A stretch of 64,000 bases of DNA from Adineta vaga (GCA_021613535.1 CP075493.1:2170001-2234000); one strand, 5' to 3'. Shown: positions 1 to 64,000, counted from the first letter of the stretch. Notes: a model not told the origin generated them from the sequence alone. Program-made: numbers and translations.

Positions 1-817
1 AATGAAAAAAAATATCATCACTTCTTTACATTGCAAAATCAAAGAAACATCAACCGAAAAACGTTTGATTAATTTGTCTCATAAAAATGGAAAGATTGGT
101 GAGACTGAATTGAGTGTACTCGAAACTCGGCCATAGATCGTTTCGACACGAGCAGTACCATCGAGTTAGGTCCACTTTTACCACAGACATTATACTTGCT
201 ATGAAATCATTCGTATTAATAGGTTGATTACAAATTGTACATGTACATCGAAAATCTTTAATTACGAATATTCTATAAGTCACTCAAGATAGAATATTTT
301 GACAGAGAGAAAGTCTCCCAAAGCTAAGAAGAAAGGATATTTTATATTAAGATATTTTATGAGAATATAAATTTTTATCCATTTTCGATCTTCTCTCATC
401 CACACTCTCAAGTTTGATTACTGTTAGTTGTAAAATGGCTTCGAGAGAAGATCACACGTTCTCGTCACTGTAAAACAAAAACGTATGTGTCTCTATCAAC
501 CTCATGATATATCCAATGTTTTTATTTTAACATGCAATTACAATTGTTCTATGACACATATTCTATATCCGCTAATCTTATTAAGTAATACAAATGAAAT
601 AAGAAAGTATAAAATCGTAATGGAAGAGAATGTCGATGAACTATATTTTTCGTTTTCTGTAAACATATACATACACATTTGATTCTTTTGTAGATCATTG
701 TTATGTTAAGTTTGCTTTAACTACAATTACATATTGAAAAAAAAGGAGTGAAGCTTATCATCTGAGATTCTTCGTATTGTACATCATAGAATATTTATAA
801 AAATATTTTTATTTTGG

Positions 818-1030
818 GCTCCAAAAAAGAAAGGTGGCAAGAAGAAAACGGGAAAGAAAGGATCGAAATGACCAGTCATCTTTGATGGCCGTCCAGCCGC
901 TGAGGTATATCAATTAATTATTGAGTTATTTCTTCTTCAACAAGAAATTCTTGTGTATCTATAGATGACAAAAGAAGAATTAGAAGATCATTTAGTTCAT
1001 ATCCGTGAAGAACTTGAGAATAATATATGA
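818..1030 (+). pseudogene. GAS8: Truncated 5' fragment of GAS8/DRC4 (nexin-dynein regulatory complex subunit)
   Basis: Two exons (818-904, 965-~1020, GT-AG intron) translate to APKKKGGKKKTGKKGSK*PVIFDGRPAAE|MTKEELEDHLVHIREELE, matching the GAS8 N-terminus (MAPKKKGKK...PIVDG...MSKEQVEEHVSRIREELD). No ATG before APKKK, in-frame TGA at 869-871, similarity ends at ~1018. Confidence 0.75.
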
Positions 1031-1525
1031 TAACTGGTTCATAGCATGAAAATATATTCATCAGATGCTGATAGAAAAATATTGAATTCCTATGAAAAGA
1101 ATGGCCACCTTATGTTAACAAAAAAAATTTTTATTGAATTAATTATTATACATTTTTTGCACGAAATCTGTGTATAGTATTCTTGTGATTGAAAGTTTTC
1201 TCAATATGATGAAAATAAATTTTTGTTATGTTTGAAGAGTCTTGAATTGCAAAAGAAAGACTAAAACCTTAATATTTAACTAGTAGAAAAAATGTAATAC
1301 AAAGTCTCATTAATATAATTCAAAACTAAAACTTGAAGAAGCATTACAAGTTATACTCATTGAAAAAATCTCGCGCATGATCTTGATGCTTTTGATTATA
1401 AATACATGAACATGTACAGAAAAACAAAGTACTTAAAGAATATGTTAAAAATAAATCGAAAAACGTGAATATTATGGAAAAAAATCGAATATATTGTCTT
1501 GATTACTTTGAATATCAAGCACAGT

Positions 1526-2408
1526 TTATGTCGTACAGTATCTAGTGGAGCAATAGCTCATTGTTGTTAGATAGTAAACAAAAAAATCACCGCAATTAGT
1601 TGCCAGAACGACGTTTACCGAATATGGTGAATAGCATAAATTTCCCGAATAATTAACACATACTGAACCAGTTGTTGTAGTACCAGCAGTTGAAGAGAGA
1701 GTACCATTAAACCAGCCTGGATAACTTGTGCCACAATTATACATACTAACAGGCGATGTGGCTAATCGAGTACCAGATGCGCCGGTAAATCGATACCATC
1801 CTGTTGATAAAGAACTATCGCAATAACAGCCACTACAACTTGTATAAGCAGCATTTCGATCAGCTTCTGATCGTGTAGTATAGGTGCTACATTGAGAAGG
1901 AAGAGTTACAGAACTTCCGCTTGATCCTGAACCTGAGGAGCTATTCGAATTTGTGCTTGCAGTATTGCAATTTCTTGCTGATTCTAAAGAAAGTTTGCAT
2001 CAGATCAAGTACGATCTGTAATGAAAACTTACTCTCCTGTATATACAATGTTGTCATTACTCCTAATGGAATACCGCTGATCGTTAAACCAACTATAGTA
2101 GCAATCAATAGTGCACCGATAAAATGTTTTTTACTAGGTCCACATATACCACTAAAGAAATTTCATCATATTATGGAATTGCCTTATTCAAAGCAGGGAT
2201 TCTTATGGTTTGTTTTCGTACTGTTATTTGGCTCGAAAGGTCGTGGTACCGTGGACTGTCTATATGATTGCATTGCTTGATTATAGTCGTTATAAGGATA
2301 GGCTTGCGATCCTCGATACGCTGAGGTGGGTATTTCATTTACTGTTGGCATTCTTTCTTTGGTTTCCCAAATACTTTTTCGTTCACTATTAGAATGATCG
2401 TGTGACAT
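1526..2408 (-). CDS. Type II membrane protein with a C-terminal UMOD/GP2/OIT3-type D8C cysteine-rich domain
   Basis: Last exon reads LPSQCSTY...DRN...CDSSLSTGWYRFTGASGTRLATSPVSMYNCGTSYPGWFNGTL...GSVCVNYSGNLC...ATNCGDFFVYYL...CSTRYCTT, the D8C signature. Middle exon encodes a hydrophobic helix (FIGALLIATIVGLTISGIPLGVMTTLYI). The first intron phase does not close cleanly (one base short), so the 5' structure is uncertain. Confidence 0.7.
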
Positions 2409-2800
2409 GCATAAAAGATAGAAATACAGTTGATTCAATGAGTTGATCAGAATACTTTATAGTACGGGATTATGTAAATAAGTTTTAGAAAAAAAAACTA
2501 TTTCTTTTCAACAAAATATGCTACTGTCTCTCTTGTTTTTGACGGTTTTCTTATATTAAATTTTGCATAAGATACAAATAATACATAATAATTGAATTTC
2601 ACTTGTTTGTTTTGTATGTGAATAGAGTTTCGAGACTAGAATGGATTCTGAAAATAAAGTTTTTTCGTGTTTATCTAATGAATACTACAATCTCGATCGA
2701 ACATGGAGAACTATTCAATATTTTTGTATAGTAACGATTTAGTGAAAATCTCGAGAACAAAAAGCGACCTCTTTCTTTTCTTGCAAAATAAATGACGGTG

Positions 2801-2813
2801 GTTTCGAAGCAAC
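2801..2813 (+). promoter_or_regulatory. RFX X-box-like element upstream of RSPH9
   Basis: GTTTCGAAGCAAC, 85 nt before the ATG of a motile-cilium gene; fits the GTY..(n)..RGYAAC X-box pattern. Confidence 0.5.
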
Positions 2814-2898
2814 GCAGTTTACATATGATTTTGTTGTACGTTTAACTGACGACGAGATCTCCATTTTTTATCATTAAATCGGTTGAATATTTGTAAAG

Positions 2899-3943
2899 AT
2901 GGGTATCGAAGCAAAAGATTTCATTCTTGATCTTGATTTACTCGCATTCAGTGGCATTGTTTTCAGTCCAGAACAACGTGCTTCTTTACAAACATCACTT
3001 GTTATTCTCAAAGAACAATATAAATTCAAGACGATTCATTTTTGGGGAAAAATCTTAGGTATTAATGATGATTATTTCATTGTTCAAGGTCGACAGAGAG
3101 ATGAACTTCGTGATCGACAATTTCTCTATAGGTAATTCTAATTGATTGATTTTCAAATGAAAGATTTATTTTTCGAAATTTAAAGCAAAGATTGTATCAA
3201 TTGGAATATGTTAAATCCAGCAAGTGATGAAGCAAAAGACTTAGTTGATTTATGTCAAGGACGTTTTACAGGTGATCCATCACATGATTTTGAAGTAACA
3301 AAATATGATATTACGGATGAAGATACCGAAGATGAAAATATCGAAGAAGTTAAAGTAAAAATTCGAGATAATTTTAATGAAAAATATTTAGTATTCATTT
3401 AGACATCGTTACGTGAAGAAGATCGATTAGCTGCTTCTCTATGGAAAATTGAACAAGATGCATTGATTATTCCACGTGGTGCATATATTCTTCAGCCAAA
3501 TGGGGATGTCGAACGAAATCGTACATTCGATGGTAAGAGAAATTTTCACATCGATTGAATTGAAAACACATTTCTCTAAATTTTCTTAGGATTAACAATT
3601 GCCGAATGTAGTAAACTATCGAATTATTTTCATTTTTGCGAACCAATTCATCTTCCCAAGAAAAGTTTAGTTCATCGAAGTGTTCTTGACAAAAGTATTC
3701 ATTTCCTTGATCCCATCAATGAAGATATTCCGAAAGGTATCTTTCTCATCGATTTTTGTTCATAATCATGTTGATGATCATCTAGGTTGGAGTGTTCAAT
3801 ATGAACGTGGTAGTGGATTAGTTCATCTTCGTAGTCTTAAATGGCCTGGTATGGCATTCTTTCATATACCAGGAACGAATCGTTATGGTTCACTCTATTG
3901 TGGTATTGGTGAAGAAAACAAAGATTTAGCTTTTATGCTTTAA
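2899..3943 (+). CDS. RSPH9: Radial spoke head protein 9 (5 exons)
   Basis: LSPEQRASLQTSL-like N-terminus, FWGKILG...YFIVQG, GRFTGDPSHDFE, REEDRLAA, IIPRGAY, WSVQYERGSGLVHLRSLKWPGMAFFH...YCGIGEENKDLAFML C-terminus. Confidence 0.95.
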
Positions 3944-4866
3944 ATAAAATTTTAAAAAAAAGACACATTTTTTAAAAAAAACGTTTTCTTCTGTAAAATC
4001 ACTATTTTAATTAAAGAAAATATAAACTTTTGTGCTGTATTTTCACTCATAACAATGGTGATTCATTACATTATGTCTTATGGTTTCATAAAACAAAGTC
4101 AATATCTTTACTCAATATAAATCTTGCATATGTTAATTTTATTTAATTAGTTTAGAAAACATTTCGATGATGATTGAATCCTTGTAATATAATAAATATT
4201 TTCGTTAGTATGCTTTCCGGTTATTTTCTTCAATGAATGAATAATAAAGGCACATTTTTCATCTTTTCGTTCTTTTGAATAACGACGAAAAGAATTTCAT
4301 CATACTTCAGGCAACAAATCCATTCATTCACATTGATGTTTTATAAAGAAGAAGAAGAAGAAGAGAACTTTTGATTGATTTTAATTTCTTTACTTATGAG
4401 TAACAAGAGCAGAATGTATTCATATTTGATTTTAATATTAAAATCAACGAATTAAATTAATGATGTCTATACGATTCAATTGATTATTCTGGATATTTAG
4501 AAGATGAAAGTATAGAAAAAGAAAACTTTCGATAAAGAATATTTACTCAAGTGTTACTTTTTATCGATTTTTTTTCCTTTCATCAAACTTCGTTTTTCAA
4601 GTATCTTATATAAACATATTCATAAATTTATTCCAATTCTTTCGTTTCATATCGAACGGAATTTTTTTTTTACTCCTCAAAAATTTTATCATTGTGATCA
4701 ATGAAGACGAAAAACTGAGGTACAATTATTTACGGTATGAAAACTAGAAGTAGAATGAAATGATTATGATTTATCTTTCTTTTATTTCAAGAAAAAAGAG
4801 AGTCGTAAAACGGAACAGTCAGGAAATGGTGAACGACAAATTACAAATTATAATTCATCTGGTTCA

Positions 4867-7609
4867 ATGCCAAGACGTTATCGAAGTGTATTCAATAGAG
4901 AGACAATATTTGGTATTAAAACTGATGAACATCATTCACGTTCACATTCTGTAGGTAAACTTTAGTCTCTAATACTTAGTATTATTCATTTCGAATGGAT
5001 ATTTAGCCTGGCAATCATATTGAATCACAAGTTCATCAACGACCATTCAAACCTGTTCGAGAATTTCTCACAACTCAACCACTACTAGTCAATCAAGAAG
5101 GGTAAGTAGTGCTTCTTCATTTTTCTTTTCTCTTTTAAAATTTCATATTTGTAGAGACAATCAACGACGTTCATCACCTCGTGTAAACTTTTGACAATGA
5201 CCTTTGATGCATTTAGTGTGTATATTTATTTTCAGATCAATGGTTTCACTCGTTCACAAACAGAAGCAACAATACAAAATGTAAATATTGCCTTAACACA
5301 AACAGCAAATAAACTTCGTCAAGAACCATTCAATTCAGGTATACCTATTACTCGTTCATTACCAACACTTACTGAACCATTCTCTACTCGACCTATGACT
5401 GTTCGTTCAACAAAGTATCAAAATACTGGTACGACAACATCAATAAATTATGATCATCAAACATCTAATGAAACGAAAAAACCTCTACCAATTGAACTTA
5501 CAATGAAACGATCAACGAACTTCTTTACATCACCTAGTAATTCACAAGATCGAATAGCAACTGGACCTGGTCCACTTATTGTTCAACGATCAACTGCAAT
5601 GGCAACAAATGAACATACTAATGCTCGTATACCAACACCATTACGTGCTTTGCCACATAATCTTGAATTAGATAATGAACCAGTTAATTTTGGTAAAGCA
5701 GTACTCGATGATTATCCCAAGAAAACCAAAGTAGAACAAAATGCATTTATAATATATTGTATAATTCATCGGATTTATTCCTTAGACTAACAAAACTGAA
5801 ACAAACCACCCAAAAGTGAAATCTCGTAAGCAATCACCTACTCAACATGCATCATCCATTGATAAACATCATCGTGCATTACCCGAAGTCAGTGTTCATC
5901 CACAATTTCAAAGTTCTGTTCAAGAAAATCTTCATCATTTACCAACTATACATGGTATATCTTACAATAGATAGATATAGAACAAGAATTTACTAGAAAC
6001 TTTCTATCTCTAGACGAAATTCATACGAATCATCGTCGTACACAAATCGACACGAATGATAATACAAAGCGAATATCCTCATCATCACGGAAATCTTTAC
6101 AGATCATCGATGTACAACCAAATGTAACTATGGAGCATCAACCATCAAATTCGCCGCCACCAACACCTCGTCGATTAATAACGAGAAAGAATTCTTTCAA
6201 TGAAATACATCTTGAACGAAATCATATTCATGAACAAGGATTAACGAATAGTACATCCACATTGAAACAAGAAGATACGAGCAATGGACAAAATCTATTA
6301 GTACCCCCATCATCACCAGCAAGTAGAGATTTGAATAACCATAATGACAATCCATTTCGAATGAATTCAGAAATACTAGTCAATCGGAGAAATAGCAAAC
6401 ATCATCGGCCTTCAACTCGACTTAAGAATTATGATGATGAATCGGAATCGGAGTTGACTGTTACAGAAACTCAAAGTAAAGATGATTGTAAGCATAAATT
6501 CGAAATTCGATAGATTTTTTTTTTGAAAAAACCTTTTATTGTTTAGATCAAATTCATCGGCATGATCAGATGACAAGTGATGTTGTCAGCGATGTTTGGT
6601 CTGATTTAACCAGTGAATTCAGTACTACTAAACTGCGTAAACATCCACATATTCGTACATCAACACCTAATCTAACTCAACGCAGTTCCAGTTTCAGTTC
6701 TAAAGAAATTGTACAATTACGAAAACAATTGAACAGTTCGTTTAAACAGAATATCATTGAAATAATTTCTTCCTATATATTTCAGATCTACAAATAATGT
6801 ACGACGATTTATTCAGATTATTAGATAATGATACTGAAACTGCCAAAGTTAATCATATAAAAACAAATATATCTTCTCAACCTGAACCTAATGAACGAAA
6901 ACATCGATTTCGAAAAATGCTTTCTATACATCAAACTTCCTCGGACATGAAGTAATAATTCAATAACGAACTTCGATTTGTGATCACATTAACATCTACG
7001 TATTATTTTTTTCAGAGAAATCAATCAACGTTTTACTCGACTTGAATCATCAATAGTAACTCTTGCTGAATCGATAGCAAAATTATCTGCACAAGTACAA
7101 AGTCAACGTTCTGTCAAAAATGAAGTTGCTCATCTTCGTGAAGAAGTAGCTGAACTTCGACAACAAATTTCTCAACCATCGTCTCGTTTATTATCAGCAA
7201 ATGTTCAACGTCTTGCTACAACAAATAGTACCAATCCAATCAATATGACTTCATCAACCAATCAACGTTCAACCGCCGTTCTTGATCCACGACAAGCACG
7301 AAAAATTGAACAGTAAAAATATATTTTTGTGTGAATTGGATTTGACTTTATCTTGTACAAATGGATTGTTCGTTTAGATTCTTTGGCACAGAAGCAATGC
7401 TTCATTATTTTCTTAGTTTATTAAATTATCCAGAATATATTTACATATTTGAAAAAGAAAAAATTGGTTTTTGTGAATTAGCATTTTTGGATGAAAGAAA
7501 ATTACAAAGTCTTGGCATTCCACATGGACCATCCATACGAATTATCTATGAAGCACAACAATATTTTATTTCATTATTAACATTAAAATCCAATGAAACT
7601 GATGTATAA
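4867..7609 (+). CDS. Uncharacterised Ser/Thr/Pro-rich disordered protein with coiled coil and C-terminal SAM domain (multi-exon)
   Basis: Series of in-phase short exons; coiled coil FTRLESSIVTLAESIAKLSAQVQ...EEVAELRQQI; last exon FLSLLNYPEYIYIFEKEKIGFCELAFLDERKLQSLGIPHGPSIRI is SAM-like. Start codon uncertain. Confidence 0.7.
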
Positions 7610-8429
7610 AGGATCATAGTGAAATAAGATTCATGAATATATATTTTCTTATGTAAACGTGTGATCCTAAACAAAGATGTAATCTTAACGAAATCGTTTG
7701 AGAGTATTGTTGTCAATAAATTTTACTGAACAAACAAAGCAGAAAAAAAGAAGACATAACAAACTCGTTTGATTTACAAGATAGGCGAACGGACAATAGT
7801 TTCCTACACTCTGAAGATCTATGTGTGATGGCGACCTCTTCAAAATCATCGCTTCCATTAGCGTTTTCTTTCATTCTTATTCCCCCTCTCTCTGAAGCCT
7901 ATAATACTAACTGCATGACAAACTATTCTTTGTCTTCTTCTTCGATAAACATAAAATAAAACGTACTTTTCAATTTCATCAGTCAATCAGTTTATTTTTT
8001 GTTACGAATAGAAGCATATATATATATAGACATGTTTCAATTCTGATTCAGCCGGCAATCGATTTCTATTCGTTTTTTGTTTACAATATATTAAGATCAT
8101 TAGATGCAAGCATACACATAGAATTTGATATAACAATTTATCTTTTTTACTCGTTTACCTTTTATGTTTCTGAGGATTTTTAGAAATCTTGTTTCTGTTA
8201 CACGTAAGTCAGGTTTGAATGAATAATTTAGAGAGGGAAGATTCGCTTCGATCCAAGGGGTATATCTTTTTTTCTTCTGTTCTGCAATATCTTGTCGCTT
8301 TCCATTCGATGATCGTAAATATTGTTTACATAGAACTCAAGAACGAAGTCGATGTACCCAAAACAGCAAGAAGATATATATATATATATGAATTTTCTTA
8401 CTTTTAGATTTTATTTATTTAATTAGAGA

Positions 8430-10673
<2,244 letters not shown>

Positions 10674-11129
10674 TTTTAAGTCGTTTCTTTTAGTCTACGT
10701 TTATATAACCTTGCCGTCGTTTGCATAGTCTTTTGATTAGAAATCCTTTGGTTAGAACGAACAACAGATTTATTCCTGCAGAATGATTTTATGAATAAAT
10801 ATGTGTTTAAAAGAAAAGCGTATAACGCTTGGTATATAAGTTCACTCTAATTTATGAGAGGAAATGAAACGACTTGACTTGCTATTTTATCATGAAAGCA
10901 ATACTAATATTTGTTTCAAGTGCCGTCTATTTATTGCCTTCATATAGTTAAATTTGTTTTAATTGTGTTGCAGTATCCATAAATATTCTTCATCAAATGA
11001 ATAAGTATGTTTCATCATGCATTATTTTTCATCGTTATTGTGCAATAACTATTGCATGAGAAAAATATTTCTTGTTTTTATATATAAATATAAAATGTCT
11101 ACAAAACAGAAAGAAAAAAATAAAACATC

Positions 11130-12145
11130 ATGGGTGGTAATGCGCTGAAAAAAGTGGTGACTCGTCGTTATGCTCTAGATGAATATTTGAAATTAAAAGA
11201 ACGTATATTAAATAAAATTCGTGAACATATCAATCAATGTGATGTTCCAAGAGAATTTCCATGTAAAGAATCATTTGGTGATTTAGATGTTCTCATGGTA
11301 TGTCCGTCATCGATAAAAATTCGTCAATTATTTGAAGAATTATTTCATCCAACAGAAATTGTTCATAATGGTGATGTTTATTCATTCGATGTTGAACAAT
11401 TTCAAATCGATTTTATTCTTGTTCCACAAGAACAATTCGATAATGCCATTGTCTACTTCTCGTATTCAGATCTTGGTGGTTTAATAGGAAATATTTGTCA
11501 TAAAATTGGACTAAAATATGGTATTCAAGGTCTATGGATGAATGTACATACAAAAGAATTTGATCCAACGACGACATCGACTAAACTTACATTATCGACC
11601 AATGTTCAAGAGATCTTTGCCTTTCTGGGTTATGATTATGAACGATATATGAAAGGTTTTGAAAATGATAAAGAATTTTTTCAATGGATTATTGAAGGTA
11701 AATATTTTCGTCGTTATTATTTCAATGATGATCAACTTAATCATGCACATCGACAACGAACATCAAAACGTCCTATCTATATTAAATTTGTTGCATTTTT
11801 AAATGAACAAGAAATTCCACAAGATATATCATCTGATGATCGAGAGGAATTTCATCTTCATATTCGTCAACAAGCATTGATCTTCTTCGATAAACAACAA
11901 GCCTATGAACAAGGATTGAATGCTAGACAGGGTAAGAACAATTTCGTGAGAAATATAGTGGAAAATATTTCACTGATATTGATGATCAAAAACAAATGAT
12001 TCGTGTTTATATGGAAAATTTCGAAAGACGATTTGGTCGAACAGATGAAGAATTTCATCAATGGGTACTGGATACTGATGTAGAAATTATTAAATCAGAA
12101 ATAGAAAAATACAAACAAGAATTGAAAAAAGATCGATCTTCTTAA
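11130..12145 (+). CDS. Intronless Pol beta/Pol X-fold nucleotidyltransferase-like protein ('MGGNA' type); horizontal-transfer candidate; one frame break near 11933
   Basis: KESFGDLDVL (G-DxD) and FQIDFI (third Asp), then AIVYFSYS...HKIGLKYGIQGL...QEIFAFLGYDY. The -1 frame opens at 11936 and continues EQFREKYSGKYF...KKDRSS* to 12145. TATA-like TATATAAATATAAAA ~40 nt upstream. Confidence 0.7.
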
Positions 12146-12967
12146 CTGACCCTATTTTTGTTTTTTTGTGAAATAAAATTGAATGAAACTTACAATCCAT
12201 TCTAGAGTTGTTTATTTTGTTGTGACCTTGAAAGAATCTGATGTGGAAATGATTAGCTTCAAGGTATTTTCTGTAATTTCATAGAAACAGCATTTCGGAT
12301 CGGAAGAATTTTGCTTTTTGTTCTGACATTTTCTGATCGCAGAGTGTCGGAAACAGTGCTTTTCTCTAGACTTCCGAACCTTTTCCGTAGATCAAAATCA
12401 TTATTCAGAGTTATTTATGTGAGAACGAATAATCGACTATCTTTATCTATAAATTAAAATCATCGTCAACACTGATTGCAGTAAGGACACGTTGTTTCGT
12501 TCTGTCATTCTTTTATTAAGTAATAGTAGGAATAATCTATTTGAAGAAGGAAATGGTTTGTATTGCTCATCAAAATATAATCTTCAATAATTCGATACCA
12601 TTCATCTTATATCTCATTTATTTTTATTCATGATTGAATACATTTGGTAGAAACCAATAACGACTATCGTCGTGTGTCAACCAAATTAATTCGAATACGT
12701 CTCTACTATCACAAATCATTTTTCTGTAGGAATAACTAAATAAATGATTCAAGATGTACATAATACATTTATTTGAAGAAACTATTCTTCTGTATTAAAT
12801 AAATAAATCAATCATTCTAATTTCATTACAAAACAACAACGAAAGCACTGTAATAGATTTTGACTACGAAATATAAGCATAAATAATTTGACTGCAGACG
12901 AACAACATTGAGAAAATCTTTGGTGTGTTCTATTTCCTATCTGGTTAAATGCATTCTAATAAGAAAA

Positions 12968-14308
12968 TTATGGTTCAAGTTTTGGGCATTCAGGATGAAG
13001 AAAATTTCGTGGATGGATCATTCCATTTTGTCTGATAATCCATTCATTAGATAAATAATCGATGACGTCTTTGATCTGTTCCTGACGAATGTCACCATCA
13101 AGTTCAGCTAAATATCGATAGAATTTCTTCCATTGTTCAAATGGTATACGAGCATTAGCACCCGGTGGATCGCTCGTTAACAACTCGCAGATCTTAATTA
13201 ATGTATCGGTTAAATTCTATGACAAAGAAAAACGTTTTGTCTTGAACATATCTCAAACAAAGATAATTGTCTTACTTTAGATATTTTCGTCATTGCTACC
13301 ACCAGAAAATGATCCCATTGTACGTCACCATTGAATGTACCGATTTGTACGATATCATCAAATTGTTCTCGTGGTATATTTAAATCATCGTATTTATCCT
13401 GAATCTCTTTTAATGATATCGTACCTCGTGAAGAAAACTAAACAAAATCAAACAATAGTTATGATTCTACAAAACTTCAAATAAAACATTGGATTCCATT
13501 CATAAGGAACTAATCGAGTATTTTCTTCAGTAGGAATTTCATGTCACGAACGTTTGTTTTTCTAAACTTATTCCTCGTGCTATTCTTTAATTAAGACATG
13601 CAAATTTCTTCGACTGATTGCTTCTAATAATATACAACATGTTATTATGTAACCAATGAATCCATCGATAGTGTAATATTATAAAGAATTTCATACCTAA
13701 ATAATTTTATTTTCTCATTCGATTACAAAGAAAACCTACCTCACAATCATTTCATCTTCTCTAAGTAACAGTAGACATTATAATTAATGTACTTTCATCA
13801 CACTATATAATCATACACGACTCTTTATTTTAACCTATACGAAATTCTCTTTCGATTATTCTTAAACAATATTTATTACAAACGATAACATCATAACTTT
13901 CATTTTATAAATGAAATTTATAGAAAACATCAAAAGTTACCTGTCTATGTAATATTTTCAATAAACCCATCGTTAAACCTGTATCAATTTTTTGTGTAGA
14001 AACGGGCATTTCCATACCTGAATGTTTTCAATATAAAATAGAACAACGAGAAAGGTATTTTCTTACGATCTTTAACTGGTGGTATTTGACCACTTGCTAA
14101 TGCTCGAAAATATCTATTATTATTATTGAACATGAAAAAAACTCGTATAAATATTAAATAGATATGAGAAGACTTACGCAGCACTCCATGCTACTATGTC
14201 TGTGGGTTGTGTTCGTATTGCTGCTTTAGAAAATTGAAGTAAGATATCAGGAAATTCGGATGGAATACAAATTTGTTCGCTTGTATAATATGGTTCGTTT
14301 GTCGCCAT
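12968..14308 (-). CDS. ROPN1L: Ropporin-1-like protein (radial spoke RIIa-domain protein)
   Basis: Exon 1 MATNEPYYTSEQICIPSEFPDILLQFSKAAIRTQPTDIVAWSAA (RIIa D/D domain), then YFRALASGQIPPVKDRMEMP...DTGLTMGLLKILHRQ; C-terminus ICELLTSDPPGANARIPF...QNGMIHPRNFLHPECPKL. Confidence 0.93.
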
Positions 14309-14631
14309 ATTTGTGCACAAGAATGAATGAACACTTGCGGTCGTTCTATATTTGATGTAAACATGTCAATACGATACTCAACCATTGATATTAACTTATA
14401 TTTAATATGTGTTAATTTTCAGTTTATTGAATAAAACAAATTTATTTCATATACTTTTTTGATATTTAAAATAAAAATTCGAAGAAAAAGAATAGCTAAT
14501 TTAATATTTACATCGAATGTGGCGCATCCTGAACATCATTGGTTCGTATCATTTTGAGGCTCGAAACAAAGACAAACTCAATCAAATCAATCGTTCTCTC
14601 TCTCTCTCTTTATTAAATCATAGATATAAAG

Positions 14632-16273
14632 ATGAAATCATCATCACGTTCAATACTTCAAAATCGTAATGTGGAAAATCGACCAATACCTTCGTAAGTT
14701 TATCAATTTTTTCTCTAAGTGAAATTGAAATGTTTGTTGAACATTTATAGAGAATACTTTCTGGGAGCTAATTCAAATAAACATAACGAAGAAAATCGCA
14801 AACAACACACCGCATCATCATCATCGTCAAAGAATAATGCTGATTTAATTACAAATCATTTGAATGAAACAACAGCAGCAGCAGCATCAAAAACAACATC
14901 TGGAACACCACAGTAAGATATTGTATAACTTTTGGTCATGAATTATAGAATTTATTTAGACATCAATGGACAATTAATGATTTTGAAATAGGTGCACCAT
15001 TAGGTCGTGGACGTTTCGGTCATGTTTATTGTGTTCGTGAAAAGAAGAGCAAATATATTGTTGCTTTAAAAGTATGATTATTATCATTATAAAATCATCT
15101 TTGCAAAAGTGTTCTGTATTTTCTTAGGCAATTATTAAAGATCAAATTTCTACTCCTCGTTTAGCTAAACAATTGATTAGTGAAATTTCTATTCAAAGTC
15201 GTTTGAAGTGAGAAATTCTTTGTTCGAGATTTTACTTCAATTGAAATTCAATGCTATTATTTAGACATCCAAATATTCTACGTTTGTACGGATTTTTTCA
15301 TGATGATCAACGAATCTTTTTACTTTTGGAATATGCACCTGGCGGAGAATTATATCGACGTATGCAAAAAGAAAAATTTCTTCCAGAAACTGAAGCTGCT
15401 GGAGTGAATAAACTTCAAATAAGATTATCTATATGATTGTTTCTTTCTTTCTTTCTTTTCAGTATGTCTACCAACTTTGTAATGCATTGTCATATCTTCA
15501 TTCCAAACAAATTATTCATCGGTAAACAGATTAGAAATTCAATTTCGATTTATTATTTCAATTTTTAGTGATATCAAACCAGAAAATATTCTCATTGGTG
15601 TTTACGGTATTCTAAAACTAGGTAATCATTTTGTTAATTGTTGATTTTACAATGATAAATCTCTCTTGTTTTCAGCTGATTTCGGTTGGTCAGCAGAGAG
15701 TACTGAATCGAATAAGTAAGTCTATTTTTCAAAAGATAATCGATATAATCATTGTTGGATTCAAATAGACGAACAACTCTATGTGGTACATTGGATTATC
15801 TAGCACCGGAAATGTTGAATGGACATGGTTATGATGAGAAAATTGATCTTTGGTGTTTAGGTGTATTTACTTATGAAATGGTAAGATTTGAAATCATTCG
15901 TTGATGTTGTAAATTCTTGAATTCTTGCTTTTTATTTTCAAGATTGTTGGTAAACCTCCATTTGATAGTCAAACTCAACAAGATACAATTCGTTTGATTC
16001 GAACAAATGATTTATCTTTTCCAGCAAACACATCTCATCATGCTCGTGATCTAATTAGTCAAGTGAGATAAACTTTAATAATTGTCTTCTTTATTTATAT
16101 GGAAATATTTCATTTAGTTAATTCGTCGTAATCCTCAAGATCGTATGCCATTAAATCAAATAATTCAACATCAATGGATTATTACAAATGCTAATATAAA
16201 AGCAATCGATGAAAATTATGAGAAAATTAATAAATCAACTTCAATTAATCAGAAAGATGAAAGCAATATCTAA
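14632..16273 (+). CDS. Aurora-family Ser/Thr kinase (multi-exon)
   Basis: [83 protein letters not shown] subtype not assignable by eye. Confidence 0.95.
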
Positions 16274-16947
16274 AATGGATATTATCATTATTAATATTAT
16301 TCTATTTATTTTTCTTCTTATGGTGACACTTCTCAGTTTCGATGATATCTCTATGGAATTTTCTCTTCTTTCTTCTTGTATTTTTTGTCTTATGTGTATT
16401 TCAATCAATTAATCAATATAATATATCTAGATAAAATCGACATATACTTTGGTGTTTTGTTATACAGAGAAGAATTCTGTCAATCATATGTCGTTGTAAG
16501 AGACACAGCTGACAAGAGATGATTACAACGAAAAAATGAAGGATATAGAAACGAGCGTATAGACTCGTTGTTGTTCTTGTTGACTATCATTGTTATTCTT
16601 TTATTGCATTGTCTTTATATTATTCTAAATAAATTCTCTTCCGAATTGATTGCATAGCGATGGAAAGATGTAAGCGTTAGATCGATGAAAAAAAAAGCAA
16701 ATCGAAGAAAGAAAAGAAGATAGAGTAGTTCTTTCCCGTTCTCTGTTCTCTTTTTTTTCTATCATTCTATTGATGTTACTGTTTCTAATGGAACTAGTCC
16801 TATTAGTCAAACAACGATAGTTAGAGAGGATCATTGCACCGTATTAACCCAGCACTTAATAAAATGAATAATAATGCAAACATGAATTGTTCAATATTCA
16901 TTTGATTTATTCTACTACAAAACGTATTGTCATATCTTTGATCGAGA

Positions 16948-18096
16948 ATGTCGAATCATCTATGTTCGAATGTTATTTCATATTGTGCTTTAGCACCGAT
17001 ATTAACGAGTCAATATTCATTTTGGTTATATAGGTAAGAATGAATGTTTTAAGTTTCTATCAATGACTTTATCATAAGAAAATTGGAACGAGAAATAATG
17101 AGTTGACAATCCCTTGGGAAATGACAAAAAAGAAAACGATATCTTTATTTTCTTTTCAATCTAATTAGAAATGAAAAGATCGAATCACTCAATTTATTCA
17201 TACGTCCAGTTATATCAACAGATATTTATGATTTAAAACTTCTCTTTTCGGATTGTACTTTATTTCAACGTGCATCAATTGATTTTTCCATGTATTATTT
17301 TACATTTCGACCTAAACATTCATATATCATTACTTCAAAACATGGCCTCCTAGGACATGCATCGATTAAACAATGGAATTTAACTAAAGATTCAACAACC
17401 ATTGTACTTATGCTTGGTCTTGTTTATATTCGATCCGATTATCGAAAATTTGGTATTGGAGAATTATTAACAAATTATGTCTTAAAAATTCCATCGAATG
17501 ATAATAATTCTATTCATGCAAATATTTTAACACAACATTTACCATTTTATATACGTTATGGTTTTCAAGCATCATTCTCCTTAGTTGGATTAGTTGGTAA
17601 ACTAAATGAATTTTATAATTTAACAAATGTTATTGAAGAAGAAATCGTTATTCAACAATATGAACTATCTGATATACTCGATATTGCTACGTATGATAGT
17701 CGTATCTATCCAACATATCGTATTCATTATTTTGAACAATTACGTGAACATATTTATTCAATTGCTGGTTATGTTGCACGTTCAATAAAAACGAATGCTA
17801 TTTTAGGATATGTTATTCTTAATTTCAGTCAAGAATTTATTAAATGTGGACCATTGTATGCTGATAATATTAATATTGCTTTGTTATTATTACGACAATG
17901 TGCAACAGATTATGATGGAATGATGTTATTAGCATTACCTGAAGATAATCGAATTGCAATGAAAATGTTTGAATCAAAACATTTCAAACAAACACATATT
18001 CTTCATCGAGTTTATACAGGCAATGAGAATATTTTTCAAGAGAAAGTTTTCGAACGTATTTGGGCAATTACAGATGATTGGCTTTCGTTGATTTAA
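16948..18096 (+). CDS. Tandem-GNAT N-acetyltransferase (YitH/HolE-like C-terminal domain), 2 exons
   Basis: Acetyl-CoA motif A LGLVYIRSDYRKFGIG, motif B FYIRYGF, second domain GYVIL...KCGPLYADNINIALLLL...LPEDN. Phase-2 intron 17034-17168 joins a short first exon starting at ATG 16948. Confidence 0.8.
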
Positions 18097-18941
18097 ATCG
18101 ATTTTTATGTATGTCGCAAGTTTCGTTTTTTTCGGGTGCTTTGTCATTTGTGAAGTGTGATAAAAAGCTTATCTTTACTGTTTAAAATACATGATGATCT
18201 CAATTCATTCGTATGCATGTCTTACCAATCTACAATCTAAAAGATTGATACTCAACTACTTGCAAACTACAATTAATAAAAAGTTCTGTCTATCTTATCT
18301 TCTACCAATATGTATAGAACAATTACATTTAGACAACATCCATGGTAAATCATCAATCAAGCGAAAGAACATAATAAGAGAAGAAATAGCACGCATCTGT
18401 TTCCTTTTCTCTATCTGAATAGGATTCTTCCGAAAGGCTTGCCATCGATTAGAAGACAATATAAACTTGTCATATTACAGAATTGTTCTAAAAATATTCT
18501 TGACTTACCGAATAATAGAAATATAATACTGTACTGAGTCACATGTGACGAAAAAAAAGAAAAAAGAAGATTATTTTAAAGAAATCTAATGTAAGTAGTT
18601 ATCATATATGATTTTATTACTAAAACTAATTTTGATCTGATTATCATCATTTGAATATTGATCAAATAAATATCCATATATCTTTGATTAATTCTTTATT
18701 TTGATCACACATCATCTCGTATCAACAACACACAATCTAATTTCAATTGACTGAATGGATATTATTAAATACCAATCCTTTGTACATATAGATGTCACAT
18801 TCGAATATTTGAATGAATCATACGTATACTATTTCATTTCACTTCTATACATGCAATCATAAGAGAACAACTATCAGTCATTTAAATATATATATATAGA
18901 TCAATCGAAAGAAAAATATTCTTTAAACTTTAGTATTAAAC

Positions 18942-21052
18942 ATGAATAACGATAGTGATGTCAATCCATTTGCTGATCCATCTATTCAGCAAGCTACTCA
19001 ACAAACATTGTTCGTTGTTTTTATCTGTTATCTCAATCTTTATTTATCTTTTTTTTCTCAGTACAAATCAACAGACACTTAGTGAATATAATCCATTTGC
19101 AAATGCGACTGTTGGATCAAAAGTATGTTCGATAAAATCTTCTTTGTTGAACAATATTATTTATGATTATCTTCAGATAACACAAAGCAATACAGATAAT
19201 ACACCTGTATCATTTACTCAACAATTACCACCATCCTATGCATCTGCAGGAACATCAATTCCTCCTCAACAAACAAATCGAGTTGATTTTAGTCAATTCG
19301 AACGACAACAAGCCGAACTTGAACAACGTGAAAAACGTCTTGCAGAACGTGAACGAGAATTAAGAAATTTACAAGCTCCACGTAAATTTATTTTGAATTT
19401 TATAGTTTCGAGAAAGAATTTTTTAGTTCTGATAACGTAATATTAATTCGAGTTTATAATCAATCGAAACATGAGAATAAATAACATCGCATATGCTATT
19501 TGTATGTACAGGATATACTTAGAAAATGAGTTTTTGTTATAAACATTCTGCATTCTCTGGAATTTGAAGGATGAAATAGACACAAATAATGTCAATCATC
19601 TTGTTGTAGAATTTCTTATTGCTTATTGTCTTTAGAACGTGAGAAAAACTTTCCACCATTACCCGATTGGTCTCCACTTCGACCATGTTTCTATCAAGAT
19701 ATTAATGTTGAAATTCCACCTGAATTTCAAAAATGGGTTCGTTATCTTTATTATCTATGGTTACGTATGTAATTTCAATCATGACATATGCATTCATGCG
19801 ATTCGTTTTGTATTCTTAGTATATTCAGCAACATTGGCTTTGAATATGATCGCAGCATTCTCTTATTTAAGTTTGTAGAAAAATTTAATTTCTTTTTTTT
19901 TAAATATTTTCTTAAATAGTGGTTGATAAAGAAGGTGCAGCAACATTTGGCCTATCGATAGTCTATTTCGTACTATTTATTCCATGCTCATATGCTTGTT
20001 GGTTTCGACCAATCTATCGAGCATTTAGGTAATATACTTATAGAGAGAAAAATCTAATATGAATAGATATTTGAGAAAGATGAGATATATCTTCTAGATC
20101 CGATCGATCCGTGGATTTTATGATCTTTTTTTTCATAATCTTCTTTCAAATCTGCATCTCTATTTTTATGATATTGGGTTTACAAAATTCAGGATTTTGG
20201 TAATACAAATATTTAAAAAAACCTAACTATCTAATTTCATCCGATTAACTCTTCTAAAACAATACTTAATTACTAATTATATTCTTTTGTCTAATTTTCT
20301 CTAGACAAGACAGTGCATCCAGCTTTATGATCTTTTTTCTCATCTTCTTCATTCAAATTGTCATAACAATCTTACAATTCTTCGGTGTTGCTAATCTTGG
20401 ATGGTAATATATATCAATATCACATAGATTTGAATTTCTTCAATGTATTTCTTTTGCATGATAATAATTGCTTGCTTTTTGTTTCTTTCGAGAGAGAAAA
20501 AAACAAGTTCTAAGACATATTCTCTATTTCAGTGGGTTTATATTAATGGTGAAATTATTCTCATCAGGTGGAAGTAAAATTATTGTTGGTATTATTGTTA
20601 TGATTGTCACATTAAGTTTTGCAATCATTGCTGTTGCTGATGGTTTATTATTGATAAAGGTAAAATAAACTAACACCACAGGACTTCAAAATAATGTAGT
20701 TAATTATGAACTAGCCTTCGTCATATCTATAGGGTATTATGCTATTAGTGTTTTTGAGTAGACTGCTCTATTTCCTGCTATAGCTCATATGTTTTATAAG
20801 TAGTACAGTTCTTCGATGTATAGCATAGAGTTCTTTCTAGGTACATCGTTTATATCGTCAATCTGGAGCAACACTTGAACAAGCTCAACGTGAATTTCAA
20901 TCCGCTTTTGTGAACAAGTAAACTTATACCTTAAATAACAATCAATCATTACATATATTTGTATATTTAGTCCAACTGTTCGTGGAGCTGCTCGTGAAGT
21001 AGCTACAGCTGGTATAAATCAAACTGTACGTGGTACTAGTTATACAAAATAA
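18942..21052 (+). CDS. SCAMP: Secretory carrier-associated membrane protein with duplicated TM3 exon
   Basis: NPFADPS and EYNPF repeats, [13 protein letters not shown] coiled coil, [38 protein letters not shown]-peptide, [20 protein letters not shown]. Confidence 0.95.
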
Positions 21053-21259
21053 ACAATCTATTGAACATTATCAAAAACAAAACACTAATAAAACATATTT
21101 TATTTTCTTTTTCGTTATGATTGTATTATTCTCGATTATTTTCAAAAAAAAAACGAAGAAAAGATATTTCTAAAATCATCTGATCAATTTTTTGAATTTG
21201 TATATTTTAATATGGAGAGATATTTGGATCTATATACATTCTAGACATTAGCTGTGAAT

Positions 21260-22532
21260 ATGGACTCGATTGATATAAAAAAGAAAACAGATGAAAAGAT
21301 TGTTGATCCATCTATACGAACAGAAGCTCAACGTTATTCTTTACCAACACGTTTCGCGTTTTTACCCGATAAAGTCATTGGTGAATTATGGTATTTTCGT
21401 TTATTGACATTGAGTTATTATTATATATTCATCTATTTTCATGGATTTGAAAGTAAAAATAAGTCTTCGAATATAATTCAAAGTTTGTTTTATATATCAT
21501 TATTATAGTTATTGGAATGGAGAAAATTGATCGTAAACAAGGTTGTCTTTTCATATCTCGTCATTCAACACATAATGCAGAGATTCAGGGTGCAATCGTC
21601 TGCACATATCATAAGACCGGTCGAGTCATTCGGTAGATATTCTATTCAAGATTTTCATGACGCTTTTGAAATGGGTTGTTAGATCTTTAATACATCGTCA
21701 AATAATGCTGATATTTTCATTTCTTCGATTGATGGGTTGCGTGCCTGGTAAACGTGATACCGCAGTCTCGTTATTGAATAGTAGATTTTGGGTAGCTGTT
21801 ATTCCAGGTAAGAGATTACCTTGAATTTATCGACATGTTAATTTAGTTATTTGTAAATGTAGGTGGTGCTGAAGAAGCAATGGTTGGTCATGAAAATGCA
21901 TATAAAGTATGTTGGCCAGAAAATCGTAAGTTTATTTTTGTTTTCTATTTTGGAAATAGGATACCTTTAATTTGAAATCATCGTTGTTTATTTTTCTAGG
22001 TAAAGGTTTTGTGCATGTTGCAACTGAAGCAGGTGTACCAATTATTCCAACATTTATGGCGAATCAAGAAGAAATGCGTTGGAATCCCATACTTTTTCTT
22101 TGGAATCTGTTTGGTCTTGGTCATTTATATTCATATATTCTTAAATTAGAAATACCTCTCTTGACACCACTTTTACATTCGATTGGTACAATAATTTGGT
22201 TTTCAATGACATGGATTCAAATTCCAATACCTGCGCAATTAACTTTATATATCGGTGATCCAGTACAATATGATATGTCCAAAGATACTATTGATGATGT
22301 AAGCTGATATAATCTTATTCTTCTCTATTTATAAAAGAAAGGTTAATGTTTTTTTTCTTCATATTACTACAAGGTGGTTGAACGAAGTCGCACTGCCCTA
22401 CAAGCGTTAATTAATCAATATCAACCACAAGGAAAATCTTATAGTAATGCTATTAAACAACGCATCGAATCAGTGACGAAATATTGGACAGAAGAAATTT
22501 TCAATACGATTCAAAAGAAGAAAAGCAATTAA
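21260..22532 (+). CDS. TMEM68/DGAT2-superfamily acyltransferase
   Basis: YFHGFEIIGMEKI, LFISRHSTHNAEI, VAVIPGGAEEA, WPENRKGFVHVATEAGVPIIPTF..NQEE, IPAQLTLYIGDPVQYD. Confidence 0.8.
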
Positions 22533-24994
22533 TCATATTTAATAATTCCTTGTGTGATACATTGATTTTTTTTATTGGCTTTTAGTCAAATGATTTTTTT
22601 TGATTTTTTTTTCGCATACGAATATGTATGCGAACTAACACGATTGATGAAAAGAATCAAGGCAACAATATCTATGTAATCTGTTTGTTCAACCGATGAA
22701 AATTGATTAAGACAGGTCTGAGATGAATGAAATATCTATTTACATTCACAATTTTCCAACTCATCCTTCATAGATTTTTCTCTCTTCATTTCAGTTAATT
22801 ATTTAAGTAATATAATAATCAATTTACTATTCAAGTCAAATCAAATTAGACTTGAATTTTTTTGTCAAGTTAAATCATATCTAATCAATATTTTCTATGG
22901 ATATATAACATTCATCGAAGAACCTGAAATTATCCCACGTATATTTCAATTCATTGAACGTTATTCAATTAATTATATAGATCAGTTTTTTTTAATTTCC
23001 TCTAAAAATATTCTGATATTTACAAATCAGTCAAGTAGAAATAGCAATTCTTTTGATTATTTACCTGCCTTAATCATCTTGTTTTTACTTACTAGTTTGC
23101 TATATTTAGTTTATTTAATTACGATTATTTATCTCCTTATAAGTATCATCATAGAATCTCAACGTATTTATTATTCTTTAACAATAGATTAATTATCTTA
23201 GATGGATTCATCAATAAGACAGACTACAGGTGTAATGTTAGACTAATCATCATCAAAAACACTTGATGATGTGTATTTATAAATAGAAAGAATATTATTC
23301 TTGTTTTTCTTCGACGATATTGAAGAAAAAGAAGTCTTTTATGTTGATTAACATTAACAGAATGGTAGTATAGTTACACCAGCAATAATATGAAAAACTG
23401 AATGAATTATTAAATTTCAATGGTAGATAGCAACATATTCCATATGAGAACGGATATGGCACCGTCTCATCGGGGAATTTTTTTCTGTAATTTTCATATT
23501 CTTTTCTGAATAAAAGGATACGATATAGTAACGGAGAAAAAGATTCTAGATATATATTTTTTCTCGTCTTCTTCTTTTTCTGCTTCTTCTTCTTCTTCTT
23601 CTTTTTTGTATTGATGTCTCTTTGTCTCCAAAGAACAAAGGAAAAAGTGAAAAGGGTAAAGAATTATAGTGTAGAATGGAAACGACTTTTCATCCTGTAG
23701 ATTGTTTTCAAGCATGCTATTATCATACACGTCGTTCTTGATGATGTTTTTCATGTTGTTTGACTCGCTCGAGAAAATAGAGAGGAATGAAGAGGAGAAG
23801 GAGAATAAGAGGAAACGGTAGTGAGTTTTAGTTCTAAAGTTAATGAGCAGACTTGAAAATATTTATTGTTAGAAAACAAGAATGAATATGCCAAAAACTG
23901 TTTCTCAAGTATCATCTTTCGTAAGTATCCTTTTCTATTCATTCAAATCATTATACTCGATTTGAGTTAGACATGTTTGTTTAACATTTCTCTCACTGAC
24001 AACGGATATGCGGTAAAATAGTTCGACTAATGATGTTATATTTTGTTTTCGATTCATTCTTGAACATCTTGCGATCTACCGCATCCTATCTGTCATATTT
24101 TGTCATGTATTTAACTATGATAATATGCATATGTGAGTGACATCAATTGTTAGGATAAAATTCAAAGGAAGAACTAACTGATAGGATGATTACGTGTCTA
24201 ACTCAAGCACGTAATGAAAGAATTATATTTCATTTCCAACAACAACATCATCAACAAGTGATCATCGACAAGTCTCAAGTGATTTTTCTTTTATTGCTAC
24301 TAAGATGAATAAAAAAACACTCGAATTTCTTCTCTCTTTTTTTTGCTTCATAATAATTAAAGTGAACCCCTGGAGAAGAGGAAACTTTTTTTCTCTCCTT
24401 CTCTTTGACATATGAAAACGAGTAAGATCGATTGATTAGGTAGTTATGTTAGTATAGAAATCGATAAATTTACATGTTTAGTTTGTTCTCGGTATAGAAT
24501 GACAAATTAATCGTCATCATTTTCCATGTAGTTCTGTTATAGATGACTATATGAATCATGTAAATTCGATTAATATAGAATTATAAGTAAATATACGCGT
24601 GCTAGTTTAAAAAATATTCCTGCTGTTCTTTATACAGAAAATAACCTATTAGAAAACAGATCTTTGTCCTTCTCTCTCTCGATTTTTCTTCTATATGAAC
24701 TATTTATTTAGTCAAAACAGACGTGACGATAGTTTCTTTACATAGTATTGAATAGATTCGTTTCGAACATGTTTGTCTTTAATTCATTATTCTCCAGAAC
24801 AAACGATCATTATGTCACTTGTATCAACGTCTATTTATAGGAGACAGTGGCGCTGATATGTATATTTCTATTTAGTGCCAAACATGATTACACTGTTAAA
24901 CGATTCTTCTTTCCTTTCCTTTCCTTACCTTGCTTATTACTATTGCAGATGGGAATAAAAATTTTAATACAGTAAAGTGATTTCTTTTTTTTAG

Positions 24995-27973
24995 ATGAAA
25001 GACGCCGGTAACAGCGCCTTTGTCTGTCCAAATGATCGTCAATTACAACTACGAGCAAAGTAAAACCATATCATTTACTAATTACTCTTTAATTTGTTAT
25101 TAATAGACTTAATTCCGGTTGGTCATTTCATTCTGGTCGTCCAGCACCGATAGGTGCAGCAGCAGCAGCAGCAGCAGCTCGTTTAAATAATTCAATTATA
25201 TCGAATACAAATCAAACACTACGCGATGAAGAACTTGAACGAATTAAAAAAGTTCTTGATCGTGCTCAACGTATTGAAGTACTTGAACAGGAACGCGTCG
25301 GGTAAAGAGAATCAATGACTTTGTAATATATTAATGTCTCTATTCAGGAAACTAATCGATCGATTAGAAAATATGAAAAAACATGCAAATGGAAATGGAT
25401 CAACACAATGCGTTCTATGTGCTGATGGATTCGGAATGTTAGGTGCATCATCTGTCTTATGTGTTGATTGTCATAAAGTAATTATCTAAAGATTATGTTT
25501 TTTTAATGATCAAGAATTATTTAGGCTGTTTGTAATAAATGTTCAATTGAAACGATTTACAATCAACAGGTTATTACTTTATGTAAAATTTGCAGTGAAA
25601 ATCGTGAAGTAAGTTGTATCTGGTTCATGTATTTATGGAAATTGTTGGGTTTTAGTTATGGAAAAAATCTGGTGCTTGGTTTTTCCGAACTTTACCTACA
25701 CGAGCGAGCTTACCTGCAAATGTAAAAGCAAGTCCACAGAAAACTTCTGTTGCTATAGTGAAAAGTATTCGTAATCATAAAAATAGAATTATAATCTTAT
25801 AGAACACACTTTTATAGATCATGATACATCAAGTGATGATGATTCCAGTTCAGATGAACGACGAAGTAGTAAAACTGGTCGATTAGCTGAACGACATTCA
25901 CCTTTGACAGGTTAGATTAATATATATATATATGCTTTCTATTATTCTTTTATTGCTCTCTCAATTTTTACAGCATTACCAAGTAATCCTTACCCAACTG
26001 TAAATTCTTTTCAACCGGTCTTTGAAACTACTAATTCTATTGATGAGCCCGATCGAGATGGAAGTATTGATTCATCAAAAGCTGATGAACAGAGTTGCAA
26101 AGGTATGAGATATTTCATATATATTTATGCAACAAAATAATTTGATTGTTTTAGAACTTTCAATCGAAGAATATTTTCCTAAAACTCAATCAATTCGTTC
26201 TCCTAGTTCATCTATAATCTCTGGAATAACACCTTCACCATCAAATATTCGTCCATCAAATTCTGTAATTGTCAATACTTCTTCACCTATTGATGATTGT
26301 GGTTTGTTAAAACATCCTAACTAAAAACAAACTTATCAATTTCATGAGATTCTTTTTATTAGGATTTGGTACATTAGATTTTGAAGTCATTTGGAAAGAA
26401 TCATTGAATGTTTTAACTATAACATTAATACGAGCACGAAATCTTCGTTCATGTGATTCGAATGGACTTTCGGATCCTTATGTAAAATTACATCTTGTAC
26501 CAGGAGTTGCCAAAGTAAAGAGTTTGATTTATCATAAAATGTTAAATCATAATTATAATCTAGGCAACTAAATTACGCAGTCATACAATTCGTCGTACAT
26601 TAAACCCGGATTTTGATGAAACACTCGTTTATAATGGAATATCTTTAGATGACATAAAAAATAGAACATTGAAGTAAAACTATAAACTTGTTTTCGAAAT
26701 ATTTAAATATGACTTTTTTTTCTTTTTTCATAGATTTTCGGTATATGATGAAGATTCTGTTGGTTCTGATTTTCTCGGTGAATATCGTTTAAAATTATCA
26801 ACAATTCGACCTGATGCAAGAGAAGCTTATTCAATTTATTTACAAAACAAAACAGAAGTAAGTTCAACTTATGATTTTTCTTTCTCTATACATTTCTTTT
26901 GATAATTATCAATAACTTTAGGATATTGAGGTAAATTGATAAAATCATATCGCTTTTCTTCGTTGTATATACGTTTATTATCTATGTTGCTTCTTGATTT
27001 TGTTATTGTCTATCGCAATGTTGGTTAAAGGAAATGACAATGCTTACCTTTTGATTATTGATAATAGTTTGTAATCAGTGGGTTTGTTGATGAACATACG
27101 TATTTATTTGAAAACAACAATTCCCACTCTTTGTTTTTTTGAAAACTATTATCATAGTTAAATACGGACTGGAATCTATTGTTTCTATTTATCTATACAT
27201 AACATGTTTAAACATATCTTTTGTTTAGTTACCGACGGATGAAGATAAAAATGAACGTGGAAAAATTCTCCTTAGTTTAATGTACTCAAAATCGACAAGT
27301 AATTTTCATGTCAAAGTCATTCGTGGATGTCAATTATTACCAATGGATTTCGGGCAAACATCCGATCCTTATTGTAAATTATCATTATTTCCTTCGATTG
27401 ATATGAATATCAAATGGAATTTTAAAACATCAGTGAAAAAACATACTTTACAACCAGAATATAATGAAGAATTCATTTTTCAACATATACAATTACAAGA
27501 TTTGATTAGTAGAACATTACAAATAACTGTATATGATAAGGATATGGGGAAAAAAGATGATTATATTGGTAAGTATGTTATTATTCAAAACTATTCAAGC
27601 TTTATAAACGTACCGGATAGTGATTTTTCACTTTACATACAGATGAATGACTTTGTACTTGGGGATATTTCCATGCAGAATATCATGCTTTTGAAGAAAA
27701 ACACATTAAAAATGAACACGATTGATATTTTTCTGCGAAATCTCTGATGTTATAATTATGAATAATTGATAACAAAAAAACTTAATTTGTTTTTTTTTCT
27801 TTTTCTCCATTGTAGGTGGTTTTCAATTAGGTCAATCAGCATCAGGTGATGATTTAAAACATTGGTTATTAATGGTACGATCTCCTGATCAATGGATTGA
27901 AATGTGGCATAAATTAAAACCTGAACAGTTTCATACAACTTTAAATCAAAGAGATTCACAAATATCTCGATAA
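24995..27973 (+). CDS. RPH3A: Rabphilin (Rab-binding FYVE-type Zn finger + two C2 domains)
   Basis: FVCPNDRQLQLRAKLNSGWS, EQERVGKLIDRLENMK, CVLC...CVDC...CNKC...CKICSENRELWKKSGAWFF, C2A (DSNGLSDPYVKLHLVPG) and C2B (MDFGQTSDPYCKL, VYDKDMGKKDDYIGG). Confidence 0.93.
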
Positions 27974-28432
27974 AAAACAAACTTTTTCGTTAAAAAACCG
28001 TCGTTCTTTTTCTATTTCATATAAAAATTTATTTTGTGAACTATATTCTGTGTGTTTGTGCAGCAGAGAGCAAAATTTGACATTCCTTTTTTGCTGTGAA
28101 TGATGATGATAATTGTTCTTGTTTGTATTTGTATACAGGGATCTTTCATTCTTCTTTTTAAATAAGAATTTCTCATTTTAAGTCTTCCTTCTTCTTCGAA
28201 TTATTGTTATGTATTAATAAGAGAAACAACAGCAACAACAACCAACTTTTCATATTATTCAACTGTCAAAATTGCCCATTTAATTTTAAAAAAAACCCGA
28301 CATTTTCTTCGTTGTGAACTTTTGTTGTATCAGTTGATTTTCTTTTCAAAATTTAACAATAAATATTCTTAACATCATTTAACGCCATCTTTGTCGAACA
28401 AATTAAAAGTATTTAGTAACAGTTACAAGGCT

Positions 28433-28445
28433 GTTGCATAGTAAC
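28433..28445 (+). promoter_or_regulatory. RFX X-box upstream of FAM81-like gene
   Basis: Near-palindromic GTTGCATAGTAAC, 65 nt before ATG 28511; a second weaker GTATTTAGTAAC at 28409-28420. Confidence 0.6.
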
Positions 28446-28510
28446 GTTCGTTGAAAGGAAATAAAACCGAGTTTTGATCAAAAGAGAGAAAAGAATCATT
28501 TGAAATAATT

Positions 28511-29575
28511 ATGGATCAAGTTCAAGTTTTAACAGCTGTTTGTAAAAAATTGAATAGTGATATTGAAGCATTAGGAAGTCAAACAGCAATGAGAGAATCT
28601 TCATTAGCTAAATTAAGTGGAAATCAACAAGCATTTGATGAACAATTAAGACAATTGAATATGGATTTACAAATCAAACTTTCTCGAACAGATGCAATTG
28701 TACAGAAACTACAAACCGATGTTGAACAAATGTCCCATGGAGTACGAGATGTAATCAATGGTCAACAGGAAACTAATCGATCGAATCTTCAACGTTATCA
28801 AGAAATTAAAGTTGAAGTAAATGAAATTTCCTTCATTTTCTATTGATGATGTTGATTGTATTTCTTTTCTTTTGGTTCTTTTTTTATTGACAAGTAGATT
28901 TCATCATTGAGTCAACGCGTTGATCGAATGTTTAATGAACAACAAATGCTCTTACGTACATTTGAGACTGATACAGCTCGAGCATTATCAACAGCAGATT
29001 CTCGTTCACATGCATTTGTTGATGAACTTCGTAATCAAATTCTTCAAGGTAAAACTCAAGAAGATACGGAAAGAGAACGTTCAGAACAAAAAGTTAATCA
29101 AAAACTTGATGAAATTAAACGATCATTAGAAAAATATGTAAGAAACAATTTGTTTATGTTGATTAATTGATTTTTGCGGTATTGGCATTTTTTTTAGGAA
29201 CGATTGGATAAAAGAATTGATGATGCTATTCATCAATTTGAAAGAAAATCAATTGCTTTAGAAGATCAATGTCGACGAGCAATATCAGATTTAACACGAA
29301 ATAATGAAGTAAGTCGAATAGGAAACATTCTCTTCTCTCATTGCTTTGATTTCTTTTAGTCTGTAGAAAAAACTGTTTATAAAAAATTCGATGAAAAATA
29401 TCAGAAAACAATGGCAAATTTAGACAAAGTCAAGAAAGAAATGCGTGGTTGTTTTGAATCTCTCGAAGGTTCAGTCGAAACATTACAACGTATAACTGAT
29501 GGACGAATTAAAGTAACAGAAGAAAAATTAGATAAGGAAATTGAAAAACTTCGAAGCATGACCGTTCTTATTTAA
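28511..29575 (+). CDS. FAM81-like coiled-coil protein (4 exons)
   Basis: All-helical heptad protein, KLSRTDAIVQKLQTDV segment and C-terminal EMRGCFESLEGSVETLQRITDGRIKVTEEKLDKEIEKLRSMTVLI*, recalled as FAM81-like; family call tentative. Confidence 0.6.
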
Positions 29576-29603
29576 TATCTATATATGATTTTCAAGACTT
29601 GAT

Positions 29604-29625
29604 GAGAGAGAGAGAGAGAGAGAGA
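29604..29625. repeat. (GA)11 microsatellite
   Basis: Direct reading of the sequence just after the FAM81-like stop. Confidence 0.9.
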
Positions 29626-30584
29626 AAAGCAATCAATATCTGTCATATTTGATTTCTTGCATATTAACAGTGATTGATAGAAGATAAATCATAAATCCAA
29701 TGACCTTGAAATTATAAATCAATATAAAAACATTTAACAAAATTTAATTGACGACTAACTGGATATTAACTTGTTTTTTTGTAAATATAATTTGTAGTTA
29801 GAAAAATATTATCGTATTCGTTTATTTTTCAAGGTTTTCTCTCTTTTCCTTTTACCATTGAATATTGACCACAAATAGGTTAAAATATATTTTTCTTTTT
29901 TGAAATTTTGATCTTGTCTTTTTTTCTCCTCACTCTATGTTCTAATAGATTGAAAAAATATAGACATAGGTCTTGATGAAGCGTGTCATTTCATCTAATG
30001 ATTTGTCTCACAAGTTATCGATGAATAAGTTTACCCTTCTTCATCGATGGCTTTTTTTCTCTTCGTACCTATTACAATTATATACCTACACATCGATGAT
30101 TAAAAACCAATGTTGTGGAGCTATCTTGTTTTTTATCTTGTCAACTTTTCTTTTTCTTTTGCTTGTGTATTTTTTTGCATGGTTTGTTATCGATGTGTTG
30201 TCCTTTATTTTCTTGTTAAATTGTATTTTCTATCAAGGAAGCTTAATGTTCAAGCATAGACATTTCGTTTTTCTTCCTGTTCTTCTTCTTCTGTCAATAT
30301 GTTAATATTATTAATAAACCTTGTAAAATAATTTCACATAAACTATCGAACAAAATTATAGTAATCTACTTTATTCTTCTGTATTTTTCTTTTTTGTTCT
30401 TTTATTTAAAAAAATGCAGCACATAATTATTGATTGAGACAAAGCATAATTTCAGAACTCTAAAGGATACTGATTATAAAAAAATAGTTTCCTTAAACTA
30501 AAAATGAGAAGAAAAACGTTAGACAAAGAATATCGTCATATATATGAAAGAAGAAAAAAATAAAGCTATGTTTTTTTTGTTCTT

Positions 30585-32589
30585 TTATAATCCACCTTGA
30601 TAGAATTGTTTGAATTCATCAGCATCAACACCACCATCTTTGTTTTTATCAGCATTATTGAAAGTAGCGGTAGCAACATCGAAGCCAGGAATACCACTGG
30701 CACCAACTGATCCGAAGCTTGATGATTCATAGGATGAGGAAGCAAAAGCTCCTTCTGCACCAGTAAGACCTGTATCGAAACCAGTAACACCACCAGCACC
30801 TGAATATGATGCTGATTCGAAGCCTGATGTAGCATAGGCACCATTAGCACCGGATCCTTCAGCTAGGCCACTTTCGAAACCAGTACCATTGTAAGCACCT
30901 TTAACAAAAAAAGAAAATATAATTGAAACGAAAATAGAAAACATATGCTATTACTTACCACTTGCACCGACTTGTGAACCTTCGTATGTGCTGGAGGAGA
31001 ATTGTGCTGTAGCACCACCTATGTCTCCACCAGTGACACCAGTTAAATCTGATCCAGCAACATCACCACTGATACCATAGTTTGATTCATGACTAATTGA
31101 TCCTGATCTAAGACCATTGGTAACACCAGTAGCACCAAAAGCTGATTCATGAGCAATTGATCCTGATCGACTACCACTTCCAGTTGCAGCAAAAGCTGTT
31201 TCTTGTGTAACTGATGCTGCTCGACTGCCAGTTCCAGCAGCAGCACCTGGTGGTGACTGAATGAAAATGGAATAAAAATAAGAAAACAAAAATAGATTTG
31301 TTTATACTTACAATATCTTCAACAACACCAGCTGCACGAGCTTGTTGAACAAGAGTTTGTGCATCAAGTAATTGTGTACCATATCGTTCAACATAGGATT
31401 GTGGGTTTTCTTGAGTAACACCCAAGCGTTGAAATTGTCGGACAACACGAACTTGAACTGGTTCATATTGAATGATAATATTACGTGGTTTTGGATAGTC
31501 TTTAGCATTTTCAGCACGTTGAACAATAGTTTTTCGTTTAGCAGAAGCTCCATATGGAATCCAACGTTCGATGATAATATCACCTAATAAACAAACATAG
31601 CATTTCGAAATTGAATGAATAAAAACTAATAAAAGAAAACCCAAGTTCAACTGAACTTACGTGGACGAGGTGGAGCAGCTGGAATACGTTCGATGATAAC
31701 TGATCGTGGTGGTACTGGTAAAGCTGGAAGTTTACGAACAACTGTCTGTGCACCTTGTGAAGCTGGTGGCTGTGGTGGTTTTTCACGAAGGATAAGCGGA
31801 GGTGGTTGTGGAAGAGGTGGTGCTTGTTGTTTGATACGAAGAGGTGGAAGTGGTGGTGGTTGAGGTGGTCGCACTTCTTTAATGATGAGTGGCTAGAAAA
31901 TATTTAAGAAGAAAAATAAAAATACAAAGAAACAAAAAGGAAATGAAATGTTCACTTACGCCTGGTGGTGGAATTGGTGGTGGTTGAAGAAATCGTACTT
32001 TAATGTTTTGTGTATATGTTTGTACACCACCCGATGCAGGTCGACGAATAATTTGTGGATTAGCATCAACAAAAAGACCAGCACCTCTTACTTCAGCACC
32101 ATACTTAGACCAAGCAGCATTGGTTTCAGCTGTATAATTAGCAGCTTGACTGACTGCAGTAGTATCATAACCAGCACCATTGGTTGATGCTTCAAATGTT
32201 GATGATGATGCTTGAAAGTTACTTCCATTGGTAGCACTAGCATCAAGTGTAGCACCATTAGCATAACCTGAAGCTTCAAATGATGAAGCACTAGCACTGC
32301 CATTGAATGCAGCATTGGCTCCATTTGATGCATAGCCTGTTGATTCAAATGCAGATGATTCAAAATTACCACTTGCACCTGCAGCATTCAAATCGAATTG
32401 TGAAGCGCCAGTAACACTGCCGCCAGCATTGCTTGCTACACCAGCCCATTGTTGAAATTCACCTCGATCAATAGTACCATCATGATTGGCATCAGCTTGG
32501 TTGAATATTGCTTTGGCTACATCAAAACCTCCAGCAGCACCTCCTGCGGTCGATGCTGACGAATATGAGGAATATTCGTAGTTGGACAT
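30585..32589 (-). CDS. Low-complexity structural protein: EF-hand / Ala-Ser-Gly-Phe-rich / Pro-Val-Ile-Arg-rich core / Gly-Ser-rich / EF-hand (5 exons)
   Basis: Exons 32589-31960, 31892-31661, 31583-31312, 31256-30959, 30898-30585 join in frame. EF loops DANHDGTIDRGE and DKNKDGGVDADE at the two ends. Core NIKVRFLQPPPIPPPGPLIIKEVRPPQPPPLPPLRIKQ...RSVIIERIPAAPPRPRDIIIERWIPY. TATATAAA ~70 nt upstream. Confidence 0.85.
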
Positions 32590-33429
32590 GTTTGCGTTTA
32601 GGTGTCGCGTACGATGGGGAACAGGTAGTAATTGATGTTCTGGATAGATCAGTGTTTATATACTATATAGGATTGTATTCCCCACCTCTCTTCCTTCTCT
32701 TTCCCTCTCGCTCTCTCTCTTTCTCTTTCTCTCTCTCTGTATTTCTCTTTTCTCTTCTCTCTTTTTCACCTCCTCACCCGACTTTAATTGTGCAGGCAGT
32801 AGCAGTTAGTGCCTAACGATGCGTATGATTGATTACACATCCTTGTCTCTTTTTCTCTGCCTTTTTTTGCCGCAATATTTCTCGTCTTCTGATGTCCTTA
32901 AAGCAATTGGTTAAAAAAAAATCTGTCAACATAGATCGCGACTAGTCATGTCCTCGGACAGTAACCGCGAAACCACATTATCTACGCTAATTTTTTCTCT
33001 TCAGAAAAGAAAACAAACTCAACTAGAAGAGAACAAATGTGAGGTTTTTTGATTTTTGAAAAATGCATATATGGTGACAAGCGTTATGTGATGAAAGGGA
33101 GCATGGGAGAAAAAAATTTATCGATCTGCACCTCTATCAAATGATCAAGGTCAAATAAGTGAAGATTTTGATGGAGAAAAAGATACAATATACAGAAAAT
33201 GATTTGATAAATATTGTCTATTTTTGCTATAATTAAAGTTCATTATGTAGACATTATTTTTATATTATTATCATTGAGAAAAAGAAAAAAAGAGACCTTT
33301 AAATATTTAATTGATATATCAGATGAATTCTAATATAGGAATTGACATTGTACAAGTAGTGTTTTTTTCACAACACTAGACAGAGAAGAAGAAAAAGAAG
33401 AGAAAAATACTAAAAAGAAAGGCCAAAAA

Positions 33430-35610
33430 CTAGACAAAGCGTGTCGAATGAATTAATAGAAGATCATTTTCTTTCGATGAATTGACTAAATCTTGATCGA
33501 GTAGAAATTTTTCACAATTATTTATCGATCGATTCAGTTTTGAACTGTAATAATAATTCTTCTGGTTAGTTAACAGATGATTCGATGGACGATTAGGAAA
33601 GAAGAAATGACGATTTTTTTCATGATTAGTATTATTCATTGATACTGTTGGTGATTGACTACTCAGAGGTATACTATTGACGGATGTTGTTGTATTTTGA
33701 CGAGAACGTGGTTGTGATGATGAATTAGATGATTGTTGTTGAGAGGTAAGACGTCGTATATGTGCAGGATTAATTGTTGGAAGAGTTGTTCGATGTTCAG
33801 TTAAATCACCTTCTAATTGACTAGCATCAATACATGGAAGACATGAATATAATTTACGAAATTCACGATTGAATCTTGCCTAAAGTAAAGAAGAGAAAAA
33901 CGCAACTATATCTTCGAAAAAAAGAACCCCCGCGAAAAGTTCAATCAAACAAGGACAAAGTGTAACAAAGTACATTCTGGTCATGTTAGTTATTAGTACT
34001 AATTTCTGTTCTTTAATGACGGTACATTAGATCGCTTGAAGCTAGTTATATCTAAATGAAACGTAATTAAATTGTATAGTTTAATTTAGTTTGTAATATT
34101 CTCTTTCGTCTCAATTATAGACAGCAGTATCTGTCATGGTCTCTAAATGAAGGTAAATGGGTCTTTTCGGTTATTTCATATCGAACTTACACTACAAAAT
34201 CCATATATAAATGGATTGTGACATGAATTAGACATTGCAAGCCAATTTGCACATAACCAAAGGACGACAATATGTTTAAAACTGAAAAAAAATGTTCAAT
34301 AGAATCAATTCCGTTCCCGTTTATTTTCTTCGAAAAACCTACTCATTTATTTCCGGTTTATAAATGACAAGAAAATTATATAGTTGTAATGGAAACCAAC
34401 AGATGAGAAATAAAGCGACAACAACAAATAACATTTTCAATACCTAAAATAAATGAATTCAAGCATAAAATAGTTTAGAAAATATTAAACATATGGTAAA
34501 TCTTAATCAATAAAGAAAACCTCTTTTTTTTCCTTGATTGAAGATCAAAATATCAGTTAGATTCCTACGCGATTATCTTTCAATCCATATTTAATCGAAT
34601 AATTACTATTCGTCTCTAACTAATAAAGATTGTCACAGCATGAATCGGATATACATCTGGTATTTTTTTTTATATTGTTGTCAAGGTTATTTTATTATTA
34701 GCTTTCGGGTTAAAGATAATTAATCGTCTTCCTACTTTCCGTTTATTTCGTGTAATCACTTCTTGATACTTCGTCTGACCCACAGGTTCAGAAAAATATA
34801 AATGTGAACCAATACGAAAATAGGCACCACTTATAATTATAAATGGAATAACATATTGAGAATAAATATTATAAACAATATAGACTTTATGAATATCAAA
34901 TGTGGTACTTGATTTGATTGTTGAATTTGTTTGAACTTGATTTTCATATGTATAGGGTAGACATTGTAACCATAATCAGTAATAAAATAGACATTATAAA
35001 AAAATAGACTTGGACTTGATGAAGCAAATGCAACAAGCCAAATAATAATGAATATAAGAAAAGCTGTTTTTGTTGATAATTTGGGTTTTAATGGATGAAG
35101 CATAACATGATAACGATCGAGTGAAACAGCAACTAATGTATATATTGATACATCAACAGAAAGAATTTGAACAAATGGAGCTAATTTACAAAGAAAATGT
35201 GGAAGTACCCATTTTTGTAAAGCTGCAGCTTGAAACTAAAGTAAAAAATAACAAATTATAAGAATTTCTAAACGAATAGATCATGATAAAGAACATACTT
35301 GAAAAGGAACAGCAAACATTGCCACTAGACAATCAGCAAGAGCTAAATTACATATAAAATAGTTTGTTACTGAATGCATATGTCGATTACGTATAACGAT
35401 ATAAATAATTGATGAATTTCCCACAACGGCAAGGAAAGAGATAATTCCATACGCAAAACTTAATAAAATTACTTGATATTGTTCTGGTATGAGTGTTTTA
35501 GATAAATCTTCATTATGAAAATTTGTTTCATTTAACATTGTCATAGAAGTAACAGAAGGAGGTTGTAGATAACTAGAAGTATTTAGATATGATTCTCTTA
35601 AATGATCCAT
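33430..35610 (-). CDS. Class A neuropeptide GPCR, leucokinin/tachykinin-receptor-like (5 coding exons; one frame break near 34968)
   Basis: GN (TM1), HSVTNYFICNLALAD, VPFQFQAAALQKWVLPHFLCKLAPFVQ (leucokinin-receptor-like ECL1), DRY, CWFPLQ, WLAMSNSCHNPFIY. TM5 (QYVIPFIIISGAYFRIG) lies in the -1 frame. Confidence 0.85.
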
Positions 35611-37718
35611 TCAAGTTCTTGATCGTGGGGTGAAAGGTAATATTTAAATAACATGTATATTGATATGAAGAAAAGTTTATATTAGTCTTGACAGATTCTA
35701 TCTGAAAAAACAAGTCAAAATCAAACTATCCAATTTCATTCATTAGAGACATTGTATTTACCGACAATACGTTCTTCCGAACCTACATGTTTATATGTAG
35801 AGAAAATCCAGCTAAGAGAGGTTATTAAGACGATTTAGGAAAACAACAAGTGTTCTCTCTTGTCTTCTCCCCTTGATGTCTACTTACAACATCCATCAAC
35901 TGGAATAAATCACTCCGTTTTTCTTTCTTCTTTTTCGTATGCAAACATCATCATCAAGGACATTAACAAGTAGAGAAGAAAAAAGAAAACAGAGAGATGA
36001 TAGAGAAGAAGAAGAAGAAAAGGAAGGAAATCTAAATCTATTATGATATGATAAACTTCTTAAGAGATATCAATCTGAATAAGTAAACGATTAATAATGA
36101 AAGAAATCAACTAGATCGATGAATAATCCTTACGATATCATCTTTCGTCTGACGTTGTTTTGTTTGTTTAACTAAAAAAATAGATATTATTTCGTGAATG
36201 TCAAAAATCAATCGTTATAGGCTAATAGATTTTTCTTTTATTTTTTACTTATATGTATATATATTAGACGACAGAAAATGTCTTCAAAGGACGCAGCTGG
36301 TTCGTTGTATCAGAAAGAGAGAGAGAGAGAGAGAAGGCACCAGATCGGTACATCTATCAGAAACCAAATAGGGTTGTTTTTTCGAAAATTTGAGATCAAT
36401 CAAAACAGAAAGAAACATATGGATCTCACTTGTTATCAGAGGTTATCGAGATATTGTGCAATCAGATAGTTCATGATCCTGTTAGAGATCATGATTGACA
36501 CCAAATGTGGTTAATGATCAGTTAAAACAACGTGGGGGTGTATCAAACCACTATACATCGAAATGATACAGACTATAACTGCCATTCTTTTCTTATTGTT
36601 TCGATATTCTGTTTATATACATCGATAAAAGTCTCATTCAATTATCGAAGTGTATTATAAATAGTAACAAAAAAAAATGTCGCATCTCTTTTTCTCTCTC
36701 TTTCTCTTTCTCTGTCTCTTGTATTGAATGGTTGATTCCTTTTAATGATATTTTAGAGTGTTTCCTAAAATCGGATTTTTATTGAATAATCTTTTGTATG
36801 GAAAAAGAGACATGTTATTTTTGTCATCAAATGTAATGATTTCAATGAAAAGAGAAGAAGAAAAAAATTTAATGATGATCGATAGTCCTTGACATCCTTC
36901 GGTTACAAATAACTAATCTTCTGAACATGTTCTTTCATTATTATTCAATCCCAAATCTATCTAATCGTGTTATTTCATTTATTATTGATAGACAATAATG
37001 TATTTCAACATCTCTTAATAAATAAAGCAATTTTGATTGTTCAACAATCGTCAATGATATTTTCAAGTACTTACTTTATTTCGAAGTATTCATTAGAAGA
37101 AGAAAAAAGAAAACAACGCTTCTTCTTCTTGTTCATTTTTTATTATTATTATTCTAAGCATAAATTCTCATGAGAATAAACTATTGTCGTTGTTAACTAA
37201 ATTTTTCGATCGAAATTTATCATTGTCAATGTTTATAGAAGTGAAGAGAATAAATGTCAAATTGAATTTTGTTTGAAGAAAATCTTTGAGTCAAAACAAT
37301 GATGATTTTGTTTTAAATGATGAAAAGAACAACGATTTAGCAAACTATTTCTTATCATATAGTTTTACAATTTTATTTATTGATATGAAATTCTAATTGA
37401 ATCTCAATGGAATGCAGATATAATTGTTTCGATAAACCAAAAATAGTCTGTGCTCTGATTTTTAATGTTCTTCTTTCGCTTTTCAATAGAACAATTAGAG
37501 CAAAACTGATTCTAATTTTTTGCGAAATTCACATCTATTTTTTATAGAGGAATACCGAACTACTGTGACTTCTACGTTTTAGTCATCAAATAAGATGGGC
37601 TGAGAAAGCTTTTTTTGTTTTTGTATGTTTACATGAAGAATAAGAGCAACTTAAATGATTTAATTGATATTTAAAATTATACAATTAAAAAAGGTTTTTT
37701 TTTTCGTTAAATAATTAG

Positions 37719-38766
37719 TTAATTATTATGTTTTTGTTGTAATAAGGTAATTGAAGGTAATGGAGTTCGTGATGTTGAACTATTTACAGTTCGTGTTAAT
37801 AAACTAGTAACAACAGGATGGTTATTAACAACTGAATCATCTGTATTAGTATCAGTACGAATCCGTTTGTTTAATTCATTTCGATCATTATCATTCGAAC
37901 AACGTTTTAATCCATTAGAATTCTGTTCAGTAAGAGATTGTTCATTTGCAAAGAGATTACTAACGATAGATGTTGTAGATACTGTTTCGGAGAATGGAGA
38001 AAGAGGTTCGAGAGTTTCATTGACAATACTTTTCGGATCAATTACCTATAAATAAACAAATAAGATAGTTCCTTCCTGTTTGTCTTTTTCTTTCAACATC
38101 GATCGAAATTACTTGAGAGTCAGGTAAATGAACTAATCGTTCCAACGATTGAAGAGGATGTGGATGCGATCCATTTGTTGAAAGTATTGATTGATTTCTA
38201 GATAAGTGTAAAGGAGGAAATTGTTGCATCGGTTGATGATGATGATTCCATGGTGAATGTGTCATCATTCTTGGATTCGGTTGATAGAAGTTTGGAGGAT
38301 GAATATTATAAGTACTTCCACGATAGATCATATTTGAAGGTGGTTGTTGTGTAAAAGTATTATCAAATGAAACTTGTTCGAATGATGATGATGATGATGA
38401 TGGTGCAGGAGGTTCAGAAGTTAAATCAAGATATCGAGGTGAATTAAGACCTATAAGTTCAACGATAATGAAGCGATGAAAGAATGTTCAATAAACAACA
38501 CATACTATTGAGACTTTGTCTTAAAAGTAAAACATTGTCCATGATTGTACAAATATCAACAGGTGATACACCTAGATTTTGAAGTTGAGAACTGTTTAGT
38601 TGACATATCTATAAAAGAAGAATAAGAATAAGAAGTGAAAGTTGTCATTTCTACACAGTCAAAAAAGGAATCTTACCGATTGAAGAGTTGAATAACCTAA
38701 TTGTTCGAATCGGTCTGCATATTTACTACATGTAAATGTATCAAGCCATCTAGCTACAGATACCAT
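37719..38766 (-). CDS. N-terminal SAM-domain protein with low-complexity tail (4 exons)
   Basis: MVSVARWLDTFTCSKYADRFEQLGYSTLQS|ICQLNSSQLQNLGVSPVDICTIMDNV is SAM-like, followed by P/Q/H/S-rich sequence and HPLQSLERLVHLPDSQ|VIDPKSIVNE. Confidence 0.75.
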
Positions 38767-39010
38767 CTCTGTATTGACGATTGATTTGAATATAAATTGA
38801 ACTTGTTCGATCAGATTTATGTCATGTGATTGGATATAATACAATCATTACTCAAGTTCATTCATCAAAAATTCATGTATATATTTTCATTGGATGTACA
38901 TGTGAACCAATCAATATTGATCGATGTTTGTATTGTATCTATGTATTATTTTTTTACATTCAAGAACTGTCAGTCATCTTTGAGAATGTCTGAATAAATA
39001 GATAGAAATC

Positions 39011-40771
39011 ATGTCAAATCAATTACTGGAACGATATAAAGCATGTATGATATTGAGTGGAGTTGGAGATGCATTAGGGTAAGACGATAAAACTTTCTTT
39101 GATTAGAAGGAAACATTTGTTGTTATTGTTATTAGATATCGAAGTGGAATATGGCAATTTAATAGTAATGGAAAAGATATTCAAAGAGAACTGTATGAAA
39201 GATTTGATCAAATTGAAGATATCCGAATTGAACGTAAGTTTTGATGCGTGTTCGTTTGTTCAATTGATTGATTAATTGAAATTTTAGTCCCACAATGGCG
39301 TGTTAGTGATGATACAATTCTTCATATGGCTGTTGGTCGAGGTAAATAAGAATATGATGATTGTATGTCAATGGATAAAACTCTTTTTGTGGTTCTTAGC
39401 TCTTGTTGAACATGGTGATCGTGATCCTTCGCCATCATTATATTCCATAATGGTAAAGAAACTTAAAGAAATCTTCAATGATTTAAAAAATCGTCATCCA
39501 AGTATGTTTATTTGATTATTTTTATATTGAATTATTCAAAATTTCTCATTGCAGGTTCGAGTACTGTATCTGCTATCAATCGTTTGTCAGAAAATGATTG
39601 GTCACAGCCGTATTCTGCCGTGTAAGTTTCTTTCGCGATAAAAAAACCAAAAATATCTCTCAATTCTAGATCAAATGACTGTACAGCAGCTGTTCGTTGT
39701 ATGACAATCGGTCTCCGTTATTCTCAACCTGCTGACTTCGAAAAACTAATGCATGTTTCAATCGAAACCTCACGAATGACACATACCCAGTGGGGCTTTC
39801 TCGGTGGATTTACTTCAGCATTATTTACATCTTATGCTATTCAACAAAAGCCACTCGAAACATGGAGTAAATGTTTAATAGAAATTCTACCACATGTTCA
39901 ACATTATATAGAATCACAACATCGATCTGATCTAGCACAAACTATGAGAAGTTGGTAAGAAATTCAGACTTGCTTGTATTTCTGAAAGAAAGCAAATTAA
40001 TATATCAAATGTTCTTTCCTCTTTCAATGATGCATATTCTTAGTTTCGACGTCATATTTTCTAATTAGAAGAATTTCTATATTGTTCTGATACAATTGTA
40101 CTTTATTTAGGTCATCATTTGAAACATTTTGGGAAGAATTTATTCCTCGACAAGGAACAGATATTAAAGATCTTGAACAACGTGATGATTTCTATCGACA
40201 ATTTTCACATGCAGGTTGGGCTGGTGCAAGTGGAACGGATTGTGTCGCTATAGCGTATGTTGAACGAATCATTCTATCGTAAAAAAATGTTCTTCTTTGA
40301 TTTAGTTATAATGCTCTCTTAACATCTCATGGATCGTGGTCTGAATTATGTAGGCGAGCAGCTTTACATGGTGGTCATGGTGATGCAACGGGATGTATTG
40401 CCGGTGCAATTTTTGGAGCAATTTATGGTTTTGAAAATATCCCAAAGGAAAATTATGAAGTATGACTATATGCAATAGAATTCGTTGTTTTCTTTTCTAA
40501 ATGAATATTTTAGAATGTCGAATATCATCATGAACTTGAAAGTATTGGTAAAAATCTATTCAATTTACGTCGGATCTCTGTACAATCAAAAGCAAAAGTA
40601 GAACTACCGACAGATCAACGAGGACCATGTGTGCATTTTGTATTTATTCCATCAGATATTCTTGATAATATGCCAGCATTTCGTCAATGGCGTTTATCAA
40701 AACCTGTCAAAACTGAAATGAAAAGTAATGTTTTATCAAAATTAGTTTTTCAAGGCTTAAAAATTCATTAA
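39011..40771 (+). CDS. ADP-ribosylarginine hydrolase family protein (ARH1/ARH2-like) with divergent active site
   Basis: ERYKACMILSGVGDALGY, WRVSDDTILH, CMTIGLRY, SIETSRMTH, FSHAGWAGASG, AALHGGHGDATGCIAGAIFGAIYGF. Confidence 0.9.
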
Positions 40772-40892
40772 TCTAGTCTTTTGTATATGTTTTGTCAAAA
40801 TGCATGTTGTATTTTTTATTTCCCCCCAAAAAAAAGAAATCAAAAAGAAACGAATAAAAAGCTTTTTTTTCTCTGTTCTTTTTTCGATAGTC

Positions 40893-41246
40893 TTAGATTA
40901 AAATACAGAAACCACTGCTTTTTGTATCGCCCATTTTCGTTGGATCAGTTTGAATATATTTATATCGTTTAACATCAGTTGTTTTAGATAAATCATCTTT
41001 CATTGCTGAATCAGCTTTTCGATAATGATCCGATTGGAGATGATCTTCAAATGCATCTTCATTTTCCCATGCACCAATCAATGTAAATTGACATTTATCG
41101 GCCATATTTTGAAATAATTTATATTTTAAACATCCATCTTCTTTACGTGATGGTTCAAGTATTCCAGTCAATAATTCACGAACTTTTTCTTCAGCTGGTG
41201 GTTTAACAAAAAAATCGATGACACAATGGATTACTGAGTGTGACAT
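40893..41246 (-). CDS. ABM/YgiN-type (quinol monooxygenase-like) dimeric alpha-beta barrel protein with C-terminal CaaX
   Basis: Intronless; VKP..EEKVRELL...SRKEDGCLKYKLFQ...FTLIGAWENEDAFEDHLQSDHY; ends GFCILI*. Confidence 0.88.
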   Translation of the reverse strand: MSHSVIHCVIDFFVKPPAEEKVRELLTGILEPSRKEDGCLKYKLFQNMADKCQFTLIGAWENEDAFEDHLQSDHYRKADSAMKDDLSKTTDVKRYKYIQTDPTKMGDTKSSGFCILI

Positions 41247-41856
41247 ATTAGTAAGTAATAATTAATTGAGTATCTGAGAAACGAATGTTGAATACGGACG
41301 ATGATAATTGCAAAATGAGTTAAGCAAGAAACCATAAATGTTTCCCCTTCTCTTCTCTTCTCTTCTTTTCTTAATTTTCATCGTCAAAGAAAAAAAATGC
41401 TTCGGATTGTTGTTGATGAACACAGATGAGCAAGTCAGAAGGTTAGATAGAGAAAACGAACGCAAAGAGTATATTTTCTTTCATCTCCGTGACATCAGCT
41501 TTTTTTCTCTTTTTTCTTTGTAAGATAAAAAAAAACAACTTAGTTGCTTCTTCTCTCCTGTTGCATTTTTTTTTCATTCTAAAATACTAGAGAGGATTTT
41601 CTTCTTCGTCTCCTTCATTTTTATCAAGAGGAAAAAAATGTTATTCTGCTAAAAAAAGAATAAAAAGTTAGCGATTCAAGTATGACGTTAAAGACGATGA
41701 AAAAATTACAATGTCTAATTGTAAAACTTTTTTTCCTTCTCTTCGATAGAAATTGACAGCTGAAAACCTGGTGTGTCTTTGTAAATATGACAGATATAAT
41801 GTGACAGTGATGAACTTTAAAATGAATACCTTGTTTTTTGTTTTGCTTCTTTTCAG

Positions 41857-42165
41857 ATGACAGACGAAACGAAACCAATTGTTTATGTTGTAGCAGATCT
41901 TTGGCCGTTTCCTGAAAAAGCCAAAGAAGCAAAAAAAATCTTAGTAGAAGTCGTACCGGAAGCAAAAAAAGAACGATCTTGTTTAAAATATGAATTATGT
42001 GAAAATTATAATGATCGTGCACAGTTTACATTACTTCAAGCTTGGTCAACTGAAGAAGCACTCGAAAATCATCTCAAAGGAGAATTAATTATTAAAGCAA
42101 CCGAAAATCTTCGAACTCTTCTTGCTCAACCAACAGAAATTCGACGTTATAAAAATATTGGTTAA
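41857..42165 (+). CDS. ABM/YgiN-type monooxygenase-like protein, divergent paralogue
   Basis: Intronless CDS; AKKERSCLKYELCEN...AQFTLLQAWSTEEALENHL...PTEIRRYK aligns with the 40893-41246 protein. Confidence 0.88.
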   Translation: MTDETKPIVYVVADLWPFPEKAKEAKKILVEVVPEAKKERSCLKYELCENYNDRAQFTLLQAWSTEEALENHLKGELIIKATENLRTLLAQPTEIRRYKNIG

Positions 42166-42447
42166 CAAATTGACTCATCATTTATCAATGTTGTCTATGT
42201 AACAAATAAATATTTCAGAAAAAGAATGACCCAATGTTGTCATTCACTTTCTTTTTTTATCAGAGTATTAATTCTTGCTAATTAAAATCGCTACCCACAA
42301 GTTCTCACGAAACACATCCCGGAAGTCGTAACGCCATACGAAACTAATATAAATACGATGAGATTATCTTAAAATGAAATGATAGTCCAATTAGTTGCTT
42401 AAAAAAGATTTCTATCACGGAAAAAAAACAACAGTTTTAATATTCAT

Positions 42448-43214
42448 TTAAGATCGATTCTTTTCATATGAGAGATCAGTCGTTTGGTAATGTGAATAAT
42501 CATTATTATTTTGATTTTGTGGAAAAGAAATTCCATGAGAGAGATGAAGTTGCTGTTGCATTTCAATGCCACAATTATATGGCATTGACATTCGTCGATA
42601 AGATGAATACGATTTTGAATAGAAATTTGTTAGAAGAGCTGATTGAGCAAGTAAATTTGTTAAGAGATAAGTTCCAAATGCTGCTATAGATTCGTTGATA
42701 GGTCGAGTTTCTTTCATTTCCTCGGATTGATGTAAAAATTGACATCGTACTCCATATTTACAATGTCCGGAAAGAAAATTTCGACAAAGTTCAGTTTTAT
42801 ATTTCGGATGTCGATTACGAGAACGTAATTCTTCTAATCCATGTGCAAATTGACAACGTGATGAATAAGAACAAAGTCCATAGATAGAGAAATTACGACA
42901 TAATTCTGTTTTATATTTTACTATTAATATTCAGTTGAAATCAATCATTCATTTGTTCTTTTACTTTTACTTACAATTTTCAGATTCATTCATTGATTGT
43001 CTTTCACTATCATGATTGGATTCTGTTTGACTTGGAATTGATGATATACCTTGAAGAGTTTCATTCGAATGATTGATCGACATTTGTTCACCAATAACAT
43101 TTGCTAAACTTATTCCCGGTTGAAATAGAGGCAAACCTTTCAAAGAATCGAATTAGTCATAGACAGAGATGAATATGAATCATTACCTGAATTTTGATTC
43201 TCTATTGTATTCAT
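42448..43214 (-). CDS. TIS11/ZFP36-family tandem CCCH zinc-finger mRNA-decay protein (3 exons)
   Basis: Two fingers with YKTEL lead-ins: [63 protein letters not shown]. Confidence 0.92.
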
Positions 43215-43388
43215 ATTCTTGATTGAATGAGTAATTTATTTTTTCGATAAAATAAATGTTTAATACATTGTCGATACTGAATGTTGTTTTGAGATAAAAA
43301 AATGAGAATAGAACAGTTAATTTATGAAGAGGAATTGAATTAGTTTTTTGATATTTACAGGCGCGTTAGTAACTATGAATTATTTTAG

Positions 43389-45452
43389 ATGACGGAAGAT
43401 CATTCCACATTATTTGATCAATATGATATTCAAATATCGAATACTGAACGACGCAATTCAAGTATTGCAATTCAAGATTGTTATATTGTCTATCTGATTG
43501 AATGCCGGTGAGTAAAATTCATATGTTTATCAATAAAATATGATGTTTTCTTTAGATTAAAATCAAATAAAGATAGCGAATCAACATGTGTTTTTCGTCG
43601 ATATTCCGATTTTGAAACGTTACGAAACTATCTTGTTGCTAAATATTCTTGGGTAATTGTTCCCGTTTTACCAGAAAAAACGGTAAGAAATGAAAATAAA
43701 CGAGGTGAAATTGTTATATTTTGTTTGGATAAAAAAAACTCTAGATCTCTCATACTTGGTCCAAATCGCATCAAGATCGAACAAGTGTTGAAGTTGTCGA
43801 ACGAAGACGTGTTTTACTTGAAGTACGAAAGAATTTGACTAAGAAACAAAACGAAAAATATTTTAATGACTTTCTAGCGTTTTCTTCGTCATCTATGTGC
43901 TCATCCAACATTATCAGCAGATTCAGCTGTTCAAACATTTTTACTTCAAAATGATGGATGGAAACAGATTGTAGATACAAGTCATGTACTTAATAAAGTA
44001 AGAATCTCAATATCCAGATTAAGTTAATACTATTGCATAGATTTGCATTGAAGAAGATTTAAATTCGGAATATTAAACAATCTATTGTTATATATAATGG
44101 GAAACCTTTGAATGCATCAATAAGCTATGAATGGTTTCTAATTATTTTTTACTTTGTTCATCCGCATTAAATAAAGCTTTACTAAAAGATAATAATTTGA
44201 AAGTTTCAAAATCTTCTTAAAATTCTCATTAGGAACAGACGAGTTCACTACTTTCTTTCGCAAAATTTTTGAAAAAAGAATTCATTATTCTATTCTATTT
44301 TTAGTCGGAATCGTTAATTCCTTCATTTAAACTCAATTTAATGCAACATGAAAGAACAAAAGATAAGTATGTCGAAAGAAATGCCTTGAATTTTCATCGA
44401 ATTTTTCATTTATTCAGACGATTTCTTGATGCTTATCAATACGCAATCGATCTCAATAATGTTTTATATAATATTCTTCGAGCACGTGCAGTAAGCTAAC
44501 AATCTTCTTACATCGCCATTCATTTTCTCTTTTCTCTACTAACAAAAATTAGAAACTTGCTGATCGAATATTTCTATATTATCAATCACATAATCAATTC
44601 GGTCGATTATTTAGTGAATGGAGTACAACAGAAGATAAACTTGGTGATTCATTACAACGTGCAGGACATTTTCTTGATAGGTATGATTTTAACATATAAA
44701 TCAATTTATTTTACATGGAAATTTCTTAGTTTTGCTGGACAAATCGAAGAATATCTTCATGAAGAAGATGCTTTAATGGATTTTATAAAACATCAAGCAT
44801 CGTATTGTGATGTTATCAAGTAAGAAATGAAAGATTTGTTGTGAATAATTTCATTTTCCAATTCATATAGATCGGTTGTTGAAAAACATGAACAATTAGT
44901 TGAAGACAATTGTAAACAGGAAACATCATTAGGTACAAAACGATCCCAACGAGATGCTTATGTAAGTTTGAAGATAGGTGTCTTTATTGAATATGAATGA
45001 ATTGAATAGGCAAATGGAAAAATGAATTTTTCGGTGAATTCACTTAAATCAAAATTATTCGGTGAAAATGATCAAACACGTTATGCGAAAATTGATACGA
45101 TGGATTCGAATATCAATGATGCAGTTTTACATTGTCAAAATGCGGATATTCGTGTGAAGTAAAGAATCGACATTAAAGAAACAATATTTCAGAAATTGAT
45201 TTCATTCTTTTATCTATAGAGAATTCAATAAAAATGCTTTGATTGAACTTGATTTTTATAAAACAATGAAAGAAGAACAAATGCGTGAAATTCTTCGTTC
45301 CTATTGTCTTCTTCAAGCTCGAATTGCAAAAGCGGTTTGTTTTCTATTTCAATATAATTCATATCTTCACAAATGTCTTTCGATATATTTAGGCTTTAAA
45401 AAGTTGGACAAATATTCGCGATAGTTTTTCCACTGAACAAACACCAATTTAA
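43389..45452 (+). CDS. SNX4: Sorting nexin-4 (PX-BAR)
   Basis: PX domain YIVYLIE, RRYSDFETLRNYL...IVPVLPEK, VERRRVLLE.FLRHLCAHPTLS; BAR domain HNQFGRLFSEWSTTEDKLGDSLQRAGHFLD. Confidence 0.88.
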
Positions 45453-45836
45453 TATTCCAAACTAAACACTTCTTATTCTATTACACATTCCGTTGCATGT
45501 ATTTTTTATCTATTTATTAAATCTTCTCACGTTCTTGTAGTCAATCAATGCATTAAATCTAGATGATGTAATCATTTTTTCATTTTTAGATTCGATTATG
45601 TTTCTATGATATCGATTGGTTTTTTTACAAGAAGAAGACTTCCGATTTAATTTGTAAGTTTGTTTTTTAAAGATTAATAAATGTTGGAGATGAAATGGTT
45701 TTCCATTAGTTTTATTACGATGTTAACGAGTCATGTCTACTTATATGTTTGACAACATGAGAATGATTCAATGAAATTTCATTACGATATTTACTAACAG
45801 AAAGAAAAAAAAACTTTGACATTATTTGTAGGTTTT

Positions 45837-47276
45837 ATGTCGCGTAAAATTTCTCAACCACGTTCAACTGGTTTAAAAGATATATCGAATAAATTCTCTA
45901 AAGTTCAAATCGGTACCAAAACGTAAGACAAATATCTTATGAAGGCTTTTCATTAATCATATATATTACATAGAACTAACCAAAAATCTCCAACTAAACC
46001 ATCTGCTATTGATAATCTCATTGACTCGATTAAAAATGGAAAATATAAACGAATTATTGTTCTAGCTGGAGCTGGTATTTCAACGCCAAGTGGTATTCCT
46101 GATTTTCGGTAAGTAATTTCAATTGAATTATTTGCTTTATAATCGACATTCCTTTTAGAACACCAGGGACAGGTTTATATGATAATCTTCGACGGTATAA
46201 TATTCCATATCCAGAAGCGATATTTGAATTAGATTATTTCTATCGTAATCCAAAACCATTTTTTCATTTGGCTAAAGAACTTTATCCTGGCCGATATGTT
46301 CCAAATGTAATTCATTATTTTATTCGATATTTACATGATCAAAATATTCTTCATCGTGTTTATACACAAAATATTGATGGACTTGAACGAAGTAAATCAG
46401 ATCGAAGGAAATATTCTAGAATAAATTTCTTCCTATTCTATAGTGGCTGGAATTCCAGCAGATAAAATTGTCGAAGCACATGGAACATTTATGACAGCAA
46501 CATGTCAACGATGTGGTCAAAAGTATACCTGTGAGGATATTCGTCAACGAATTGTCGATGATGAAATACCAAAATGTACAAAAAATTCACGATGCACAGG
46601 CGTTATTAAACCAGATATTGTTTTCTTTGGTGAAGATCTTCCACGACGATTTGATATGTATTCACGTGATTTACCAATATGTGATTGTTGTATTGTTATG
46701 GGCACATCATTAGCTGTTGCTCCTTTCTCGGATATTGTGGATTCAGTATCACGTGTGACAGTACGTCTTTTAATCAATCGTCAAGTTGTGGGTACATTTT
46801 TATCTCCGCGATCACATGATGTGACGATGATTGGTGATTTGGAAGTTAATATTAAAGAATTTCTAACAAAATTAGATGTTATTGATCAAGTAATGGAATT
46901 AATGAAAAAAGAGAATGCTGAAAATGAAAAACATCGAACAATTCAAATGAAAACAATGGCAACAAATTCAACAACGAATAATCGATTTAAGTCAGCTGAA
47001 AAATTTATTGAACAATCCGGAAATTTTATTACATTAACTCAACCAAAACAAGATCGACGAATAACAACTGAACCGAAAATAGTTTCGAATGAATCAACTA
47101 AATCAATGATTGAAAAACATAACAATGCCTTGATCTTCAATCGACGAGGAACAAAACCAATTTTACCAGTTATTCCATCGAAAAAACTCTCACCATCATC
47201 ATCATCTTCTTCATCTGAGTCATTAGATAGTTCACTATCTGAAACAGAGTTGAAACCGTTTGTTTTTAATCGGTAA
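45837..47276 (+). CDS. Class I NAD-dependent deacylase, SIRT3/SIRT2-like (4 exons)
   Basis: [56 protein letters not shown], CxxC...CxxxxxC Zn site, [18 protein letters not shown]. Confidence 0.95.
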
Positions 47277-47582
47277 TGAACAAATTACAAAAGAATGATC
47301 TTGATAATACGTTTTTTTGTGAAAATTTTTTATCTTATTTTATGCGAAATGAATGAACCATTGATGAATCATCTTGTTTTTTTATGAATAAAATACGAAC
47401 TATTTTTCGAATTCGATTCTGATACGATCATCAATATAACTTGAATGAAAATAATGTTTTAGTTTATTAAATCAAAGATGTTCTTCTGTGAAGTAAATAT
47501 AGACTTCTAAAGTTTATAAAATATGAAAACTAACTGAACTCTAACCGGTATAAGTAGTGAACAGAAAAAAAACGAATAGAGT

Positions 47583-49314
47583 TTAATAAAAATTGCCATG
47601 AAAAGATGCAGGTATATGTACTGGTAGATAAGCACGAGCCAATTCTTTAAACGTTTTTCCATCAAGAACGAGTAAAAAGGATCGTTTGCCTTTTTGATCT
47701 AGAATAATCGATAAGACAACTCCATCGTCTTCTTCAGCATCGGATGCATCAGGTCGTGGAACAAATATGGGTTCACTTGGTGATGTATATGGTTCTTCCC
47801 ATTTGTTAACTTCTTCTTTTGTTTGAAGATCCAATTTAATTAATGCATCAAATAATCGTCCTGGTGTTGCTCGATCAGCATAAACATATCGATATGGTTT
47901 GCCATTATAATTCGGATTAATACGTGGTAATTCAAATTGAACTGGCACAAGACTATGTGCATGACTAAAGCAATGACTACCTTTGGGTTCTCGTGCATTC
48001 ATATTAGGTTCAACACATGTATTAGCTTCTAAATCTAATTCAAATCGTCGAACATAACCAGCACCAGATGGGAAGATATTTTGTCGTAATTTATCCACAT
48101 ATAATTCGCTGATAATTCGTGGATCATCAAATGCACAAATATCAACAATGATCTTCTTCGTATTCTCGTCAAATTCATAAGAATTTATATGATGAAAATG
48201 AAAAAATGCCGGTCCAGGAATATAAGCAACTTGTTCACCAGTATCTAAACTAATGACACGAAAATATGTTGGCATGGTATCACCATTCCATTGAAACATA
48301 GATGATGCCAATCCACCAGTCATTAAACACCAAAGACCAGATAATTTAGCAAAATGATATGGAATTTCACTGAGAATTAAATAATTCTCACTAAGAGATG
48401 CTGAATGCATATAACAAGTATTTGGCGATGGAAAACGAAAAGCTTTTGTTGTGTTTTTAATACGACGATTATAATTCTTTGCACGTTCGTTCATACCAGT
48501 TGTTAAATGAAGAAAACGACGATCAGCAGCAAGTAATTTATCAAATTGATCATCATCATCATCTATAGGTGAAATTCAATATCAAACTTGATTAAAATTA
48601 AATCCGATTACCTTTTTTGTCATCTGCTGATAATTCTTCTGGAATGAATGCAACATCAATAAAACTTCCATTATTTGTCATTCGACTACTATAGCCCACT
48701 GTCATTTTACGTTTTGCATCATACATAACATGTGCTGTTGTTGTTGACATTATTGTTGAATCTTTTGGTCGACCATATGGTAAAGTGACAAGAGGACCGA
48801 TAGGTTCAAGTGTATTTGGATCAAGAACATTGCCAACAGGAATTTCTGTTAATGCTAATAATTCATTTTGAACCATTTGAACCGTTACACCTGTATCATC
48901 AGTTGACATTGCTGGATCTTTACCATAGAAAAATGATTGAAATCGACCAAAAATTGATTTACATGGATCAGTACCAAATTGTCGTGTCATCAATCGACCA
49001 TTTTTAACTGATTCAGTATAAGTACGAGATTTCACGAATGAACCACGAAATTGAAGTGTTTGTGATGATCCATCAATACTATATTTTTGTATATAAGCAA
49101 AACCATCAAAAATATGACTGAAAGTCGTTGCTGGATCATTATTAATTTCATGTGCACCAGGCCCATTTCGATACAAATTGCCTTTTAACCAATCAGGAAT
49201 TTGTCCTTGAAAATCAATGGTTTTTTCATCTGTATATTCATTTGTTGATGTATATAGATTATAATTATTCCATATTTCATCATCAGTTTTTTCACAACAC
49301 TGCTTTTCTGTCAT
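47583..49314 (-). CDS. Carotenoid cleavage oxygenase (BCO/RPE65 family), 2 exons
   Basis: GQIPDWLKGNLYRNGPG, HIFDG, DPCKSIFGRF, all four Fe-binding His (TTAH, YMHS, FHHIN, SFHG), FELPRIN, PSEPIFVPRP, EDDGVVL. Phase-1 intron 48563-48611. Confidence 0.95.
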
Positions 49315-49433
49315 TATCTGGAAAGAGAAATTTTTATTAAATACGACTACACCGATACAATAGGATAGGTTAGTAACTAAAATAAATTCTACTACATGAA
49401 AATAAAGATTTGACTAGGTTTATATGAGATTAT

Positions 49434-51667
<2,234 letters not shown>

Positions 51668-52570
51668 GTTTTTTTTTGAGATTCTGCTCGTTTAGAAAAA
51701 GAACGTTTTCTTTCGAAAATAACCCGGCTATATATATGCTAGGGAGCAATGTACCGAAATTTGTTTTTTCCTTTTCTCATGTTCTGTTACTTATAGAAAA
51801 AGTTGTGAGGACGTTTTCTTTTCTGTTCATCGCATTCGACATTCTTGATGGAGTTCGAGAGAAAAAAGTTTTTCCTGTAAACACTCGAGCCTCGACGAAG
51901 AAAGACGAGACTACGTGGAACGGAATCAGAAAGAAATATAAAATTATATCATCTCTCTCTCTCTCTTTGATTGCAAAAGAATAAGTGGAAGACCTGATCA
52001 ACCAGTCAATACAAATCGAACAAAGATGTCGTCAGTATTATGTACTGATAGTTTTTAGAAGACTTTGATCATCAGACATGTTCTGTGATTATTTGATGCT
52101 ATATCAACCAGAAATAATTTGTTATCGCTTGTCATATGTCATACGCATGTTGATAAATTATATGCCCAGATGTATCTAATTACACGATCAATTTTTATTC
52201 AATATTAGAACTTTTTTTCTATGACATGACAGATCTTCTACATTGTTTTTTTTCCACTCATACATCAACTGAAAACTCGTTTGGAGTCACGAATACTTAT
52301 CTTAATTGATTTATAATGTATACAATCATTCTCTGTTTTTCTTTAAAATGGAATTATATTTTTCTTCTATTTTTAACAAAAATCAAAACTTTTTCTATAG
52401 TATAAAACGAATTCATGTCTTTTTTATGATGAGTGTATCTATATAATTACGATATTATTCTTCCATCAAAATGAAAAATGTATAATCATATAGATAAGAG
52501 CCTTGGAAACATTTATAAACTTCTAAATTATTCGTATTGAGAACAATCATAATATAGAAATGAAAGTATG

Positions 52571-55500
52571 CTAAGTACTCAGTGGTGATGAACAACTTGT
52601 TTGAGTACCATAAGAAACTACAACAACTGGCACGTTGAAAGCAGATGACCAATCAATTGGATTATTCATCACATGACAAAAACCTGGACGAGTACTCAAT
52701 TGAGGACAATTGAGAAGAAAACCTATGATCATAGCATACGGTCCAGTCGGATTTGTCGGACGGCAATAACCATGCGATATTGCCGCTGACACACCGAAGT
52801 ATTCTCCTGGACCACAAGCTTGACCTGCTCGACGTTTCGGATCGAAACCATCCGTACAAATCGGTTTAATCGCTGTAGCAGCTGTACCGTGAAATGCAAA
52901 AAATCCTCGTGCCATATCGGGTGGAACAGCAATACTGAGAGATTCAACACCTTTATAAAAACGTTTCAATGATGCACATTGATCTGCTAATGCCATATTA
53001 TAATCAACACGAATAATCGGTGGTACAGATGGTAACCAATTGTCACGTGCAAATTTCTCAGCTGCTTGAAATAGACTCGGAAGATAATCACCCATTTTTT
53101 CGAACATTTCTCGTTCTTTACATGTTCTTCCTCGATGTGAATCATTATCAATTAGAGAACAAGATGGACAAACATCTCGACCACACGTAAAACATGTCTG
53201 ATAGCCACGCGTTCTTTTTATTAGTCCATTACATTCTGAATTTGGACAAAAGACTTGATCGAACATACTCGAATTATTATTCAGATAAATTTGAATTGAT
53301 TTCTTACATAGACCAATAAATGCCTCTCGTTCAGGAAAGATATCCAATAAATCTTCTATGGCAATATTTGTTTTACATTTCGATCCATTACATTGTAAAG
53401 GATAGATTGAACTTAACTGAGCTGTTGCACATCGACAATAAGCATGATCACATGCACGGAATGTATTGGTTGAATAGGATATTTTGCTACAAAATACACA
53501 TTTTTGTTTATCTCGAATGATATTACCATCAACTGAAAGCTTCGTTAAGAACTGTTTAACTTCTGTTTCGCATGATTCTATCAATGAGAGATTTGTTGTT
53601 GGTTCAGCATAGAGAATAATTGATTTTGTTCTTGATTTATAAGTTATATGACATCCCCAATTAATCCAAGTTTCGTCGAGTGTTTGAAGTTGAATATCAG
53701 CTGGTTTTTTTCGTCCAAAAAAATTAGCCACTGTGGAATTCAACTCAAGTACACGGAATCGTTGTCAAATATATCCGAATAATCACCAATTTGACGCATC
53801 AATTCACCTTGTTGTACTTGTGGACCACGAATTTCAATCCAAACATTTGATTTTTCTATCTTACGAACTTCAAGTTTTAATTTATTTGCCCAATCTTGAA
53901 TAATCTTCTGTAAGAAAAGTTCATCGAATAATTGTTTCTGTCGATCATTGGTTATTTTAATAATAATTGATGATGTTGCTTGAGCAAGCATACTTGCTGC
54001 TAAAGCTGTCTTTTGTGGAACTCCTCCATGGAAAAAACAACGAATAGCACCACGAAATTTTTGTTGTTTTTGATGAATGGATTGTTGATGAACTTGAATT
54101 TCAAATTGTTTGGCTATTTGTTGAATTAATGTCTCAAAATCAGGATATAAATGAGGATGAGTGACTGTTACTGTTGCTGTACTATCAATTTTCCATGTAG
54201 AATCTAGTTTTGGAATGATTTCTTTATATAATTTAAGTGCGGATTCACGATTCATAGCGGTGATAAGAAATGTTTGTGCAGTAGAATCTTTGTTTTCTAA
54301 ATCATTCACCGTTGGTAAGACATGTTTTTTTACGAGTTGATGACTTGTTCGATTTCGAACGGTGATTATGACGGGTATTTGACAAAAGTCTGATTGAAGA
54401 TTTGTTTTCGATTGTTCACATTGTTGATGATCAACAAAAAAGATATGTGCTGATGATGAACCCAAATTATCCTTATGTGTTTGTCGTAAACTGATTTTTA
54501 ATGGATTTATAGGTCGTAAAATTTTGCGTACAAATGCTTCATTTGTTTCGCGTGGCAAATTGATCAATTGAATCCCTGGTTGAATTCTTACACTTCGTCG
54601 ACCAAATCGTCGACAATCAACAGCATATGGAACGAGTCGATCCAATATTTCTTTATCACTTAAGAAACTATTTTCTGCTGGAATGGTCAACACTAATTGA
54701 CGACCCCATGAATCTTTTTCATTCATATGTGTACCTGTCGTCGATAATGATAGAGCTTCTTGAGAGCAGATGTGATGTGCTGGTAGTTTTGCTGTTGCTC
54801 TTTGAAAAGCTTCCATTGATTTCAATACAATATAGAAAGGTGGTGCTTCATAATCATCGTCGTCGTCGTCGTCGTCGTCGTCACCAAGTTTTTTTCGACG
54901 TTCTTGAAAATTATTCTCTCGAATATCGTGTCGACTTATATTAAGCTTTGTTTTTAGCCATATCTGTAGTTCTTCAAACGTTTCACATGGAACTTGTTGA
55001 AGATTAATTCGAAGAGCATCTTCCATGATTTCGATTGCTGAACAAATCAAACCGTTTTGAAATGTTGCTCGAATGAGACCACATTCAATAATTTTCACAT
55101 TTGTTTTGGATAAAATTGGTTCTAAAATGGATTCTACATGAGCTCGATCTCTTTTTAGACCCCATATGCTTAATCGAGACGATAATCGATCATAATCATG
55201 AACAAGCCATTTCGCCCATGGTTCCGAACGAACATTATTCAATACAGTTCGTATCTGATTATCAGTTGATGCGCCAACATTTTCTCGTACGAGTATTTGT
55301 TCAATTGGAGAAGCTGGTAGATTTCGTGAAGGAATTTGATGAAGACGATCAACAACATATTTTCCTGAAAGTAATCGCGTAATAGACATAGTTACAAAAT
55401 ACTGTTGTACATGTTCATGTGCATGTTGAACATAGATACTTCGATTAGCAATACTGGCAGTATATCATTGTGAATAAAATGAACACCTTCATTAGGTAGA

Positions 55501-58233
55501 TGCGGTACAAGTAGATGACCCACTTGTGTAGGAAAAACTTTTCCAAGATGTTTTCCAATGATATCCTCATCAGTCCATTGTTTAGTAAATATTCTATTGC
55601 CAGTTCTTAATTTTGAGCGTGGATTAGTGATGGTTTTTCTGTAAAATTCTATAGAATTTTCAATAAATTCAAGTACTTGATTATTAAGTCCATTCATAAA
55701 TGAATGTTTAATTTGACATGACTGACAAAAATCGAAATTATTTTCAGGTATTTTTCGACAGGTTTGACATTTATTGGATTTTCGATCGATTTTACCAGCA
55801 GACTTCCACTCATTGAATATCGTACAGAGACGAAATAGATCACTATTCGATTTTTCTGTATCAAATGTGATGCGATTATCTATGGTATCTTTCGATAAGA
55901 ATAAAGAACCCGGTGCAGACAAAATAGCAGCTATAGTAGTCACTAATGAAAGTAATCGTTGACCATCTTTTTGTTCTGCATAGATATTGGTCATGAATGC
56001 ACTCAAACGAGGATCAATTGAAAGTTCAGCGAATAGTTCACCACGCCATGTTATGTCTTTCTTATCATCAATACACACTAAATCTGTTAGAAGATCCATT
56101 GAATGACGTATGGAGTCTGGCATAGGTTTGGTAAGAAAGGGAAATTCTTGTATATTGATACGTAAACGTTTGAACTGTAAAAGACTAAGATCCAATGATG
56201 AACGAAGAATTTCAGGTTCAATATTTTCTTCTTTTAAATCGGTATCATCATATAAACGAACACATCTTCCTCGTTTCGTATAATTAACTAAATCTCGACG
56301 TTTATTAGCTGAAAAGCGTGAGATACGAACTGTTTCAAGAACATTCCATCGATGTTGCATGTCAAAACGTAGTTCACGCACAAAACCTGTATCAATGACA
56401 AGTTGGACATTCCGAATAGGTAGCGAAGTTTCAGCAATATTTGTACAAAAAATAACCATTCGTTTCTTGGATTGTTTATCATCGAAGTCGAGTATTTCCT
56501 TCTGTTGTTCAAATGGTAATGACCCATAGAGTGGAAATACCACACAATCATTTGGCATTTTAGTAGAGAAAACCTCAATAGCTTTTTCAATATCTCGTTG
56601 ATTGGATATAAATACAAGTGTATGTTTTGTATGTTTGTGATAGAATCGTAACAACGTCGGTATAACGTGTACTTCAATAACTTTGTAATCTGGACAGTCA
56701 GTCGGTGGTGGTAGATTTTCTACTGTAACTGAATGTATATGATTTATGGTATTTAGCGTCAGAGCAGAAGAAAGATCAAAAAACTTCAGAAATGGTTTTG
56801 GATTCATAGTTGTGGAAACGATAACAACGAAGAAGTCCGTAGGGCGTTTCGTTAGTAATAATTTAGCAATACCAATGATAATATCTGTATTCAGAGATCG
56901 TTCATAAACTTCATCGATAATTAATACGCGTACTCGACTTAAATCTGGATCCATTTGATATTCATACATAAAAGCTGTGTCTGTCATAAACATGATATTT
57001 GTGCCAATTACACAAGCACTCTTTCGCGCTTGATCATTACCAACTTGATAGCCCACCGAATTACCTATTACTGTACCGTCAAATTCATCCGCAACTCGAT
57101 GTGCTAGAAGCATACAAGTTACTGGTCGTGGTTGAATAGATACAACCAGATCGTTACGGAAATATTCGGCTGCATATTGTGGTAATTGAGTACTTTTACC
57201 ACTGCCTGTTTCAGCTGTCACGAAGACTATTTTTTCTTCTTGTAGTCGTTCACAAAACTCAGTTCTTAATGTAAAAATAGGTCGCAGTGTCATTTTTCGT
57301 TCATTCATCCTCATTTCAAACGATTTCAAATGCTGATGTCGTTGATGAGTCTGTACTTTGTTTGTATTATTTTGAGATTTCTATTCAGATCAATAGAATA
57401 AAACCTATACACTAAATATTAGTAGAACTTACTTCATCAGAATCATTGTCACTCACATGAACAGATGAATGTGATCGATGCTTTCGTATATTTGTATCCT
57501 TATCATTTGCATTCGGATGTAAGTATGAACAATTCGATGTTCGACATTTACTTCCATGTTTACATTTGCTCTTACGAGGTTTTGGATGAGTCGCAGTACA
57601 ATCAAAATTGTTGCATTGTACACCATATTTACATACACGCCAGTGTGAAGAATGCATGTAGGAACAATCAGCAGTGAAGCAATTATCACCATGACGACAT
57701 TGTATCTGTTTTGAACGAGATTTTCCATGAGATGAATATGAATCATCTCGTGCTGTCGGACCTGCAAACACATCATCTTTTGTATTTAATAATATCAATT
57801 TCCATGTCCATCAATATTCAGCAATGAGTAAACAACACTTACTAGTGAATTTTGCTGGTACATCGTCATCATCAGTCGAATTATAATCAGTTCTAGATCG
57901 ATTTGAGTATGAACTATAATCGTCTGATTGTCTTGAAACTTTTGATTGATCGTTCATCATGTTCTCTTCATTTCCATTAAGTTGACATCTTATACGAGTT
58001 TGTCCACGTGTAAATGTTTCATTCCATGCGAAAACAAAATCATCAGCTTCCTCTTCACTTTTAAATCCATTGATTAATGCATACTGTTCAGATGAATTTG
58101 ACTGACACATATAGATATCTATAAGTCGTGAATCGATGTCGAATTGAATCGACAATTCACCAGTAGTCACATACATTGAAAGGCCTGTAACTCGAACAGT
58201 CCATTGTTTTGTAGCTGTATAAGACGATGTCAT
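52571..58233 (-). CDS. Giant multidomain protein: RRM, 3x CCCH, degenerate DEAH/RHA helicase, RRM/KH-like region, RING-IBR, PARP-like ADP-ribosyltransferase (3 exons; two frame breaks)
   Basis: Exons 58233-57843, 57761-57433 and 57380-52571 splice in phase. The three long ORFs of exon 3 join if one base is added near 55460 and one near 53762 (giving ...ASIANRSIYVQHAHEHVQQYFVTMSITRL and ...IFDKRFRVLELNSTVANFFG). Motifs: AETGSGKSTQLPQY, QPR, DEVY, TNIAETS, CVFC...CDHAYCRC, FCPNSEC...CFTC..DVCPSC...H....C, AFHGT...GFDPKRRAGQACGPGEYF. Confidence 0.85.
54853..54882 (-). repeat. (GAC/GAT)10 trinucleotide tract encoding poly-Asp
   Basis: GDDDDDDDDDDYE within the helicase-ART gene. Confidence 0.85.
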
Positions 58234-59890
58234 GTTTTACTAATGTCTTGAATGGCTGCAATAGTTACTAATTAAAAGAGAAAGTATTTTTGAGAATAAA
58301 CCAACCGACTTAAAAATTTCCAACTAGAAAAAAAGGCTCTCAAGAAGGAGGAACATGAAAGTTTTGTTACTTTATGACACCTGAAATACACTAATATTTG
58401 TTTAAGCCATGTGCTAGACATGTTGTAGTTTTTCATCTCAGATTGTTTGAGGTTCGTCACAGAAAATAATAAACAACTACAAAATTATAGTAAAAGGTAT
58501 TTATCATTGTTGTGATTGTACAACAACTTACAGAGTGTAAAAAACCACGAGGCCATGGTAAATATTATAATTAAAATGATTCTTTAAAAAGAGATTTTCT
58601 GAGAAAACTTTGCAGTTACATATTATTTGACTGTGGTTGGTGGTTGTTTTTTCTACGATGATCTGCATTTGTCTAAACACATGTGTATACTTTTCTAAAG
58701 TTTCGAAGATCAGACGAATTACTATTCAGTTTCTACGATTTGTTTCATAGAATGAATAAAGTTTTCAATGATCGTTCATTTCACCAATGTCGATTATGTA
58801 AATAAGCACTTGACATTAGGCAAGAAAAATATCTAATGATTTCGTTTCGTTTGTTTAAGTGAAAGAAAAGATTTCTTGGAAAAATGTTGTTTTTCTTTCG
58901 ACCTATAGACAAATCTGTATGCTTAATTCGCATCTACAGATGATGAGAATCTATGCAGAATTATAAAAGTTTTCTAATTATATTCTATACAAGAACCAAC
59001 TGACATAGTATATATTGGAAAATAAAACTATGAATTAGTTGAAATATGTCACTCATTAATAGTAAAATTTGCATTGATCCAATCGATTTAAAATATATTT
59101 TTCTGAATATTTCCTCGTGAAACATTCTCTGATTCGTGTTCGAAAGTTAGATGATTCTGTGAATAAATCCCCGTCATCTCGTATGAACATTGAAATAATT
59201 TGATTTGAAGAGTAACTTGAAATACATCACGTACATTTTGAACAAGTCGATTTCTGTTGTTTTATATGTAAATCTAACGGTGAACTAAATGTTCCTGTTA
59301 AACGACGAGTTTGTCGATTGTTATAAAAAATTCCTACGCCCACTTGATCATCTGGTACTTGACCTAAGAAAACGTATAGTTCTTCGTAAGATCGTAGCTA
59401 TAATTCGTACACAAACGATAATCATATCAAGCAGCATAAATGATCCACTTTAAAGCATTGCCTCAAAAGGCATTAGCATCATTTTTCTATGAAATTAACC
59501 TTACAACTAGCTACGATCATTACCAACTCAAGATGGTACAAACGTAGTGCTCTTAAGTTACGTTTCAAGGTTCATAAAATGTCTGACTTTAAAATACTAT
59601 ATGAGATTCTTATTCATTTGAAAAGTATATATGATATAAATAAAATGCCACCGATACTTATGAACTGAACAAGCAAATGCATACATAGAGACGAAACAAC
59701 ACAAAAAAAACTAAACGAAAACAAGCGTTAATATCAATAGCAACAAAAATACTGTCATCATTTGAAATGAAACGAAAGGGAATGTTTAATAATGAACTAT
59801 ACAAGGAACAGAAAGTATTAGATTTTGTTTTACGATAAGAATAAAATACTCAGATCTTAGAAAGAGTTAATCACATGAGACAAATTCTAT

Positions 59891-60898
59891 TTAACATGAT
59901 GCACAATTATTTGTTGATTTTTGTATTCTTTCATTAGCAGAATTATTGGAATTTGAATCAGATCGATTAGCAGCATGTGCTCGATTAAATTGTATGCCTG
60001 AATACATTCGATAAGGATCAATACTACCTGAAAACGTATACAATTTTCTTCCTTTCTTTCTTTCTTGAATCCAATCAATGTTATTACCTGAATCAATCTT
60101 GCTTAAAATCTTCTGTGCACATTTAAGAAAACTTTCGGTAATATTTTCATTATTCATTGCAGATGTCTCCAAAAACATCAGACCTTTTACCAAAGAAGAA
60201 AAAACGAATGAATTTCAATCTTTGTTTTTTTTTCGAATCAATCTCACCATTATCTTCAGCAAATCGACTGGCTTCCGCAAATGTTACTTGTCGTTGTTCT
60301 TCTAAATCTGTCTTATTTCCACATAGTATAATAACAATATTTGGACTAGCTAATGCACGTGCATCTTCTAACCAATTAGCAACAGTATTGTAACTTTCTC
60401 GACTTAAATGAACAATTAAATAAGATAAGAATACACTCATTCGTTTCTTTTACTTTGCTATATCATAGACTAATAAAGCACCGGATGCACCACGATAATA
60501 ACTACGTGTTACAGATCGAAATCTTTCTTGACCAGCTGTCTAAAAGAGAATCGAACGGTAAGAAAGAAAGAAAAAAAGAATTTGTTTATTTATTCATACA
60601 TCCCAAATTTGTAATTTGACATTTTTTTGATTTACATTGATAATTTTCGAACCGAATTCTGCGCCGATTGTATGCGTAATATCGACTTTAACTGAAAGAA
60701 ATCATTTAGTTTATGTTTAAAGTACAAATGATTTTATTTTACATTTATTTTCAAGAAATTGATGTAAAATACAAGATTTTCCTGTCGATGCACTGCCAAT
60801 GATGAGGAATTTAAATAGATATTCTAAAAATGAATGCAATGTACTTGGGAAGAAAAAACATTTAATCAATTACCGTAGGTTTCTGTCGGTTGAGACAT
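59891..60898 (-). CDS. RAB4: Rab4-like small GTPase (multi-exon)
   Basis: [97 protein letters not shown]. Confidence 0.9.
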
Positions 60899-61200
60899 CA
60901 ATCAACGTATTTCTAGTGAGTTGAAATAAAAATGACGTAGAAATAGGAAAATAATAATAAATACCTTGCCTATCGTCATGCATGTACTGACATTTGTTCT
61001 TATCGGTTAAAAAAAGAACCAAATAAAAACAAAACTGACTTGAGGCAACTAGCGACAATGCTTCAATATACTCCGGAGTGAAGTGAGGACCGTCAAGGAG
61101 AATTGAAGAAAGAATTTTTTGATGAATCTATTTTATAAACGATTGTGGTTTAGTGTTATAGGCTGCTACGTTGAAAGAAAGAAGAACTTTTATATTTTCA

Positions 61201-63139
61201 ATGTCAACATTATTGTCTCAAAAGTGTTCTGTTTGCTCAGCTCCTGTGCTCAATTCTCAAACATGGCAAGCAACAAAAACGAAATCAATTCGATCATCAA
61301 GTCCTAAACGAACTACTACGAAACAAGAATTAAAGTTAAAAAAAAACTTACTTAAGCCTTTGAAGTCTATTTGTTTCTTTAGTCGATCAAGTAGTGTACA
61401 AAATAAATTACCTAAATCATCGGTACTAGGTTTCGAAGATGAATATATCAAACAATTGCAAACACAAATCTATTACTTGGAAACTGAATGTCAATATTTA
61501 TATCCTTTTTTTTCTTTCATGAGTAGGTATAGTTTCTTTTTTTCCTTCTCATTATGAATATATGGATTTCTCCTTAACTGTAAATATACGCGTGATCAAT
61601 TGAATAAAACGTCAACATTAGCTCATCATACTAATCAAGTTGAACAAGATCGTTCCGATTTACAACGAAGTCTTCTTCAAACATCATCTCAATTCGAACA
61701 AATAGCAAGTGAAAATCATGGTCTAGCAATTGCATTAGATGAACTTCGTCGTAGGATTTTCTATTTAACAAATTTCTGATGATCATTCATTTCACTAATC
61801 TAGGAAAATTCGATATTGAGAAACAAAATTTACTCGATGAATTGACTAATTTACGACGAGCACGAGATGCCCTTGAACAAGAAAGACGTTCACATGATCA
61901 AGAATTACGACAACTTCGTGATCGAACACGAATATCATCGGATGAATTAAAAAATACTCAAGATAAAATTCGTATTTTAGAACAACAGGTTTGTCTTTTT
62001 TTTCCATTGATTGATCCATATCTTTCGTTTTTTATTGTTGTTGTTTTTCAGTTTGAACAACAATTAAATCAAAATAAACTTTTAAATGATGATCTTCGTC
62101 ATTCAAAACTAGAAACAAGTAATTTACAACGAACTTTGAATGATTATCAAATCATTAGTCGAGATCGTGATCGTCTACAAGGCATTGTTGCTGAATTAGA
62201 AGTTCGTATTTCTTCAAAATTTGATTCTCTATATATTCAGTTTTTCTTCTGTAGAAAGAAATGAAAATACTTCGACACGACTCGAAAACACAAGAAGTTC
62301 GATTTAATGAAGTTCAACTTCTTCGTAATAAAGTAATGTTTAATATTCATTGAAATTCGTCTTGTTTTATGACATTTCATTTTAGTTAACGGATGAAAAA
62401 GGTGTTTTATTAAAAGAATTAACACGTTTAGAAGCTTTATCAAAAGAATATGAACGCGAATTGGATGAACTTCGTCTTGCACTACGTGAACGAACGGATG
62501 TATTACAATTAAAAGATCAAGAATTAACTGCTTTACGAAAGAAAGAACAAACTTTTCGAAGTACAGCTGATAATTTACAAATCAAATTGGATACAGAATT
62601 ACTTCGTAATCAAGATCTTGATGGACAAGTAAGATGCAACTATCGAATGAGATCTTCTATGAAGAATATTCCTTTCTAGCTTAAACAATTACAACGACAA
62701 TTAAATATTGAAATTCAAACTGCAGTGACTGCTAAACGTGAATCAAATGAATATGAAATTCGTAATGTTCGTTTACAAGATGAAATCAATGCACTTTTAC
62801 GTGAAAAAGATCAATTAACAAGTCGTATTAATACATTACAACAACAAGTATAACTATTCATTGATTGGATTTTTTTCGTTCGATTCATTCATTATTCTTA
62901 TTTCTTTTCATTAGTTACTCAATGAAGAACATTTAACAAATAAATTGCGAATTGAAATGCAAGAACTTGAAGATCGAGTTAAAGAAATTGATCGTTTGAA
63001 ATCCTTAGAAGATTTAATTCAATCACAACGTTGGGATGATATGTCACAAATGGCTCAAACTATGCAAACAGTTAGTCGAACAATGGCACGAGCAACAAGT
63101 CCAACACCTCTACGCAAAAAACGAGTTGAATTACCGTGA
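61201..63139 (+). CDS. Uncharacterised long coiled-coil protein containing a U12 AT-AC intron
   Basis: Continuous heptad protein over ~9 exons: FEDEYIKQLQTQIYYLETECQYL|RDQLNK ... RLKSLEDLIQSQRWDDMSQMAQTM. Confidence 0.8.
61500..61589 (+). other. U12-type (minor spliceosome) AT-AC intron
   Basis: 5' site ATATCCTTT at 61500, branch point TCCTTAAC at 61571-61578, terminal AC at 61588-61589; removal restores the frame (TT|G = Leu). Confidence 0.92.
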
Positions 63140-64000
63140 AATATTTCTCAGAAACAACTTCATCGTTTACTTTTTATATCTTTTTTAATTTGTATTCATG
63201 TGTGTGTGTGTTTTCAAATTAGTTTCAATTTAGTTTTTAAAGTCATTTCACACCTATAAACTAGTTTAAATAATAATTCATTAAAATTTTATAGACACAT
63301 CGCTTTTTTTTCTCACATTGATTCTATATGTTCTTATGCATGTTCATAGAAAAATACATCTACAAAACGATCATCTGTGCCTTTCTTTCATCTGCATTTA
63401 GTATAACAAATAATCATGAATAAACCATTTGGTGTCGACATGTGCATGTGTGTATCGAATAGCAATTGTGTGTGTGTGTTTCTTATCCATCTATGAATAG
63501 AACAACAATAAAAAAGATTGTTGCATGTCACTTGTCGTCTTCATTGCCTGTTATTTTTTAGTCTAACTCTTTTCTTTCTTTTTTCTTCGTACTCTATGCT
63601 CAGGAGAACATTCATCAGCAATCGAACTGTCATGGTAATCCGCGCTCATTTTACTCTCTCAAGAGACTCAAGTCTTACATGACATGCGCACCAATATTAC
63701 ATCCTATACTCAACCCAATCAATCAGCTGAATAGAGATGAAGACTTGAATATATATGAGATGTCTCTTCATCAAATGATGATGATGAGGATGAGGATGAG
63801 GATGATAATACAGTAAGAAAGAGAAAAAGGCGGAGTATTTCTCTATCGCAGATAAATTGAAATAAGTGTCGAGAATTGTCATAACTAATGAGTTGTTTAT
63901 TGAGGAGAAACAATCGAAAAAGGATTTACTCAATGTATAGATATTTAATCTGTACATGATGGAAGATAAAAAAGAAAAAGAAGAAAAGACCGAACGGTAT

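Follow-up and report, generated by a model that had tools for sequence, protein, structure and literature searches.

Can a locus that strings together RNA-binding, helicase-type, RING/IBR and PARP-type modules, with its reading frame broken twice, be a working gene, and what would its product do? The locus lies on the minus strand at positions 52571-58233 of the window, i.e. the whole stretch of 64,000 nucleotides of Adineta vaga DNA that was analysed. An earlier note had read it as a one-component defence effector of about 1,840 codons, possibly of recent origin. We find a gene and most of the announced modules; neither the defence role nor the recent origin is supported.

Gene structure and frame breaks

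Five collinear open reading frame pieces, together with the splice sites, give a model of three exons and two short GT-AG introns. The coding region starts with an ATG at 58233 in exon 1 (58233-57843); intron 1 (57762-57842, 81 nt, GT..AG) is followed by exon 2 (57761-57433) and by a predicted intron 2 of 52 nt (57381-57432, as in the NCBI model), which would instead measure 82 nt if another in-frame acceptor, at 57351, were used. Exon 3, of 4.8 kb, begins at 57380 or 57350 and runs to 52571, with the TAG stop at 52571-52573. Once two read-supported bases are added the product has 1,843 or 1,833 residues, which agrees with the length, and with the predominance of one 4.8-kb exon, estimated earlier. 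NCBI lists this product as hypothetical protein I4U23_000621 [Adineta vaga] (P0026, 1810 aa), with a model that skips both frame breaks and is thus mis-modelled there.

The gene is transcribed, as indicated by a contig of run X16 (2024) that joins 57759 to 57841 and skips 81 nt with CT..AC ends on the plus strand—i.e. with intron 1 spliced; the RNA label of this run is a guess, and its contigs are short, each covering only part of the gene. Among the contigs of the public runs, none covers the whole transcript end to end. The single polypeptide proposed earlier is supported by the positional orthologue of A. ricciae, whose exon 3 is an unbroken ORF of 1,618 codons, and by the paralogue L011, a single ORF of 2,189 codons.

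Compared with the intact paralogues, one base is absent from the window at 55459-55460 and another at 53764-53765, so that both suspected indels are real in the window. At each place public contigs supply the missing base: at the first break, contigs of X1 (2013) and X4 (2022) have an extra C (plus strand) behind 55459, giving D-I-R-A-S-I-A in frame, and at the second, a contig of X4 has an extra A (plus strand) behind 53764, giving F-D-Q-R-F-R-V in frame. These are all the contigs spanning either break, and they come from two studies. Both breaks most probably stem from errors in the assembly consensus, and at worst mark one null allele; the contig with the added base at 55459 is about half as deep as its neighbours, and a heterozygous broken allele at this position is conceivable.

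That the gene would be a recently dead pseudogene, both one-base deletions being truly present in every copy that the sequenced clone has, is very improbable. It would fit with the position of the two frameshifts, outside homopolymers, and with the broken appearance of further family copies in the genome (L012, L013 and a fragment on contig 3). It fits badly, on the other hand, with the presence of the missing base in all spanning contigs, with the 564 and 397 codons that remain open past the breaks in DNA of about 33% G+C, with a dN/dS of 0.13-0.16 downstream of the breaks, and with the spliced contig in the run guessed to be RNA. Paralogue homology continues across both breaks and not one residue is lost. 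In A. ricciae the orthologue is intact and shares its neighbours with the window gene, and dN/dS against it stays within 0.13-0.26 for each of the four segments, also for those past the breaks. The gene is intact and under selective constraint.

Domains of the product

The order of the domains is as follows: RRM-like, three CCCH fingers with Nab2-type spacing, DEAH-family helicase with a zinc ribbon, RRM-like modules, RING1, IBR and PARP-like. The N-terminal RRM-like domain (57979-58209, in exon 1) keeps a beta-alpha-beta-beta-alpha-beta pattern in the family alignment A3, whose profile finds the nucleolin RRM at E 2e-4; Pfam gives no match for this region, and the RRM proposed there is thus weakly supported. 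The one proposed further on is well supported on a predicted model. The family-specific middle region (53767-55458) has no Pfam match, but its AlphaFold model (pLDDT 82) displays several small alpha/beta modules after a beta-rich start (about 55279-55458). One of these modules, near 54283-54591, is clearly an RRM fold (Z 10.8, rmsd 2.1 A for 77 residues), and a stretch of poly-Asp near 54839-54890 forms a linker. VIA-align returns RRMs at Z 9-10.8 for residues 286-396 of this model, and Foldseek returns tandem RRM/KH proteins. The three C-x5-C-x4-C-x3-H fingers are found, as announced, in exon 2 (57517-57699); their best Pfam finger model is zf-CCCH_2, at E 5e-5 and a score of 24.0, just below the cut-off of 25.8, and a family member, P0079, reaches 59 bits with it. 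Across the family the number of fingers goes from 0 to 14. Taken together, the folds and the finger spacing suggest that the protein binds RNA.

The helicase core with its winged helix (55947-57290) matches DHX15/Prp43 across RecA1, RecA2 and the winged helix (E 3.5e-62; residues 21-468 of the helicase piece), and Pfam DEAD and Helicase_C score above their cut-offs. The overall homology to DEAH/RHA helicases claimed by the earlier note is thus borne out, but the box itself is not DEAH: motif II reads DEVY (56904-56915), and motif VI reads KRRDLVNY instead of QRxGRAGR (56280-56309), having lost both arginine fingers. Motifs I (GSGKST, 57189-57206) and V are intact; Ia and III are altered. Motifs Ia, II, III and VI are decayed throughout clade D, the branch of the window gene, which makes an ATP-driven sensor improbable for this copy; the other bdelloid clades, Hydra and protists keep these motifs in canonical form. 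The C-terminal helicase part contains a C-x2-C...C-x2-C zinc ribbon (55716-55769), which is family-wide except in the two metamonad members. As for the HA2-like region reported previously, Pfam HA2_C gives only E 0.18, which is not meaningful, though the DHX15 alignment runs into this region before ending at residue 468.

Next comes a tail made of RING1, IBR and the PARP-like domain, preceded by a small alpha/beta domain (53540-53764) whose second half aligns with the pre-RING1 region of a DEAH11-type helicase-RBR protein, P0111. RING1 (53375-53500) is of the C3HC4 type, and its eight ligands (C89, C92, C105, H107, C110, C112, C125 and C130) are invariant in 50/50 family sequences; the eight Cys/His ligands of the IBR (53120-53248) are invariant or nearly so. 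Pfam IBR gives E 0.0035 for the window copy, below the cut-off, and 1.2e-4 for the paralogue L009; the tail profile matches HOIP RING1-IBR (the HOIP IBR at E 1.3e-5) and classical RINGs, and Foldseek with the tail model returns the HOIP/HOIL-1 RBR. When compared with P0111 by hhalign, the stretch from the pre-RING domain through RING1 to IBR aligns with a probability of 97.4 (E 9e-12), and P0111 carries RING2 at the place where the window family carries its PARP-like domain. By sequence, RING1-IBR is thus judged homologous to that of the DEAH11-type helicase-RBR ligases, the PARP-like domain standing in the place of the catalytic RING2. In the alignment of 50 family sequences, no Cys/His cluster that could be RING2/Rcat is found between IBR and the PARP-like domain, nor after it. 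The RING and IBR modules seen earlier therefore exist but do not form a complete RBR. PMC5758712 defines RBRs by the RING2/Rcat catalytic cysteine, which accepts ubiquitin from the E2; because RING2 is absent, the ubiquitin signalling imagined for this protein cannot run by the RBR mechanism, and without Rcat the role of RING1-IBR may be solely structural.

The PARP-like, ARTD-type domain (52598-53098) contains the strings FHGT, GFDP, GPGEYF (overlapping with GEYFG) and SHGY noted before, and a family motif FC(H/Y)V.NNP. Pfam PARP scores 27.4 bits for a cut-off of 26.7, the tail profile finds PARP12/PARP10 at E 3e-8, and the AlphaFold model of the tail (pLDDT 91) resembles PARP15/14/12/10 at Z 13.9-14.5, with an rmsd of about 3 A over 142-146 residues, so that domain search and predicted fold agree on the terminal PARP-like domain. 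H292, G293 and Y322 are invariant in the 50 sequences, S330 and Y333 are kept in at least 90%, and H292-G293 (in FHGT), Y322 (in GEYFG), and S330 and Y333 (both in SHGY) find their counterparts in the HGT, G.YFA and S..Y motifs of PARP12/PARP10. In the NAD pocket, H292 and Y322 stand for the His and Tyr of the H-Y-E triad, S330 and Y333 for the Ser and Tyr of the nicotinamide site. The third triad residue is Glu in polymerases, and Ile, Leu, Val, Tyr or Thr in mono-transferases. Neither the alignments nor the predicted model displays a catalytic Glu in this domain. In the register of the structural matches, the last strand of the model lies on the last canonical strand, which by sequence pattern would put the third position at about F362-C363, C363 of the FC(H/Y)V motif being invariant. 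In a MAFFT alignment with the genome's own canonical PARP domains, by contrast, FC(H/Y)V falls before the canonical beta5-beta6 and these strands are unmatched; hhalign stops earlier. Because beta5-beta6 have no counterpart in that alignment, the domain may be limited to binding NAD or ADP-ribose. No WWE follows it: the ORF ends 12 residues past the PARP fold, and the next 670 nt contain no open frame.

Family, constraint and possible function

The family extends over bdelloids, Hydra, an oomycete, metamonads and other protists, and constitutes an old eukaryotic kind of protein: helicase, half-RBR and PARP, plus two WWE. A. vaga has at least six loci, some of them broken. Two of the paralogues (L010 and L011) carry a pair of WWE domains C-terminal to the PARP domain; the window copy has none. 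Positional orthologues of the window gene exist in Adineta, Rotaria and Didymodactylos. On account of the few introns, recent acquisition, retroposition or rapid turnover had been invoked; against this stand these orthologues, the neighbours shared with A. ricciae, the low dN/dS and the presence of the family in Hydra and protists. The RecA core is conserved better than any other segment in clades A-C. Clade D differs: there the core ranks among the least conserved segments (61-66%), and the RING1-IBR-PARP tail is the best or near-best (70-77%). By sequence comparison we place the window gene as the A. vaga member of this bdelloid-specific clade D, which has lost both WWE domains and has decayed ATPase motifs. 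The earlier note recognised the full architecture from no characterised protein; likewise, we found no published description of the helicase-RING1-IBR-PARP architecture in the literature searched. The placement in clade D, the loss of WWE, the ATPase decay and the tail as best-conserved part are new here.

The explanation that we prefer, with a probability of roughly 0.55, is that of an RNA-holding, motor-poor protein which brings a conserved tail with coupled ubiquitin/ADP-ribose chemistry to its target, the frame breaks being assembly errors. The RRM, the CCCH fingers, the helicase shell and the RRM-like parts would hold single-stranded RNA or RNP, without much ATP-driven unwinding, and deliver the tail to it; RING1-IBR would dock E2~ubiquitin or ubiquitin, and the Glu-less NAD-binding domain would mono-ADP-ribosylate a nearby protein, its own chain or an RNA end. 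One polypeptide would thus couple ubiquitin chemistry to that of ADP-ribose, where DTX3L-PARP9/PARP14 use two. A pseudo-enzyme adaptor is a less likely but serious competitor: helicase, half-RBR and PARP-like domain would all be silent, and the protein would do no more than bind RNA as a scaffold, or regulate the active paralogues that carry WWE or serve as a decoy for them. ZAP, with its inactive PARP domain, works via recruited cofactors, and the structural matches of the tail include the PARP domains of ZAP and of the inactive plant RCD1. The clade-wide decay of the ATPase motifs, the absence of Rcat and of the catalytic Glu, the possible lack of the strand due to bear the third catalytic residue and the loss of the WWE readers all go in this direction. 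At the opposite, clade D keeps the H, G and Y (50/50) and the S and Y (at least 90%) of the NAD pocket like the rest of the family, and the best conservation of the tail would be unexpected for a mere spacer.

The reading of the earlier note—an innate-immune sensor-effector in one component, which would recognise viral, transposon or aberrant RNA and tag this RNA or its bound proteins with ADP-ribose and/or ubiquitin—appears improbable. The set of domains overlaps that of vertebrate antiviral PARPs, with a PARP domain nearest PARP12/10/14/15 and with CCCH and WWE within the family, and the family has multiplied in bdelloids, with its variable number of fingers. Nevertheless we found no induction, infection or small-RNA data linking the gene to defence, and nothing else in the analysis supports this role or a link to foreign RNA; in a published A. 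vaga data set (PMC10809525) a WWE-bearing paralogue shows moderate expression, with no more than a mild decrease after stress. The window copy undergoes purifying, not diversifying, change, keeps its position and neighbours between Adineta species, and has the finger spacing of Nab2, a poly(A) binder, rather than that of ZAP/PARP12. What stays of the proposed combination is the presence of RNA-binding, helicase-type, RING/IBR and PARP-type modules in one chain; the ATPase motifs are decayed, and RING2 and WWE are absent.

Comparison with known systems

With Nab2/ZC3H14, whose type is defined by tandem repeats of C-x5-C-x4-6-C-x3-H, the window protein shares the tandem C-x5-C-x4-C-x3-H spacing, but it has only three fingers, with a Pfam score below the cut-off. 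With DHX15/Prp43 it shares RecA1, RecA2, the winged helix and motifs I and V, and differs by DEVY, the arginine-less motif VI, the altered Ia and III and the inserted zinc ribbon. The DEAH11/DEAH12-type "Helicase" (Plant I) RBR subfamily (Marin 2010, PMC2904391; here P0111) has the same N-terminal DEAH helicase, RNA-binding/KH-like middle and RING1-IBR, and is, like the window family, described as old and patchily lost. P0111 nevertheless continues to RING2 (Pfam IBR_1/IBR_2), whereas the window family continues to the PARP-like domain and mostly to two WWE; P0111 has canonical HA2 and OB by Pfam, of which the window protein falls short, and the two middle regions have no detectable likeness (probability 14).

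Among PARP12, PARP7, PARP11 and ZAP/PARP13, PARP12 is the nearest to the window PARP domain by sequence, and the His-Tyr pocket without catalytic Glu is like that of mono-ADP-ribosyltransferases. The wider family combines CCCH fingers and a WWE pair, as the vertebrate CCCH-WWE-PARP proteins do. On the other hand, the finger spacing is that of Nab2, the WWE pair is C-terminal to PARP in the paralogues and missing here, a helicase and RING1-IBR are present in addition, and the fold, compared with canonical PARPs, is shorter by about 30 residues in its C-terminal half.

The DTX3L-PARP9/PARP14 and DELTEX systems, which ubiquitylate ADP-ribose and single-stranded nucleic acids according to PMC11460948, PMC11467253 and PMC12568645, may serve as a working analogy only. 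They likewise associate a RING-type E2-docking module, a PARP fold and KH/RRM-type nucleic-acid binders; the window protein, however, has neither DTC domain nor macrodomain, its parts are in one chain, its RING is of the RBR RING1 type, and homology is claimed for the PARP fold only.

Gene model and the two frame breaks

The gene is intact, constrained and transcribed, and its product has the order RRM-like, CCCH, helicase, RRM-like middle, RING1-IBR and PARP-like. In the source genome (100.8 Mb in six contigs), where the window is G000:C1:2170001-2234000 and the G+C content about 30–37%, positions 52571-58233 are filled on the minus strand by five collinear ORFs. Intron 1 (57842-57762, minus strand; 81 nt, GT..AG) is joined across exactly those 81 nt by one contig of X16, a public run of 2024 whose RNA label is our guess. 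Intron 2, read from the sequence and the NCBI model, starts at 57432 on the same strand and ends at 57381 (NCBI model) or at 57351 (in-frame alternative); no RNA contig lies over it among the X16 contigs placed on 52450-58350. Exon 3, also on the minus strand, ends by sequence at the TAG 52571-52573. X16 covers further pieces of exon 3 (52602-53082, 54042-54221, 54474-54838 and 55542-56125) as separate contigs, a coverage that cannot show a single continuous transcript. NCBI lists the gene product as the A. vaga hypothetical protein I4U23_000621 (P0026); in the searches, exons and frame pieces served separately as queries, with P0026 for the full-length chain. This product is not FUN_000621 of the expression tables in PMC10809525, which is an aspartyl protease, the numbering being different.

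The frame is broken by one-base gaps at 55459/55460 and 53764/53765, neither of which lies within a homopolymer. In tblastn with three intact paralogues the match is continuous over both, with a one-base shift and no residues lost. The earlier note had called for correction of two indels with reads, and among contigs from four public runs placed on 52450-58350 the spanning ones do carry the missing base: an extra C behind 55459 in the sole spanning contig of X1 (2013) and in the sole one of X4 (2022, DNA), and an extra A behind 53764 in that of X4. In X1 a contig of full depth starts at 53765, and five letters at its start are unplaced, in agreement with that insertion. In minus-strand orientation the extra C and the extra A both bring back the frame predicted by the paralogues, and the shorter form of the window occurs at either break in no contig among the four runs. 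Tiny introns at the two breaks are ruled out by the paralogue homology across both, and by the contigs that carry the base. The NCBI model (P0026, 1,810 residues) nevertheless bridges both breaks by invented introns, and therefore lacks conserved residues there (HNDILP/YFVTM and DSVYL/TDIQL); once both bases are put back, the protein is 1,843 residues long (1,833 if intron 2 ends at its alternative acceptor). The assembly and the model I4U23_000621 probably need correction at these positions, which flags two probable consensus errors in a chromosome-level assembly and corrects a public gene model. At 55459, on the other hand, contig depth is about half that of the neighbouring contigs, so that a heterozygous null allele may exist at this position.

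Over 55533-57755, X4 and the window disagree at 29 of 2,223 positions, where X1 is nearly identical; X4 may represent another haplotype or another lineage of A. vaga. One X4 contig links 53446 to 53818 and leaves out the 371 nt between them (AT..AC at the ends, 20 letters on the short side, depth 11); this probably reflects a chance join or a paralogue rather than a splice.

Putative RNA-binding parts and decayed motor motifs

The earlier note described an RRM-CCCH-helicase protein, and most of this description stands. The N-terminus has an RRM-like conserved pattern and the family profile matches the nucleolin RRM (E 2e-4), with no Pfam match for this segment. Three C-x5-C-x4-C-x3-H fingers follow at 57517-57699 (minus strand), scoring 24.0 with the Nab2-type Pfam model, whose cut-off is 25.8. 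Family members have between 0 and 14 Nab2-spaced fingers (protists P0041, P0079 and P0058 versus P0001, P0050 and P0047), while the remaining architecture is fixed. The helicase part matches DHX15/Prp43 (E 3.5e-62); compared with these, motifs I and V are intact, but motif VI reads KRRDLVNY instead of QRxGRAGR and motif II, the DEAH box, is DEVY. Family comparison also reveals a conserved, inserted C-x2-C...C-x2-C ribbon at 55716-55769 (minus strand).

The middle region (564 residues), for which no Pfam match was found, was modelled by AlphaFold with 42 relatives (pLDDT 82) as small alpha/beta modules one after another. Foldseek matches this model weakly to tandem RRM and KH proteins, and residues 286–396 form a clear RRM fold (Pub1, Z 10.8, rmsd 2.1 Å over 77 residues, VIA-align on the AlphaFold model); hhalign with P0111, a DEAH11-type helicase-RBR protein, is not significant for this region. 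A run of nine Asp codons at 54839-54890, left out of the read comparison as a repeat, encodes a low-confidence linker here (pLDDT below 50), and its opposite strand holds a spurious 105-codon ORF (54627-54944) with an Arg run. The window protein presumably binds RNA.

An old family and its clade D

The same order of parts is found in Adineta, Rotaria, Didymodactylos, Hydra vulgaris and the oomycete Lagenidium, in the metamonad records “Eukaryota sp. TZLM1-RC/TZLM3-RCL/GEM-RC1” and in several EukProt protists. The A. vaga table of PMC10809525 gives, for one paralogue, Macrostomum and scallop as best BLAST hits. A. vaga itself has at least six family loci. L011, a single ORF, has 2,189 codons and encodes eight fingers and two WWE domains. 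Other copies look interrupted: L012 (G000:C5:2379500-2389000) consists of two overlapping ORFs (1,144 and 1,113 codons), L013 (G000:C1:11833000-11842500) of several pieces, and a fragment on contig 3 (G000:C3:790654-791427) has TAG stops; some of these could be due to assembly indels rather than be pseudogenes.

In a tree of 59 members all bdelloid sequences come together in one clade (support 100) that splits into four sub-clades, Hydra coming next and the protists outside; this tree was obtained by FastTree only, a quick method, with long-branch warnings for the outgroups. Clade D, which holds the window gene, has 15 rows, a support of 100 and a stem length of 0.29. All its members stop directly after the PARP fold, and no WWE remnant was found downstream of the window gene stop. 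Motifs Ia, II, III and VI are decayed in all of them, the window protein included. In comparisons across genera, no segment of clades A–C is better conserved than the RecA core; in clade D this core ranks with the least conserved segments (61–66%), and the last 397 residues (the tail) are best or near-best (70–77%). Clade D can be seen as a natural experiment in which motor motifs and WWE readers are gone and the RING1-IBR-PARP tail is kept; that this tail stayed the most constrained part points to it as the functional core.

To the earlier note, the intron poverty of the gene had suggested recent acquisition, retroposition or rapid turnover. This view does not agree with the A. ricciae orthologue (P0016), which is flanked, like the window gene, by a Ras/Arf-type gene and a TPP-enzyme gene and whose exon 3 is one unbroken ORF of 1,618 codons. 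Against it, dN/dS by Nei-Gojobori is 0.17 for the RecA core, 0.26 for the helicase C-part, 0.16 for the middle region and 0.13 for the tail, values that are approximate since dS is near 1, close to saturation. The orthologue and these ratios rule out a long-dead pseudogene as well as a recent origin. The neighbours in the window are a SIR2-family ORF (46443-47276, plus strand), an RPE65-type carotenoid oxygenase in two ORF pieces (47583-49314, minus), a thiamine-pyrophosphate enzyme (49434-50607, minus) and a Ras-family GTPase (60150-60440, minus), the Ras and TPP genes being the same at the A. ricciae locus (L014); the SIR2-family ORF encodes an NAD-dependent enzyme about 5 kb from the window gene.

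Half an RBR joined to a PARP fold

The tail was modelled by AlphaFold with 50 relatives (pLDDT 91) as a small alpha/beta domain, RING1, IBR and a PARP fold, and Foldseek matches the model to PARP10/12/15/ZAP/RCD1 and to the RBR ligases HOIP and HOIL-1. The RING and IBR modules proposed earlier are borne out: the tail profile matches HOIP RING1-IBR (E 1e-5), and the eight RING1 ligands and seven IBR ligands (the eighth nearly so) are invariant in 50 of 50 family members. So is the terminal PARP-like domain, PARP15 aligning on the predicted model with Z 14.5 and rmsd 3.0 Å over 146 residues (VIA-align) and PARP12 and PARP10 being matched by the tail profile (E 3e-8). The NAD pocket is conserved, its His, Gly, Tyr, Ser and Tyr aligning with PARP12/10; in tail numbering, H292-G293, Y322, C363 and N368-P369 are invariant in the 50 members, S330 and Y333 being kept in at least 90% of them.

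The catalytic Glu, however, is absent from this domain, which falls about 30 residues short of canonical PARP domains. All structural matches (VIA-align) reach the true C-terminus of PARP domains and MAFFT pairs the last strand, N-(L/V)-P-V-x-V, with the canonical Y-P-E-Y-L-I, so that this strand corresponds to beta7; V382 was dropped as third catalytic residue on these grounds. Reading the pattern [E/I/L]-Y-V-I-Y against C-Y-V-V-N would make the invariant C363 the third residue, but MAFFT, unlike this reading, leaves canonical beta5-beta6 without counterpart; hhalign of the tail profile with the genome's own canonical PARP domains ends before the last strands. A putative ADP-ribosyltransferase activity is therefore plausible.

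The RING1-IBR may dock E2 or ubiquitin, and we infer mono-ADP-ribosylation and a possible coupling of the two; by analogy, a role in defence is conceivable. A bolder reading, to which we give roughly one chance in eight, is that the tail is a hybrid enzyme of a new kind, with an ART-fold in place of RING2 and C363 at or near the position of the catalytic Glu. E2~ubiquitin would dock on RING1-IBR, the docked ubiquitin would be discharged at the NAD/ADP-ribose site of the PARP-like domain, and ubiquitin-ADP-ribose conjugates or ADP-ribosylated ubiquitin would be made by one polypeptide on RNA-bound targets or RNA ends. As the PARP fold sits exactly at the site of the RBR catalytic finger, coupled chemistry on RNA-bound targets is a direct and testable prediction.

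The “Helicase” subfamily of RBR proteins is described as ancient and often lost (PMC2904391). P0111, with the Pfam domains KH_DEAH11, RBD_DEAH11, IBR and IBR_1/2, aligns with the tail profile in its pre-RING, RING1 and IBR parts (hhalign probability 97.4, E 9e-12). After the IBR, by contrast, P0111 has a RING2, in the place of which the window family has its PARP-like domain, with no Cys cluster after the IBR: the window protein carries half an RBR. Since the cysteine receiving ubiquitin sits in RING2, as PMC5758712 states for RBR ligases, the RBR mechanism cannot operate in this family. The earlier note did not recognise the architecture from any characterised protein, and our literature searches likewise brought up no paper on a helicase-RING-IBR-PARP protein. 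The crosstalk that links ubiquitin with ADP-ribose (DELTEX, DTX3L-PARP9/14, RNF114) is actively studied and still an open field. To our knowledge it has so far been known only via separate proteins or a bacterial effector; the present family joins a putative E2-docking half-RBR, a PARP fold, ADP-ribose readers and an RNA helicase in one chain, and does so in distant eukaryotes.
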